From NCBI GenBank assembly GCA_051251855.1, contig JBPOGI010000003.1:256001-320000 (forward strand): a stretch of 64,000 bases of DNA. The letters are read 5' to 3'. The position numbers and the translations under genes are program-made. This document shows, one piece after another, positions 1 to 64,000 of this stretch; position 1 is the stretch's first letter; each line of letters begins with the position of its first letter. The notes beneath the pieces were generated by a model, which did not search any database, was not told the DNA's origin, and was given only the letters and a program-made list of their open reading frames with translations. The DNA is from Roseibacillus sp. (GTDB lineage Bacteria > Verrucomicrobiota > Verrucomicrobiia > Verrucomicrobiales > Akkermansiaceae).

Positions 1-226
1 CCTCGCTGCTTTTGGCCTCGGGGTCTTTGAGGATGAGGTTCAGTTCGTTGCGGAGGGAGGAGACTTGAGAAAGGACGGCGGTGATCGAGCGGTTTTCTTC
101 TCCGAAAACGATGACTCGGTCATCAGCGGAAATCACTCTACCAAGAGGCGCTTTCGCTTCTTTTTCTTGGGCACAAACCTGAAGACTCCCCGCAATGAGG
201 ACGAGGAGAAGCAGGCAGCGTTTCAT
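1..226 (-). CDS. Partial secreted hypothetical protein (runs off the window start)
   Basis: Hand translation from ATG at 226 gives MKRCLLLLVLIAGSLQVCAQEKEAK..., a signal peptide, and stays open to base 1. Confidence 0.65.
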   Translation of the reverse strand, partial: MKRCLLLLVLIAGSLQVCAQEKEAKAPLGRVISADDRVIVFGEENRSITAVLSQVSSLRNELNLILKDPEAKSSE

Positions 227-239
227 GAGAAAAAGAGTT

Positions 240-896
240 CTAAAGACCATCGATACCAAGGTCGCTATCGGTGGAGCGAGGCTCGAAGGAGACTTTGCCT
301 TCTTCAAATTCAATGGTGGCCTTTCCTTGGAGAAGGCTTTTAAGCGATCTCATCTCTGGAGCCATTGCTTTGGCCAACTCTTCATAGCTGCTCATCACAA
401 GGAGGAGGTAGCCTTGCATGACCGGCATTTGACCGAGGCGGCCGCCCCGCCAGTGAATGTTGGTGCTCATCTGGTTGTTGCCTTCAATGAGCTGCTCAAT
501 CTCTACATTCATCGCAATGGTGTGGAGACGGTTGAAGGCTTCGCGCTCGAAGACGACTTCCGCTGAACCTTCCTTGAACCGAATCCAAGTGCCGCGATAG
601 CTCACCGATTTGCCGAGCACTCCTTCTTGGGTGCCCTTCACTTTGCTAGCGACCCATTGGTTGACTTCTTCTTCGGTGAGCGTGACTTGGATGCCTTGGC
701 TCGCCGCGTTTTCGAGGACTCGTTCGAGGTTCCGAGCGGGTGGGGTGCTGGTGCCATCCTCGTTGCGACCTTCTAAATCGGAGAGGTCTTGCGGCAAGAA
801 CGAGAGGGTGATGGCGGTAAAAAGGAAAACCAAAAGCGCGAGCGCGAGAAGGAGCACCGCTGATTGAAACCGTTTAGACCGTTCTGCCATAGGCAA
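240..896 (-). CDS. Hypothetical membrane-anchored protein
   Basis: 218 aa ORF with one N-terminal TM helix, co-oriented directly after btuB. Confidence 0.7.
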   Translation of the reverse strand: MPMAERSKRFQSAVLLLALALLVFLFTAITLSFLPQDLSDLEGRNEDGTSTPPARNLERVLENAASQGIQVTLTEEEVNQWVASKVKGTQEGVLGKSVSYRGTWIRFKEGSAEVVFEREAFNRLHTIAMNVEIEQLIEGNNQMSTNIHWRGGRLGQMPVMQGYLLLVMSSYEELAKAMAPEMRSLKSLLQGKATIEFEEGKVSFEPRSTDSDLGIDGL

Positions 897-927
897 GGGT
901 TACCAGATTGAGAGCGGGACTCAAATT

Positions 928-2739
928 CTAAAACTCCATGCGAATTCCTCCAAAGGCCCCGAAGCCGCGAGTGGGAACTCCCAAGACCTCTTGATAATCC
1001 TCATTGAAAGCGTTCTCGATTCTACCGGTGAGGGTAACCGCATCGGTGAGGTCGTAGCTGGCATAGGCTCGGGCGAGAATCGAGGAGTCGATGCTCACTC
1101 GGCCAGCGGGGAAGGAGGCAAAGTCTAGGTCAATGCGCTCGGAGTTGTAGCTAGCACCAAAGCCGATGGTGAAACGCTCGTTGGGATGCAGGGCGAGGTC
1201 GGCGCTCGCAGTCCATTCGGGACGCCGGACCAGACGTTGGCCGGTGGTCTTGTCTTCGGCTTCGAAGAGATAGGTGAGGGCTGCTACGAGTTCGACTTTT
1301 TGCTCAAACCACGAGCCCCGTAGGTTGCCTTCGAGCCCCTTGAGCTTTGCCTGCCCAACGTTGCTAGGGGAAAAGTCGATGAGGTTTTTAATATCGTTCT
1401 GAAAGTAGGTCAAATCGACAAGAAAGCTCTCTCCCAAGGTCCACTCGACCCCCGCATCCCATCCCCGCGACCGCTCGGGTTCGAGGTCGGGGTTTCCCTC
1501 GAAAAAGAAGGCCGGAATACTGCCATAGAGTTCGAAAAAAGAAGGGGCACGAAAGCCAGTGCCATAGCTGCCATGAACGCGAAGACCCGAATCAGGGATG
1601 GTGTAAGTGGCGGTTCCGCGCCAGGTGAAGACTTCCTCCCAAGCCTCGAACCACTCGCCGCGCCCACCTAATCCAAAGACCAATCCTTCGGTAGGCTCCC
1701 AGAGGTGATTGATATAGGCGGCGCCGAGCCAGACGGATTCATCGACACCACCAGTCTCGTAGTCCTGCCATTCGGTGAGCAAGCCGGCGGCAGTGCGATG
1801 TTGCTCCGACCACTCGAGTTCGTTACGCCACTCGAGCGAAGCTTTGTTACTGCTGCTGCCGAAGGGAAAGGGCCCGCGCTCTTCGAATTCATCACGATAG
1901 AAACCCAGCGTGAGGCTCCAGTCCCAGATGTCTGATTGCGCGCGCTCGAGGTAGATCGAGCCGAGGATGGATTCGCGCTCGTCGGTTGCATAGGAGTTGC
2001 CTGAAGGATTTTGGTATTCGCTCCAGCCATAGCGCAAAGTAGTGCCAACTACGGTCTGGTCATTGAGGTCGGTCTCCAAGCGGATGGCTGATTGAGTCTG
2101 TTGGAAGTTGTTGTTAGGGCGGTCGTTCTCGGTGCGTTCACCACCGAGTCCAACGAAATAACGGAGGCCATCGGTCTCGCCTCCAATACGCAGTCCCGAG
2201 CGAACGGAGCCGAAGCTCCCTGCTTCTAAGAACCAGCTGTTCGATTCCACTTCTTCGCCTCGTCCCGTTTCCTGGCTCACAACCCCTCCGATGGCAGCGC
2301 TCCCGTAGAGAGCGCTTTGGGGTCCGCGTAGGATTCCCAGTTGACCCCCACCTGCGAGGCTGTCGGCACCCAAAAGATTGCTGGGGGCGTTATTCGAATC
2401 GGTGACGCGGAGCCCATCAACGAGGAAAAGAGTATGGTCGGACTCGGTACCTCGCAAGCGGAGCGCGGAGATGGAGCCTCGCTGACCACCTTCGGAAGCC
2501 ACCTGAACACCGGGAACTTGGCGGAGGGCGTCTTCGAGTCGGTATATTCCTTTTCTCTCAAGGTCTTCAGTCGCCAATTGAGTGAAGGCAGGGGCGACTT
2601 TGTGAGCGGGCTCTTCAAGGCGATTCGCGATGACGACGGTCTCGGGAAGAGTGACGGATTCGAAGAGATCTTGGCCCAGAGAGATACTGGGGCAAGCGAG
2701 CAGGAGAGCGCTGTGAAGCGCGGTCTTTTTCTGGTTCAT
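928..2739 (-). CDS. btuB: TonB-dependent receptor, vitamin B12 transporter BtuB-like
   Basis: Signal peptide, TonB box-like ETVVIANR, plug motifs LRQVPGV and LRGPQSALYGSAAIGGVV, terminal Phe. Cobalamin riboswitch upstream. Start placed at MNQKK (2739). Confidence 0.85.
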   Translation of the reverse strand: MNQKKTALHSALLLACPSISLGQDLFESVTLPETVVIANRLEEPAHKVAPAFTQLATEDLERKGIYRLEDALRQVPGVQVASEGGQRGSISALRLRGTESDHTLFLVDGLRVTDSNNAPSNLLGADSLAGGGQLGILRGPQSALYGSAAIGGVVSQETGRGEEVESNSWFLEAGSFGSVRSGLRIGGETDGLRYFVGLGGERTENDRPNNNFQQTQSAIRLETDLNDQTVVGTTLRYGWSEYQNPSGNSYATDERESILGSIYLERAQSDIWDWSLTLGFYRDEFEERGPFPFGSSSNKASLEWRNELEWSEQHRTAAGLLTEWQDYETGGVDESVWLGAAYINHLWEPTEGLVFGLGGRGEWFEAWEEVFTWRGTATYTIPDSGLRVHGSYGTGFRAPSFFELYGSIPAFFFEGNPDLEPERSRGWDAGVEWTLGESFLVDLTYFQNDIKNLIDFSPSNVGQAKLKGLEGNLRGSWFEQKVELVAALTYLFEAEDKTTGQRLVRRPEWTASADLALHPNERFTIGFGASYNSERIDLDFASFPAGRVSIDSSILARAYASYDLTDAVTLTGRIENAFNEDYQEVLGVPTRGFGAFGGIRMEF

Positions 2740-2754
2740 GTATTGTGTTCGTAG

Positions 2755-2880
2755 CCTGTGTTCCGCAGGTGATTTCAAACGGTCTTGACAGGCTGGCGAT
2801 CTGGCTCTTCTACAGATGTAGAAATACAGTGGCGGCACCGCTCCGGATTCACACCGGATTCCCCATAGGGCCTCTCAAAA
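2755..2880 (-). ncRNA. Cobalamin riboswitch (compact, class II-like)
   Basis: Minus strand reads GGGAATCCGGTGTGAATCCGGAGCGGTGCCGCCACTGTA...GAGCCAGATCGCC, followed by hairpin CCTGCGGAACACAGG just before the btuB start. Confidence 0.9.
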
Positions 2881-2964
2881 CACCTCGGCTTTCCCGAGGT
2901 GCGAGGAGAAGAACAGAAACGAGCGAAAGGTCAATGATTCAGCAACTCGTGTTTTTGGCAAGCT

Positions 2965-3075
2965 GTGGCGCGTGCCTCTGGCGCGCGAGAGTAAAGACGG
3001 TCGTCCTCGACCGGCAGAGTTTCAGGCAGTCGAGACGCCTGCCTTTGACCTTCGCGGCCCGGAGGACCGCGCCAC
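2965..3075. repeat. REP doublet (REPIN-like), left flank of RAYT
   Basis: GTGG-CGCGTGCCTCTGGCGCGCG ... CGCGGCCCGGAGGACCGCGCCAC; inverted homolog of 3811-3924. Confidence 0.85.
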
Positions 3076-3123
3076 GGGTAGGAATATCTTGACGATTGAT
3101 ACTCGTTTGAACACTTTTTAAAT

Positions 3124-3786
3124 ATGAACTCCGTTCCCTTTGTTCCGTTCAATTGCTTGAAAACTAAGGTCGAGAAAAGCAAGTCACGTCTTCCTCATTG
3201 GAGTCGAGAAGGAGCCACTCACTTTGTCACTTTCCGACTCGCGGATGCTATTCCTGCAGAGGCTAAGAAGCAATGGCGGCAAAAGCGTGAGGAGTGGTTG
3301 GCGAGATGTGGGACTTCTTCCGATGAGCAGAATTGGTTTGGTAGACTCACTGCCGAGCAGCGGCGTGAATATCGCAGTAAGTTTGGGGCGACTTTCGAAA
3401 AAATGATGGATCGAGGACAGGGAGAATGCCTTTTGAGAAAAGAGGCCAACGCAGGAATTTTAGCGGAGTGTCTTCACCACTTTGATGGGGAGAAGTATTT
3501 TCTCGGAGACTATGTGATTATGCCCAATCATGTTCATGTTTTGGTGATTCCGCTGGGAGAAAATATCCTTCATCAGATAGTGGGGGCTTGGAAGGGCTTT
3601 TCGTCGCGGCAGATGAATCAGAAGGAAGGAAGAAGCGGAGCGCTCTGGCAGCGTGAGAGTTTTGACCATGCTGTTCGGACAGAGAGGCAATTACAGCGGT
3701 TCGTCGACTATATTGCGGACAATCCCCTGAAGGCGGGGCTGTCTCCAGAGAGTTGTCGTCGGTATCAGGTTGAGTGGAAGCGGTAG
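3124..3786 (+). mobile_element. REP-associated tyrosine transposase (RAYT, Y1/HUH family)
   Basis: HFVTFRL, HUH motif MPNHVHVL, WQRESFDH and catalytic Tyr in YIADNPLKAGL; flanked by REPs. Confidence 0.9.
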
Positions 3787-3810
3787 CTTGATAAAGCCCG
3801 GAAAAAATGC

Positions 3811-3924
3811 GTGGCGCGGCTCTCTGGGCCGCGAAGGTTGAGGGCAGGCGTCTCAACTGTCCGGAGGGGTTCTTCCGGTCGAGGGCGACCGTGCCCATTC
3901 TCGCACGCCGGAGGCACGCGCTAC
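3811..3924. repeat. REP doublet (REPIN-like), right flank of RAYT
   Basis: GTGGCGCGGCTCTCTGGGCCGCG ... CGCACGCCGGAGGCACGCGCTAC; its reverse complement aligns over about 110 bp with 2965-3075. Confidence 0.85.
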
Positions 3925-3945
3925 GTCGGGAAATTCTGGCGAATA

Positions 3946-6654
3946 TCAACCGGTCTCCTTCAAGCCAGAGGAGATGGCGTTGACGGTGAGTTGGAGGGCG
4001 AGGAAGGTGTCGCCTTCCATTGGACGGTCGTCGGCGCGCCAGTCTTTGAGGAGCTGAATTTGTTGAAGGTGCAGCTTCTTCAAGGGCTCTTCGCGCAGGG
4101 CGAGGGTCTTGTTCATGCGGGGGCGCCTCTTGGCGAAGTCGCCTCCGAGGAAGGCTCCGACTTGCTCGCGGGTGCGCTGGAATTCTTCGCGTACCGTTTT
4201 GAGAACGCGGTCGCGGAGAGCGGTGTCTTCGCAGAGTCCTCCGTAGTTTTCCATAAGTTCTAAATTGGCGCTGGCGAGTGAGGTCTCGACGTTTGTGAAG
4301 ACGTAGCGCAAGAAGGCGATGGAAGAGAAGGAGTCTTTGAGCTTGGCGTAGGTCGCCGGGTCGTTTTTCTCGAGATTTTCTAAGCCGCTGCCGACACCGA
4401 ACCAGCCAGGAAGATAGAAGCGTGATTGAGTCCATGAAAAGACCCAGGGGATGGCGCGAAGGTCCTTCAAGGAAGGCTTGCCTGTGCGTCGCGCGGGGCG
4501 GGAACCAAAGACGCCGGTTTCCAATGCGTCGATGGGTGTCGCGGAGCGGTGGAAGGTGAGGAAGTCTTCGCTGGTGAGGAGAGCGCGGTAGGCGTCCGAG
4601 CTGGCTGCAGAAAGGGCATCGAGGGTGGGATGGAATTCGTCGGGAACGCCGGTGCGTTTGTCCTGCATTGCGACGGCTTCACTGACCCCTGCCATGAGCA
4701 GTTCGAGGTGGTAGTGGGCGTTGCCCTCGTGGGAATACTTGCGAGGAAGTACTTCGCCTTGTTCTGTGAGTCGAACTGGTCCGGTGAGGCAGCCGGGAGG
4801 GAGGGCGCGCAAGAACCATTGGGTGGGTCCTGCCCCACGTCCGATGGTGCCACCGCGTCCGTGGAAGAACTGGGGCTCGAAGTTGCGGCTGGCGAGGGAT
4901 TCGGCCATCTCCTTTTGGGCACGGTGAATGCCCCATTGGCTTGCGAAAACTCCGGCGTCTTTGTTGCTGTCAGAGTAACCAACCATCGCGGGTTGCACGG
5001 TGTCAGAACCACCGGCCATGAGGTCACGGTATTCGCCGAGGATGCCGGAAGCTGCGGCGAGGTCATCACCGGTTTCAAAGAGGGGGCTGACGGGGAGGCG
5101 GGAGCGCCACATGCCATCGACGTAGTCAGCGAGTCCGGCTTCGCGGGCGAAGAGGTGCATCGCGAGCAGGTCTGAGACTTGGCGGGTCATGGAGATGATG
5201 AGCTGGCCAAGGGACTCGGAGCCACGGGTCTTTTCCTGTTCGGCAACGACCCGTAGGTAGCCCAAGACGTTTTCGCCAGCTTCGGGAAGAGGCCCATTGA
5301 CGGAGAGGAGAGGGCGACGGCTCTTCAATTCCTCTAACAAAAAGGAGACGCGTTTTTCCTCGGGCCAATCGGCGAAGTTCTCGGCGTCGGCAATACCGGC
5401 TGTGGAGAGAATTGCGGAGATCGCGGCATCGTGGGTGGCAGAGTTGTTGCGAATGTCGAGATGGGCGAGGTGGAATCCAAAGACATCGTTGAGGAGAATG
5501 AGTGGTTCGACCCATTCTTTGGCAGCGAGCTTGGCGCCAGCTTCGCAAAGGGTCCAACGCGCGAGTTCGAGGTCTTCGCCGTAGTCTTCGCTGAACTCGT
5601 AACCACCGGGCTTCCCAGCCATGGATCTTTCCAGCTTTTCGCGAAGGAGATAGAGCCAGCAACGCCAGCGTTCGGCTTCATTGCGCTTGGCGATGTAGCT
5701 GCCGGTTTCGCCGAGCTCTTCGGTGAGGCGGGCGATGCCTTCCTCGAGTGCGGCGGGGACTTTGACAAAGGGCTTACTGGCGGTGAGAGATTCGGCAGAT
5801 TTGCGCACCCAGCGTCTTTGCAGGCGGAGGGCTTGGTAGCGCATTTCGGCGAAGGTGTTGCTGGTGACTTCGGGGGTGACAAAGGGGTGACCATCGCGGT
5901 CGCCACCGATCCAACTCGCGAAACGGATGCGTGGGTAGGCTTGAGCGGTACGGAGTTTGTCGAGGGACCAACCAGCGGCTTCCCAAGCGACTTCGAGAGA
6001 GCGGTTGAGGCGAATGACGACTTCGGGGAAGACTTCGCGCAGGTAGTAAAGAGCATTGCGACGCTCGTCACCGATGGTGGGGCGCTCGACAAAGATTTCG
6101 CCAGTGTGCCAGAGGCTTTCGAATTCGGCGCGCAGGCTGTCGCGAACGCGTTTTTCGCGAAGCGGGTCGAGACGAGCGTCTTCCCACTCGGCGAGGCGGT
6201 TGTAAATGGCGAGGTGCTTTTCGCGGACGAGCGGGCGTTTGGCTTCAGTGGGGTGAGCGGTCAGGACGGGCTCGACTTCGACTTTCTGGAAGGCCTCGAT
6301 GGCTTGGTCTTCGAAGAGTCCGGCTTCCTTCATGCGGGCGATCACACCCGGCCAGAGACCGCGAATGGTTTCGGGGCCATGTTCAGCGCGGCGAATGGCT
6401 CGGAAGCGCCAGGCGACGCGTTCTTCCACGATATTGAGAATCTCGAAGGCGAGAGAGGCGAGTTGGGCCGCTTCGGCGGCATCCGCGGGATTTTCTTCGA
6501 GGGTGGGGGACTCGGAGAGCCAAGGGAGACGGTTAATGGAATCCAAGGAGAGGGGGAGCGAATCGGCCAAAGTGTTGGTCACCTCGCGCAGTTCGTCTTC
6601 AAGGGCTTGGAATCCTCGGTCAAAATAGGCTTCGTTCAATCCGTCATTCGGCAT
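3946..6654 (-). CDS. ppc: Phosphoenolpyruvate carboxylase
   Basis: VLTAHPTE, SWIGGDRDG, GYSDSNKDAG, FHGRGGTIGRG, TEQGE and LRAIPWVFSWTQSR motifs. Confidence 0.97.
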   Translation of the reverse strand: MPNDGLNEAYFDRGFQALEDELREVTNTLADSLPLSLDSINRLPWLSESPTLEENPADAAEAAQLASLAFEILNIVEERVAWRFRAIRRAEHGPETIRGLWPGVIARMKEAGLFEDQAIEAFQKVEVEPVLTAHPTEAKRPLVREKHLAIYNRLAEWEDARLDPLREKRVRDSLRAEFESLWHTGEIFVERPTIGDERRNALYYLREVFPEVVIRLNRSLEVAWEAAGWSLDKLRTAQAYPRIRFASWIGGDRDGHPFVTPEVTSNTFAEMRYQALRLQRRWVRKSAESLTASKPFVKVPAALEEGIARLTEELGETGSYIAKRNEAERWRCWLYLLREKLERSMAGKPGGYEFSEDYGEDLELARWTLCEAGAKLAAKEWVEPLILLNDVFGFHLAHLDIRNNSATHDAAISAILSTAGIADAENFADWPEEKRVSFLLEELKSRRPLLSVNGPLPEAGENVLGYLRVVAEQEKTRGSESLGQLIISMTRQVSDLLAMHLFAREAGLADYVDGMWRSRLPVSPLFETGDDLAAASGILGEYRDLMAGGSDTVQPAMVGYSDSNKDAGVFASQWGIHRAQKEMAESLASRNFEPQFFHGRGGTIGRGAGPTQWFLRALPPGCLTGPVRLTEQGEVLPRKYSHEGNAHYHLELLMAGVSEAVAMQDKRTGVPDEFHPTLDALSAASSDAYRALLTSEDFLTFHRSATPIDALETGVFGSRPARRTGKPSLKDLRAIPWVFSWTQSRFYLPGWFGVGSGLENLEKNDPATYAKLKDSFSSIAFLRYVFTNVETSLASANLELMENYGGLCEDTALRDRVLKTVREEFQRTREQVGAFLGGDFAKRRPRMNKTLALREEPLKKLHLQQIQLLKDWRADDRPMEGDTFLALQLTVNAISSGLKETG

Positions 6655-6727
6655 GGCTCTACTTCAACGGAAAGCAGATGGCGTGCAAGCTTTGGCCGCA
6701 AAAATCGGAAAGGTCGGGGCAAGATCG

Positions 6728-7024
6728 CTAAATTCCCCGCAGATATTGGTAGGAATAGAGCCCGGTGGCATGTCCGTCTCCCCAACGAGGCTGGAGAGCG
6801 TAACCGCCCACCACTTCCCAACTGACGAGGTCGAAGGCTTTGTTGCCGAGTTGGGGATTTGGGCGCACCACGCGACCCAGGGCGTCGGGCTCTCCTTGGC
6901 AGGCCGCACAGGGGCAGGCGCGGCGGAGGGCCTCGAAGGTGAAGTAGTTTTCTTCGCCGTCGCTCCAAGCCAAGGCGATTTCGTTACCAATGACGGCGGC
7001 GTTCTTAAGAGAAAGAGGATCCAT
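6728..7024 (-). CDS. DUF971 / gamma-butyrobetaine hydroxylase N-terminal-like metal-binding protein
   Basis: LRRACPCAAC, VGGYALQPRWGDGHATGLY; start placed at MDPLS (7024). Confidence 0.85.
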   Translation of the reverse strand: MDPLSLKNAAVIGNEIALAWSDGEENYFTFEALRRACPCAACQGEPDALGRVVRPNPQLGNKAFDLVSWEVVGGYALQPRWGDGHATGLYSYQYLRGI

Positions 7025-7034
7025 GAGAGCTGTT

Positions 7035-7484
7035 TTAACGTCCCTTGAGCTGGCCAACTTCTCCTTGAGGCCACACGGCGCCGGAGACGATCCATCGCTC
7101 GAGGACCTTGAGGTCGCTTGGGGCGACTTTCATGCCGACGGATGGCATTTTCAGGGTAGGGTGTTTTCCGGCAGCGGCGATGAAGAAGAGGCTCTCATCG
7201 GGCTTGCCCGGGACGATGCGCTTATTCTTGAAGGCTTCCTCTCGGTTGGTGAGGGCGTAGGGCATCTTCTTGTCCTTGCCATCATGGCACCAGACGCAGC
7301 GCTCCTCCAAAATGGGTTTCACGTGGCGAGCAAAATCAATCCGGCTCTTGGTTTCTGCTTGGACCAAAGCGCTCAGAACGGGCTTGTCGTCGATACGAGT
7401 CTCGGACTCACTCCACTTACTACAGGAGACCAAAAGAAGGGAACTTGCTAAAAAGACGCTGGAAATTGCTTTCATCTTGCCCAT
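7035..7484 (-). CDS. Lipoprotein with planctomycete-type cytochrome c domain
   Basis: Lipobox LVSC, IDFARHVKPILEERCVWCH heme motif, IVPGKPDES, distal KMP. Confidence 0.8.
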   Translation of the reverse strand: MGKMKAISSVFLASSLLLVSCSKWSESETRIDDKPVLSALVQAETKSRIDFARHVKPILEERCVWCHDGKDKKMPYALTNREEAFKNKRIVPGKPDESLFFIAAAGKHPTLKMPSVGMKVAPSDLKVLERWIVSGAVWPQGEVGQLKGR

Positions 7485-8247
7485 GTTCTACCCTCAACTT
7501 CGTCTTTTGAACAGCATGCCGTCGCGTCAACTTTCCTTCGCTCTCCTTTTCATGCTCGTGCTCCCAGTGAGCGCACAGTCTTCGGGTCCTTCGGTGGTGG
7601 CTCCAAGTCAACGTCGTCCAGCAGTACAGGGGGGCGTTCCGAAGTATCCTTGGCACCTCGGAACGACTGTAACGATTTTCTGGATTGGTGAGCAGCCGAC
7701 CCCTCGCAATCCTACTCCGAACTGCAAGTCCTCGTGGGACACCAAGTGGATGCAGAATTATGGAGGCTATGATAATCCCGATCCCAAGACGCGTCGGGGT
7801 TATTTGCCAAAAGCGTTTACTCCGAAGCAGAATAATTTCTATGTCGCCTTGCCCTACAACGATATCCTCAATCATCGCCAGCATAAGCCTGAGGCTTCGA
7901 AAGTGATTCCTTGGTTCAAGCGCTATAATCCGCGACCCGGCAAGACGGTCTGTAAGGGACGCTGGGTAGAAATCGCTCGGAATGGAAAGGTTTGCTATGC
8001 CCAATGGGAAGATTGTGGCCCTTTCAGCACCACCAACTGGGAATTTGTCTTTCGTAATGAGAGGGTGAAAAATCGCAAGAATAACGAGGCAGGCATCGAT
8101 GTTTCACCGGCGGTGCGCGATTTCCTTGGGGTGAAAAGCGGGCAAAAAGTGCACTGGCGATTTGTGGAGTTTCAGCACGTCAAACGTGGCCCTTGGTCGT
8201 TGTACGGCATGAACAATCCCTTCGTGAATCCAAAAGCTCGCCGTTGA
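7483..8247 (+). CDS. Secreted protein with probable double-psi beta-barrel (RlpA/DPBB-like) fold
   Basis: Signal peptide, YVALP, CYAQWEDCGP, GIDVSPAV. Start is 7483 or 7516. Confidence 0.6.
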   Translation: MFYPQLRLLNSMPSRQLSFALLFMLVLPVSAQSSGPSVVAPSQRRPAVQGGVPKYPWHLGTTVTIFWIGEQPTPRNPTPNCKSSWDTKWMQNYGGYDNPDPKTRRGYLPKAFTPKQNNFYVALPYNDILNHRQHKPEASKVIPWFKRYNPRPGKTVCKGRWVEIARNGKVCYAQWEDCGPFSTTNWEFVFRNERVKNRKNNEAGIDVSPAVRDFLGVKSGQKVHWRFVEFQHVKRGPWSLYGMNNPFVNPKARR

Positions 8248-8383
8248 AGCTGTTTCCCGAGTGCTCTACCGTGAAGTTTGGTCCTTCATAACCAGCTTGT
8301 TTCGAGGGCTTTCAGTAAGAAAAAGAGGAAGTGTCATTAAAATATTGATTAGTTTGTCATGAATATTAAGATAAGCGAATCTT

Positions 8384-9208
8384 ATGAAGTCGATTTCCCC
8401 TTTTCCCCAATGGGCGAGACTTGGTCTCTTGTGCGGTCTTTTGCCGTCTCTGGTGGCGTCAAACGCTGAAGCGATCAACGTCGACACCGAGCTTGTGATT
8501 CTAGTGAATGCGCAGACTGCTCCCACATCGGATTTTGACTACATTATGGAAGGGGTGGCGCAAACCTTCGAGCAACAGTCCTTCATTGATAGTGTAGTTG
8601 CTGGGCCTCACGGAAAAATTGCCGCGACAGTGCTTTTTTTCAATGCCAATGGGGGAGCAGGCGAGGTTGTTGGCCTTCCTTGGATGGAGCTTTCCTCGGC
8701 TGCTGACTTGCAAGCTTTTGCCGATAGTGCCCGAGCTGTCACAGCCCCGAGTCTTGGCTGGAATGTGAACTACGCTTCCGCGATTACCGAGGGTGCTGCT
8801 CAATTGGCCTCTTCGGTCTTCGAGGGGTCGTTGCGCCAGATGACGGTGATTAGCGACGGACACAACTTTTATGCCGCCAATCCTTCGGGCACTCAGGCTG
8901 CTCGGGATGCGGCATTGGCAAGCTCGGCTGATGTAATCAATTCTGTGATCTTCGATATTCAGTATCAGGAAGCGGCCGCAGCAGCCTACTATAACAATAA
9001 CGTCATTGGAGGAGCGGGTGCGACTGCGGAGGTCGTGGGAACGTCCACTTGGGCGGCCAAGGATCCTGCCGACACCGCTCTGATTTTCGGGACATTCGAA
9101 ACCCAAATTTCTTCAGCCACCATCGCTGCTGCTACCATACCGGAACCCAGTTCAGGACTTCTGTTTTTGGGGGGGGCGCTCGCCTTGCTCGTTCGGCGTC
9201 GACGCTAG
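8384..9208 (+). CDS. DUF1194 (vWA-like) PEP-CTERM protein
   Basis: Signal peptide, VDTELVILV, VISDG, ARDAAL, C-terminal IPEPSS-TM-RRRR. Confidence 0.8.
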   Translation: MKSISPFPQWARLGLLCGLLPSLVASNAEAINVDTELVILVNAQTAPTSDFDYIMEGVAQTFEQQSFIDSVVAGPHGKIAATVLFFNANGGAGEVVGLPWMELSSAADLQAFADSARAVTAPSLGWNVNYASAITEGAAQLASSVFEGSLRQMTVISDGHNFYAANPSGTQAARDAALASSADVINSVIFDIQYQEAAAAAYYNNNVIGGAGATAEVVGTSTWAAKDPADTALIFGTFETQISSATIAAATIPEPSSGLLFLGGALALLVRRRR

Positions 9209-9366
9209 TGTTTTGAGAGTGCCAGCCTTTGAGAGCTGACTTTAGAGCTAACTCCATTCTTTGGAGCTACTCGCCCTGCTTCGAGTGCAAGGGAGTTTTC
9301 TGTTTGGAAATCTATCGACGAATTATAATCGTCATTTTGTGACTTTTCCGTTTCTATCTCTTCCAC

Positions 9367-10038
9367 GTGAAAGAACTCTGGGAACAAGCCATCCTCTACT
9401 ACAACTTACCTCTAACAATTCTGTTAGGATTTGTAGTGTTGTTTTGGCTGCTGAGTCTTTTGGGCACAGTGGACCTCGATACCATTGATATTGATTTGGA
9501 GGCGGAGGTGAATGCGGACGTCGATGTCGACGTGAACGGCTCCGATGGGGCTACTGACGGTTTTTTTGGTTCGCTGCTTCGTTTTGTGAATGCGCAGGAC
9601 GTGCCCGTGATGGTGATTGTGAGTCTGCTTACGATTTTCATGTGGGGCATCGGTATCACCAGTAACTACTATCTCAATCCGGCCGAAAGTGGTCTGTTGG
9701 CTCTCGGCTTTCTTTTCGTAAATTTCATTCTCAGTATTCTGTTAGTCAAAGTCACCACCGAGCCTTTGCGTCCGTTCATGCGGGCCATCAAGAACGACCA
9801 AGAGCACCAAGAGCCTCTCGTCGGCCTCGCTGGCACGGTGAAAAGCCGTGTGCTTGACAGCGGTTTCGGTCAGGTCGAAGTGCCTCGTGATAAAGGAGCG
9901 CCTGCGCTGCTCAATGCTATTTTACCAGAAGGTCGCGAAGCTCTCGTGAGAGGCGACCGCATCCTCGTCATCGATTTTGATAAGGACCAAGACAAATTCG
10001 TGGTCCATCCCGCTGACGCACCCTCAAAAAATTCTTAA
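9367..10038 (+). CDS. YqiJ/DUF1449-like inner membrane protein with NfeD-like OB domain
   Basis: Three hydrophobic segments, an acidic linker and a C-terminal LVGLAGTV..FGQVEV OB fold; directly upstream of a flotillin gene. Confidence 0.8.
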   Translation: MKELWEQAILYYNLPLTILLGFVVLFWLLSLLGTVDLDTIDIDLEAEVNADVDVDVNGSDGATDGFFGSLLRFVNAQDVPVMVIVSLLTIFMWGIGITSNYYLNPAESGLLALGFLFVNFILSILLVKVTTEPLRPFMRAIKNDQEHQEPLVGLAGTVKSRVLDSGFGQVEVPRDKGAPALLNAILPEGREALVRGDRILVIDFDKDQDKFVVHPADAPSKNS

Positions 10039-10057
10039 CAACAACCCACCCTTAGAA

Positions 10058-12130
10058 ATGAATATTATGAATAACCTGCTGTTCACCCACCTCGCTGGTA
10101 TCTTGGACAACATGCCGTTGGCTCTCTTTGATAGTTTGCCCTTCGCGCTTGTTGCTGTGATACTTGGTCTTGGCGCCTTTGTTATTTTGGCTGCCATCTA
10201 CGTCGTTCTCACTTGCTACCGCAAAGTCGAGAAAGGAACCGCCCTCATCCGAACCGGAATGGGTGGCACTAAGGTCTACTTTAATGCCGGATACATTGTG
10301 CCCATTCTCCATCGTGCGGACATGATGGACATTTCGCTGAAGCGCATTGAAATCGACCGCACAGGACGCAATGGCCTCATCTGTAAGGACAACATGCGAG
10401 CGGATATCAAGGTTGCTTTCTTTGTGAGGGTGAACAATGCGGCGGAGGATGTCTTGCGCGTTGCTGAAAGTGTCGGCTGTGCTCGTGCGTCGAGCGAAGA
10501 TGAGATTCGGACTCTCTTTGATGCTAAGTTCTCAGAGGCTCTCAAGACCGTCGGTAAGCGCTTTGAATTCACCTCGCTTTATGAAGATCGCGATACCTTC
10601 CGTGATGAAATTTTGAAGGTGATTGGAACGGACCTCAACGGCTTCGTATTGGACGATGCTGCGATTGACTTCCTGGAGCAAACTCCGATCGAGATGCTCG
10701 ACCCAGATAACATTTTGGATGCCGAGGGCATCAAGAAGATTACCCACCTCACTGCCGAGCAGGCCAAGTTGTCTAACCACATTGAGCGCGACAAGCAGCG
10801 CGTGATCAAGCAACAGGACGTGGAAGCTCGCGAAGCAATTCTTGAACTGGAGCGTCAGCTTGCGGAGACCGAAGCGAAGCAGCAGCGTGAAGTCAAAACA
10901 GTGCAAGCTCGCGAAGAAGCGGAAACTGCCAAAGTGAGCGAAGAGCAGCGTCAACGCAGTGAGCAAGCCCGCATCGCAGCTGAGGAAGAAATTGAAATCG
11001 CGGATGAGAACAAGCAGCGTCAGGTGATTGTCGCTCTCCGTAATAAAGAGCGCACCGATGGCGTTGAGCTGGAGCGTGTTGAGCGTGAGCGCATGTTGGA
11101 AGAAATTGAACGCAAGCGCGTGACCGAGCTGAAGTCAATCGAAGCTGAGAAGTTGATTGAGGTTCAGAAGAAAGAGATTCAGGAAGTGATTCGCGAACGG
11201 GTCGCTGTTGAGAAGGGCGTGGTTGAAGAGCAGCAGCGCATCAAGGATACCGAAGAGTTTGCTACCGCGGATCGTCAGAAGCAAGTCACGGTCACTCTTG
11301 CTGAGGCTCAGGCCCAGGAGAAGATGATTGGGCGTATCAAGGAAGCGGAAGCGCAGAAAGAATCAGCCCAGTTAGCTGCCGACGAACATGCTTACGAGGT
11401 CATTAAGGAGGCGGAGGCAGGTCGCCAAGCCGCCGAGATGAACGCCGAACAACGCATCATCAGTGCAGAGGCCGAACAGACCGCTGCCGAGAAAGAGTCG
11501 AGCGCCAAGAAGATGATGGCGGAAGCGATTGCTAAGGAGGCGGCTGCCACTGGATTAGGCGAAGCGGAAGTTCTGAAGGCCATGGGTATGGCTGATGCCG
11601 AAGCGATTGAGCTGAAGGCTGCGGCCATGAAGCTCTTCGAAGAAGCCGGTCAGGAGCACGAAGAATTCAAGCTCGAGTTGGACAAAGAGAAGGCCGTCGA
11701 GTTGGCCGAAATTGATGTTCAGCGTCAGATTGCTGCCGAGCAGGCCAAGGTTGTGGGCGAGGCTCTCAAGAGCGCCAATATCGATATCGTGGGTGGCGAG
11801 ACTCAGTTCTTCGACCGCATCACCAATGCGATTACGAATGGTAAGGTGGTCGACCGCATGGTGGATAACAGCCGCGTAATCGACGACGTGAAGGAGACCT
11901 TCTTCAACGGCGACCCCGAGTACTTCAAGAGCCAGCTGTCGGGATGGATTCAGGACTTCGGTATTGAAACCGAAGACCTCAAGAATCTCTCGGTGTCGGC
12001 TCTGCTAGGAAAGCTGGTGAAAGATGCCAGCGGCGACCAGCGCACCAAGATGATTGGAATGCTAGGAGCTGCTGAACGCTTTGGTTTGTCGGATGCGAAG
12101 GCAGGAGACCTCTTGAAGAAGTTAGGGTAG
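10058..12130 (+). CDS. Flotillin family SPFH protein (YqiK-like)
   Basis: N-terminal TM, SPFH domain (ALIRTG, GLICKDNMRADI, IDFLEQT), long AE-rich coiled coil. Confidence 0.92.
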   Translation: MNIMNNLLFTHLAGILDNMPLALFDSLPFALVAVILGLGAFVILAAIYVVLTCYRKVEKGTALIRTGMGGTKVYFNAGYIVPILHRADMMDISLKRIEIDRTGRNGLICKDNMRADIKVAFFVRVNNAAEDVLRVAESVGCARASSEDEIRTLFDAKFSEALKTVGKRFEFTSLYEDRDTFRDEILKVIGTDLNGFVLDDAAIDFLEQTPIEMLDPDNILDAEGIKKITHLTAEQAKLSNHIERDKQRVIKQQDVEAREAILELERQLAETEAKQQREVKTVQAREEAETAKVSEEQRQRSEQARIAAEEEIEIADENKQRQVIVALRNKERTDGVELERVERERMLEEIERKRVTELKSIEAEKLIEVQKKEIQEVIRERVAVEKGVVEEQQRIKDTEEFATADRQKQVTVTLAEAQAQEKMIGRIKEAEAQKESAQLAADEHAYEVIKEAEAGRQAAEMNAEQRIISAEAEQTAAEKESSAKKMMAEAIAKEAAATGLGEAEVLKAMGMADAEAIELKAAAMKLFEEAGQEHEEFKLELDKEKAVELAEIDVQRQIAAEQAKVVGEALKSANIDIVGGETQFFDRITNAITNGKVVDRMVDNSRVIDDVKETFFNGDPEYFKSQLSGWIQDFGIETEDLKNLSVSALLGKLVKDASGDQRTKMIGMLGAAERFGLSDAKAGDLLKKLG

Positions 12131-12141
12131 GATTCGTTTTC

Positions 12142-12172
12142 AACCACTAAGGGCACTAAGTTCACGAAGGTA
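12142..12172 (+). repeat. Left 31-bp inverted repeat of GxxExxY element (3 x 9-nt CACnAAGnn)
   Basis: AACCACTAAGGGCACTAAGTTCACGAAGGTA; 28/31 identical to the reverse complement of 12591-12621. Confidence 0.9.
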
Positions 12173-12178
12173 CTAGCT

Positions 12179-12559
12179 ATGGAAAAAGAGGTTCTATATC
12201 GAGATGAAGTATTTAAGCTCATAGGGGCTTGTATTGAAGTTCATCGAGAGAAAGGGCACGGATTCCTAGAGCCTGTTTATCATGAGTGCTTAGAGTTGGA
12301 GGCAAAGGAGCAGCAGCTTCCTTTGACTTCAAAGCCCAAACTAGAACTCTACTATAAGGGGCACTTGTTGACTCAGCGCTACGAGCCTGACTTTGTAGGA
12401 TTCAGTAAAATAATCGTGGAAATCAAAGCGGCCAAAGCTCTTGATAATTCGCATCGCGCTCAAACAATCAACTACCTTAAGGCTACCGGTTTTCGCCTAG
12501 CTTTGCTCGTCAATTTTGGGAGTAAGGGGCGCTTGGAATGGGAACGTTTCATCAATTGA
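12179..12559 (+). CDS. GxxExxY protein (PD-(D/E)xK nuclease superfamily)
   Basis: 126 aa; GFLEPVY signature, PDF...IVEIK, QTINYLKAT, LLVNFG. Confidence 0.93.
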   Translation: MEKEVLYRDEVFKLIGACIEVHREKGHGFLEPVYHECLELEAKEQQLPLTSKPKLELYYKGHLLTQRYEPDFVGFSKIIVEIKAAKALDNSHRAQTINYLKATGFRLALLVNFGSKGRLEWERFIN

Positions 12560-12590
12560 AATTTAAAAATCATAGAGCCTCGTTGGCCAC

Positions 12591-12621
12591 TACCTTCGTG
12601 AACTTTGTGTCCTTTGTGGTT
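12591..12621 (-). repeat. Right 31-bp inverted repeat of GxxExxY element
   Basis: TACCTTCGTGAACTTTGTGTCCTTTGTGGTT. Confidence 0.9.
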
Positions 12622-12629
12622 AAAAAATA

Positions 12630-15600
12630 ATGCCAGATACTGAACAGTTAGAGGGTGGGAGTTACGAAGTGATTCGTGCTCGATTGGAGAAGCATGGTGA
12701 GGACTTGCGTCGTCGTTTGGGGCTTTTGAATGACGACCGAAAGGAGATTTTCGGCGCGGTGGAGACCGCCTTGGTCGCGACCGAGCGGGTGACGACGGAG
12801 CATAATTGTGTTCCCCGTGACCTCATTGCGGTGGGAGGGAATCGTTTTCTCTTTGGCTACAACATCCAGTTCGGACTCAAGCAGACCACGGACGTTTCTG
12901 ATGTCTTTGCCGCTTACGAATATGATCCCGAGGGGCACGTCTTTCATGCGCTACCGGTGGAGGAAGTTCTGAGTGACGCGAATTTCTCGGACGACTTCAA
13001 GTATCTCTACAAGTACTACAAAGAGACGGCTTTCGCGAAGTTCATGGTGATTGGGGCTCATCTTTATATGAAGATGCGTACTGGCAAGGGGGTCGATGAC
13101 TTCAAGGCCTTCAAGTGGCTGCGTCCTGGTGACGGGCATCTCGAGTATGTCGGCAATCGCTTTGATCATGAATTTCAGTATCCACCGCAGCAGGAGTTCG
13201 AGTGGAAGCGTGCTCATCGCGATATGCAGCGGGCGGGGGAGCATCCGCATATCTCGATCAACGATCGAGTTTTCGTGGAGACCGTGGGGGGAGACCTCAC
13301 CATCAAGATCGAGGATAACACGACAAGTGGAGAAGGAATCTACCAAGAACCGGTCAATGACCCCGATCAGTCGCTGGACGATGCCGAGGTGTTTTACGCC
13401 GAAGTGGGACCTTTGGTGCTCTTGAAAATTTTGCCTTATCGCGAGGAATTGCATCGCTACTTTGTTTTTAATGAAAAGACGCAAGCGGTGAAGAGAATCG
13501 ATGCTATTGGTCATTCCTGCGTTCTTTTGCCGGACGACCAAGGGTTGATTTTTTCGAATGGATATCTCCTTCTCACCGGTGATGTGCGTGTGTTTGATAC
13601 GGAGTTATCGAATATGATGTTCGAGCGTCGGATTCCGTCTGCTAATGGCGAGGATGTTCTCTACGTTTTTTACAACCGGGTAAGCGGCGATTACGTTTTA
13701 CTTTCGTACAACTTGATTAGCCAATCAGTGGAGACTCCGGTGATTTGCAATGGCTACTCGCTCTTTCCGAATGGAGAGCTGGTTTACTTTAAGACCGAAG
13801 ATGCTGCTCAAAAGCATCACACGTTGCAGGTCTGGACGACGCCTTATTTAAGTCAAGAAGCGCTCGCGGAGCAGAACCAAGATGAGAGTTCGTTTCTCTT
13901 CAAGATCGGCAACGCGGACCTTGTGCGCGGGATGTCGGAGTGTCGTGAAATTCTGACCTTGTTAGGGAAAGACGATAACTACGGGGGGCTCTATCTCGAC
14001 CTGGTGAAGAGGACGAGAGACCTCGCGGATTCTTACTTTTGGTTGGGTAAGAAGGAGACGGCGAATCTAGCCGAGCCCGTGCGTGAGATCAATCGCGCGG
14101 CGCAATCGGCCTTGGAGGAGTTCGATAAGGTCAAGGCTCAGCGTCAAGCGGCGACGGCCAAGACAAAGGAAGTGCAGGAGGCGGTGGCGGAGCTATTGGC
14201 AAGCGTTCGGCATTCGCCGCCTGACGATATCTTTGGGTTCGTGCGTCAATTGTCCGAGTTGCGGACGCGTCGCGGGGAAGTGATTGGTTTGCGCGAAGTG
14301 CGCTATGCCAAGGCTGAGACCATTGAGGAGCTGGAAGCGCAGTTGGTGGATTCCGCAGAGAAGGTTTCGCAAAAGACGGTGGAGTTTTTGCTCAAGGATG
14401 AGGCATTGGTTCCATATCGCCGTGCGGTGGAGGAGCAGGGAGAAGCGATTCCTGAGTTGGCGAAAGTTACCGAGGCTGATGCGGTCGCGGAGGCCCTCGA
14501 CAACGCCGGTAATGAGTTGGAGATGCTCATCGATATCGTGGGCAATCTTAAGATTGAGGATGCGACCCAGACCACGGCAATTATCGACGGGATTTCGGGG
14601 ATTTATGCGGAGCTGAATGGAGTTCGAGCTGACCTCAAGAACAAGCGCAACACGTTGGCGAAGGCTGAGGGGACGGCGCAGTTCGGGGCGCAGATGAAGC
14701 TCATCTCGCAGGCGGTGGTGAACTACCTGGAGGTTTGTGATACGCCAGAGAAGTGCGACGAATCTCTCACCAAGTTGATGGTTCAGTTGGAGGAGTTGGA
14801 GGGACGGTTCTCTGAGTTCGATGACTATGTGGAGGAGTTGGCTGGGAAACGGGAAGAGGTTTATGAAGCTTTTGAAGGACGTAAGCAACAGCTGGTGGAT
14901 GGTCGCAATAAGCGCGCTGGTTCGTTGTTGCGTTCGGCGGAGCGGATTTTGGGTGGTATCGAGCGACGCTTGGAGACTTTTGATTCCTTGGATGAAATCA
15001 ACGGCTACTTCGCGGGCGACCTGATGGTCGAAAAAGTGCGTGGAGTGGTTGATGACCTCAAGGCGCTGGGTGATGGTGTGAAGGCGGATGATCTGCGCAC
15101 CCGCTTGAAGACTTTGCGCGAGGATGCGGCGCGCCAGCTGAAGGATCGTAAAGAACTCTATGTCGATGGGCAGAATGTGATTCGTTTTGGCAAACATGCC
15201 TTTGGGGTGAATACACGAGACTTAGAACTCTCGGTGGTGCCGCGTGATGGAGAGATGTGGTATCATCTCTCGGGCACGGATTTTTACGAGCGTATCGAGA
15301 ATGAAGAATTCGCGACGACCAAGTCTGTGTGGGACATTGAGGTCGCGAGCGAGAGTCCGAAACTCTATCGCGCCGAGTGGTTGGCAAGTCTCTTGTTAGA
15401 AGAAGGTGTCGAAGGAGTGGCTGAGAGTGAATTTTTGCCGCAAGTACAGAGTTTCATGCAGGCTCGCTATGCTGAGGGGTACGTGAAGGGGGTTCATGAT
15501 GAGGACACCGCGAAGATTTTGGAGGCGTTGGCGCCGATTGCTCGCGATGCCGGGTTGCTGCGCTTTAGTCCGTTGGCTCGGGGTGCGGGAGTGGTGCTGT

Positions 15601-17678
15601 GGGCAGATCGTGATCAGGAAGGGCGCCAAGAGATTGCTCGCTTGATTGCGGGGCATGGTGAGCGTCTCAAGGCGTTCGGTGATACCAGCCGGGTTCGGCA
15701 TGAGATGGAGGTGGCGCTTTCGGAGGAACTGGCCGAGCAATTACAGCGCTCGCGTTTTGCAGGGCGGGTGAGTGCGCAGGCGGTAGCGGAGTATCTTTTT
15801 GCGCAGCTGCGTGAGGGGGAAGGTTTTGTGGTTTCGACCGAAGCGGCGGAGGCGATCAAGCATCTCAAGAGCGAGCTCACTGCCAAGCGTGCGAGTGAAG
15901 CCTTCGAGAAGGCGATGGCGGAATTGAGTCGTGCTGAGGCGCGGCATTCGCTCGCGTTGGACTGGTTGCGAGGAGTTTTGGAAGGTGAAGTGGCGGCGGG
16001 TGTGCTGGTGGAAGCGGCCGCTCATCTGGCACGCGGGGGATACGAGCAGCGCGAAGTCAAGCGAGTGGAGTTGGCAGTGGAGGTTGCAGGTATGCGCGGG
16101 TCTCACAATCGCGTTGAGGATGGGGTGCTGAAGATTCACTATAACGATTTCTTGGAGCGAGTGACGGTTTATCGCGATGAAGTATTGCCGCTTTATCGTC
16201 GTTTCCAGGAGCTTAAGAAGTCGCTGGTGGCGGATAAGCGGGAGGAAATGAAGCTAGAAGAACTCAAGCCGGAGGTGATGAGTGCTTTTGTTCGTAACCG
16301 ATTGTTAGATGAGGTCTTTCTTCCTGTGATTGGTGACAACTTGGCGAAGCAGATTGGCACCGCGGGGGCGGATTCGCGGACGGACCGGATGGGCTTGCTC
16401 TTGTTGATTTCGCCTCCGGGTTACGGAAAGACGACTTTGATGGAGTATGTCGCCAACCGTTTGGGGCTGACCTTCGTGAAGGTGAATGGTCCCGCTCTTG
16501 GTCACCATGTGGTCTCTCTGGACCCTAAGTTAGCGAGCGACATGGCTGCTGGTGAAGAACTGGAGAAGTTAAACCTTGCGCTAGAAATGGGCGACAATGT
16601 GATGCTGTATCTGGATGATATTCAGCATACGAATCCGGAGTTTTTGCAGAAATTTATTAGCCTCTGTGATGCTCAGCGGAAGATTGAAGGAGTTTACCAA
16701 GGCAAAGCGCGCACTTACGATCTGAAGGGTAAGAAAGTCGCGGTGGTGATGGCGGGTAACCCCTACACCGAGAGCGGCGGTAAGTTCCAGATTCCGGACA
16801 TGCTCGCGAACCGGGCCGATACTTACAACTTGGGTGATATTTTGGGGAGTCACGAGGCGGCCTTTAAGGACAGTTACATTGAGAACTGTCTCACTTCTAA
16901 CAGCACGCTTTCTAAGTTGGCCGCGAGTGGCCTTAAGGACGTTCGCGCGGTGATGAAGATGGCGGCGGGTGCGGAATTGGAGGAGGTCGATTTTGAAGCG
17001 AATTATACTCCAGGAGAGATTGAGGAGTTTGTGCGCGGGATGAAGCTGCTTTTCCAAGTGCGCGATACTATCCTAAGGGTGAACTTGCAATACATCGCGA
17101 GTGCGGCGCAGGAAGATGCCTATCGCACCGAGCCGCCGTTTAAGTTGCAGGGGTCATACCGGAACATGAATCGCATCGCCGAGAAGGTGGTGCCATTGAT
17201 GACGGATGCAGAGTTGCAAGAGTTGGTCGTCTCCCACTACGAGAACGAGGCTCAAAACTTAACAACAGGGGCGGAGTCGAATTTGTTAAAGTTCCGCGAG
17301 ATGGAGAATTTGTTAGATGAAGAGCAGGGCGATCGGTGGCTGCAGATTCAGACTGAATTTAGAAAGCAGAAGGTTTTGGGTGGGGCGGGCGAAAACGATC
17401 CTGTCGCTCGTGTTGTGGCCCAATTGCAAGAGTTCCGTGAGGGATTGACCTCGATTCAAGAAGGAATTTCGCAAGCTGGGAGCAACTACGCTAAGCCGCA
17501 GACCTTGAACGATGCCACTATCGAGCAATTGCGGGGAATCATCGCCGGTCTTCGTGAGGTGCCGGTGAAGGTCGATATCAACGTGGTGCCGGTTCAGGAT
17601 GAAGACGGGTCCATTGAGCAGATTGAAAAGCGGTCGTCGCCTATCGATATCGAGCCCCATGTGGAGCAGGGAGATTAG
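12630..17678 (+). CDS. Giant AAA+ ATPase (DUF3686-type): beta-rich N-terminus, coiled coil, C-terminal AAA+
   Basis: 1682 aa; Walker A PPGYGKTT, Walker B MLYLDD, sensor VMAGNP, Arg finger LANRAD; yqiJK context. Confidence 0.88.
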   Translation: MPDTEQLEGGSYEVIRARLEKHGEDLRRRLGLLNDDRKEIFGAVETALVATERVTTEHNCVPRDLIAVGGNRFLFGYNIQFGLKQTTDVSDVFAAYEYDPEGHVFHALPVEEVLSDANFSDDFKYLYKYYKETAFAKFMVIGAHLYMKMRTGKGVDDFKAFKWLRPGDGHLEYVGNRFDHEFQYPPQQEFEWKRAHRDMQRAGEHPHISINDRVFVETVGGDLTIKIEDNTTSGEGIYQEPVNDPDQSLDDAEVFYAEVGPLVLLKILPYREELHRYFVFNEKTQAVKRIDAIGHSCVLLPDDQGLIFSNGYLLLTGDVRVFDTELSNMMFERRIPSANGEDVLYVFYNRVSGDYVLLSYNLISQSVETPVICNGYSLFPNGELVYFKTEDAAQKHHTLQVWTTPYLSQEALAEQNQDESSFLFKIGNADLVRGMSECREILTLLGKDDNYGGLYLDLVKRTRDLADSYFWLGKKETANLAEPVREINRAAQSALEEFDKVKAQRQAATAKTKEVQEAVAELLASVRHSPPDDIFGFVRQLSELRTRRGEVIGLREVRYAKAETIEELEAQLVDSAEKVSQKTVEFLLKDEALVPYRRAVEEQGEAIPELAKVTEADAVAEALDNAGNELEMLIDIVGNLKIEDATQTTAIIDGISGIYAELNGVRADLKNKRNTLAKAEGTAQFGAQMKLISQAVVNYLEVCDTPEKCDESLTKLMVQLEELEGRFSEFDDYVEELAGKREEVYEAFEGRKQQLVDGRNKRAGSLLRSAERILGGIERRLETFDSLDEINGYFAGDLMVEKVRGVVDDLKALGDGVKADDLRTRLKTLREDAARQLKDRKELYVDGQNVIRFGKHAFGVNTRDLELSVVPRDGEMWYHLSGTDFYERIENEEFATTKSVWDIEVASESPKLYRAEWLASLLLEEGVEGVAESEFLPQVQSFMQARYAEGYVKGVHDEDTAKILEALAPIARDAGLLRFSPLARGAGVVLWADRDQEGRQEIARLIAGHGERLKAFGDTSRVRHEMEVALSEELAEQLQRSRFAGRVSAQAVAEYLFAQLREGEGFVVSTEAAEAIKHLKSELTAKRASEAFEKAMAELSRAEARHSLALDWLRGVLEGEVAAGVLVEAAAHLARGGYEQREVKRVELAVEVAGMRGSHNRVEDGVLKIHYNDFLERVTVYRDEVLPLYRRFQELKKSLVADKREEMKLEELKPEVMSAFVRNRLLDEVFLPVIGDNLAKQIGTAGADSRTDRMGLLLLISPPGYGKTTLMEYVANRLGLTFVKVNGPALGHHVVSLDPKLASDMAAGEELEKLNLALEMGDNVMLYLDDIQHTNPEFLQKFISLCDAQRKIEGVYQGKARTYDLKGKKVAVVMAGNPYTESGGKFQIPDMLANRADTYNLGDILGSHEAAFKDSYIENCLTSNSTLSKLAASGLKDVRAVMKMAAGAELEEVDFEANYTPGEIEEFVRGMKLLFQVRDTILRVNLQYIASAAQEDAYRTEPPFKLQGSYRNMNRIAEKVVPLMTDAELQELVVSHYENEAQNLTTGAESNLLKFREMENLLDEEQGDRWLQIQTEFRKQKVLGGAGENDPVARVVAQLQEFREGLTSIQEGISQAGSNYAKPQTLNDATIEQLRGIIAGLREVPVKVDINVVPVQDEDGSIEQIEKRSSPIDIEPHVEQGD

Positions 17679-17758
17679 AGGATTGCGCGCGGGTTGCGCT
17701 CCCAACGTTTGATGTTGTATTGAGATAGGAGATGTTAGGGCCTCCCGGGACGGACGGG

Positions 17759-17789
17759 TCAACCTTCGCAGGCCAGAGGCCTACGCCAT
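17759..17789 (-). repeat. Solitary REP related to the RAYT flanks
   Basis: TCAACCTTCGCAGGCCAGAGGCCTACGCCAT resembles TCAACCTTCGCGGCCCAGAGAGCCGCGCCAC (reverse complement of 3811-3841); lies between convergent genes. Confidence 0.65.
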
Positions 17790-17795
17790 GTGTTG

Positions 17796-19220
17796 CTATT
17801 GACTGGATTCTTCAGCTTCTCTGGCCTGTTCGACGATGCGCTGGATATCTTCGTCGGAGAGAACGTTGAGTGCGTCGGCGTTGTTGGAGCCATCTTCGGC
17901 TGCAGGCTTTTCCTCAGGTGTTGGATCCGTTGCTGGTGCCGCGGTGGGAGGGATGGCGATAGGTGGGCTGACGGCAGTGGTTGGCTTGGCTTGGGTGCCT
18001 CGTTCTTGAGGACTGAGCGGGGGCTGGGGAGCGAGAGGGCCGAAGGAAGGTTGAGGGATGGGAGCCGCTACGGCTTCTTCTTTGGCTTCGGTTAAGGTGT
18101 CGAGTCCGACGTTGATTGATGAGAGAACGTAGTCGGCGACGCGGTAAGAGCGGCCCTCGAAGGCTTGCTCTTTGGCGAGCTTGTCTTTGAGTGCCTCCTG
18201 GATGGCAGCGAAGTCGGCATCAGCTTTCTTGGCCTCTTCTTCGGTTTCGCCTTCCTTCATTTCACGCTCGGCGGGGAGATTCGCGGTGACGGCCACCTTG
18301 AGAATGTAGGCTGAGGCTGCGGATTCGCTTTCGGCGTCCGCCGGTTTGGTGGGCGCGTAATCGAGAGTGTAGGTGAAGCCGTCGAAGGTTTTGAGAATAA
18401 GGGTTCGGGCCTCGGATTCGTTGCGTTGTTCTTTAGCTTCTTCTTCGCTTAAGACGTCTTCGAAGCGAGGGCTCGAGAGTATATTCTTAAGAGGGGTGAG
18501 TTTGTCTGCGAGGGGTTTGCGTCCGGCTGCAAGGTTCTCGATGGTGAAGTCGGAGCCCGCATTCAGACGGTTCATGGTCCAGCCTTGGACGCTGGTATCT
18601 TTCTTGGGGTCAAGGGCGATGGACTTGATGCCGTTGACAGCAAAGAAGGTGCCGTTAAGCCACTCAGAGGGATCGGCGCTGAGGTCGAAGAGAGAGTCGT
18701 TGACGGCGTAGACTGCTTCGGGCTCGCTGCCGAGTCGGATATATTTTCCAGAAGCTTGAGAGCCCTCGCCGGAAGTGGTCTTGCCGATGGAGAGACTCTG
18801 CACTTCTTCGCCCTCTGCATTGAGGAAGGTGACTTGAGTGCCATGGTTATCTTGGCTTTCGGCATCGGGGTTCATGCCGAAGCGCTCGTTGAAGGCGGGC
18901 CCCGCTTTCCTACTTTGGGCGATGGAGACTTCGGTGAGGGAGCGCAGAAGTCGAGTCAGTCTCGCGAAGTCGGCTTCGTAGCCCGCGCGGTCGGCGACGG
19001 ACCATTGGGTTTCCTCCTTCTTAAGAGTGACGGTATTTTCGGCATCTTCGATTTTGATGGAGGCAATACTCTTGAGAGGAAGGTCTTCAAGGAGGACGTC
19101 TCCTTGCGAAAGAGCGGTGGGGGCATCGTTGCCTTTCTTTTGGCCAGATTTGACGATGAGGGTGAGGGCGGCGAGGAGGCCGGCGATGCACCAGAGGATA
19201 GTGACAAGTCGTTTGCTCAT
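17796..19220 (-). CDS. DUF4340 domain protein
   Basis: N-terminal TM, W..ADRAGYEAD, YIR..EAVYAV; typical last gene of GldAFG-like operons. Confidence 0.8.
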   Translation of the reverse strand: MSKRLVTILWCIAGLLAALTLIVKSGQKKGNDAPTALSQGDVLLEDLPLKSIASIKIEDAENTVTLKKEETQWSVADRAGYEADFARLTRLLRSLTEVSIAQSRKAGPAFNERFGMNPDAESQDNHGTQVTFLNAEGEEVQSLSIGKTTSGEGSQASGKYIRLGSEPEAVYAVNDSLFDLSADPSEWLNGTFFAVNGIKSIALDPKKDTSVQGWTMNRLNAGSDFTIENLAAGRKPLADKLTPLKNILSSPRFEDVLSEEEAKEQRNESEARTLILKTFDGFTYTLDYAPTKPADAESESAASAYILKVAVTANLPAEREMKEGETEEEAKKADADFAAIQEALKDKLAKEQAFEGRSYRVADYVLSSINVGLDTLTEAKEEAVAAPIPQPSFGPLAPQPPLSPQERGTQAKPTTAVSPPIAIPPTAAPATDPTPEEKPAAEDGSNNADALNVLSDEDIQRIVEQAREAEESSQ

Positions 19221-19265
19221 GGGTATCTTAGAATTAAAAGTTTCAGATGAAAAAATTGGATTGGA

Positions 19266-21248
19266 TTATCGGGCTGAGGTGGCGAAGCGACGCTTCAAGA
19301 AAACAGCGAGTCCAATCAGAATGACGATGGAAGGAACGATGAGGAGGTTGGCTAAGGTGTAGCGGGTAGCGAGGGCGTCTTTATCGCGGCGGAGGTCTTT
19401 CTCCAATTCGCGTAGTCTTTTACGTGCTTCCACTTGTTTGGTAACCGCTTTTTCGTATTCGGTTTTAAGTTCGCCTTCGAGGGCTACTTGACCATTACCT
19501 TGCTGTTCTTGGATGAGCTCTGTGAGGCGTTCGCTCACTTTATCGAGTTCGGTTTGCTCCTTCTCGCGCTTTTCGCCGAACTTTTGCTCGAAATCGGACT
19601 CCATTTCTTGGACGACGGTGAAAGGGCGACGGCTGTCTCCACGAGAGCGAGAGCCGATGAGGTGTTTGGAGCCGGTAACCTGATCAAGGATATTGAAGAG
19701 GAAGGCTGCGTTATCACCTTGGGGAGCAAACATGCCGCCAAAGACTTGTTGGTAGGCAAAGCCGTCGGCGAGAAAGTCGCTGTCTGCGATGAGGAAGACG
19801 TTGCCGGGCTTCGTTGATTCGGCGAGACCGGTGTCCTTTTCTTCTTTGGTTTCATTCTCGGCAGCTTCTGCTTCGGCCGCGACACTGCCTTCTTCGGTGC
19901 CATCTTCGCTTTTGTCGGCTGGGTTGCCGTCGGGGAAGGCGGACTTGAAATTACCTTGGACATGAAGTGCGAGGTCGTAGGCCTTGTCGTCCATTTTAAT
20001 GGTTCCAAGGAGCCGGGGGTCGAGTTGGGCTGCTCGGTTGCCGTCGACGAAGCCTGATTGAGTTGAGGAACGTAGCAGGCTGGTGTGGGAGAGTCCGTCT
20101 TGGCCTGTTGCGGTGAAGGCTCCAGCAAGGACGAACAAGAGGTTGCCGAGGTCGCCAGTGATAATGCTGTCCTCTACGGGCATGGCATCTTTGGTGAGCG
20201 AAAGGGCGGAGGTGGAGTCTCCACTCTGGAAACGGGTGCGGTAGTTGCCGTCAGCGAGGACTTGGCTGGACTCGAAGGTGACGCCCCAGGAGTCGAGGAG
20301 CTCTTTCGAGAAGGTCGAAGTGGTTGGCATGCCGGGTTGTCCCATCATGGGGTTGCCTCCGCCGACTTGTTGAGCGGTGATGGAGAAGGCGTCGAGAGCC
20401 GCAACAACGGTTCCTCCTCCGAGGAGGTATTGGTCGAGGAGGTACTCGGTCGCGGGGGTGATGCCCGCAGGATGAACGACAAGAACAGCGGCGAGACCGT
20501 CGAGGTCGGCGGCGGTGGGCTCCATGCTGATGTCCTTGAGATCATACATTTGCTGAAGCTGTTGGTGAATGACGAAGGGTCGGCTGGGGGGCTGGCCCAT
20601 CCCTTGCATAGCGGCGGGGGCGGTGCCAGCGATGGGGTAGGCGGACATGAGGCCCAGGGTGGGTTTGTCGGTGCGGGCAACGCGCGCGATGGCGGAAGAG
20701 AGTTGATATTCGAGCTGGGTCTCGGCTTGAGGAGCGAGGTAGGGGATAGACGCTTTTTCGTCGAGGAAGGAGACGCTGATGCCCAAGTAGATGTTTTCCC
20801 CGTTGATAGATTGTCCGGCGATGCCGTCGAGGTTGGCGGAATCTTCGGCGTCGGTGTCCGGCTTGGGGTCTAAGTTGACAAGGCGCAGGTTTTCTCCAGC
20901 AAGGGCCTGATAGCGCTTGAGGAAGCCGTCGACCTTCTTCATGTAGAGCTCGAGGTTGCGAGGCATGAACTCGGCATCTCGAGTGGCGTAGTAGCTGATG
21001 ATGACCTCGGCTTCGCTGTCTTTGAGCTCGGCGAGGATGGACTTAGTGCCCTCGGTGAGGGTGTGAACTTTGTCCTCGGTGAGGTCGAGGGTACGGTTGC
21101 CAGCGGCGGAAAGAGAGACCAGCCAGTTGGCAAAAAAGGCGATGAGGACCAAGGCGATAATACCGAGAGTGGTATTGAGCACTGGGTTGTTGGCTTTGGC
21201 CTTTACTGGGGCTTGGGCCTGAGTGTTTGCTTCTTCTTTGTTGCTCAT
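19266..21248 (-). CDS. GldG-like ABC transporter auxiliary component
   Basis: DLTEDKVHTLTEGT, LDQYLLGGG, LIADSDFL, C-terminal TM. Start placed at MSNKEE. Confidence 0.88.
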   Translation of the reverse strand: MSNKEEANTQAQAPVKAKANNPVLNTTLGIIALVLIAFFANWLVSLSAAGNRTLDLTEDKVHTLTEGTKSILAELKDSEAEVIISYYATRDAEFMPRNLELYMKKVDGFLKRYQALAGENLRLVNLDPKPDTDAEDSANLDGIAGQSINGENIYLGISVSFLDEKASIPYLAPQAETQLEYQLSSAIARVARTDKPTLGLMSAYPIAGTAPAAMQGMGQPPSRPFVIHQQLQQMYDLKDISMEPTAADLDGLAAVLVVHPAGITPATEYLLDQYLLGGGTVVAALDAFSITAQQVGGGNPMMGQPGMPTTSTFSKELLDSWGVTFESSQVLADGNYRTRFQSGDSTSALSLTKDAMPVEDSIITGDLGNLLFVLAGAFTATGQDGLSHTSLLRSSTQSGFVDGNRAAQLDPRLLGTIKMDDKAYDLALHVQGNFKSAFPDGNPADKSEDGTEEGSVAAEAEAAENETKEEKDTGLAESTKPGNVFLIADSDFLADGFAYQQVFGGMFAPQGDNAAFLFNILDQVTGSKHLIGSRSRGDSRRPFTVVQEMESDFEQKFGEKREKEQTELDKVSERLTELIQEQQGNGQVALEGELKTEYEKAVTKQVEARKRLRELEKDLRRDKDALATRYTLANLLIVPSIVILIGLAVFLKRRFATSAR

Positions 21249-21291
21249 GGTATCTGAGAGTGAGAATCCGTTAGAATTGAAAAAATAGGGT

Positions 21292-22026
21292 TTAGCTGCG
21301 ACGGGCGGTGAGGATGGCAGAGGTGCCAAGAAGGGAGGCTACGATAGTGGTGGCAAACCAGACAAAGTCTTGCAGACGAAAGGCTCCGCGCATGAGGGAG
21401 TTAAAGTGGTCCCAAACACCAAAGGCGACGAAGGGCTCAACTCCGCCGTTGGGCAGGGCCTTGGTGAGTTCGATGATGACGGCGTCGAATCCGATCATCA
21501 CCATGAAGACACAGAGGGCGACGGAGACGATGAGGCAGACCACTTGATCGCGGGTGAAAGCGGAGACCAGCATCGTGATGGCGAGGAAGGTGCAGCAGAC
21601 GAGAAAGGAACCAAGGTAGCCAGAAAAAATGGTGAGGTTGTCTGGGTCGCCAAGCATGTTGACCGAAATCCAGAGGGGGAAGGTCAAGGCAATGGCGATG
21701 AGGCAGACGGTGGCGGCAGCGAGGTACTTGCCGACGATGGCAGCCCACGTCGAGGTTGGGAGAGTGCCTAACAGTTCGATAGTGCCGGTGCGTTGTTCGT
21801 CGGACCAGAGGCCCATTCCGATAGCGGGGGCGAGGAGCATGAAGAGCCAGGGGTTCCAGTAGAAGTGGGAGTAGGCCAAGTTGGCATCACCGACACGGAA
21901 GAAGCTACCGAAGGTGAAAGTCATCCCCATGGAGAGGAGAAGATAAATCACGATGATGGCGTAGGCCGTGGGCTGGGTGAAGAATGCGGTGAGTTCGCGC
22001 TGATAGATGGTGAGAGCAGATTTCAT
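21292..22026 (-). CDS. GldF-like ABC-2 permease
   Basis: RELTAFFTQPTAY, EQRTGTIELL, GKYLAA; six TM helices. Confidence 0.9.
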   Translation of the reverse strand: MKSALTIYQRELTAFFTQPTAYAIIVIYLLLSMGMTFTFGSFFRVGDANLAYSHFYWNPWLFMLLAPAIGMGLWSDEQRTGTIELLGTLPTSTWAAIVGKYLAAATVCLIAIALTFPLWISVNMLGDPDNLTIFSGYLGSFLVCCTFLAITMLVSAFTRDQVVCLIVSVALCVFMVMIGFDAVIIELTKALPNGGVEPFVAFGVWDHFNSLMRGAFRLQDFVWFATTIVASLLGTSAILTARRS

Positions 22027-22060
22027 GGATGATGAAAAGTGAGAGTTGGGTGAGACAAAG

Positions 22061-22792
22061 TTAGGCGGCCGCGACTTTGTCGTCGGTGGTGGTGACCTTG
22101 TGGAAGAGTTGATAGAGATCGCCGTTGCCTTGCGACTTCAGTTCGGCAGGAGTACCGTCGGCGACAATTTTTCCTTGGTCGACGATGACGGCGCGGGTGC
22201 AGGCGGCTTCAACTTCTTCGAGAATATGAGTAGAGAAGAGGACTGCCTTTTCCTCGCCGAGCTTTTTGATGAGCTTGCGGACCTCGTGCTTTTGGTTGGG
22301 GTCGAGACCATCGGTGGGCTCGTCGAGGATGAGGACTTCGGGGTCGTGAATGAGGGCCTGCGCGAGACAGGTGCGATGGCGGTAACCTTTGGAAAGGGTG
22401 TCGATGGCTTGCCTGGCGACGCCTTGGAGGAAGCAGGTTTCGATGACTTTCTCAACGGCGTCCTTTTGGGCGCTGCCGGAGAGGCCGCGCATTTTGGCAA
22501 TCCACTTCAGGAAGCTGGTGACCGTCATGTCGTTGTAGAGAGGTGCAGATTCGGGGAGGTAGCCGATCTTGCGCTTGGCGTCTTCGGGGTTGCTAATCAT
22601 GGAGACTCCGCAAATTTCGATGCTGCCAGCGGAGGCGGGGAAAAAGCCGGTGACCATGCGCATTGTGGTGGATTTTCCGGCACCGTTCGGTCCGAGGAAT
22701 CCAAGGACTTCTCCCTTGTTAACGGTAAAGGATAAATCATCGACCGCGACTTTGGGGCCGAAGCGTTTGGTAAGATTTTTGACGTCAATCAT
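22061..22792 (-). CDS. GldA-like ABC transporter ATP-binding protein
   Basis: GPNGAGKST, LSKGYRHR, LILDEPTDGLDP, H-loop STH. Confidence 0.93.
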   Translation of the reverse strand: MIDVKNLTKRFGPKVAVDDLSFTVNKGEVLGFLGPNGAGKSTTMRMVTGFFPASAGSIEICGVSMISNPEDAKRKIGYLPESAPLYNDMTVTSFLKWIAKMRGLSGSAQKDAVEKVIETCFLQGVARQAIDTLSKGYRHRTCLAQALIHDPEVLILDEPTDGLDPNQKHEVRKLIKKLGEEKAVLFSTHILEEVEAACTRAVIVDQGKIVADGTPAELKSQGNGDLYQLFHKVTTTDDKVAAA

Positions 22793-22975
22793 AGGTTAAC
22801 AGTTTGCCATTCAATGGGTGGAATGAAACCACATTGAAACGCGGCAAGTTTATGGATTTTTGCTGATTTTCAAGCGAAAAATTAGAAATTATTTTCACGA
22901 CTTTGAAGTCGGGTTTGTCTGGGGAATTGAGCGAAAGCTATTGCGGCCAGGGAACTCCTCTTCCATCTTAGCGCG

Positions 22976-24022
22976 GTGATTGAAACCCTCCGACTCGCTG
23001 ACTTCCGCTGCATTGCAGGGCTGTCATTAGAGATACCGGAGCAGGGGCTGGTTTTTGTCGGTAAAAATGCACAGGGAAAAACGAGTTTATTAGAGGCGCT
23101 TTGTGTCTTGGTGCGGTTGCATTCTCCGCGCACGCGGCGGCCCAATCAGATGGTTAAGTTTGAGGCCCCGCAGTTCGGGGTGGCTGGCAAGGCATGGGGA
23201 CGAGAGCTGCGAGTGGACTATTGCAAGGGGAGTTACACCTTGAAAGTGGATGGAGAAGAGCGGGGATCGCAAGGAGAATACTTGGCGGATGGAGGCCTGG
23301 TGGTTTGGATGGGGAATGAGGATCGCGAATTGGTAAAGGGGCCGGCAGAAGGGCGGCGGCGCTACCTTGACTTTATGGGCTCGCAAATCGTGCCGGGTTA
23401 TCGACGGGCGCTTTCTCGTTACCGCAAGGCTTTGCAAGAGCGGAATGCCTTGCTGCGAGATGGGCGGGGGAGTGGGCGTGAGATGGATTCTTTTACTCAG
23501 CTGTTGGTGGAGCATGGTCTAGAGGTGACTCGAGGCCGAGCAGCGATGGTCGCGAGCTTAGAGGGACCTGTGACTTGGGCTCAAGGAGCGGTGGGAGGAA
23601 GTGAGGAAGCGGTTGGTCTTACTTACAAGGCGGCGTCGGGCGATGACTTCGTGGCTTCTCTCGCGATGGTGAAGGAGAAAGAGCAGCGGCAGGGCATGAC
23701 ATTGGTGGGGCCGCATCGTGATGATATTCAACTGACTCTAGGTGGATTGAAGGCGGCGGACTTTGGGAGCGAGGGGCAGCAAAGGACCCTTGCTCTGGCC
23801 CTGAAGCTGGGCCAAGGGGAGCTTTTGCGAGAGCAGGGAGGGAAAACCCCTGTCTATCTGTTGGATGATATCTTTGGAGAGCTGGATAAAAGCCGCCGTG
23901 AACGATTCCTAGCGAGTTTACCCAAGGGGGCTCAGGTGATCGTGACGACGACCAATGCGGACTGGCTGGGAGAGGGGATGGCGCTTGAGGTACGGGAAGT
24001 AAGCGGGGGAACGATTTGCTAG
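22976..24022 (+). CDS. recF: DNA replication/repair protein RecF
   Basis: GKNAQGKTSLLEA, GPHRDD, GSEGQQRT, LLDDIFGELD. Confidence 0.95.
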   Translation: MIETLRLADFRCIAGLSLEIPEQGLVFVGKNAQGKTSLLEALCVLVRLHSPRTRRPNQMVKFEAPQFGVAGKAWGRELRVDYCKGSYTLKVDGEERGSQGEYLADGGLVVWMGNEDRELVKGPAEGRRRYLDFMGSQIVPGYRRALSRYRKALQERNALLRDGRGSGREMDSFTQLLVEHGLEVTRGRAAMVASLEGPVTWAQGAVGGSEEAVGLTYKAASGDDFVASLAMVKEKEQRQGMTLVGPHRDDIQLTLGGLKAADFGSEGQQRTLALALKLGQGELLREQGGKTPVYLLDDIFGELDKSRRERFLASLPKGAQVIVTTTNADWLGEGMALEVREVSGGTIC

Positions 24023-24243
24023 AGCTTTTCTCGCTGTCGTGGGGGCTCATTTGGTTTTGCGCCTTTTTAAGGCTTTTGGCGAACCAGCTCGGGATAAGTT
24101 GAATTGAACTCTTCTTCCTGAATTTCTCTATTCATATATCACTCAGACGTAGACGGTTGCGGGGTAAGGTTTAAAATAAACTTTCATTAATATTATTCCT
24201 AACCTAGGTTTCGGCTGGCGGCAACCTACTGCCACTCAAAATT

Positions 24244-24942
24244 ATGAAGAATACACTCATCCCAGCGCTCCTGTTTTGTAGCGTCATCCCCACTTTGTCG
24301 CAGTCACTTGATAGCGTTCCAACCGACGCAACAGGATTCACCTTATCTGGTCCTCCTTCTTGGTCTTGGACAGATGCCATCTTGGGAACGGTTACCGCGA
24401 CCTACCTCACGGACAACGATACTACCCGAAATGCCTACAGAGAACTCTCTTCGACGCCTTTCGCGAGAGAGGGCTTCTTTGCTTACCGCAACAACCCGAA
24501 CGGTGTCACCGACATTACTGGAACTGAGCAATTGGTGTTCTCTTGGGACAATCCTGTAAATTCTTTGGAAGTGGCCATTGGCGACTTCGACGAAAACAAC
24601 GCCGGTACCGCCGCTCTTGAGTTTACTGGCGATGTGACTGGAGTCGCCCTTGGCGATATTGGCGAGCAACCCGCTGATCAGGGTTACACCTACAGTACAA
24701 CGGCATCAACTCTTACTTTGGATACTCGCGGACCGCTGAGCCTCGGTCTTGATAACGGCAAGATCTACAACTCAATCGACGTGGTTCTTACCGGAACGGG
24801 AATGACCACTTTCACTGTTGATGGAGTCAGCACGAATATCAACGCGCTTGAAATCGGTGGAATCACCGCCGTTCCTGAGCCTTCGACTACACTTCTCGGT
24901 GCATTGGCTGGACTGGGGCTTCTCGCTCGTCGCCGTCGCTAG
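24244..24942 (+). CDS. PEP-CTERM protein (paralog 1)
   Basis: Signal peptide; ends VPEPSTTLLGALAGLGLLARRRR. Confidence 0.9.
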   Translation: MKNTLIPALLFCSVIPTLSQSLDSVPTDATGFTLSGPPSWSWTDAILGTVTATYLTDNDTTRNAYRELSSTPFAREGFFAYRNNPNGVTDITGTEQLVFSWDNPVNSLEVAIGDFDENNAGTAALEFTGDVTGVALGDIGEQPADQGYTYSTTASTLTLDTRGPLSLGLDNGKIYNSIDVVLTGTGMTTFTVDGVSTNINALEIGGITAVPEPSTTLLGALAGLGLLARRRR

Positions 24943-24969
24943 TTAAGTTCACTTAGAAAATTTTTTCTA

Positions 24970-25013
24970 GACTCCTTCGGAACAGCGGTGAGCTGTTTGG
25001 AGGAGGCTTTTTC
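24970..25013 (+). terminator. Probable intrinsic terminator
   Basis: CTCCTTCGGAACAGC-loop-GCTGTTTGGAGGAG followed by a T tract. Confidence 0.65.
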
Positions 25014-25192
25014 TTGCCCTATTAATCCAAGTTTTCGGATGAGTTTCTGGGTGCGTCCCAATAACAAGACCTCGGATATCGAACTTTAAATTAAGGTGTT
25101 TAGATGTTCAGATCGACTTGAATTTCAATTTGTGATAAACGTATTGGTGACTTAGGGTGCTCTCTTAGGAGAGATCCCAATTGCGCCCCCGT

Positions 25193-25912
25193 ATGAAAAG
25201 GACTGACTATACAATCTGCTTGGCTGCATTTGCTGCCGCATCAAGCCTCCATTCTCAAACCCTCGACAATGTTCCAACCGACGCTGCCGACTTCACTTTG
25301 ACCGGACCACCTGCATGGTCTTGGTCCGACCCTGATCTGGGAATAGTGACCGCGACCTATATTACTGATAATGATACAGGTCACAATGCTTGGCGAGTCC
25401 CGAGCGGCAACCCTGAGCCCGGGCTCATGCGGGAAGGGTACTTTGCCTACCGAAATAACCCCAATGGGGCGACTGACATCACAGGAACTGAGCAGTTGGT
25501 GTTCTCTTGGACCACCCCTGTGAATACTCTAGAATTCTCTCTCGGTGATTTTGATGAAAACAACAATGGTCCTGCCGTTGTCTTTTCAGATAGCAATCTC
25601 TTAAGCATCGCCTTGGGCGACATCGGCCAACAACCGAGTGAACAGGGTTATGTCCATAGTATTTTGGGAACGACCCTGACATTGGATTCACGGGGACCGG
25701 ACGCCATGCCCCTCACCAATGCTCGTATCTACAACTCAATCGAGGTAATTCTTACTGGAACAGCGATGACTTCGTTCACCATGGAAGGTGAAAGTGCTCA
25801 TATCAATGCGCTTGAAATCGGAGGACTCACTGCCACCACTGTTCCTGAGCCTTCGACTGCTCTTCTTGGTGCTTTGGCTGGTCTCGGGCTACTTGCTCGT
25901 CGCCGTCGATAG
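25193..25912 (+). CDS. PEP-CTERM protein (paralog 2)
   Basis: Colinear with 24244-24942 (AYRNNPNG.TDITGTEQLVFSW, GDFDENN, INALEIGG); VPEPST tail. Confidence 0.9.
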   Translation: MKRTDYTICLAAFAAASSLHSQTLDNVPTDAADFTLTGPPAWSWSDPDLGIVTATYITDNDTGHNAWRVPSGNPEPGLMREGYFAYRNNPNGATDITGTEQLVFSWTTPVNTLEFSLGDFDENNNGPAVVFSDSNLLSIALGDIGQQPSEQGYVHSILGTTLTLDSRGPDAMPLTNARIYNSIEVILTGTAMTSFTMEGESAHINALEIGGLTATTVPEPSTALLGALAGLGLLARRRR

Positions 25913-25942
25913 ATTGCTGACTTCTTATAGAAATAATTTTAT

Positions 25943-25973
25943 CCGGTCCCTAGAGAGGGGCTGGATTTTTTTT
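25943..25973 (+). terminator. Probable intrinsic terminator
   Basis: CCGGTCCC-loop-GGGGCTGG followed by a T run. Confidence 0.55.
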
Positions 25974-26246
25974 AGTTTTGCAGCTCAACTTTGGGCCTTG
26001 GATTCCGATAAGGAGGATTAAATAATCAATATTTTTAAAATAATAACTTTATTTTAAAATTTTGGGATGTTAAAATTCAGGGGTGCGCAGAGTAAGACCC
26101 TCAGGGAACGTTCCGTCCTTCAGCATCGACTGCTCACAAGCGCCCTTGCCTGTTTGATTTCTATTGTTCGTAAGCTTCGACCTAAACGAGGACCGGATAC
26201 TATTTCACCGCAGGTGGGGGGAAACCAGTTACCACCCCCGCTCAAA

Positions 26247-28559
26247 ATGAAGACCATTATCACCTCTGTGTTCGGAGTGACCTTGTCGGCCGTCTCGCTT
26301 TCTGGCCTTGATCAAAATTTGAATGGAATTCACGACCTTCAAGAGTTCCGTTATCAAAATCTTTCTATTTCTCTATCGGATGAAGATCCCGATCATGACG
26401 GGAGGTCGAATTTAGAGGAGGCAATGGCCTTCACGGATCCGTTTGACCGTGAGTCTCTTCTTGAGATCACCGGGATAGGGATGTCAGAAAGCTCTGTTCA
26501 GTTAACTTGGAATGCAGAGCCATCGGTCATCTATCAAGTCGAGTACTCGATGGACTTGGAGAACTATCATGAAGTTGGAACGAGGGTGGTCGGAGGAGGG
26601 GAGTCTGAAACACATGATATTGCGATGGCGGACGTGCCAGCATCAGACCAAGTCTTCTTCAGAATCGCGGTCACAGGTGCCAATCTCCAAGATGATGATA
26701 AGGACGGTCTTCCCAATGAACTGGAAGATTACCTCGGGTTTGATGCCACCGATAGCGCGGGATCGCTTTCTGCACTATCTGGGGGTGATGCGGCCATGTT
26801 CGAGGCTCTCATGACCGGAGCCAATTCGAATGGAGGGTTTGCATTCACCGATGATGCCGGAACGATATCAGATGTTCAAGCTGCCCGCTTCCTTTCCCAA
26901 TCTTCTATGGGGCCTACCGAGGAAAGTATTGAGGAAGTAAGGACTCTTGGCTTCGAGGGATGGATCGACCAGCAGATGATGACAGAGCCGAGTCGGTTGC
27001 AGCCCTACATCGACTACCTGAACTCTCGCTATGCAGCCGACAAACTCGACATTGCCAACGGGGATAAACTGGCACGCGACTTTGCCTACTTCACCAATGG
27101 AACGGCCCCAGAAGTGCAATGGGCAAACGTTGAGACGGCTTGGATGCGGGGAGCTTGTTTTGGTGAAGATCAATTGAGGCAGCGGGTTGCTTGGGCCTAT
27201 AGCCAGCTCTTTGTCGTTTCCTTTAACAATACTGTCTTCGGTTCATACACCGGCGGGATGAGTCACTATTACGATATGTTACTCGAAAACGCTTTCGTTG
27301 ATTACAGGACGATTTTGAAAGACGTCTCAATGCATCCCATTATGGGGCGGTATCTCAGCCACTTGGGGAATCGAAAGGGAGATCTCACAGTGCCACGCCT
27401 GCCAGATGAGAACTATGCCCGCGAGATCATGCAGTTGTTTACCATCGGGCTTGAGATGCTCAATGATGATGGGTCCTTGGTTCTCGATAGTGATGGGAAT
27501 CCCGTTCCGACTTACACCAATGATGACATCACTGAGTTATCAAAAGTTTTCACAGGTCTGTGGTTACAAGGGTTAAATTTTGGTGTCTCTGCGAATAATC
27601 GTGATCAATATGATCGTCCGATGACTTGGCATGGTTCCGAGCATGAATATGGCTCTAAGAGTTTTCTTGGAACGTATATCCCTTCCTTTCAGGAGGACTA
27701 CACCATCAATCCCATCAAGGGCCTTGATATCGCCATTGATACTCTCGTGGAGCATCAGAACTGTGGACCGTTTGTGGTGCGCCGGATGATCCAGTCGCTG
27801 GTGACCTCCAATCCGTCCCCTGAATACATCGCAAGATGTGTGGCGGTATTCAACGAGGACGCGGATAAAGATGGCAAGAAAGACGCCAATATGGGGAAGG
27901 TGATCAAAGCAATTCTCATGGATGAGGAGGCCCGAGGTCTCGATTGGTTGCTCAATGAAGAGTATGGCAGAATCAAGGATCCGATGTATCGCGTTGTATC
28001 GCTCGCCCGCGCAATGGATGCAGGATATCTCTATTCAAACCCTTTACCGAAACCGGAAGCAGGAAACGAGGAAGAGTTCTTTGAGGGGATCCAGTGGTGG
28101 AAGTCGCTGCCGTTCGATGAGATTGGGCAGCAGCCGCTGTTTTCACCTACGGTTTTCAACTTCTTCCAACCGGACTATGTAAGACCAGGAATCTTAGGTG
28201 ATCGCCAGTTGTTCGCTCCGGAATTACAAGTTGTCAATTCCGTCACTGCGACAACAACCATCAACTGGTTGCAAGGGTATCTCACAACACCCTTCCACAA
28301 CACAGATTGGGGCGGAGTGGAGCCCTTCGAAGTCAATATTGCTAAATTTGGAACTGATGCCGCGACCACAGATATTCTTTTGGATAGGATGGGATTGCTT
28401 CTAGCGGAAGGGTGGTTGGAACCTGCCACGAGAAAAGAAGTTGAGAGCTTGGTGAACTATTATCCCGAAAACGTTCCAGTTCCTATCATCATGGAAACCA
28501 GAACAAATCTAGGTCTTCGAACAGTGATGGTGGCTCCTGAGACCGTGGTTCAGCGATAG
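26247..28559 (+). CDS. DUF1800 family protein with N-terminal Ca-binding and beta-sandwich extension
   Basis: AARFLSQSSMG, DQLRQRVAWA, PDENYAREIMQLFTIGL, PTVFNFF; start placed at MKTII. Confidence 0.9.
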   Translation: MKTIITSVFGVTLSAVSLSGLDQNLNGIHDLQEFRYQNLSISLSDEDPDHDGRSNLEEAMAFTDPFDRESLLEITGIGMSESSVQLTWNAEPSVIYQVEYSMDLENYHEVGTRVVGGGESETHDIAMADVPASDQVFFRIAVTGANLQDDDKDGLPNELEDYLGFDATDSAGSLSALSGGDAAMFEALMTGANSNGGFAFTDDAGTISDVQAARFLSQSSMGPTEESIEEVRTLGFEGWIDQQMMTEPSRLQPYIDYLNSRYAADKLDIANGDKLARDFAYFTNGTAPEVQWANVETAWMRGACFGEDQLRQRVAWAYSQLFVVSFNNTVFGSYTGGMSHYYDMLLENAFVDYRTILKDVSMHPIMGRYLSHLGNRKGDLTVPRLPDENYAREIMQLFTIGLEMLNDDGSLVLDSDGNPVPTYTNDDITELSKVFTGLWLQGLNFGVSANNRDQYDRPMTWHGSEHEYGSKSFLGTYIPSFQEDYTINPIKGLDIAIDTLVEHQNCGPFVVRRMIQSLVTSNPSPEYIARCVAVFNEDADKDGKKDANMGKVIKAILMDEEARGLDWLLNEEYGRIKDPMYRVVSLARAMDAGYLYSNPLPKPEAGNEEEFFEGIQWWKSLPFDEIGQQPLFSPTVFNFFQPDYVRPGILGDRQLFAPELQVVNSVTATTTINWLQGYLTTPFHNTDWGGVEPFEVNIAKFGTDAATTDILLDRMGLLLAEGWLEPATRKEVESLVNYYPENVPVPIIMETRTNLGLRTVMVAPETVVQR

Positions 28560-28590
28560 CGTTACTCACCCTCAAACAGAAACTTTAGTA

Positions 28591-30057
28591 ATGAAAGAGA
28601 AACAAGATATCCCCTCAAACGGTCTCAATCGCCGGTCTTTCCTCAAGCAGGCGAACTGTGCCGCGGTCGGCTCAACGGCATTATTTAATACCCTGTTGAA
28701 CCTCAAGCTTGCTGGTAATGCTGCGGCGGCTAACACGGGAGGTGGTTCCGACTACAAGGCCTTGGTTTGCCTATTCTTGAACGGAGGGAATGACTCTTTC
28801 AATACCATCGTTCCAACCACAGGGAGTGCGACGGATTATAGCTCTGAGTATGCGCGTTATGTGGGAGTTCGAGGAGGACTTCACACAGAGGTGACCGGTG
28901 GTCTCGCTCTTCCTAAATCAGGATCAGGAGCAGTGTTGCCGTTGAATGTTTCGAACACCCCAGGGCGGACATTTGGTATCCATCCCGCAATGGAGGAACT
29001 TCGCGACCTCTTCGATGACGGAAATCTCGCCATTGTGGCCAACGTTGGAACTCTTGTTGAGCCGACCACAGTTACCGATTATGATAAAGGGTCCGTGCGC
29101 TTGCCTCGGCAGCTATTCTCACATCGAGATCAAAGGTTACATTGGCAGACTTCGGTTCCTCAAGGAGGAGCAGTTGACGGATGGGGTGGCCGCACAGCGG
29201 ATATACTAAATTCGAATTACAACACGGGCTCGATTTCGATGAACATCTCTTTGGATGGTGAAAACCTCTTTCAAACGGGAAAGACCACCACCTACTATTC
29301 GGTTTCTCGCACCAAAGGAGCAGTGCTACTGAATGATAGCGGATCAAGCAATGGGCTCGGTTCTTTGCGTCACGGCGCGGTTAACAATCTCATGGATCAG
29401 GAGTATCGCAACCTGATGGAGCAGGTCTTCGCTGATGAAAGCAAAGCTTCCTTTGAAGACGCGGAAGCTTTTAACGATGCGGTGGGAAGTACTGAGCTCA
29501 ATACCAATTTTCCTAATACCGTATTGGGGCAAGATTTAGAGATGGTCGCCAAAACAATCGCCTCGCGAGAAGATCTCGGAAAGAAGCGGCAGACCTTCTT
29601 CGTGAATAGTGCGGGCTGGGACATGCACCAAGATCTGATTGAGAATCATGACGCCAAGCTCTCTGATGTCGCTGCATCCGTGAAGGCCTTTTGGGATACT
29701 CTTTGTGAGTTGGGGCTGGAGGACAAAGTCATTCTCTTCACCGCTTCTGATTTCAGCCGAACTCTGCGCTCAAATGGCCGTGGCACAGACCACGCCTGGG
29801 GGGCCAACCATTGGGTGCTCGGTGGACCTGTCAATGGTTCTAAGATTTACGGAGATTTTCCTGAACTTGGTTTGGGAAGCGGACTCGATGTTGGAAACAA
29901 TGGCCGCATGTTGCCCACCATTTCTTGTGACGAATATTTTGCGGAAATGTTGCAATGGTTTGGTGTCGGAAATGCGGATTTGCCAGATGTGCTGCCGAAT
30001 ATTGGTAACTTTTATATCCCAGGCGCAACCCCTCCGGTTGGGTTCATTAGCTCATAA
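28591..30057 (+). CDS. DUF1501 family protein, Tat-exported
   Basis: NRRSFLK Tat motif, YKALVCLFLNGGNDS, LFSH, GWDMH, SDFSRT, GTDHAWG. Confidence 0.92.
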   Translation: MKEKQDIPSNGLNRRSFLKQANCAAVGSTALFNTLLNLKLAGNAAAANTGGGSDYKALVCLFLNGGNDSFNTIVPTTGSATDYSSEYARYVGVRGGLHTEVTGGLALPKSGSGAVLPLNVSNTPGRTFGIHPAMEELRDLFDDGNLAIVANVGTLVEPTTVTDYDKGSVRLPRQLFSHRDQRLHWQTSVPQGGAVDGWGGRTADILNSNYNTGSISMNISLDGENLFQTGKTTTYYSVSRTKGAVLLNDSGSSNGLGSLRHGAVNNLMDQEYRNLMEQVFADESKASFEDAEAFNDAVGSTELNTNFPNTVLGQDLEMVAKTIASREDLGKKRQTFFVNSAGWDMHQDLIENHDAKLSDVAASVKAFWDTLCELGLEDKVILFTASDFSRTLRSNGRGTDHAWGANHWVLGGPVNGSKIYGDFPELGLGSGLDVGNNGRMLPTISCDEYFAEMLQWFGVGNADLPDVLPNIGNFYIPGATPPVGFISS

Positions 30058-30058
30058 G

Positions 30059-30664
30059 ATGAATGCTCTCAATTTAGCCGTAGTCGGGCTTCTGGCCCTA
30101 GCTCTATCGATGGAGGCGCAAGTCATCTGGGACGAATCTTCTGATGGAGATCTCTCGAATGCTTACCTCTCTCCCAATGTTTTTGCCCTCTCCTTTGGCA
30201 CTCAAAGTGTTTTGGGAACTGTCTCAGCTGGGAGCAACCTAGACCGAGACCTCTTTACGATTCAGATTCCAGCTGGAGGCGAGTTGACCGCGTTCAGTCT
30301 TGTGAACTATGATTCCTCAGATCCTGATAACATTACTTTTGTCGGGATGCAGGAAGGAGCGACTTTAAGCCGAGCGCCTTCAAACAATTTCAGCGATGCC
30401 ATTGGCTACGCCTTGTTTGGATTTGATGATATAGGAAAAGATCTTCTCCCTACCATTACTGGGAATCCGTTTATTCCGCCATTCTTTGGTGAGAATCCTC
30501 TGCCGGCAGGGGAGTATGCAATTTGGGTCAACGAAACGGCAACAACGGCAGACTACGAATTTGAATTTGAAGTGGTTGAGGTGGGTGCCGTTCCCGAACC
30601 TTCAATTTCGCTCTTGGGTGTGGTCGGGGCTTCTCTCTTGTTTGGCAGACGGAAAAGGAATTGA
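30059..30664 (+). CDS. PEP-CTERM protein
   Basis: Start MNALN just after the DUF1501 stop; WDESSDGDLSN; VPEPS-TM-RRKR. Confidence 0.85.
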   Translation: MNALNLAVVGLLALALSMEAQVIWDESSDGDLSNAYLSPNVFALSFGTQSVLGTVSAGSNLDRDLFTIQIPAGGELTAFSLVNYDSSDPDNITFVGMQEGATLSRAPSNNFSDAIGYALFGFDDIGKDLLPTITGNPFIPPFFGENPLPAGEYAIWVNETATTADYEFEFEVVEVGAVPEPSISLLGVVGASLLFGRRKRN

Positions 30665-31242
30665 AGATGATAGGGAAACAACAGTATGGGGTTCTTATTC
30701 TGGGTGTGACTCTGGTTACTTTCCTCCTCTTCCTTGTTCGAAATTGGGGGGAGCTCGATGAGCAACAGCAGCCGAGCACCAAGTCAATGGTTGTATCGGA
30801 AGAGACTTACGAGGTCGTAGAAGGAGTGGCAGGGGTGGCCTTTGTCGAAGGCGAAACGGTTTCTGATCTCAGTGGTCACTATTTCAAAGATTACGGGACC
30901 GAGAGGCAGAATCCACAGCAGGATCTGGAAGAAGTGGCTATGGTCTTTGGGGATTATCAGACCGTTGCAGGTCCTTCTCACCCGCTTCCGACCAGAGGAA
31001 ATCGTGAGATCGTAGAGTTTCTTTCGGGTGAGAATCCCTCGGGGTTTCGCTACCTTAGTATGAGCGGAGCGGCCGTAAACTCATCTGGAGAGTTGGTCGA
31101 TCGATGGGGGCAGCCACTCTATTTTCATTTCGAATCAAGCGAAGAAGTTGGAATTCGTTCGGCGGGTCAAGATGGTCAGATGTGGTCAGATGATGACGTG
31201 GTGGCTGCTACCGGAGAGCGCCTCAAGGTTGCGTCGAATTAA
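30661..31242 (+). CDS. Membrane-anchored protein with GspG/pseudopilin-like C-terminal motif
   Basis: N-terminal TM; DRWGQPLY...IRSAGQDGQMWSDDDV. No prepilin cleavage motif. Confidence 0.65.
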   Translation: MKMIGKQQYGVLILGVTLVTFLLFLVRNWGELDEQQQPSTKSMVVSEETYEVVEGVAGVAFVEGETVSDLSGHYFKDYGTERQNPQQDLEEVAMVFGDYQTVAGPSHPLPTRGNREIVEFLSGENPSGFRYLSMSGAAVNSSGELVDRWGQPLYFHFESSEEVGIRSAGQDGQMWSDDDVVAATGERLKVASN

Positions 31243-31256
31243 GAGAGAACAAAACC

Positions 31257-32012
31257 ATGAGTATAGAAAGACACCTTTTTAGGTTTACCCTATTAGCACT
31301 TCCGCTTTCCGCGCAAAATAGCTTTGTGGATTTTTCGGGGATTACTGAAGGGGCGCTTCAAGGAAGTGCTCCCTGGGCTTCCTTTGGAACAGTTTCGTAC
31401 GATGTCGTGTTCAATTCGAATTCAGATGGAGCGTATGAGTCAGGAGCTCTTACTCCTCGTTTAGGGCCCCTGCAATCAAACCTTGAGCCCTTTGGTCCCG
31501 AGCTAGGGCAGGGGCTTTTATTGATTCCCGGTCGGATTGACGGTGAGCCCTCTATCGACCGCGGCTATGAGCTGGACTTTACCTTTGATGATGGAGCCGG
31601 AGTGGAAATCTTTCCCGCAGAAACCGTTTTCTATCTCAGTGATATCGATAACACTTCGACCAGTGTGGGGGTGAAGGCCTTCTTGGATGGGCTCGAGGTA
31701 GCTACTTCCACCTGGTTCTCGCAATCGGTTCAAACGAAGGCGAATGGAACGGGTTTGCCCGCGGCATGGGATCCGGCGACCCAGACGTTGACAGGTGTCG
31801 AGTCAGGAGAGCTTTGGGTGCATCAGTTTGCAGCTCCCTCTGGGGTGGAGTTTGACCAGCTTGTCTTTGACGTGACGGCCACGAATAGCGGCGACAGAAT
31901 CGCCTTTGGACTTGGAAACACAATCGTGACGGTCCCTGAGCCTTCGTGTAGTCTGTTTATTCTGGCGAGTAGTTTAACTTTTCTGACTCGGCGTCGTCGA
32001 AGCGTGGGCTAA
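31257..32012 (+). CDS. PEP-CTERM protein
   Basis: Signal peptide; VPEPS-TM-RRRR. Confidence 0.85.
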   Translation: MSIERHLFRFTLLALPLSAQNSFVDFSGITEGALQGSAPWASFGTVSYDVVFNSNSDGAYESGALTPRLGPLQSNLEPFGPELGQGLLLIPGRIDGEPSIDRGYELDFTFDDGAGVEIFPAETVFYLSDIDNTSTSVGVKAFLDGLEVATSTWFSQSVQTKANGTGLPAAWDPATQTLTGVESGELWVHQFAAPSGVEFDQLVFDVTATNSGDRIAFGLGNTIVTVPEPSCSLFILASSLTFLTRRRRSVG

Positions 32013-32019
32013 GCCAAGG

Positions 32020-32081
32020 TTAGACAACGCGACCGTTATCGCCGTCGATGGGGATTTGGGCACCGATGGTGATATTAGAAG
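32020..32081 (-). pseudogene. Remnant copy of the SDR gene 3' end
   Basis: Encodes ..GAQIPIDGDNGRVV*, versus ..GAQIPIDGGNDRVI* at 32544; 26-bp identity 32040-32065 = 32564-32589. Confidence 0.75.
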
Positions 32082-32482
32082 TTGTGCTTCTTTCAGGTTG
32101 TTGTTCGATAGCATTCGGTGGTTTTCTCAGAAGCGAGATCGCCTTGCATCAGGACTGTGCTCACGAGAGATACTATAGTCCGGCTCAGGTGGAGGCAGCT
32201 CTTAAGGGAGTCTCATCTGAATTCAACTCGTGGATTGCTTACGCTGTTTTTTGCAAGAGTATGGGGTTTAAGAATCTCTGCAAAAGGGCTTCTGAGCAGC
32301 ATGACTATGATGAGCTACGTTGGACCTTTCGGAGGGGCTAAAAAGAGAGGGAGGTCTCTTACAAATTATAAGGAGCCACCGGCTCCAATCCCGAATTCAG
32401 TTTCTTCTAAGGGTGGTTCGACTACGCCGACCGGATTCGAACTATTTGGAGATGGCGATTGAGAAGTCCTTGCTCTCGAATG

Positions 32483-32511
32483 AAAAAACCCAGGGCGTGA
32501 ACCCTGGGTTT
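32483..32511 (-). terminator. Terminator after the SDR gene
   Basis: AAAAAACCCAGGG-CGTGAA-CCCTGGGTTT hairpin. Confidence 0.75.
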
Positions 32512-32543
32512 GAGTGGAAAGTTGGAAGCTCGTTGAGCTATCC

Positions 32544-33311
32544 TTAAATTACGCGGTCGTTGCCGCCGTCGATGGGGATTTGGGCACCGGTGGTGGCGTA
32601 GAAGACGGGGCCGGCCACTTGGCTGACCATGGCGGCAACACCAGGGGAGGTGATTTCGGCGTGGAGGAGGTTCTTGGTTTTGTATTCCTCGACAGTCATG
32701 CCATAACGCTTAGCTGATTTTTCGAGTGCTTCTTGGGTCCAGATTTCGGTGTCGAAGACGGCATCGGGATGGAGCACGTTGACGCGAACTCCGAATTCGG
32801 CGAGCTCGAGAGCGGCTACGCGGGCGAGTTGGGTGACGCCAGCTTTGGTGACGGAGTAGGCTGAGGCACCAGGTCCGGGTGCGGCAAAGTTGCGGGAGCC
32901 GATGATGATGATGCTCGCTTGCTTGTCGCTCTTCTTGAGGGCGGGGATGGAGTATTTGAGGAAACGCTGAGTCGCGGTGAGGTTAATCTTGATGTGGAGG
33001 TCCCAAGAATCTTGTTCCGCGTCGATGTATTCGCCGGATTTGAAGATGCCGGCGTTAGCGACGATGAGGTCGAGCCCGCCGTGGTCGGCGATGACTTTGT
33101 CGACGGCAGCCTTGAGGGCAGCATCATCGGAGATGTCGCAGACCGCTCCGGAGAGGCGCTCTCCAGTCATGTTGGTGACGACGTCGGGATTGATGTCGAG
33201 GCCGACGACGGTAGCTCCGTCATTGCGAAGGCGTTCGGCAGTGGCGCGACCGATGCCACCGCAGGCTCCGGTGACGATGGCGACTTTATTGGCGTGAATT
33301 TGTTCTGACAT
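32544..33311 (-). CDS. SDR oxidoreductase, similar to the SDR domain of rhamnulose-1-P aldolase/dehydrogenase fusions
   Basis: TGACGGIG, NAG, catalytic YSVTK, VRVNVLHPDAVFDT. Confidence 0.88.
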   Translation of the reverse strand: MSEQIHANKVAIVTGACGGIGRATAERLRNDGATVVGLDINPDVVTNMTGERLSGAVCDISDDAALKAAVDKVIADHGGLDLIVANAGIFKSGEYIDAEQDSWDLHIKINLTATQRFLKYSIPALKKSDKQASIIIIGSRNFAAPGPGASAYSVTKAGVTQLARVAALELAEFGVRVNVLHPDAVFDTEIWTQEALEKSAKRYGMTVEEYKTKNLLHAEITSPGVAAMVSQVAGPVFYATTGAQIPIDGGNDRVI

Positions 33312-33354
33312 GGTGTGGTGTTATTTGGGAGGAGTTATTTGTTATTTGGGAAAA

Positions 33355-34038
33355 TTATTGGGCAGAGGCGATGGAGGCTTTCATCTCGGTGATGTTGCCA
33401 GTGGGGTCGACTCCGTCGAAGACGGCGCTGCCGGTGGCGATGAGGTCGGAACCCATCTTGGATACTTCGCCGACGTTGTTTTTCTTGATAGCTCCATCGA
33501 TGGTGATGAGAAGCTCGGGCTTCCATTCGCGGAGTTGAGCGACTTTGGCAGGGATACTTTCGAAGAAGGTTTCGCCGCCGGTGTCGGGGCCGATAGCCAA
33601 GACCATGACGAAGTCGATTTGGTCGAGGTAGGGCTGAATGGTTTCGAGGGGAGTGTTGGGGTTGAGGGAGACGCCGCGAAGGATGTTTTCGCCGCCTTGT
33701 TCAATGAGGGTGAGGCAAGCTCCGATGTCTTCGGTGTATTCGACCGAGAAGGAAATGGTTCCAGCTCCTGCTTGGCAGTAGGAAGGGATGTGGGTTTCGG
33801 GTTTGTCGGTGAGGAGGTGGACGTCTTTGATGAGGTCGGTGTCGAGGCTGGCGACGAAGTCGGGGCCGACGGTGGTCTTAGACCAGATGATGCCGTCCAT
33901 GATGTCGATGTGGAGGAGGGAAATGCCTCCGCTTACGAGGGTTTGGATGGCGGCGGGTTGGTCCTCGGTGGTGAGGGTGCCGATGGTGAGTTGGGGCTGG
34001 TTGCTCTTTAGGCGGGAGATGATTTCGGTGCGGGACAT
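33355..34038 (-). CDS. Ribulose-phosphate 3-epimerase family, LsrE-like
   Basis: HIDIMDG, TVGP, IKDVHL, GVSLNPNTP, IDG, GSAVF. Confidence 0.85.
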   Translation of the reverse strand: MSRTEIISRLKSNQPQLTIGTLTTEDQPAAIQTLVSGGISLLHIDIMDGIIWSKTTVGPDFVASLDTDLIKDVHLLTDKPETHIPSYCQAGAGTISFSVEYTEDIGACLTLIEQGGENILRGVSLNPNTPLETIQPYLDQIDFVMVLAIGPDTGGETFFESIPAKVAQLREWKPELLITIDGAIKKNNVGEVSKMGSDLIATGSAVFDGVDPTGNITEMKASIASAQ

Positions 34039-34227
34039 GGGAAGATGTTATTTGTGAGGAGTTATTTGGGAAAAAGTGAGAATGGGTTCACCGCGAAGAG
34101 CGCAAAGGACGCGAAGGGCCGAGGTTGAACTTCTATTTTTGGGAAAAGGTCTCGAGTTTGGTCGAGCGGGGTCAGTTATGGACTGACGTTTTTGGTTGGG
34201 CCGGACTAAAGTCCGCGCTCCGTGTTG

Positions 34228-34272
34228 AAAAAAGAAAGTCCCTGCAACCCTGTGAAAAGCTGCAGGGACTTT
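34228..34272 (-). terminator. Terminator after lsrF
   Basis: Plus strand AAAGTCCCTGCA...TGCAGGGACTTT hairpin, with a T tract on the minus strand. Confidence 0.75.
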
Positions 34273-34286
34273 GTTGAAAAATGAAC

Positions 34287-35162
34287 TTACGCGTTCTTCT
34301 CGGTCTCGAAGAGGTCGAAACCTTCTTTGGGGGTGAGGTCGTCGTGAACGACGCCCTGAACAGCCTTCATCATCGCGAGGGGAGCCTCGGACTGGAAAAC
34401 GTTACGGCCCATGTCGACACCCGAAGCACCGCACTTGATAGCGTTGCTGCAAAGCTCGAGAGCTTCGAGCTCGGGGAGCTTTTTACCACCCGCGATAACG
34501 ACGGGGACGGGGCAACCCGCGACGACTTTCTCGAAGCCTTCGGTGTAGTAAGTTTTGACGATAGAAGCACCGTTCTCAGCGCAAACGCGGGAAGCGAGGC
34601 CGAAGTAGCGTGCGTCACGAGCCATGTCTTTACCGACGGCGGTGACACCCATCACTGGGATAGAGTAGGTGTTGCCGATGTCGACGAGCTGGCTGAAGTT
34701 CGCGATGGTGGAAGCTTCGGTGTCCTTGTCGCCGATAGCGAGCATGGCGGCCATTGCGGTAGCGTTCATGGAGATAGCTTCTTCCTCAGAGATGAGCACG
34801 TTGTGGTTCATCTCGGTGAGGATAGTTGTGCCGGTATCGGTGCGGAGACAGATAGGCTTCTGGTTGCTTGCAGGGATGCAAGAACGGATCATGCCACGAG
34901 TACCCATGAGGCAGTCTGCGTGGTCAGCGAGGGATGCGATGAGGAGGTCGATACGCTCGAGGCCAGAAGTCGGTCCCATGAGGAAGCCGTGGTCAAAGGC
35001 CAGCATTACGGTGCGGCCGGATTTCTTGTTGAAGATGCGGGACATGCGGTTCTTGGTTCCCCAATCAGCGCCGTCCATACCGTTGAGGTAGAAGCTGCTG
35101 CTGGATGCAGGGCTGTTGAGTCCGAAGTTGTCGCCGTCTCTGATGTCGTCTAGGTCTGCCAT
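34287..35162 (-). CDS. lsrF: LsrF-family thiolase/aldolase (DhnA-type TIM barrel)
   Basis: MADLDDI, TVMLAFDHG, GPTSGLERID, catalytic Lys in VKTYY, IAGGKKLPE, GVDMGRN. Confidence 0.92.
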   Translation of the reverse strand: MADLDDIRDGDNFGLNSPASSSSFYLNGMDGADWGTKNRMSRIFNKKSGRTVMLAFDHGFLMGPTSGLERIDLLIASLADHADCLMGTRGMIRSCIPASNQKPICLRTDTGTTILTEMNHNVLISEEEAISMNATAMAAMLAIGDKDTEASTIANFSQLVDIGNTYSIPVMGVTAVGKDMARDARYFGLASRVCAENGASIVKTYYTEGFEKVVAGCPVPVVIAGGKKLPELEALELCSNAIKCGASGVDMGRNVFQSEAPLAMMKAVQGVVHDDLTPKEGFDLFETEKNA

Positions 35163-35181
35163 AGTATTGTTTTGTTAGATT

Positions 35182-36405
35182 TTATTTGGTGGGGTTTTCG
35201 ATCATGTTGATCAGAGTAGAAACCGCGTGCTCTACGAATGCAGGGTCTTCCGCGGTGTAGTCGAGTGCTTCGACTGTGATTGTGCTGGGGAGGTGTTTTT
35301 GCAAAGACTCCCAGTAGGCTGCATCCAGCTCGGGCTTGTAGAGCTCGCCGCCTTCTGCGGAGTAGCTGCTCACTCCCTTGAGGGGCATAAGGAACACGGT
35401 GTCTTTGGTGGAGTATTGCAAGCGCTCGCCAATCACTTTTGCTACGCGGTCTTGTTCTTCTGCGTTGAGGCGAGGAACGAAGACGACGGGAGCGTGCCAA
35501 GTGATGAGGTTGTTTTTCCATTCTTCTGGAACCTGATGGGGTTCGGTGAGAATGCCGAGGTGCTCGGAGCCGCCAGGACAAATGACCTGAGGGAGACCGA
35601 GTTTGCCGGCAACAGTGAGGCGCTCTGGGCCTGCATCGCGAAGAACTCCCCAAACGCCGTCGGCAAGTTCGCCGAGGGCGTAGTCGAAGACGGCGGTGAT
35701 GATTCCTTCTTTCATCATCTGCTCCATGGCGCGGCCACCGGCTCCAATGGCGTGGAAGGTGATGACTTCGTAGCCCGCTTTTTCGAAGAGTTCGATGGCA
35801 TGCATCGCGCCTTTGGTAATCACGCCCAAGTTGGACATGCCAATCACTCCCTTGGCGGTGGATTTGGTAATGCAGCGCTCGCTTTGGGCCATTCCCCAAG
35901 CGGCGGCAGCGGCGTTAGCGAGGATTTTGCGGGAGAAAACGTTCAAGCCGAGAATATCGGAAACGGCAAACATCATGGTGATGTCCTTGATGCCGACGAA
36001 GGGGGAGGTGTCGCCGGAGGCTGCGGTGGAGAGCATCACCTTCGGAAAGCCATAAGGCATGGCTTGAAGGATGGGTGCACACATGGAGGTGCCTTGGGTT
36101 CCGCCGAGAGTGACTGCGGCGTGGACTTTGCCCTCTTCATTGAGCTGCTGCAGAATCTTGGTTGCTCCCGCGATGATGAAGGGAGTGGCTTCGTCTCGGC
36201 TGGGCTTCACCAGGAGTTCTTCCAAGGTGCTCCCGCCGGCAGCGATGACTTCCTCCTTGGAAACGTCGGCTTTGAGGTCCGATGAACCAACGAGTCCTAG
36301 GTCGATGATGAGGGCTTCACCTCCGAGAGCTTCGATTTCACTCCGCATGAAAGCTGCTTCATCGGCTTTCGTGTCCAGAGTTGCTAAGATTGCGACTTTT
36401 TTCAT
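35182..36405 (-). CDS. Tm-1-like ATP-binding domain protein (UPF0261)
   Basis: ILATLDTKADE, LGGTQGT, PYGFPKVMLST, DILGLN, FHAIGAGGRAME, PLKGVS. Confidence 0.9.
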   Translation of the reverse strand: MKKVAILATLDTKADEAAFMRSEIEALGGEALIIDLGLVGSSDLKADVSKEEVIAAGGSTLEELLVKPSRDEATPFIIAGATKILQQLNEEGKVHAAVTLGGTQGTSMCAPILQAMPYGFPKVMLSTAASGDTSPFVGIKDITMMFAVSDILGLNVFSRKILANAAAAAWGMAQSERCITKSTAKGVIGMSNLGVITKGAMHAIELFEKAGYEVITFHAIGAGGRAMEQMMKEGIITAVFDYALGELADGVWGVLRDAGPERLTVAGKLGLPQVICPGGSEHLGILTEPHQVPEEWKNNLITWHAPVVFVPRLNAEEQDRVAKVIGERLQYSTKDTVFLMPLKGVSSYSAEGGELYKPELDAAYWESLQKHLPSTITVEALDYTAEDPAFVEHAVSTLINMIENPTK

Positions 36406-36411
36406 GAGGAA

Positions 36412-37272
36412 TTAGTCGTTGAAGGTGAGTTCAGCGAACTCCTTTGCGGCTGCAGTGACGGCGCGCTCGATAGGAAGGCGCTCAGTGGAAGAGCCGGTCC
36501 AGAAGCCGTGGCCGCTGGTGTTGTCGAGCATGTACTGGGCGTCCGGTGGATTCTCCATGGCAGCGCCGTGGGCGACGAGGATAGTGTCAGGAGAAAGCTC
36601 GCGGCACTTTTGATAAACCTTCTCGGTCTGGGCGGCAGTTTCCTCGATGGTCATGCCGTTGTCGTAGCCCTTGATGCCGCCTTTGGTGGTTCCGGCGTGG
36701 TAGCAGAAGATATGGGGCTTTGCTTTCTCGCACATTTCGTAGGAGTCCTCTTCGGTGAAGGCGAGGCCCACAGAAACCATGTTCATCTCTTCTTTGGCGA
36801 GGATGAGCATGTCGATTTCGTTTTGGAGAGTGATGCCCGCAGAGGTCATCACCTTGAAGATTTCAGAGTCGTGATCGACGTAAGAAATGGAGGGTCCGAT
36901 GTTAGAGACCGCTTGGACGCCCATGTCGAGGCATTCTTGGAGAACCATGCGCATGTCCTTGAGGGGGTCGTTCGCGTTCAAGCACGCACAGACGAAAGCG
37001 TCGCCATTGAGAGCAGGCATGATGTCCTCGCGCGTGTATTGCAGAGTCTGCTTGTTGGAGTCGAGGATGGGCCACATCATGGCCATGGTGCCCATGCCGT
37101 TGGCACGGAGACGGGCTCCTGAGAAAGTGTTGACGCAGTCGGTGCCTTCTTTTTCAAGAAGCTTGGCGACGAGCCCGCTTCCTGCAGAGGAAATCATGAT
37201 AGGCTTGCGGGCGGCGATTTTTGCCTGGAGCTTGGCAAGAATGGATTCGGTTGTGAGGCGTTTGGTGATCAT
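36412..37272 (-). CDS. Phosphoenolpyruvate hydrolase-like TIM-barrel protein (Tm-1 C-terminal family)
   Basis: AGSGLVAK, RANGMG, NANDP, HAGTTKGG, GFWTGSSTERLPIE. Confidence 0.85.
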   Translation of the reverse strand: MITKRLTTESILAKLQAKIAARKPIMISSAGSGLVAKLLEKEGTDCVNTFSGARLRANGMGTMAMMWPILDSNKQTLQYTREDIMPALNGDAFVCACLNANDPLKDMRMVLQECLDMGVQAVSNIGPSISYVDHDSEIFKVMTSAGITLQNEIDMLILAKEEMNMVSVGLAFTEEDSYEMCEKAKPHIFCYHAGTTKGGIKGYDNGMTIEETAAQTEKVYQKCRELSPDTILVAHGAAMENPPDAQYMLDNTSGHGFWTGSSTERLPIERAVTAAAKEFAELTFND

Positions 37273-37549
37273 GTCGCTTGTGGGAAGGGGAAGCTAGAGG
37301 ATGAAGAACGAAATGTCATGAACGATTTCGGAAGAGTTTTGAATGAAATCGTCAGGCTGTGTTCTGTTTTTGTTAACAGAAGGGGCTCGCAGAGGTTGCG
37401 TTATAATGATTTTGGCAAAGTGGCTGCAAAAGATTTGGTCTTTGCTCTCCGAGGTCATCAACTTCATCGGTCCTGAAAAAGAGAAACGGCAGCTCCCACT
37501 CGGGAGGCTGCCGTCTCTGTTGGATTGCCGGGAAATTCTTGAGAATATG

Positions 37550-39814
37550 CTAAGGCAGGGTTTCGACGCGGAAGAAGTCTGCACCATCACTATTGCCGTC
37601 GAGAAGGCCGGGGGGAATAGTGAAACGGTTAGCTCCATTGTTGGTGGCGCCGGTGACTGTGGTGAAGGCGGCGTTTAGATCGGTGGAAGTGGTGACCCGA
37701 AGCCCCGAGACCCCTTCTTCTACATCAATGTAGAAGTTGCCACTGGAATCAAAGCCGCAGTCGGTGATGGTAACTGCTGCTGTCCCATTGGGGATGACGA
37801 TTTCGACGTTGTCATAGCCAACAACCGAGTCGTCACCATGGACCAGAACAATTTTGATGGCATCAACCACTCCACCGGAACTGATAGTTTCTGGAACAAA
37901 AAGATTGGTGTATGAATAGGTCTCCCAATCTGTTCCTCCATTGATGAGAGTGGGAGGAGCCTCGACAGTTTGGTCAGTGGGCTGTCCGCCTACAGTGCCA
38001 GAATAGTATTCAATTTTCACTTTTCCGATGTTCGCGCCACTGATGATTCTCATGTCAATATTTACGTCAATGTTCGTTCCCGCTGTCAGGCCAAGATCAG
38101 CGAGAAGAACTGGATTGTTGGAATTCGGGACGAGAACCCCCCACCCACCGGCAGTGGCATCAATGCGCCCGTATCCATCTGGATTGCCATCCGCTGCTGG
38201 GTAGCTCACAGTTGGCCCGCCTTGGAAAAAGGACCAGCTCGCACCGCCTTGCTCAAAGTCAAGATTTGGGATGAGGGGAGCAACAACCGGAGTGTTGTCT
38301 ACCGTGATATTGTCAAAGCGAATGGCGGAACCGATTCCGGCAACTGGAACAACACGAAGAGCATCGGCGTTGGAAGGGAGAGAAACGATGAAATCATCGG
38401 TGGTCCACGCCCCTGTGACAGTTGAGGCGGCGATATCTCCAGAGTCACCGAGAAAGACTCCGCAGCCGAAGAATTCGATTTTCAGCTTTCCGACTTCCGA
38501 ACCAGAGTTGCGGTAGGTGTCCATGCTGAAGGTGTAAGAGGTGCTGGGCGAGAGACCGAGCCTACCAAGGGGGATAGAGGAGCCTTCGTTTGCGACAAGG
38601 ACTCCAAATCCGTTGCCATCATTCTCTAGAAGGGCGTAGCCACCGCTGTTTCCTCCGGTGGAGGGATAGCTAAAGATGGTGTCGGGCTCTCCTGCGGTGA
38701 TCCAGTTGGCATCTCCCGCTGAGAAGTCGCCGTTAGGAATATCAATGATTGGTGGAGTGGTGGTGGTCCCGCCGATAGTAATATTGTCGTATCCGACGAC
38801 TGAGTTGGGACCCCAAAGAGGTATGACTTTGATTCCGCTGACGTTGGGCGGAATCTGAATGGGAAAATCATAGGTGGCCCAGACGTTGCCACTATTCGAA
38901 GTAGGGTAAAGATTACCGGTTGTGCTGTGCTGGTCACTGCCGGTGAAGAATTCTACTTTCAATCCTCCAATATCTGAGCCGGAGAAGAGGTTCATGTCTT
39001 GTTGGAAGTTGTAGGCCTGGCCCGCAACGAGACCGAGGCCTGCGATGGGAATGGGCTGATCAGAGAGTGAAATGAGAACGCCGAAGCTACCGGTGGAGGC
39101 ATCAATCTCGGCATAGCCTCCGCCGCCATTGCCGCCGGTGGCTGGGAAGGTGACAGGTGTGGCTCCACCGTCGTCATTGAGGCCCCAAGAGTCACCATCG
39201 ATAATCTCAAAGTCACCGTTGGGAACGGTGGTGATAGGCGCCAAAGGGATTTGTTCAATTTGAACATTGTCAAAGGCGACGGCAGAGCCTGCACCCCAAA
39301 GCAAAATGACCTTAACACCATCGGCGTAGGCTGGAACGTGGACCTCGAAGCTGTAAGTTTCCCAAGTGGAGCCGTCTCCGATAAGGTCAGGGTAAAGGTC
39401 ACCGGTGGATCCGCAAAGACGTGTGCCGTCGTAGAACTCGACCTTGAGGCCCCCGATTTGAACCATCTCAGAAGAGCCCGCTAGAGGATCGAACTGCATG
39501 TCCTGTTGGAAGCTGTATGTTTGTCCCGCAGCTAGGCCCAAGCTTCCCAAAGTCATCGCTTGGTCCTGATTGGCAATAAGAAGGCCGAATCCAGCACCGT
39601 CGGTGTTGGAAATGATCACTTGGCCATCGGGGTTTCCGTCAGCAGTGAGATAATCATAGAAGAAGGTCCCGTCGCCGTTGTTCTCCTGCCAAAAGGTTTC
39701 GGGGCCAGAGGCGTTTTCGAAGTCTCCGTTGGGAACGAGGATGGGGGCGGCGTGGGCGCTGGCAACGGTCCCCAAAAAAAGGGTTAGGCCGCGGCAGTAT
39801 TTCATGGCTTTCAT
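37550..39814 (-). CDS. Secreted protein with four ~160-aa CBM-like jelly-roll repeats and an FFRV-type C-terminal domain
   Basis: Repeats PNxDF...GNxxG...LGL...(F/Y)DN(V/I) four times; signal peptide. Confidence 0.85.
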   Translation of the reverse strand: MKAMKYCRGLTLFLGTVASAHAAPILVPNGDFENASGPETFWQENNGDGTFFYDYLTADGNPDGQVIISNTDGAGFGLLIANQDQAMTLGSLGLAAGQTYSFQQDMQFDPLAGSSEMVQIGGLKVEFYDGTRLCGSTGDLYPDLIGDGSTWETYSFEVHVPAYADGVKVILLWGAGSAVAFDNVQIEQIPLAPITTVPNGDFEIIDGDSWGLNDDGGATPVTFPATGGNGGGGYAEIDASTGSFGVLISLSDQPIPIAGLGLVAGQAYNFQQDMNLFSGSDIGGLKVEFFTGSDQHSTTGNLYPTSNSGNVWATYDFPIQIPPNVSGIKVIPLWGPNSVVGYDNITIGGTTTTPPIIDIPNGDFSAGDANWITAGEPDTIFSYPSTGGNSGGYALLENDGNGFGVLVANEGSSIPLGRLGLSPSTSYTFSMDTYRNSGSEVGKLKIEFFGCGVFLGDSGDIAASTVTGAWTTDDFIVSLPSNADALRVVPVAGIGSAIRFDNITVDNTPVVAPLIPNLDFEQGGASWSFFQGGPTVSYPAADGNPDGYGRIDATAGGWGVLVPNSNNPVLLADLGLTAGTNIDVNIDMRIISGANIGKVKIEYYSGTVGGQPTDQTVEAPPTLINGGTDWETYSYTNLFVPETISSGGVVDAIKIVLVHGDDSVVGYDNVEIVIPNGTAAVTITDCGFDSSGNFYIDVEEGVSGLRVTTSTDLNAAFTTVTGATNNGANRFTIPPGLLDGNSDGADFFRVETLP

Positions 39815-40181
39815 GGCTTTTTTGATAGTTTGGTCTTGTCTTTATTGGGAAGCATAGGCTTGAGAGGCGGACCGGCTCAGTAAGCTCAGAGAGTGCACCC
39901 TACTGCATGCCGTGTAGCGGGAGAAAACTAAGAACCAGTATGTTGAGCAGTATCTCCCCTCAGTCAGCATAATGCTCAACCAAAGTTCTCGACTGTAACT
40001 TTATGCACATTCTCTCATGATGCTCCCCGCGGCAAGAAATTTTTTCTGCTTCTCTCTAAATGATCTTTGTTCTTGCTCTTAGGCTAAAAGGTGTAAGATT
40101 ACATAAAGTTGCATTACCCCGAAAGGGGGAATTGAGACCTTTCCAACGGCCAATAAATCCAAGTAACACAAGAATAGAACC

Positions 40182-42143
40182 ATGAAATCAAGAATCCGAA
40201 CCCTGTCTTTTGCTTTGCTTTTGAGCGGAGCTATCGGTGCACAAGCAGCACCTATCCTCGTTCCCAACGGGGATTTTTCAACTCCAGGCGGCGAGGATTG
40301 GACTCAAGCTGAGTCTAGTGTCGAGGGCGGCGGGTCCACCATCATTACCTACGAGACAAGCGGCGGAAATCCCGGCGGCTATGGAAAAATTGATAACACT
40401 GCGGGATCTTGGGGCGGCGTTCTTGTTTCTGAAGGTGGTAGCGGACCCAATCCTGCCACTGGCGGAGGGATCGAGCTGTCCACTCTTGGACTTACTGCGG
40501 GAGAGACCTATACCTTCAGTCTCGACATGATTGATTTTGGAGCTGGTGGCACCATGGCTGGAATCAAGTTAGAGAGCTGGTCTGAAACGGGATATATTTC
40601 GGACAGCACCGACCAAAATTTTGCGACCACGACCTCTTGGGCAACTTATGATTATGACTACACCATCGATGCAGCGGCGACTCGAATCAAGGTCGTCCCG
40701 TTGTTGAGTGGCAGCCAGAATGAGATTGTAGGATTTGATAATATCCAAGTTGACAACACCGCCGTCGTGCCGCCGCCATTCGTAGCTTCTCAAATCGAGA
40801 ATGGCGGCTTCGAAGTCCCGAACGGGGTTGGCTGGGGAACGGTACAAGGCACCCCAGTGTATAATACCACCGGAGGAAATCCGGATGGCCATGTGGTCTT
40901 AGACGGAACTGCGGAATTCGCAGTATTGTATGCCTTTAATAACAGCGAGGTCACATTTGCTTCTCTTGGTCTCGCTCCTGGCGACACCTACATGTTGCAA
41001 ATGGACATTAAGCTTATTACAGGCGCATGGGGCGGAGGTTACCGCTTGGAAGGACCTGCAGGCTTTGTCATTGATGATATCTTTGATGTGATAGGTAATG
41101 GCTCGACGTGGGAGACCTATTCTGTGGAACTAACGGTTCCAGCTGGTCCTACGCAATCTAAGTTCGGTCTCCGTCCAGGAGGATCGGTCATGGCTTTCGA
41201 TAATGTGAGTATCGTTCGCCCAGGGTTAGACCCGTTCGCCGTCTGTATTGACCAAGGCACGGTTGTCTCTTGGACGCCCACCAGCGCTGTTAATTCTTAT
41301 CAGCCTCAGGCGTCGGACGACAACACGAACTGGACTGACCTAGGACCACGTATTGCTGGCGATGCTATTTCTTCCGTCTTTGATGAGGACGGTGCCGCAT
41401 TCTATCGTGTGCAAGAGTATATGGTCGACACCGCAGAGATCGTGCGTGATGGAGGTCTTGAGATTGGAAACGTCTGGGAATATATCAACAATGCTCCCGC
41501 CAATCATCAGCCTCCGGTTGATGTGGAGGATGCGGCTTTGGCCTTTGCAGGCGACTGGTTTGTCAGGTTAGCCGCCGACACCGGAACGGGCACCGATCCC
41601 AAAAGTTCCATTATGAATCAGCTGAACTCTCCAGTTGTTGCGGGAGGCTCTTATGATTTTTCGTTCCAAGCCTATGGTGAGTCTCGGGTGGAAGCTGAGT
41701 TCTTCTATTCCATCAAGTGGCTCGTGGAAGCAACGAGCGTTGTCGTGAATGAGCTTACAGTGAATTTCGACGACTTGGCAATCGGACAGTGGACGGAGAT
41801 TACGAACCCTGGACTTGTGGTTCCAGCAGGAGCCGACGCTGTGCTGATTGAAATCATCTGCGGCACTGGTGCTGTGGCTGGTCGATCTGGCTCTTTTCGT
41901 GTGGATGAGGTTTCCTTGGTTGGCGAAACCTCGACCTTCCTGCAGGACTTACCCGCGACTCCTGGAGATGGAGTGGTCCTCTCTTGGCCAACAGCGGTTG
42001 GAGCAAGTTATCAGGTCAAGTCTTCTGCGGACTTGATGACCTTCACTGACCTGGGAGGACCCATGGTTGGTGATGGTTCAACTATGACCTTGGGAGAAGC
42101 TGCGGCTTCTAAAAAGTTCTTCCAAGTTGTGGAGACCCCCTAG
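40182..42143 (+). CDS. Secreted paralog with CBM-like repeats and two FFRV-type domains
   Basis: Mature N-terminus AAPILVPNGDF is identical to that of the divergent gene; IGNGSTWETYS is shared. Confidence 0.85.
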   Translation: MKSRIRTLSFALLLSGAIGAQAAPILVPNGDFSTPGGEDWTQAESSVEGGGSTIITYETSGGNPGGYGKIDNTAGSWGGVLVSEGGSGPNPATGGGIELSTLGLTAGETYTFSLDMIDFGAGGTMAGIKLESWSETGYISDSTDQNFATTTSWATYDYDYTIDAAATRIKVVPLLSGSQNEIVGFDNIQVDNTAVVPPPFVASQIENGGFEVPNGVGWGTVQGTPVYNTTGGNPDGHVVLDGTAEFAVLYAFNNSEVTFASLGLAPGDTYMLQMDIKLITGAWGGGYRLEGPAGFVIDDIFDVIGNGSTWETYSVELTVPAGPTQSKFGLRPGGSVMAFDNVSIVRPGLDPFAVCIDQGTVVSWTPTSAVNSYQPQASDDNTNWTDLGPRIAGDAISSVFDEDGAAFYRVQEYMVDTAEIVRDGGLEIGNVWEYINNAPANHQPPVDVEDAALAFAGDWFVRLAADTGTGTDPKSSIMNQLNSPVVAGGSYDFSFQAYGESRVEAEFFYSIKWLVEATSVVVNELTVNFDDLAIGQWTEITNPGLVVPAGADAVLIEIICGTGAVAGRSGSFRVDEVSLVGETSTFLQDLPATPGDGVVLSWPTAVGASYQVKSSADLMTFTDLGGPMVGDGSTMTLGEAAASKKFFQVVETP

Positions 42144-42169
42144 CTTTTCTCTTGATTTACTTTTTTCCC

Positions 42170-42208
42170 TACGGGTCACTGTCCTTTTGACGGTGGCCCG
42201 TATTTTTT
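42170..42208 (+). terminator. Intrinsic terminator
   Basis: TACGGGTCACTGTC-CTTTT-GACGGTGGCCCGTA followed by a T tract. Confidence 0.8.
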
Positions 42209-42257
42209 GGTTCTGGAATCGTGCTTTTTACAAGCAGCGGTCGCCAAGAAAAAGGAG

Positions 42258-42334
<77 letters not shown>

Positions 42335-42487
42335 GTTCTGGCAGGCCTTGGGTTTGCCTGACAGGAATTCACTTATACCAACTCTCGAAGCACGTCAATG
42401 TTCTGGGGGGCTCTTGGGAGTCGCTATAAAAACTCACCTTTGCGTTTTGGGTTCGCATCCTGAAGGGGCCGCCTATTAGGTTGGGCT

Positions 42488-44512
42488 ATGCGACAAACTC
42501 TCGGAATATTCCTCTGCGCGGTGCTTCAGGCTGTTGGGCCCATGGGGGCGGCTCCTAACATTATCTTTATTCTTTGTGATGACTTGGGATACGGCGACCT
42601 CGGGGTAACTTGGCAGAAAGAGCGAGATGGAGAGAAGAAGCATCATACGCCTCATCTCGATCAGATGGCGGCGGAGGGGGTCTTGATGACGAGGCATTAC
42701 TGTCCGGCTCCAGTCTGTGCGCCATCGCGAGCTTCGTTTCTAACAGGGTTTCATCAGGGGCATTGTGGGATTCGGAACAATCAGTTCGATAAGGCGCTGC
42801 CAGATGATCATACTATTGCGAGCACTCTGAAAGCTGGTGGCTACCGGACTGCGCTGGTGGGGAAGTATGGTTTGCAGGGCAAGGGAAAGTCGCCACGTGA
42901 GTGGCCGGCCTATCCTACTAAGCGTGGTTTTGATGACTTCCTCGGATACGTTCGTCACGCGGATGGGCATTTGCACTATCCGGCACACAAGTGGCCGTTG
43001 GGAAATAGCGAGGGCCATCGCTCGAAGAAGGAACTGTGGCACAATGAGGAGGAGATATCGGGTTCGTTGGCGAAGTGTTTTACCTCTGACCTTTTTACGG
43101 CCTATGCCAAGAAATGGATTGTTGATGGGCTGCGGGAAAATCCGGAGCAGCCTTTCTTCTTGTACTTGGCCTACGACACACCGCACGCCGCTTTGCAATA
43201 CCCAACGAGCGCCTATCCCGAGGGGGGTGGATTAGAAGGTGGGCTGCAGTGGTTGGGTGAACCGGGAAAGATGATTAATACGGCCGTGGGTAAGGTGGAT
43301 TCTTGGATGCATCCGGAACATGATAATGCGGACTGGAATGAGTCTGAGAAGAGGCAGGCGGGGATGATTCGCAGAATTGATGATCACGTGGGAGATTTGA
43401 TTCAGCTTCTCAAGGATCTTGAAGTCGATGAGGAGACGCTGGTGGTCTTCACGAGTGATAACGGCCCTCATGATGTTCATTATTTGGCGGAGGGCGATTA
43501 TGATGCGAGCCGCTTTCAGGCCTATGGACCGCTCAATGGCATTAAGCGTGATGTCTTAGAAGGGGGGATTCGGATGCCTGCCTTGGCGCGTTGGCCAAAG
43601 TCGATTCCGGCGGGGCAGGTGGACCGTTCGCCTTCGCAGTTCCATGATTGGATGACCACATTCCTGGCGGCAGCGGGAATGCCTCTTCCGGCACAGGCAG
43701 ATGGGGTTTCTCTTTTGCCTGCGTTGACTGGTCAGGGAAAGAGGGCTGAGAGTACGGTTTATGTCGAATATAGTAATGGTTCGAGGACGCCGAGTTATGA
43801 GGACTTTCTGCCAAAGTATCAGGGTCAGAAGCGTGGCGAGCAGCAGGTAATATTCTTAGATGGCTATAAGGGGATTCGTAGGAACCTAAAAAAGGCTGAT
43901 GAGTATTTTCAGATTTTTGATATCGAGGAGGATGAGCGCGAGAAAGTGGACTTGGCTGATTCGAGTCCGCAGTTCAAAGCATTGCAGAGGAAGATGCAGG
44001 AAAGGGTGTTGCGATTGCGCCGGCCCTCGAAGAACGCCAAACGTCCCTATGATACGTTGCCGATTCCTGCGATGGCACCTTGCGAGACCAAGAAGGGGCT
44101 CAATCGGCAATTTATGGCAGGGGAGTTTCCCTGGGTGCCTCGCTTGAAAGAGGGTGAGGGAGAGGTAGTCTCGAACCTTCAATTCGTGACCGAAGAGGCG
44201 GGGGCGGTTTGGTTCAGCGGTCTTATCGAAGTTGCTGTGGAGGGGGATTTTGTTTTTCGATTGGGGGAGCAGGGGGAAGCGGTCTTTCATCTCCATGATT
44301 GTTTAGTGCTGGATTCCGATATTCCGAAACAGATTGGAGGAAGTAGAGAAGCGACGGTGAAGCTGGCTAAAGGGCTGCACCCTTTTCGGCTGGGCGCTGT
44401 AATTTCGAAGAGGGCGCCAGACTTTGAGGTGACTGGGCCTGTGGGTTCGGATATCTCTTTTCGATTACTGGGTAAATCTGAGCAGTCAGCTGTAAATAAA
44501 GACGCTCAGTAG
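42488..44512 (+). CDS. Formylglycine-dependent sulfatase (S1) with PA14-like C-terminal domain
   Basis: PNIIFILCDDLGYGD, CAPSRASFLTG, GKYGL, FTSDNG, EGGIRMP. Confidence 0.93.
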   Translation: MRQTLGIFLCAVLQAVGPMGAAPNIIFILCDDLGYGDLGVTWQKERDGEKKHHTPHLDQMAAEGVLMTRHYCPAPVCAPSRASFLTGFHQGHCGIRNNQFDKALPDDHTIASTLKAGGYRTALVGKYGLQGKGKSPREWPAYPTKRGFDDFLGYVRHADGHLHYPAHKWPLGNSEGHRSKKELWHNEEEISGSLAKCFTSDLFTAYAKKWIVDGLRENPEQPFFLYLAYDTPHAALQYPTSAYPEGGGLEGGLQWLGEPGKMINTAVGKVDSWMHPEHDNADWNESEKRQAGMIRRIDDHVGDLIQLLKDLEVDEETLVVFTSDNGPHDVHYLAEGDYDASRFQAYGPLNGIKRDVLEGGIRMPALARWPKSIPAGQVDRSPSQFHDWMTTFLAAAGMPLPAQADGVSLLPALTGQGKRAESTVYVEYSNGSRTPSYEDFLPKYQGQKRGEQQVIFLDGYKGIRRNLKKADEYFQIFDIEEDEREKVDLADSSPQFKALQRKMQERVLRLRRPSKNAKRPYDTLPIPAMAPCETKKGLNRQFMAGEFPWVPRLKEGEGEVVSNLQFVTEEAGAVWFSGLIEVAVEGDFVFRLGEQGEAVFHLHDCLVLDSDIPKQIGGSREATVKLAKGLHPFRLGAVISKRAPDFEVTGPVGSDISFRLLGKSEQSAVNKDAQ

Positions 44513-44536
44513 CTTGTTTGATAAGGCCCAAGTTCG

Positions 44537-46564
44537 GTGTTAGCCTTGGCCCTTCTCATGACTTCTGTTCGAAATTGTATTCTTAGCTTGCTAGCGGTGT
44601 CCTCCGCTCTGACCCACCCGTTAGTTGCTGTGGAGGAGGTGTTGGTGGGCTGGCATGAGTTTGATGCAAGCAATAGGCACCGTTTTCTCAACAGCGCTAA
44701 GGACGCGTTTAGCGACTTTAATCGAATATCTGGCAAGTTGTATGGTGGTAATGGCAGTCGGTCGGGATGGAGTTCTACCGATGGTCAGTATGGAGGCAGT
44801 GTCTCCGTTGGGCCGATTGTGACGGATGGCTCTATGAGCATGCGGACTGATAGTGGAGCACTCTTCTTTTTGTTAGAGAATGGGAGCACGGGCAGCGTGA
44901 CTTTGAGTCGTATCCTTTTTGATTTTGCGAGCATTAACAATAATTCGCCTCGAAATCTCCATCTTTACTATGACCAGGGTGACCTTGCTGTGGGCAACAA
45001 TACGCTCATAGAGTCATGGCTTTCGATTCACAATGGCTTGGGATTACTGAGTGACTATGAGGATGTGGAGGTGGATTTGTCGGGATTGGCGGATCGGGTC
45101 TTGGGGCCGGGCCAAACGGCGAGGTTTCGGTTGCAGGTAGATACGGCGAGTAATCCGACACAAGCGCTGGGAATCGATAATCTCGCGATTACAGGAGAGA
45201 CGACAGACTTTCGGATTCTGACCTATAACATCCATGGGGGAAAGGGGCCGAATGGGGAGGGGGACTTGGTTTCCAACATCACCGCTTTCCGCGAGACGTT
45301 GATGCAGAATGAAGATGTGCTTTGCCTTCAAGAGGTGGATGTGGGTGCGAACTGGACTACTCTGAAAGGTCTTTTTCCTGACTATCCTTATACAATTCAG
45401 ACAGTGAATACGACGACGGGTTTTATTTGGCCGTGGGAGTCACAGCAGCAAACTTCGATAGCAATCTTGTCGAAATATCCTTTCACGCAAACGCATGAGC
45501 AGTTGATCCAAATCGACCCCGGGGGCGATAGATGGGAACGATATGCTCATCATGTGACCATTGAGGCTGGAGGAGTTCCCTACGATATTTTTCACTACCA
45601 CAATACTTACAATTTCAACGACGATGATTTCGCGTCTGAGAAGGCGGGGATGGTCAAGTTTCGTGACTACGCCTTGAATCGGATGAGCCTCAATTCTTTG
45701 AGTGAGGGAAGGCGCATGGTTTTGTTAGGGGATTACAATATTTTTCAAGATGATGTGGTGGAGATTGTTCCAACTCGAGCGCGCCGAAGCAACGGTCGAG
45801 ACCACATCACGGGGCAGGATTTTTTTGCGAGTTCGGGAGTATATCAATCGGGTTTGCTTTCGGATCATAATGTGGTGTGGGCCTTTATGGATGTGGCTCC
45901 TCCTGTTCCGGTAACAGCGGAGTGGGCGGTGGTGCCTGCTGCAGAGAGTGAGAGCATGGCCGTGATGACGGCTCAGACGGCCTACGACCCTCGGGGGGTG
46001 GAGTATTATTTTTCGAATTTGAGCGTGCCAGATGGAAGCCATGATAGTGGATGGCAGACGAGTGCTTTTTATCGGGACACAGGATTGCAACCGGCGACAA
46101 GTTATCAGTATGCGGTGATGACGCGCGACCAATCAGGCAATCAGAACGAGGGGTTGGCTGCGACCTCCTTTGCAGTCGTGACTGAGGATGGTGATGCGGT
46201 GCCGGATGCTTGGGAGATGCAATATTTTGGCAATGTGACGGAGACCCAAGGCGCTACAGGACAGGACTGGGACGGCGATGGTTCGGACGATTACTCGGAG
46301 TGGATTGCTGGAACGGATCCGACCGATGCTTCTTCCTATTTGCAAGCATGGATGGAGGCCGGGGGCAGCGCTGGGGTAGTCGATCTTTGCTGGAACGGGT
46401 TGGCAGGAAAGAGTTATCAGGTGCTGACTTCTTCAAGTCTAGAGACACCGGTCTCAGAATGGACAGTGGTGGTTTCTGATAGTGAGGCGGAGCTGACTGA
46501 GCATCGCTATGAGATTACGGTGGCTTCCGGTGCGCAGTTCTTTTGCGTGGCGGTGTCGTTGTAG
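44537..46564 (+). CDS. Secreted endonuclease/exonuclease/phosphatase (EEP) protein with FN3-like and FFRV-type domains
   Basis: TYNIHG, CLQEVD, LGDYN, RDHI, SDHN; GLQPATSYQY; DWDGDG..E..AGTDP. Confidence 0.82.
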   Translation: MLALALLMTSVRNCILSLLAVSSALTHPLVAVEEVLVGWHEFDASNRHRFLNSAKDAFSDFNRISGKLYGGNGSRSGWSSTDGQYGGSVSVGPIVTDGSMSMRTDSGALFFLLENGSTGSVTLSRILFDFASINNNSPRNLHLYYDQGDLAVGNNTLIESWLSIHNGLGLLSDYEDVEVDLSGLADRVLGPGQTARFRLQVDTASNPTQALGIDNLAITGETTDFRILTYNIHGGKGPNGEGDLVSNITAFRETLMQNEDVLCLQEVDVGANWTTLKGLFPDYPYTIQTVNTTTGFIWPWESQQQTSIAILSKYPFTQTHEQLIQIDPGGDRWERYAHHVTIEAGGVPYDIFHYHNTYNFNDDDFASEKAGMVKFRDYALNRMSLNSLSEGRRMVLLGDYNIFQDDVVEIVPTRARRSNGRDHITGQDFFASSGVYQSGLLSDHNVVWAFMDVAPPVPVTAEWAVVPAAESESMAVMTAQTAYDPRGVEYYFSNLSVPDGSHDSGWQTSAFYRDTGLQPATSYQYAVMTRDQSGNQNEGLAATSFAVVTEDGDAVPDAWEMQYFGNVTETQGATGQDWDGDGSDDYSEWIAGTDPTDASSYLQAWMEAGGSAGVVDLCWNGLAGKSYQVLTSSSLETPVSEWTVVVSDSEAELTEHRYEITVASGAQFFCVAVSL

Positions 46565-46566
46565 AG

Positions 46567-47484
46567 CTAGTTCTTGCGGGCGATGGCGAGCAAGGTTTGA
46601 AAGTGAGGTGGCTGCTCTTCGCGGTCGACAATGGTGGTAGATGTTTCTGAGAAACCGGCTCCTTCTAAAAGTTCGCCAAGGTGAATTTCAGAGAATCCCA
46701 AGTGAACATCGTAATAGAGTTCACGGGCTTGTTCGAAGCTATGTTGGAGTAGGTCGAGGACGACGAGGGTGCCACCGGGCTTGAGAATGCGATAGGCTTC
46801 GGCAAGAGCGGTAGCGGGATTTTGTGCGTGGTGAAGAGCTTGTGAGAAGAGGGCGAGGTCGACACTGTTTTCGTCGATGGGAATTTTTTCTATCTCCCCG
46901 AGGCGAAAGTCGAGGTTGGGGAGTTGGTGCTTCTTTGCGAGTTCTTTGCCGAACTCGACCATCTTGGGGGAGTTGTCGATGGCAATGACGTGTTGGGCGC
47001 TTTGGGCAAAGAGCTGGGCTGCGGTTCCTTCACCAGCGCCGAGGTCGGCGACGACGTTGAAGGAGTGAATCTTGAGAAGGGCTTCGGCGAGTGACTTCCA
47101 AGAACGGCCGGGGACATAGTGTTTCCCGAATTTTCCTGCGAGTTGGTCGAAGTAGGCTCGAGTGGTGTCTTTGCGCTTACGCAGAATATGCTTGAGGGTC
47201 TGCAGATCGGACTTGTGTTCGGGGAGTTCCTTGGCCGCTTTTTCAGCAATGGCTTGGAGCTCGCGAGGAATGGTTGCGTGGTAGATGTTACTCTTGCCAG
47301 ATCGAGTATCGGTGATGAGCGCAGACTTCTTAAGTTGAGCGAGTTGAGTCGAAATTCGAGACTGGCCCATGGCGAGGATTTCTTGGAGCTCGGCCACCGA
47401 TAGTTGTTCCCGGGATAACAAGAGCAATAATCGCAGCCGAGTTGGATCAGCGAGAAGTTTAAGAGAGTTAAGTATTGACTGCAT
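46567..47484 (-). CDS. ArsR-HTH / SAM-methyltransferase fusion regulator (SahR/SamR-like)
   Basis: LADPTRLRLL..QSRISTQL HTH; VADLGAGEG, ALHH, LKPGG; divergent from metK-ahcY. Confidence 0.88.
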   Translation of the reverse strand: MQSILNSLKLLADPTRLRLLLLLSREQLSVAELQEILAMGQSRISTQLAQLKKSALITDTRSGKSNIYHATIPRELQAIAEKAAKELPEHKSDLQTLKHILRKRKDTTRAYFDQLAGKFGKHYVPGRSWKSLAEALLKIHSFNVVADLGAGEGTAAQLFAQSAQHVIAIDNSPKMVEFGKELAKKHQLPNLDFRLGEIEKIPIDENSVDLALFSQALHHAQNPATALAEAYRILKPGGTLVVLDLLQHSFEQARELYYDVHLGFSEIHLGELLEGAGFSETSTTIVDREEQPPHFQTLLAIARKN

Positions 47485-47507
47485 GACAAAATCGGCTTAA
47501 TCGTTGC

Positions 47508-47531
47508 ATCAACGAATCGCGATTCGTTGAT
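47508..47531. promoter_or_regulatory. Perfect 24-bp palindrome, probable SahR operator
   Basis: ATCAACGAATCGCGATTCGTTGAT lies in the 64-bp gap between the regulator and metK. Confidence 0.8.
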
Positions 47532-47548
47532 ATCAAAATTATTGAGTT

Positions 47549-48748
47549 ATGGCCAAGACGTTTATTTTTTCCTCCGAATCGGTGACTGAGGGTCACCCAG
47601 ACAAAGTGTGTGATACAGTTTCTGATGCAGTTCTCGACGCCTGTTTGGCGCAGGACTCTGCCAGTCGTGTCGCTTGTGAAACCTTCGTAAAGGACAATGT
47701 GGTTGGCCTTGCCGGTGAAATTACGACTTCTGCTGAGTTTGACTACGGCGCTGTTGTGAAGAACACCATTAAAGAAATTGGTTACGACGAGGATTACGCG
47801 GAGGGAACTCCATATTCTTACGATTGTAAGTTCGAGAAGGGTGCCCTTTTCATGAACCTTCTGGGCCGTCAGTCTCCTGATATTGCGCAGGGAGTTGACG
47901 CGGCTGCTGCTGACAACAAGGACACTGCTGAGCAGGGTGCTGGTGACCAGGGAATCATGTTTGGTTACGCTAATGCTGAGACTCCCGAGTTGATGCCTGC
48001 TCCAGTCCTCTATTCCCACAAGTTGGGTGAGGCTTTGACCAACCTTCGTAAGGATAAGACGCATACTTGGTTGCGTCCCGACTCCAAGACTCAGGTTTCT
48101 ATCGAGTATGTTGACGGCAAGCCTAACCGCATCACTGCAGTGGTCGTTTCCACCATGCACGCGGCCGAAATCACTACTCCTGAAATTCGTGAGCTTCTCA
48201 AGCGCGACCTCATCGACAAGGTGCTTCCTCAAGAGCTTCTCACCGACGACACCGAACTCCTTATCAATCCTACTGGTCTTTTCATCATTGGTGGACCCGA
48301 AGGTGATGCCGGTCTAACAGGTCGTAAGATTATCGTTGATACCTACGGAGGCATGGGCCGTCACGGTGGTGGTGCTTTCTCTGGTAAAGACCCTTCCAAG
48401 GTAGACCGCTCAGCCGCTTACATGTGCCGCTGGGTTGCTAAGAATATCGTCGCTGCTGGTCTCGCGACCCAATGCGAGCTTCAGACTGCTTATGCGATTG
48501 GATATCCCCATCCCGTCAGCCTCAATGTCGATACCTTCGGAACCGGCACTGTTTCTGAAGAGGCTATCGAAAAAGCGGTGAGCGAGGTCTTCTCCTTCAA
48601 GCCTGCGGATATCGTTTCTCAGCTTGATCTTCTCCGTCCTATCTACGGTAAGTCCACTAACTATGGCCACTTTGGTCGTGAGGACGCCGGACTTCCTTGG
48701 GAAGAGAAGAACAAGGTTGCGGACCTTAAGTCAGCAGTTGGAGCCTAA
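47549..48748 (+). CDS. metK: S-adenosylmethionine synthetase
   Basis: [47 protein letters not shown]. Confidence 0.98.
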
Positions 48749-48793
48749 TCCTCCTCAATTTCAGAACGAAAAACTTAAAAACTAAATTTACAG

Positions 48794-50200
48794 ATGAGCG
48801 AAGACTATAAAGTAAAAGACATTGGATTGGCCGATTTTGGCCGTAAGGAGATTGACATCGCGGAGCATGAGATGCCCGGCTTGATGCAGATTGCAGAAAA
48901 GTATGGTGCCGATGCTCCTCTTAAAGGTGTCCGCGTCATGGGTTCATTGCACATGACCATTCAGACGGCAGTTTTGATTGAAGCGTTGAAGAAAGTCGGT
49001 GCCGATGTGCGCTGGTGTTCTTGTAACATTTTCTCAACTCAGGACCACGCCGCGGCAGTGATTGCTGCAGGTGGCACTCCTGTCTTTGCCTGGAAGGGCG
49101 AGACTCTGGAGGAATACTGGTGGTGCACATGGCAGGCGCTTCAGTTCCCAGGAGGTTTGGGACCGCAGATGATTGTGGACGATGGCGGCGACGCGACTCT
49201 TCTTCTCCACAAAGGGGTTGAGCTTGAGAATGGATCCGATTGGGTCAACGAGCCTGCTTCTTCTCAGGAAGAGGGAGTCATCAAGGACCTTCTTAAGCAG
49301 ATTCACAAGGACCGTCCAGGCGTGTTCACCGAGTTCATGAAAGAGCTCAAAGGTGTCTCCGAGGAGACCACCACTGGTGTTCACCGCCTCTACAAGATGC
49401 ATGAAGAGGGTAAGTTGATGGTTCCTGCGATCAACGTGAACGACTCTGTGACCAAGTCAAAATTCGACAACCTCTACGGTTGCCGCGAGTCCCTCGTCGA
49501 CGGCATCAAGCGTGCGACTGACGTGATGATTTCCGGTAAGGTCGGTGTGGTCTGTGGATACGGTGATGTCGGCAAAGGTTGTGCCCAAGCACTTCGTGCC
49601 CAAGGCGCTCAGGTAGTCGTGACCGAGGTGGACCCCATTTGCGCGCTGCAAGCGGCGATGGAAGGCTTCCGCGTTCTCACTATTGAGGACACTCTTGGTT
49701 GGGGTGACATCTACGTCACCACTACTGGTAACTACGACATCATCCGCTTCGAGCACATGGAGAAGATGAAGGACCAGGCGATCGTTTGTAACATTGGTCA
49801 CTTCGACAACGAGATTCAGATGGAGAAGCTTGAGAACGCGAAGGATGTGGTTCACACCAACATCAAGCCTCAGGTCGACAAGTATACTTTCCCAAGCGGA
49901 AACAGCATTTACATGCTCGCCGAAGGCCGTCTAGTGAACCTTGGTTGCGGCACAGGTCACCCTAGCTTCGTGATGTCTAACAGCTTCACTAACCAAGTCC
50001 TCGCACAAATCGAGCTTTGGAAGACTCGCGAGACCCGCGAAATCGGAGTGGAAGTGCTTCCTAAGCACCTCGACGAAGAAGTGGCACGTCTCCACTTGGA
50101 GAAGATTGGTTGTAAGCTGACCGTTCTTTCCGAGAAGCAAGCGGACTACATCGGCGTGAAGCCCGAAGGTCCGTTCAAGGGCGAGACTTACCGTTACTAG
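48794..50200 (+). CDS. ahcY: Adenosylhomocysteinase
   Basis: [56 protein letters not shown]. Confidence 0.98.
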
Positions 50201-50229
50201 TTCTTTAAGAATTTCAGCAACACACGCAG

Positions 50230-50260
50230 GAACGGTCTCTCTTCGGAGAGGCCGTTTTTT
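50230..50260 (+). terminator. Terminator after ahcY
   Basis: AACGGTCTCTC-TTCG-GAGAGGCCGTT followed by a T tract. Confidence 0.85.
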
Positions 50261-50288
50261 GTGGCAACGCGTATTTGGTCGTAGAGAG

Positions 50289-50642
50289 TCAGGGTAAACG
50301 TTTGATATCTCGGTTCAGCTTCTCGATTTCTTTTGATAATTGGAGCATGACAGGATGCTTCGGACCAAGGCCTTCTTTCGCATTCCTATCGCGCTCTTTT
50401 GCCAACTCGATGCGCCGGTTCACGAGTGGATGGTGAAACTTACTCACAGAGTTGGAAGACTTGGTTGCGGTGAACTTTTCACGTTGCATCTCCACTTTGC
50501 GAGAACTGGACGAGGTATTCAGAATGAGGTTGGTATCGTTCTCTTCGGAGCTCGTAGGATTTTCGGCCTTCCGAAGAGCCATGAGCGTTGCGGAGGCCAA
50601 AATCAAACAGCCGAAAATTGCGAGAGGGAGAGAACTTGTCAC
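50289..50642 (-). CDS. Small hypothetical exported protein
   Basis: N-terminal hydrophobic segment; coiled coil with GLGPKHP motif. Confidence 0.5.
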   Translation of the reverse strand: MTSSLPLAIFGCLILASATLMALRKAENPTSSEENDTNLILNTSSSSRKVEMQREKFTATKSSNSVSKFHHPLVNRRIELAKERDRNAKEGLGPKHPVMLQLSKEIEKLNRDIKRLP

Positions 50643-50911
50643 TTACCATTCACCGACGGGACTGTGGGTTTTTGTCTTGCAGGTTTGAGGATAGAAAAAA
50701 TTCCTCGCGAACCTTTTCTCTCTGGTGAATAAAAAATCAGAGTTGAAGTTTTGCGCTGCGACTACGTTTTTAGCCTGGGGACTTTTGGGGATCTGGTTTT
50801 TTCTATGATGCTAGTCCTTAACGCAGTGTCATTTGACTAAAGTCGACGCTCCGGAGGATTCTGGTGGAAATCTCGCTCTACCTTTTTCCGGAGACGTGAT
50901 AGACTTCTTCC

Positions 50912-51763
50912 ATGACCTCCCGACTTGGTGTTAAGAAGACCTACAAACTCTTTATTGGTGGCAAATTTCCTCGTACGGAATCGGGCCGATTTATCGAGTT
51001 TGCAGGTGGTGATGGGGAATTCCTGGCGAATGTCTCTTGGGGAAGTAAAAAGGACTTACGAAATTCGGTGGTAGCTGCTCGCTCTGCTCAGTGCGGATGG
51101 GCGGGAGCTTCAGCATATCTGAAGGGGCAGATTCTTTATCGGATCGCAGAGGTTCTGGATGGTCGTGGCTCTCAGTTTGTGGATGAGCTGGTAGCACAGG
51201 GCTTAGACGAAGCGGCGGCAGCGAAAGAGGTTAGCGAAGCTATTGACCTTTTAGTGCACTATGCGGGCTGGAGTGATAAATACAGCGCGCTCTTCTCTAG
51301 CGTGAATCCGGTAGCGAGTTCGCATTTTAACTTTTCTGTTCCGGAGCCGATGGGCGTTGTTGGAATGATTGCGCCGAATCGTTCGGGTCTCTTGGGACTT
51401 GTCTCTGTTCTTGCTCCCGCCATTGTGGGTGGAAACAGCGTGATATTACTTGCGTCCGAAAAGTTTCCTCTCACTGCGATTTCGTTTGCAGAGGTTCTCG
51501 CGACATCCGACGTGCCAGGTGGGGTGGTGAATATTCTGACCGGTAAGCGCGATGAGTTACAGGTCGCATTCGCCAGTCACATGGACATTAACGGGGTCGT
51601 TCTTTGCAGTGGTGATAAGGCGGCGATCAAGGCTGTTGAGCTTGAGTCTGCTGAAAACCTTAAAAGGGTGGTGAAGCATTCGGATCGTCCCTTGGCGGCA
51701 AGTCCCTATCACATTCTCGACCTCCAAGAGACCAAGACGACTTGGCACCCGATTGGGGTTTAG
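50912..51763 (+). CDS. Short aldehyde dehydrogenase family protein lacking the catalytic domain
   Basis: KLFIGGKFPRTESGR, EPMGVVG, VPGGVVNILTG, TKTTWHP; only 283 aa. Confidence 0.85.
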   Translation: MTSRLGVKKTYKLFIGGKFPRTESGRFIEFAGGDGEFLANVSWGSKKDLRNSVVAARSAQCGWAGASAYLKGQILYRIAEVLDGRGSQFVDELVAQGLDEAAAAKEVSEAIDLLVHYAGWSDKYSALFSSVNPVASSHFNFSVPEPMGVVGMIAPNRSGLLGLVSVLAPAIVGGNSVILLASEKFPLTAISFAEVLATSDVPGGVVNILTGKRDELQVAFASHMDINGVVLCSGDKAAIKAVELESAENLKRVVKHSDRPLAASPYHILDLQETKTTWHPIGV

Positions 51764-51807
51764 TGCGAAAAGTTCGCTAAATTTTTTCTCTTCTGCATGA
51801 TAGTCTC

Positions 51808-52512
51808 ATGCGCAGCATTTTATTGTTCGTCCTTTTCGCTTCATTTTTGGGTGCGGATGAAAAGCCGGTGGCTCAGATTGACGGCACTGGTGCAGGCTGG
51901 GCTGACCTAACGAGCAAAGACTTTGTCAACATCAATTGCAAAGAGGATACTTGGAAATGGGAGGGGAATAATGCCTCCTGTTCAGGTCAACCTGTAGGTG
52001 TGATTGCAACTCAGGAGGTTTTTACGAATTTCGAACTCTCACTGGAATGGAAGCACCATAAGCCGGCTGGGAATTCTGGAGTCTTTGTATGGGGAATTCC
52101 GGAGATTCTAACAGCAATGAAAGAGGGAGATGATAAGCGACTATTGCCTGCTGGAATCGAGGTTCAAGTGCTCGATTTAGCCTACAAGACGAATTACGAG
52201 AAAAAGGGGAAGGTTGCGACCTGGTTCACTTGTCACGGGGACGTCTTTGCGGTTGGAGAGGCCAAGTTGACTCCGTTTCCTCCGCTTTCGCCTAATGGGA
52301 GTCGCTCCTTTCCGACGGCTGAAACCACGAGACCTCATGGGGAGTGGAACCACTATTATATCCGCTGTCTTAATGGAGATGTTCGTCTTTGGGTGAATGG
52401 TAAGGAGGTGTCGGGCGGAAACCAAGCGAGCCCAGCAAGCGGTCAGATTTGTTTGGAGTCCGAGGGTTCGCCTATCGATTTTCGTAACCTGAGAATTCGG
52501 GTGCTCCCTTAG
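51808..52512 (+). CDS. DUF1080 / 3-keto-disaccharide hydrolase family protein
   Basis: NFELSLEWK, GNSGVF, EVQVLD, GEWNHY, LESEG..FRNLRI. Confidence 0.88.
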   Translation: MRSILLFVLFASFLGADEKPVAQIDGTGAGWADLTSKDFVNINCKEDTWKWEGNNASCSGQPVGVIATQEVFTNFELSLEWKHHKPAGNSGVFVWGIPEILTAMKEGDDKRLLPAGIEVQVLDLAYKTNYEKKGKVATWFTCHGDVFAVGEAKLTPFPPLSPNGSRSFPTAETTRPHGEWNHYYIRCLNGDVRLWVNGKEVSGGNQASPASGQICLESEGSPIDFRNLRIRVLP

Positions 52513-52579
52513 ATCTAAAGAAAAACCCCCGCCGCTCGCCAGCGACAGGGGCTTTTGGGGGACATGGTGGACAGGGTTT

Positions 52580-54583
52580 TTAGTGGGATGCGACCATGGG
52601 AGGGGCAAGAGCCAGCATGAGGCAGGGCATATTGGCTGCGAAGTCGAGGTCCGCTGCTCGGCGGGTCAAGTCATCGAAGGTGCGAGGCACGAAGGGGGGA
52701 ACCGGATCGTTAATGGGCATTCCTGAACCGGTAAGGAACCCGGAGAGGTGAGATTCAGAGCCTTGGTCGCGTTCGCTAATATGAACAAATCCAATGGAAC
52801 CAGTAGTCGCTGGGACGAAGGGGGGAATGGGAGCGTTGAAGGCTCCCGCCTCGCCGCCGTGGCAGCCACTACAAGTGTTCAGGGAGAAGCAATGACGAGC
52901 ATCGTTATTAGAGATGCCGGTTGCGCTCCAAACGAAGGGTGGGACTTCTGACTTTCCTGCCAAGAAGGGAGTCGCCCCTGGGAAGGATAGGGGAACGGTG
53001 TGAGCTCCCGCCAAGATGTCTGGTTCGAAGGTGTTGATGTAGTTGGCCAAGTCGGTGGTGTTATTCTTGATGGCAGCGGGGGTCTGTTTTGTAGTTACCT
53101 CAGTTAGGTCGTTAGGAGCGACGCCAGATCCGGTGATTTGCCACTCGCGCATGGTCCAAGGGCCACCGAGGAAGTTGTTGCTCCGGAGTTGGTTGAGAGC
53201 ACTTCCGTTGGGTTTGGAAGAATCGGAGTTGGCAAGAGAGACGAAGAGCATCAGGTCCTCGAGAGCAGGATTGAAGGTGGGGGAGCCCAAGCTGTCAGAG
53301 GTCAAGGCCTGCCATTGTTGGGCCCATTGCTTGATTTGGCGACAGCCTGAAAGGGGGACACCGTATTCAAAAATGACCGTCATCGGTAAGTGTGCGCCGG
53401 TATCGAGGTCGTAGGCGCAGAAGACAAAGCGCGCTTCGCCAGCATCGCCCGAGGTGTAGCCAGAGCCGCTGCGAAGGTCGACCCGATTGACGATGGCTGT
53501 CAGGCGGAAGGGAGCGTTTTGTAAGTCCAAGGGATCCAGTCCCATGGCAATGTTACGGGTTTCCCACTTTTCGATAATGTCGGCTTGTACAGCTCCTCCG
53601 CGAGGAGGGACGGTGTCGAAGTTGATCACTTGTGTCGTTTCAAAGTGATCGATCCATCGACGGGCAAAGAGCTTGGGATCGAGTCCGGTCATGGGCTGAT
53701 TGCAAAGCTGCTCCATCAGGAACTGGAAGGTCCATGTTCCACCGGGGGTTCCGGTGTTGGTGAAGGCGTCCCAGGTTCGATCAGGATCCTCCACTACAGT
53801 GAGGTCGGTGATGACGAGTGACTTGGCGGGATCGACTGCGGCGGCGGAGCCCATGATGGGAGCGCCGGGTATGACGACGGGTTGAATATCGCCTCCGTTG
53901 GTGAAGGGAAAGAGGTCAAAGTTATCACCGAGGTCCGCTTGAGTAGGAACGGTGAAATGGCCGGTAAGCTGACGACCCATATAGACTGGAACAGTGCCGT
54001 CGCCATTATTGCGCAGGCGTTCGAGTGAGGTGTTGAGTTCCTCTTTAAAGTTTTGAGAAACGCCATCAGGGAGTGTTCCGGAGAAGCCGCCAGGAATGGT
54101 TGTGGGCATCATTTGCACTCGTTGTCCTTCGAGGAAAATGGGGAATCCTTGAGGAAAAAATTCGTTGTCCTCTACTTCGGAATGGTTGGGTGGGAATTGG
54201 ATGGTGAGGGCGTTGCCATTGAGGGAGAGGGAGGAGGGCCGTGTTTTCCGAGTGTCGGGTACGGTGCCTTTTTCGATCAGTTGTTTGACTGTGGATCCAA
54301 ACTCTTGGTCTCCGACTTTCACTTTGGCACGGAAGAGTTTGGTCGGATCATCCATGGGAACGTCGAGTTCAATGATACGCTGTTGTTCATCGGCTGTGAC
54401 TTCGGTGGTGGTCGTTCCATCGGGGTTGATGCGCTCGATCTCCACCTGTGGGGCTTTGATACGGACACGCATGGAGTCGCCGCTGATTTCGGTGGATTCG
54501 ATTTCTTGTCCAAAGGCGAGTCCGCTACTGAGTCCAAGTAGAGGGAAGCCAATGAGTCGGAGGGGTCTGTATTTCATTTTCAT
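52580..54583 (-). CDS. Secreted hypothetical protein with a single CxxCH motif
   Basis: Signal peptide; PFRLTAIVNRVDL, GEARFVF, LNQLRSN, SLNTCSGCH. Confidence 0.75.
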   Translation of the reverse strand: MKMKYRPLRLIGFPLLGLSSGLAFGQEIESTEISGDSMRVRIKAPQVEIERINPDGTTTTEVTADEQQRIIELDVPMDDPTKLFRAKVKVGDQEFGSTVKQLIEKGTVPDTRKTRPSSLSLNGNALTIQFPPNHSEVEDNEFFPQGFPIFLEGQRVQMMPTTIPGGFSGTLPDGVSQNFKEELNTSLERLRNNGDGTVPVYMGRQLTGHFTVPTQADLGDNFDLFPFTNGGDIQPVVIPGAPIMGSAAAVDPAKSLVITDLTVVEDPDRTWDAFTNTGTPGGTWTFQFLMEQLCNQPMTGLDPKLFARRWIDHFETTQVINFDTVPPRGGAVQADIIEKWETRNIAMGLDPLDLQNAPFRLTAIVNRVDLRSGSGYTSGDAGEARFVFCAYDLDTGAHLPMTVIFEYGVPLSGCRQIKQWAQQWQALTSDSLGSPTFNPALEDLMLFVSLANSDSSKPNGSALNQLRSNNFLGGPWTMREWQITGSGVAPNDLTEVTTKQTPAAIKNNTTDLANYINTFEPDILAGAHTVPLSFPGATPFLAGKSEVPPFVWSATGISNNDARHCFSLNTCSGCHGGEAGAFNAPIPPFVPATTGSIGFVHISERDQGSESHLSGFLTGSGMPINDPVPPFVPRTFDDLTRRAADLDFAANMPCLMLALAPPMVASH

Positions 54584-55482
54584 TGTTTGTGCTTGTTTTT
54601 AGTTTCTTTGATTTGTTCGTCCGAGGTTTTGTGAAGTATTTCTTTGAGCCATGGTCTGAGTGCGTGCACTTCGAGTGAGAGTCCAACTTCGCCAAAGCTG
54701 CCGTTGAGCCGATGGTCTTGGTCGCGATGCCCGCGATGGCGGGCACAGTTGAGACTGACGAGACGAGTGCGACCTTGTTGGTCGAGGATGAGCCCTGCAC
54801 CTCCAGAGTCGCCCGAGGCGAAATGGGCTTCGTGAGGGCCCAGGGTGTCGGCAGAATCGAAGTGATAGATCCAGATGGGCCAATCGCCTGGAGGGAGCCG
54901 GAAGTCGAGGCACTGGCCAGGAGAGAGGGATTTTTCGAAATGATTGAAGCCGATGGTGAAGGTGCCGCTGCTTTCGATGGCTCCTAGTTGCCCTGTGCCC
55001 CGATGCCCGAATCCAGTGAGGGCGATGAGGTCGCCAGCATTGATCGGTTGTGTTGAGATTTGGAGACCGGAGACTTCGTGCGCAGGGATGGGTTGGTCGA
55101 GTTCGATGAGGGCTGCGTCCCAAATTTTTCGCAAGGGAGCGGTGGTGCCGGAGGGATGAAGTTGAATTGATTTCCAGTGGCGACGCTGGTTTTGGGCATT
55201 TGGAAAGGTGACGAGTCCATTCTTCAGCTGCTCAGGTCGCAAACAATTGGTGACGTGGGCTGCGGTGAGAATGTGGGTTCCGCCCTCGAGGAGGACGCCA
55301 CTTGCAGGAACGCCGAAGGGGGTGTGGATGAGGACGATGGCACTGGTGTCGAGACCTTCCTTCCAAGATTTGACCTGGGCCGTAAGAGTTGGATCAAGCT
55401 TGCCGCTTCTTGCGAGAACAAGGGCGTTGGTTGACGATACTCCGAGAAGGAGAAGGGTCGAAACCATTGCAAGCGCTCGCAT
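54580..55482 (-). CDS. Secreted trypsin-like serine protease
   Basis: ILTAAHV, DAALIEL, GDSGG triad; stop overlaps the next start (ATGA). Confidence 0.85.
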   Translation of the reverse strand: MRALAMVSTLLLLGVSSTNALVLARSGKLDPTLTAQVKSWKEGLDTSAIVLIHTPFGVPASGVLLEGGTHILTAAHVTNCLRPEQLKNGLVTFPNAQNQRRHWKSIQLHPSGTTAPLRKIWDAALIELDQPIPAHEVSGLQISTQPINAGDLIALTGFGHRGTGQLGAIESSGTFTIGFNHFEKSLSPGQCLDFRLPPGDWPIWIYHFDSADTLGPHEAHFASGDSGGAGLILDQQGRTRLVSLNCARHRGHRDQDHRLNGSFGEVGLSLEVHALRPWLKEILHKTSDEQIKETKNKHKQ

Positions 55483-55625
55483 AAGCCCTTCCAACCGGAG
55501 ACCGATTTCGTCATTTTTAAAAAAGGTGACGATGAGAAGACGTCCCAGTCGGAGAGTCGGCTTTTATTACCGCATCCTAGCGATTTCGGCGGCAGTAAAG
55601 GCCGCCGCTTCATAAGAGCCCTCTA

Positions 55626-56591
55626 CTAGCTACAGAGAGGTTTGCAGAGTTTGAGGATTTTTTCGCTCATCTCAGCTTTTCCTTCAGCAACTTCGCGCAC
55701 GCTGGTGGTGCTATAGAGTCCGTCTCGGTAGGTCATGATACGGCTGGTTTCTCCTCGTTGCAGGGAGTCAATGGCGCCGGTAGCAAAGTGATAGGCCATA
55801 ATGCGATCGCGCACAGTAGGGGAGCCTCCGCGTTGGGTGTGGCCGAGCACAGTGAGACGAGCGTCCATATTGAGGGTGTCGCCTACCCAGCGAGTGAGGT
55901 AGTCGCCCATCTTGACACCCTCGGCAACGATGGCAATGAGGTAGGTGCGTCCGTTTTCTTTCTCTTCGCGCAAACGTTCTTGCATGACGTCGAGGTCGTA
56001 ATCGATCTCGGGGACGAGACAGATTTCAGCCCCACAAGCGAGGGCGCTGACCATGGCGAGGTATCCACTGTGACGCCCCATAACCTCGATGACGAAGGCG
56101 CGGGAAAAGGAGCTGGCGGTGTCGCGAATGGAGTCGATGGAATTGAGAATGACGTTGAGAGCGGTATCGACGCCCAGGCAGTAGTCGGTGCCGGGAATGT
56201 CGTTATCGATGGTGGCAGGCACTCCAGCAAAGGGGATCTCGAAGTCGGCGTGAAATTGATGGAGGGCGTTGAAGGAGCCGTCGCCGCCAATGACGACCAG
56301 TTTGCCGATCCCTTTTTCCTTCAGGTTGTTGTAGGCGACTTGGCGCATCTCGTAGTCGAAGAATCGCTTGGAGCGAGAGGAGCGGAGGACGGTGCCGCCA
56401 CGGTGTAGGATGCCGGAGACGTCCTCGGGTTCGGCCTTCTTGATTTTGTCGTCGATGAGACCGCGCAGGCCGTCGTAGACGAGATAGGGTTCTAGGCCCT
56501 GCTGGCGGGCATAGTCGGTGGCGCATTTGATGGCGGGATTCATTCCTGCGGAATCACCGCCGGACGTCATAATGGCTACCTTGTCGCTCAT
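55626..56591 (-). CDS. pfkA: 6-phosphofructokinase
   Basis: TSGGDSAGMN, IGGDGS, TIDND, EVMGR, LGHTQRGG. Confidence 0.95.
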   Translation of the reverse strand: MSDKVAIMTSGGDSAGMNPAIKCATDYARQQGLEPYLVYDGLRGLIDDKIKKAEPEDVSGILHRGGTVLRSSRSKRFFDYEMRQVAYNNLKEKGIGKLVVIGGDGSFNALHQFHADFEIPFAGVPATIDNDIPGTDYCLGVDTALNVILNSIDSIRDTASSFSRAFVIEVMGRHSGYLAMVSALACGAEICLVPEIDYDLDVMQERLREEKENGRTYLIAIVAEGVKMGDYLTRWVGDTLNMDARLTVLGHTQRGGSPTVRDRIMAYHFATGAIDSLQRGETSRIMTYRDGLYSTTSVREVAEGKAEMSEKILKLCKPLCS

Positions 56592-56649
56592 GCTTCCCTC
56601 GTAGCAGCCTGCGAACCACGTGCAAGTCTGGGATGCAAGGTTTCGGTGC

Positions 56650-56850
56650 TTACATGATTTTTGCGCTGGCTCCCAGGAGACCGAGAATGACGAAGGCCAT
56701 GATCCATGCCATTACGAGCTGAAAGTTGAACAAAAGCGCGATGAGGAAAGCGGAAATGCCAACGAGAAGAACCCCTCGAACGGCGTAGCGTCCGAGTTTG
56801 TCCAAGCGATGATCTTCCTGCTTTATTGTTTGGAGATTGGCATAGAAAGG
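56650..56850 (-). CDS. Small two-TM membrane protein (start uncertain)
   Basis: Hydrophobic hairpin GVLLVGISAFLIALLF...; no clear in-frame upstream ATG. Confidence 0.4.
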   Translation of the reverse strand, partial: PFYANLQTIKQEDHRLDKLGRYAVRGVLLVGISAFLIALLFNFQLVMAWIMAFVILGLLGASAKIM

Positions 56851-56927
56851 GAGAGGGTGGAAGTAGGAAAGGGAGCGGACTTCTGGGCGAGCCCAAAGCG
56901 GTGCGCAGCACCGCACTCCACAAGGTC

Positions 56928-58102
56928 CTAGAGCAAATGGGCGCCTTGGGCGGGGCGGGTGGCGAAGATTTCGGGGGTGATCTGGGTTTCGGAAAGATAG
57001 CGCTCGTGCATGGCAGTGGCGATTTCGCGCGCTTTGTCTTTAAGGCAAAGAGTGACGGTGGAGCCGCCAAAGCCGCCTCCGGTCATGCGGCTGCCGAGGA
57101 CGCCGCCATCAAAGCCGATGTCTTCGGCGGTGCGGACCATGAGGTCGAGTTCGGGACAGGAGACGTTGAAGTCGTCGCGCAAGGAATCGTGGGAGTCCTT
57201 CATGAGCTTGCCGATGTTGGCGTATTCGCCGGTTTTGAAACCTTCGGCGGCTTCGATGGTGCGTGCGATTTCGCCGACGACGTGGCGGGAGCGACGGTAG
57301 ACACGATCGCCCATGGCTTCCTTGGCGGCTTCGACATCAGCCAAGGTGGCATCGCGCCAACTACTTTTACCAATGGCGGCGAGGCCGTCTTCGGTGTCCT
57401 TGCGGCGGGCGGCGTAGCCTCCATCGGAGAGGTCGTGCGAGACGCAGGTGTTGGCGACGATGATTTCGAGATCAGGATTGGTGAAGGGGACGAGCTCGGG
57501 TTCACCGTTTTGACAATCGATGAGGATGAGCTGGTCTCTTTTGCCGAAGGCGGAGGCGAATTGGTCCATGATGCCGCAGGGGACACCGGCAAAGTCATGT
57601 TCGGCCTTTTGGGCGAGAAGAGCTTTTTCCTTGGTGTCGAGAGTGGTGTCGAGAAGACCTTCCAACAGCGTGGCGACGGCGCACTCGAGGGCCGCGGAAG
57701 AGGAGAGTCCTCCACCGGAGGGGACACTGGAGACAAAGCAGGCATCAAAGCCGGGGATGGTGTGACCGCGTTGTTGAAAGCCGTGAATGACCCCTCGCAC
57801 GTAGTTGGCCCACTTGGGCTCGGCGAGGGTGATTTCCTCGTCGAGAGAGATGGTGGCCTCCGGTTGGCCGACCGAGCGAAGGCGCACTTCATTACGGCCG
57901 TTGGGAGTGGCGGCGATGACGATGTAGCGTTCGATGGCGAGAGGGAGCACAAAGCCATCACAATAGTCGATGTGCTCGCCAATCAGATTGACGCGACCGG
58001 GCGCGGCGGCGGCGAGGCTGGCTTCGCTCCCGAAGTAGTGCTTAAGTTGGGACTTGGCGTCCGCGACGAGGTCGGCGAGTGGTTGATTCGGTTGGAGAGT
58101 CA

Positions 58103-58103
<1 letters not shown>
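56928..58103 (-). CDS. galK: Galactokinase
   Basis: APGRVNLIGEHIDY, GGGLSSSAALE, CGIMDQ, SRMTGGGFGG. Confidence 0.96.
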
Positions 58104-61870
<3,767 letters not shown>

Positions 61871-62007
61871 TCATAAACAGTCGGCAAGGGAAGAACCGTT
61901 ACAGGGAATGTGTGTTTTCACGCATCTTCTTTGAATTAAACAGACGAGTGTTGGGAGTATGGAGGGATTTCGCTGGTCACAGGCATCATTCTTGCTCTGC
62001 TAGTGAT

Positions 62008-62604
62008 ATGAAGATTGAAATTTCGCTGCCAGATTGGCTCAACGAGGAGGTGGGAGCACTGGATGAGGCCGGGTCTTGGTCTGCAGGCGATGAGCGTATG
62101 GCGTGGGTTCTCGCGCTGGCGCGGAAAAATATTACCGAAAAGAGTGGAGGTCCCTTTGCGGCGGCGGTTTTTGAGAAAGAGTCGGGTCGTTTGGTAGCTG
62201 CGGGGGTGAATCGGGTGATTCCTACTTTTACTTCCATTGCGCACGCTGAGACGGTGGCGTTGGCGTTGGCTCAGCAAAAGTTGAAGACTCACGATCTAGC
62301 GGCACCTGGTTTGCCGGATATGGAGTTGGTGGCTTCGGCGCAGCCTTGTATTCAATGTTTTGGGAATACTTGGTGGTCGGGGGTGAAGGGGCTGGTGATT
62401 GGCGCGCGGGCGGATGATGTAGAGGAGATTGTGGGTTTCCACGAGGGGCCCTTGCCGGAGGGGTGGCCGAGTTTGTTAGAAGACCGTCCCGGAGGATTGC
62501 CGTCGGTGACAGTGTCGCGGGATTTGTTGAGGGATGAAGCGAGAGAGGTGTTGGAGCTTTATCGGGATTCGGGCGGATTTGTTTACAATGCGGGTGGGGA
62601 GTGA
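62008..62604 (+). CDS. Zn-dependent nucleoside deaminase (cytidine/guanine deaminase family)
   Basis: GGPFAAAV, AHAE, PCIQC; start placed at MKIEI. Confidence 0.88.
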   Translation: MKIEISLPDWLNEEVGALDEAGSWSAGDERMAWVLALARKNITEKSGGPFAAAVFEKESGRLVAAGVNRVIPTFTSIAHAETVALALAQQKLKTHDLAAPGLPDMELVASAQPCIQCFGNTWWSGVKGLVIGARADDVEEIVGFHEGPLPEGWPSLLEDRPGGLPSVTVSRDLLRDEAREVLELYRDSGGFVYNAGGE

Positions 62605-62673
62605 GACCGGGTGAAGGGGACGGGGTAGGACGTTCACCGCAGAGTCGCGGTGGCCGCTGAGAAACGCAGAGAT

Positions 62674-63276
62674 TTAGAGAGGGTAGTCGAATTTGGTGCG
62701 GATGAGGTGTTGAGGTGCGTTTTGATGGAGGAGATTTGTCAATTGTTGGAATTCTTCATCGCTGACTTTTGCGCGCGGAATTTCGAGAAACTTTGTAGGT
62801 CGAGGAAAGAAAAGAATGGAGTCGTGGAGAAGGCAGATGGCGGTCATTGTCTTCCAAGTGGTTTCTGAAAAATCGGAGCTAGTCAGGATACTGAGTCCAT
62901 CTTCATGAAACACCAATTCACGTTTTCCGACTAAGTCGGCGGTGTCAGAACCGTCCAGGTAGCGTTTACTGAAATTTTTTTCAATCTGAGCTCGCAACCT
63001 CAGTCCTTTGTTTGACCAGATATAGACCGTAGCTCCGGTAATGAAGACAAACGTCGAAATGATTGCGGCCCAGAAGACTCGCGGAAGGAGGTCGAACCCA
63101 TCATTGGTGAAGAGTAAGAGCAAAAAAGTGGCTCCCGTCGTCATAAAAATGAGCTTCCAGCGTTCTCTAACCTGAGTAGGAGCAAGAGAGATGCGATACT
63201 GAGTGTCGACCAGATCGTGAGGATTTGTTTCGAAGGTGACCGAAAGAAGAGGCTCTGTTTTCAGAAGCGAGGCCAC
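62674..63276 (-). CDS. YcxB-like membrane protein
   Basis: Two TM helices then a PH-like tail (FHEDGL...W...IPR). Confidence 0.6.
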   Translation of the reverse strand: MASLLKTEPLLSVTFETNPHDLVDTQYRISLAPTQVRERWKLIFMTTGATFLLLLFTNDGFDLLPRVFWAAIISTFVFITGATVYIWSNKGLRLRAQIEKNFSKRYLDGSDTADLVGKRELVFHEDGLSILTSSDFSETTWKTMTAICLLHDSILFFPRPTKFLEIPRAKVSDEEFQQLTNLLHQNAPQHLIRTKFDYPL

Positions 63277-63290
63277 GGTATTCGTTGTAG

Positions 63291-63923
63291 CTAGCTGAAT
63301 TGAGCGATGGCTAGCTGGGCTGCCTCAGCGATGTCATCGGCGAGGAGGAGGTCGGAGACGATGACGACGCGTTGGGCGCCGGCTTCTTTGACGACTGAGA
63401 GGTTGTCGCGCTTGATGCCGCCGATACAGAAGACGGGGATTTGGCTGCCGACTTCGGCCATGACGGCGGGGATGTTTTCGAGCCCGATGCCGGGGCGGCC
63501 TTTTTTTGTGGGGGTGGGGAAAAGGGGGCCGAATCCGATGTAGTCGGCGCCTTCGGCGAGAGCGCCCTTGGCTTGTTCGGGGGAGTGAGTGGAGCGACCG
63601 ACGATTTTGCCTGCAGAAAGTTGTTCGCGTGCGGCTGAGAGGGGGCCGTCGTCTTGGCCGAGGTGCACTCCGTCGGCATCGACTTCTTTGGCGATGTCGA
63701 TGAAGTCGTTAATGATGAAGGGGACGCTTGCTTCGCGGCAGAGGGGTAGGAGTTCTTTGGCCCACGCGAGAATTTCGGATTTTTCGCGCCCTTTGGCTCG
63801 GAGTTGAATGATACCTGCCCCGCCGGCGATGAGTTGGCGGGTGACATGGATTAAGTTTTCCTCAGGAGCGTATCCGAGGTCGACGATTCCGTAGAGTTTT
63901 GCCTCCAACCAGTTGTTTGCCAT
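63291..63923 (-). CDS. thiE: Thiamine-phosphate synthase
   Basis: IQLRAK, FIIND, DGVHLGQDD, GRSTH, GPLFPTPTK, CIGGI. Confidence 0.96.
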   Translation of the reverse strand: MANNWLEAKLYGIVDLGYAPEENLIHVTRQLIAGGAGIIQLRAKGREKSEILAWAKELLPLCREASVPFIINDFIDIAKEVDADGVHLGQDDGPLSAAREQLSAGKIVGRSTHSPEQAKGALAEGADYIGFGPLFPTPTKKGRPGIGLENIPAVMAEVGSQIPVFCIGGIKRDNLSVVKEAGAQRVVIVSDLLLADDIAEAAQLAIAQFS

Positions 63924-63925
63924 CT

Positions 63926-64000
63926 TTAGAGGCCTTTTTCTTCAAGAAAGCGACCGACCCAACCGATGTCGTAAGTTCCCTTGATGAAGTCGGGGTGGTC
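63926..64000 (-). CDS. accC: 3' end of a probable biotin carboxylase (partial)
   Basis: Hand translation gives DHPDFIKGTYDIGWVGRFLEEKGL*. Confidence 0.65.
   Translation of the reverse strand, partial: DHPDFIKGTYDIGWVGRFLEEKGL

Follow-up and report, generated by a model that had tools for sequence, protein, structure and literature searches.

Homing endonucleases are selfish nucleases whose conserved sites, some of them in conserved genes, cycle between full, degenerate and empty allelic states. Cyanobacterial STRR are intergenic heptamer repeats, and the Foldback elements of eukaryotes have long inverted ends built of tandem subrepeats, which resemble the element reported here in layout only. 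In TIRtrons and REPtrons, as far as the consulted sections of two reports describe them, one small gene, for a RAYT or TIRYT, lies within cognate inverted repeats of the TIR or REP kind and is accompanied by many gene-less intergenic copies (PMC3733652, PMC6006769). Similarly, certain RM genes are presented, in the available part of the source, as nuclease genes in imperfect inverted repeats that undergo allelic substitution at one locus by a mechanism left open (PMC2853133). MITEs and Rickettsia palindromic elements appear in the portion of the literature used here as short hairpin-forming intergenic repeats that also form in-frame fusions in conserved proteins (PMC2229807), and rRNA intervening sequences with the four-helix-bundle protein PF05635 are described, in the excerpts at hand, as a long stem with an ORF in its loop (10.1101/2024.02.27.582315). 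It is in these respects that the four systems resemble our element. Furthermore, the TAACTGA heptamer repeats of Beggiatoaceae form short tandem units near start codons, and a mobile repeat-binding protein is proposed for them in the accessible text (PMC4679880).

The window considered here is a stretch of 64,000 nucleotides, and the unit under study fills 480 bp of it between two genes of an operon. The features concerned, in window coordinates, are as follows:

12142 to 12172, plus strand: left arm, consisting of AAC, three 9-nt CACnAAGnn units and a closing A, with a T-rich outer flank
12179 to 12559, plus strand: GxxExxY (PDDEXK_3) gene of 126 amino acids, with a predicted Cas4/RecB-like fold without an Fe-S cluster
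12591 to 12621, minus strand: right arm, an inverted copy of the left arm
9977 to 12130, plus strand: upstream host gene, flotillin-like (yqiK-like), following a YqiJ_N gene and outside the element
12630 to 17678, plus strand: downstream host gene, a DUF3686/AAA ATPase, outside the element
34092 to 34116, plus strand: unpaired arm of the AAG class, like the arms of the cassette, upstream of a minus-strand gene
62635 to 62670, plus strand: apparently unpaired arm of the GAG class, its lack of a partner judged by eye only
2965 to 3924: TIRtron-like unit with a Y1-transposase-like gene (match at 3499-3720) and imperfect inverted repeats of about 110 nt on either side

The original prediction described a pair of 31-bp inverted arms, each of three CACnAAGnn units, and this holds, with 28 of 31 positions identical; a repeat finder lengthens the pair to 46 nt at 83% identity. 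Single arms contain neither an internal inverted repeat nor a GTAG/CGTC tag and are tandem units rather than palindromes. The three-unit pattern occurs nine times in the 4.96-Mb genome of the window (G000) and never in an order-4 Markov copy of it. Within the left arm, 9 nt 5' of the GxxExxY ATG, the motif GAAGG is a possible ribosome site. The spacing that had been given was also found, the left arm beginning 11 nt past the upstream stop (12130) and the right arm ending 8 nt before the ATPase ATG (12630), but the yqiK name used for the upstream gene depends on a flotillin match below threshold (E 7e-5) together with the preceding YqiJ_N gene. The downstream ATPase is an uncharacterised protein of 1682 amino acids in a yqiJ-yqiK-like operon, and it adjoins the flotillin-like gene throughout the order.

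The cassette is more AT-rich than its surroundings, as had been noticed, with a GC content of 0.44 against 0.533 and 0.537 in the neighbours and a GC3 of 0.47 against 0.63. The prediction of a unit with neither a transposase nor a target duplication likewise stands, as far as duplications of at least 4 nt go: PF13366 is the sole domain match on the ORF, the Y1 genes of the genome lie elsewhere, and every boundary pair tested at the outer ends of the cassette was free of direct repeats of 4-9 nt. G000 has three GxxExxY genes, each co-oriented with its neighbours, and the other two each have their own matched arm pair with a unit differing from that of the window; the GAG class is the class of these two other cassettes. 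As shown below, the arm, the nuclease gene and the inverted arm form one discrete cassette of 480 bp, subject to gain, loss and replacement at its site.

The ORF matches TIGR04256 (E 4.5e-36, 123.7 bits against a cut-off of 35) and PF13366 (E 2.2e-35, 122 against a cut-off of 22), and the residues of the GxxExxY motif are G28, E31 and Y34. Its assignment to a PD-(D/E)xK family is supported by the layout of E, PD, ExK and QxxxY; the last of these is a mark of the RecB/Cas4 group. E31, D71, E/D81, K83, Q95 and Y99 are conserved in 161-166 of 166 proteins and are all intact in the window protein. The predicted structure (pLDDT 94.9) has as its top fold matches SSO0001, which we take to be a Cas4 (Z 7.9, rmsd 4.3, 100 residues aligned, Foldseek E 1.4e-4), restriction-like nucleases and Hjc resolvases; no match reaches a Z of 8, so the assignment to a Cas4/RecB-like subgroup is a weak one. 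No PDB sequence matched significantly in a profile search, where T7 endonuclease I (E 0.36) was the best relevant hit. The dN/dS ratio has a median of 0.076 and a maximum of 0.149 in the 28 unsaturated pairs among 85 close ones. The protein is thus predicted, on modelling and alignment, to be an intact Cas4/RecB-like PD-(D/E)xK nuclease under purifying selection. It does not qualify as Cas4 proper, for which four conserved cysteines and a cas1/CRISPR link would be expected: no conserved Fe-S cysteine was found among 137 aligned proteins and no cas1/CRISPR link among the neighbours, which are recurrently housekeeping genes, and the PADLOC Cas4 matches are weak (E 0.006 and 0.04). The available section of the source lists PF13366 with unknown function (PMC3424549), as the prediction had said. 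The family is large, comprising 14,909 clusters at 50% identity in a profile search with E up to 1e-10, and it includes many tandem two-domain proteins of 240-390 amino acids (P0039-P0073 and others); the second catalytic site is degenerate in three of four that were inspected, and these tandem forms hint at a dimer. A tblastn search for GxxExxY found it in none of 50,697 phage records and in 8 of 72,556 plasmid records.

The best explanation for what follows, which we would give an even chance of being right, is a selfish element acting at the DNA level, whose own nuclease would cut the paired arms while host repair would join copies into older hairpin elements.

Arms of this kind are not a peculiarity of the window. 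A set of 93 distinct loci from 61 genomes of the same family, the best 29 of a larger list for the phylum and 65 loci from GTDB was reduced, by dropping five with short flanks, to 92, 29 and 61 loci respectively. Matched arms, defined as an inverted repeat with a local score of at least 30 that joins the 300 nt on either side of the gene, occur at 72 of the 92 family loci, 23 of the 29 other loci of the phylum and 47 of the 61 GTDB loci, the last set having been retrieved with the window protein and hence being biased to close relatives. The total of 142 in 182 loci compares with 1 of 76 far flanks in the family set, whose other controls gave 1 of 460 shuffles, 49 of 1368 cross-pairs and 12 of 92 direct repeats. 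This answers the question, raised with the original prediction, of whether other GxxExxY genes bear such repeats. In addition, the locus's own right arm ranked first of 92 candidate partners in 55 cases and among the top three in 71. A typical arm has three or four units of approximately CRCNRA, spaced 8-10 nt apart. The arrangement of arm, gene and inverted arm is therefore a widespread design.

The cassettes occupy many places. The 181 loci are spread over about 134 pairs of neighbouring genes, a figure inflated by some wrong ORF calls, and some sites are kept across genera. One spot directly 5' of a single gene, presumably aspartyl-tRNA-synthetase-like, has received GxxExxY cassettes of differing clades in Verrucomicrobiota and Acidobacteriota (L044, L081, L090, L103, L106, L159-L177).

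Arms are also linked to the type and number of the proteins. The co-variation of repeat and protein that the prediction proposed to look for is evident: over a quickly built tree of 128 proteins there are 32 changes of arm class against a shuffled mean of 81.8, and none of 200 shuffles gave so low a count. Such tracking would be expected in any case, since linkage alone suffices to produce it. A GxxExxY gene is present in 38 of the 61 family genomes, and the median number of arms per genome is 15.5 with the gene and 1 without it. Across these genomes, which are kin and not independent, arm count correlates with GxxExxY count (rho 0.75, against 0.12 for a control pattern; 0.59 after subtraction of two arms per gene), and the partial correlations, after the same subtraction and with the other counts and genome size fixed, are 0.47 for GxxExxY, 0.07 for Y1 transposases and -0.12 for four-helix-bundle genes. 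Exceptions occur on both sides, with at least nine arms in 3 of the 23 genomes that do not have the gene, and none by the strict pattern in two genomes that do. Arm numbers per genome follow GxxExxY and not RAYT.

These counts bear on an alternative that we regard as unlikely but serious, namely that a Y1/HUH enzyme, an RT or a host protein moves the arms in trans as non-autonomous, MITE-like ends, with the GxxExxY and four-helix-bundle genes as passengers kept for an effect of their own. It would account for the gene-less genomes G016 and G008, which hold 22 and 10 arms, and candidates for such a mover exist in G000 (8 Y1 and 2 RT matches). However, six genomes free of GxxExxY have 4-25 Y1 matches and only 0-5 arms, genome G019 has 90 arms with a single Y1 match, and the Y1 partial correlation is close to nil, as given above. 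G008, moreover, has no Y1 match yet does have a GxxExxY remnant, and in G000 the two dominant arm classes (GAG with 21 and AAG with 10 of 39 arms) are those of its three GxxExxY genes.

The unpaired arms add a further line of evidence. Only a strict set of intergenic, T-flanked arms was used, as a relaxed pattern gave mostly false matches. Of the 42 such arms in G000, 32 are without a partner within 650 nt. On the G-rich strand, 31 of these 32 read CRCRGA, and the remaining arm is close to a skew switch; because some share a site in stacks, they do not all count as independent. Genes, for comparison, lie on the G-rich strand in only 45% of cases, and tRNA genes in a ratio of 35 to 14. The GC skew of G000 is about 0.2 by replichore, and dnaA lies about 35 kb before a plus-to-minus switch (G000:C1 ~1060000-1100000), which implies either an inverted skew or a dnaA gene distant from the origin. 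The polarity is weaker in other genomes (G035, 19 G-rich, 5 C-rich and 6 flat of 30; four genomes of the same genus, 8 to 3; G081, 9, 2 and 2 flat) and was not evident in G080. By analogy with IS200/IS605 elements, as treated in the consulted part of one report (PMC6006769), the polarity suggests a step on single-stranded DNA at the replication fork. The same sections show strand polarity to be familiar from HUH elements, and in this respect it is also compatible with a mover acting in trans (PMC6006769). The stacks in G000 consist of unpaired arms of differing classes in one orientation, with a common G-rich linker (for example C1:1781589-1781766, C7:9127, C10:171324-171421).

Cassettes also nest within older inverted-repeat elements, although this is a minority state, with a third arm close to no more than 12 of 137 cassettes. 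L012, L045 and L104 retain remnants of outer arms that belong to other classes; in genome G008 (L301) three arm pairs lie each within another, the innermost being of a 7-nt type like that found around four-helix-bundle genes; and at L275 a TIRtron is enclosed by an arm pair. Both four-helix-bundle genes of the window's genome have a similar layout:

G000:C9:134623-134943: four-helix-bundle (PF05635) gene L273, with its own periodic inverted arms
G000:C7:393847-394074: four-helix-bundle (PF05635) gene L274, with its own periodic inverted arms

These cassettes are a parallel type without an evident enzyme. Since they have the same periodic-arm layout but no evident nuclease, they hint at a shared mover in trans, as does the fact that GxxExxY, four-helix-bundle and TIRtron cassettes use common sites and nest mutually. 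In genome G035, about 40 mostly unpaired arms lie between ~290000 and 440000 of C8 (L307-L334), in mosaics with TIR and 7-nt-arm pieces, a linker of about 13 nt recurring at the joints, among many short ORFs of 120-250 amino acids. The region looks like a cassette array.

Comparison of the yqiK-ATPase junction among relatives is the most direct view of gain and loss. The junction is present in seven of eight genomes of the same genus, none of which has an intact GxxExxY gene there: three have a Y1-type gene with long inverted repeats (TIRtron-like), one has arms around a C-terminal GxxExxY remnant, as read by eye, one has a decayed arm pair, and the remaining two have short spacers (45 and 89 nt). 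In distant families the junction measures 35-165 nt and is free of the GxxExxY gene. Named relatives at this junction and the labels of sequencing runs point to a marine verrucomicrobial host for the window. The gene is thus not fixed at this place, and the idea of a transposase-free cassette set between operon genes gains from both this variable occupancy and the tie between arms and protein.

There are 18 GxxExxY copies that precede the ATPase, in the family and in one other genome of the order. AU tests on the tree of these copies reject four ATPase clades (p 8e-4, 4e-5, 1.7e-3 and 2.8e-3), the clades having been picked after both quick trees had been viewed. For example, L019 and L060 have ATPases that are 93% identical, nucleases that are 52% identical, and different arms, and the L019 nuclease clusters with copies of two other genera that have its arm type. 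At the DNA level their flanks are 88-94% (yqiK end) and 79-91% (ATPase) identical and their nuclease genes 59%. Contigs from DNA sequencing runs provide further candidate alleles, each a single low-depth contig unconfirmed by reads. In run X5, a 292-nt contig is identical to the window over 233 nt of the ATPase start and, before 12628, has an arm of another class that is found elsewhere in G000; in run X6, a contig has the window's right arm with three differences and a gap, and other sequence inside it. No joint skipping the cassette was found in the contigs of six DNA runs, where coverage holes are uninformative, and a degenerate ATPase-start pattern found no match in metagenome contigs. Taken together, the comparisons show that cassettes at the yqiK-ATPase site are repeatedly replaced and the site re-used.

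A second conserved site lies within a protein. When longer proteins were searched for, GxxExxY turned up within the G domain of LepA; the source of one such record labels it Patescibacteria. The best 80 of 345 metagenome loci yielded 54 distinct lepA alleles in which both anchors are present. The anchors are 60-75 nt apart in 21 of them, arms and gene are present in 17, and the remainder have gene-less inserts, many of which are arm pairs of the GxxExxY type or the 7-nt type. All 54 are in frame and stop-free, as are five alleles with a variant anchor and one partial locus. No target duplication was seen by eye at the filled sites. This one loop is an in-frame insertion hot spot for full cassettes and for gene-less pairs of two types (L335-L414; P0016, P0029, P0032, P0034, P0035, P0037). 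Other LepA loops have translated arm pairs, with a varying number of 21-nt units in L347-L355, and L360, L364 and L366 have in-frame GxxExxY in what we take to be RecG-, LeuS- and RecJ-like proteins.

Re-invasion of one conserved site, a trait of homing, is found both at the yqiK-ATPase junction and in lepA, where full, degenerate, empty and re-invaded states all occur. It could be proposed, accordingly, that the nuclease cuts an empty or hairpin allele and that recombination between the flanks copies the cassette in by gene conversion, the observed states being those of a homing cycle. Such a model needs no target duplication, and it fits the scatter of allele states over the LepA tree (22 changes against 26.5 when shuffled) and the retention of PD, ExK and QxxxY in 18 of 19 in-frame lepA inserts. 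However, no sign of co-converted flanks was found in the discordant pairs or in the X5 contig; no clear drop in flank identity was found in the discordant pairs with 90-nt windows, which short or old tracts would escape. Moreover, the spread over so many neighbour pairs and the tens of gene-less copies per genome require a route to new sites, and there is neither a conserved target sequence nor a recognition domain. We consider homing-type conversion improbable as the main mechanism.

An RNA-level element, with arms that pair in the operon mRNA and a loop that is removed or regulated in the manner of rRNA intervening sequences, GxxExxY perhaps serving as the ribonuclease, seems to us very improbable. 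The pairing itself, suggested in the original prediction as a way of looping out the ORF, is plausible, with a predicted probability of 0.9 and a duplex of -46 kcal/mol for the window arms. By crude ORF calls at 165 loci, both neighbours are oriented with the gene in 109 and against it in 10, and tRNA splicing endonucleases are among the weak fold matches (Z about 5). On the other hand, sense and antisense duplexes are equally stable and G.U pairs are not enriched on the sense strand. Splicing would make an open frame unnecessary, yet the frame is open in all 54 lepA alleles, including the 17 that carry the full gene, which argues against a splicing out of the unit there. In addition, 32 of the 42 intergenic arms of G000 are unpaired. 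A bias in G.U-type mismatches was tried as strand evidence and rejected, as it points to the antisense strand in the family (42-46 sense against 94-109 antisense), vanishes in the other groups (20/17 and 37/38) and partly follows local GC skew. No Rfam match was found at E up to 1. Looping out in the mRNA is thus at most secondary. That GxxExxY is a host-beneficial repair or defence nuclease with the arms as regulatory operator sites is just as remote, since its patchy presence, the turnover at one site, neighbours that are housekeeping rather than defence genes and tens of arms distant from any GxxExxY gene outweigh the strong purifying selection, the sites held across genera and the weak PADLOC matches in its favour.

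Returning to the DNA-level selfish element, its cycle could run as follows. The GxxExxY gene, which would be promoterless, may be read from the host operon, and the arms would likely pair in the mRNA, hiding the gene's own ribosome site and bringing the ATPase start to within about 20 nt of the upstream stop; this pairing is proposed to keep the cost to the operon low. Probably acting as a dimer, the protein would bind its cognate arm at the three units, roughly one per helical turn. Where the DNA is single-stranded at a fork or extruded as a cruciform, the arms could form a stem with a 418-nt loop, at the base of which the nuclease would cut. Host repair might then insert the freed stem-loop where another paired-arm or hairpin element is broken, and joining into such breaks is proposed to give both the nesting and the replacement without target duplication. 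Loss of the gene would leave arm pairs, and one-sided events would leave strand-polarised solo arms. That the nuclease binds and cuts its own repeats is inferred. The joining step leans on unnamed host enzymes, because the nuclease has 126 amino acids and neither an integrase nor a DNA-binding domain; we know of no way in which such a protein joins strands. In its fullest form, this reading describes a mobile class that needs no transposase, integrase or RT: a minimal Cas4-like nuclease would recognise periodic arms as a single-strand stem at the fork and replace hairpin elements from within, competing with four-helix-bundle cassettes and TIRtrons for slots in operons and protein loops. We offer this fuller version tentatively, as a possibility well worth holding.

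If the nuclease does move the cassette, it would represent a new transposition route and the smallest kind of mover. It might also be a stand-alone relative of the Cas4 step in CRISPR adaptation, and its classes would be natural protein-repeat pairs with differing specificities. Furthermore, a family of about 15,000 protein clusters would gain a function and many periodic intergenic repeats an origin, and the origin of in-frame lepA insertions in small-genome bacteria would become testable.

How far, then, do the known systems reach? The original prediction saw in the cassette an analogue of RAYT-REP, and the analogy holds for the layout but not for the enzyme or the form of the repeats, as the cassette encodes no HUH enzyme and its arms, taken singly, do not form palindromes. 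Where TIRtrons and REPtrons use an HUH/Y1 enzyme, the cassette has a PD-(D/E)xK protein, its arms are untagged tandem units of 8-10 nt, and its arm classes, of which there are several side by side, each go with a separate protein clade. Homing endonucleases differ in that the cassette has no intron or intein, no known homing fold and no flank co-conversion seen, and in that it has inverted arms and very many sites. Cas4/RecB nucleases and Hjc-type resolvases are alike in fold and in the layout of E, PD, ExK and QxxxY, but GxxExxY has 126 amino acids, no Fe-S cysteines and no Cas1/CRISPR link. Some RM units have a target duplication, according to the part of the source consulted; the cassette has none that was found, no methyltransferase, periodic arms and large families of gene-less arms (PMC2853133). 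MITEs, in the sections used, have no protein and mostly TA ends with target duplications, whereas the cassette has an intact nuclease that is itself in frame in LepA (PMC2229807); neither a DDE transposase nor, in tests for repeats of 4-9 nt, a target-site duplication places it among insertion sequences or MITEs. In contrast to rRNA intervening sequences, as the available excerpts present them, the cassette lies in protein operons, has no sign of excision and encodes another protein, while the PF05635 genes of G000, with periodic inverted arms of their own, have sites in common with GxxExxY cassettes (10.1101/2024.02.27.582315). The Beggiatoaceae heptamers, in the accessible text, are direct repeats without a linked nuclease, unlike the cassette arms (PMC4679880). 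In the literature covered, mostly open-access and partly in excerpt, no description was found of GxxExxY with such arms. The cassette is a real element of an apparently undescribed class with a proposed mechanism, and new here are the re-use of sites, the nesting, the in-frame units in lepA, the polarity of unpaired arms and the assignment of the nuclease.
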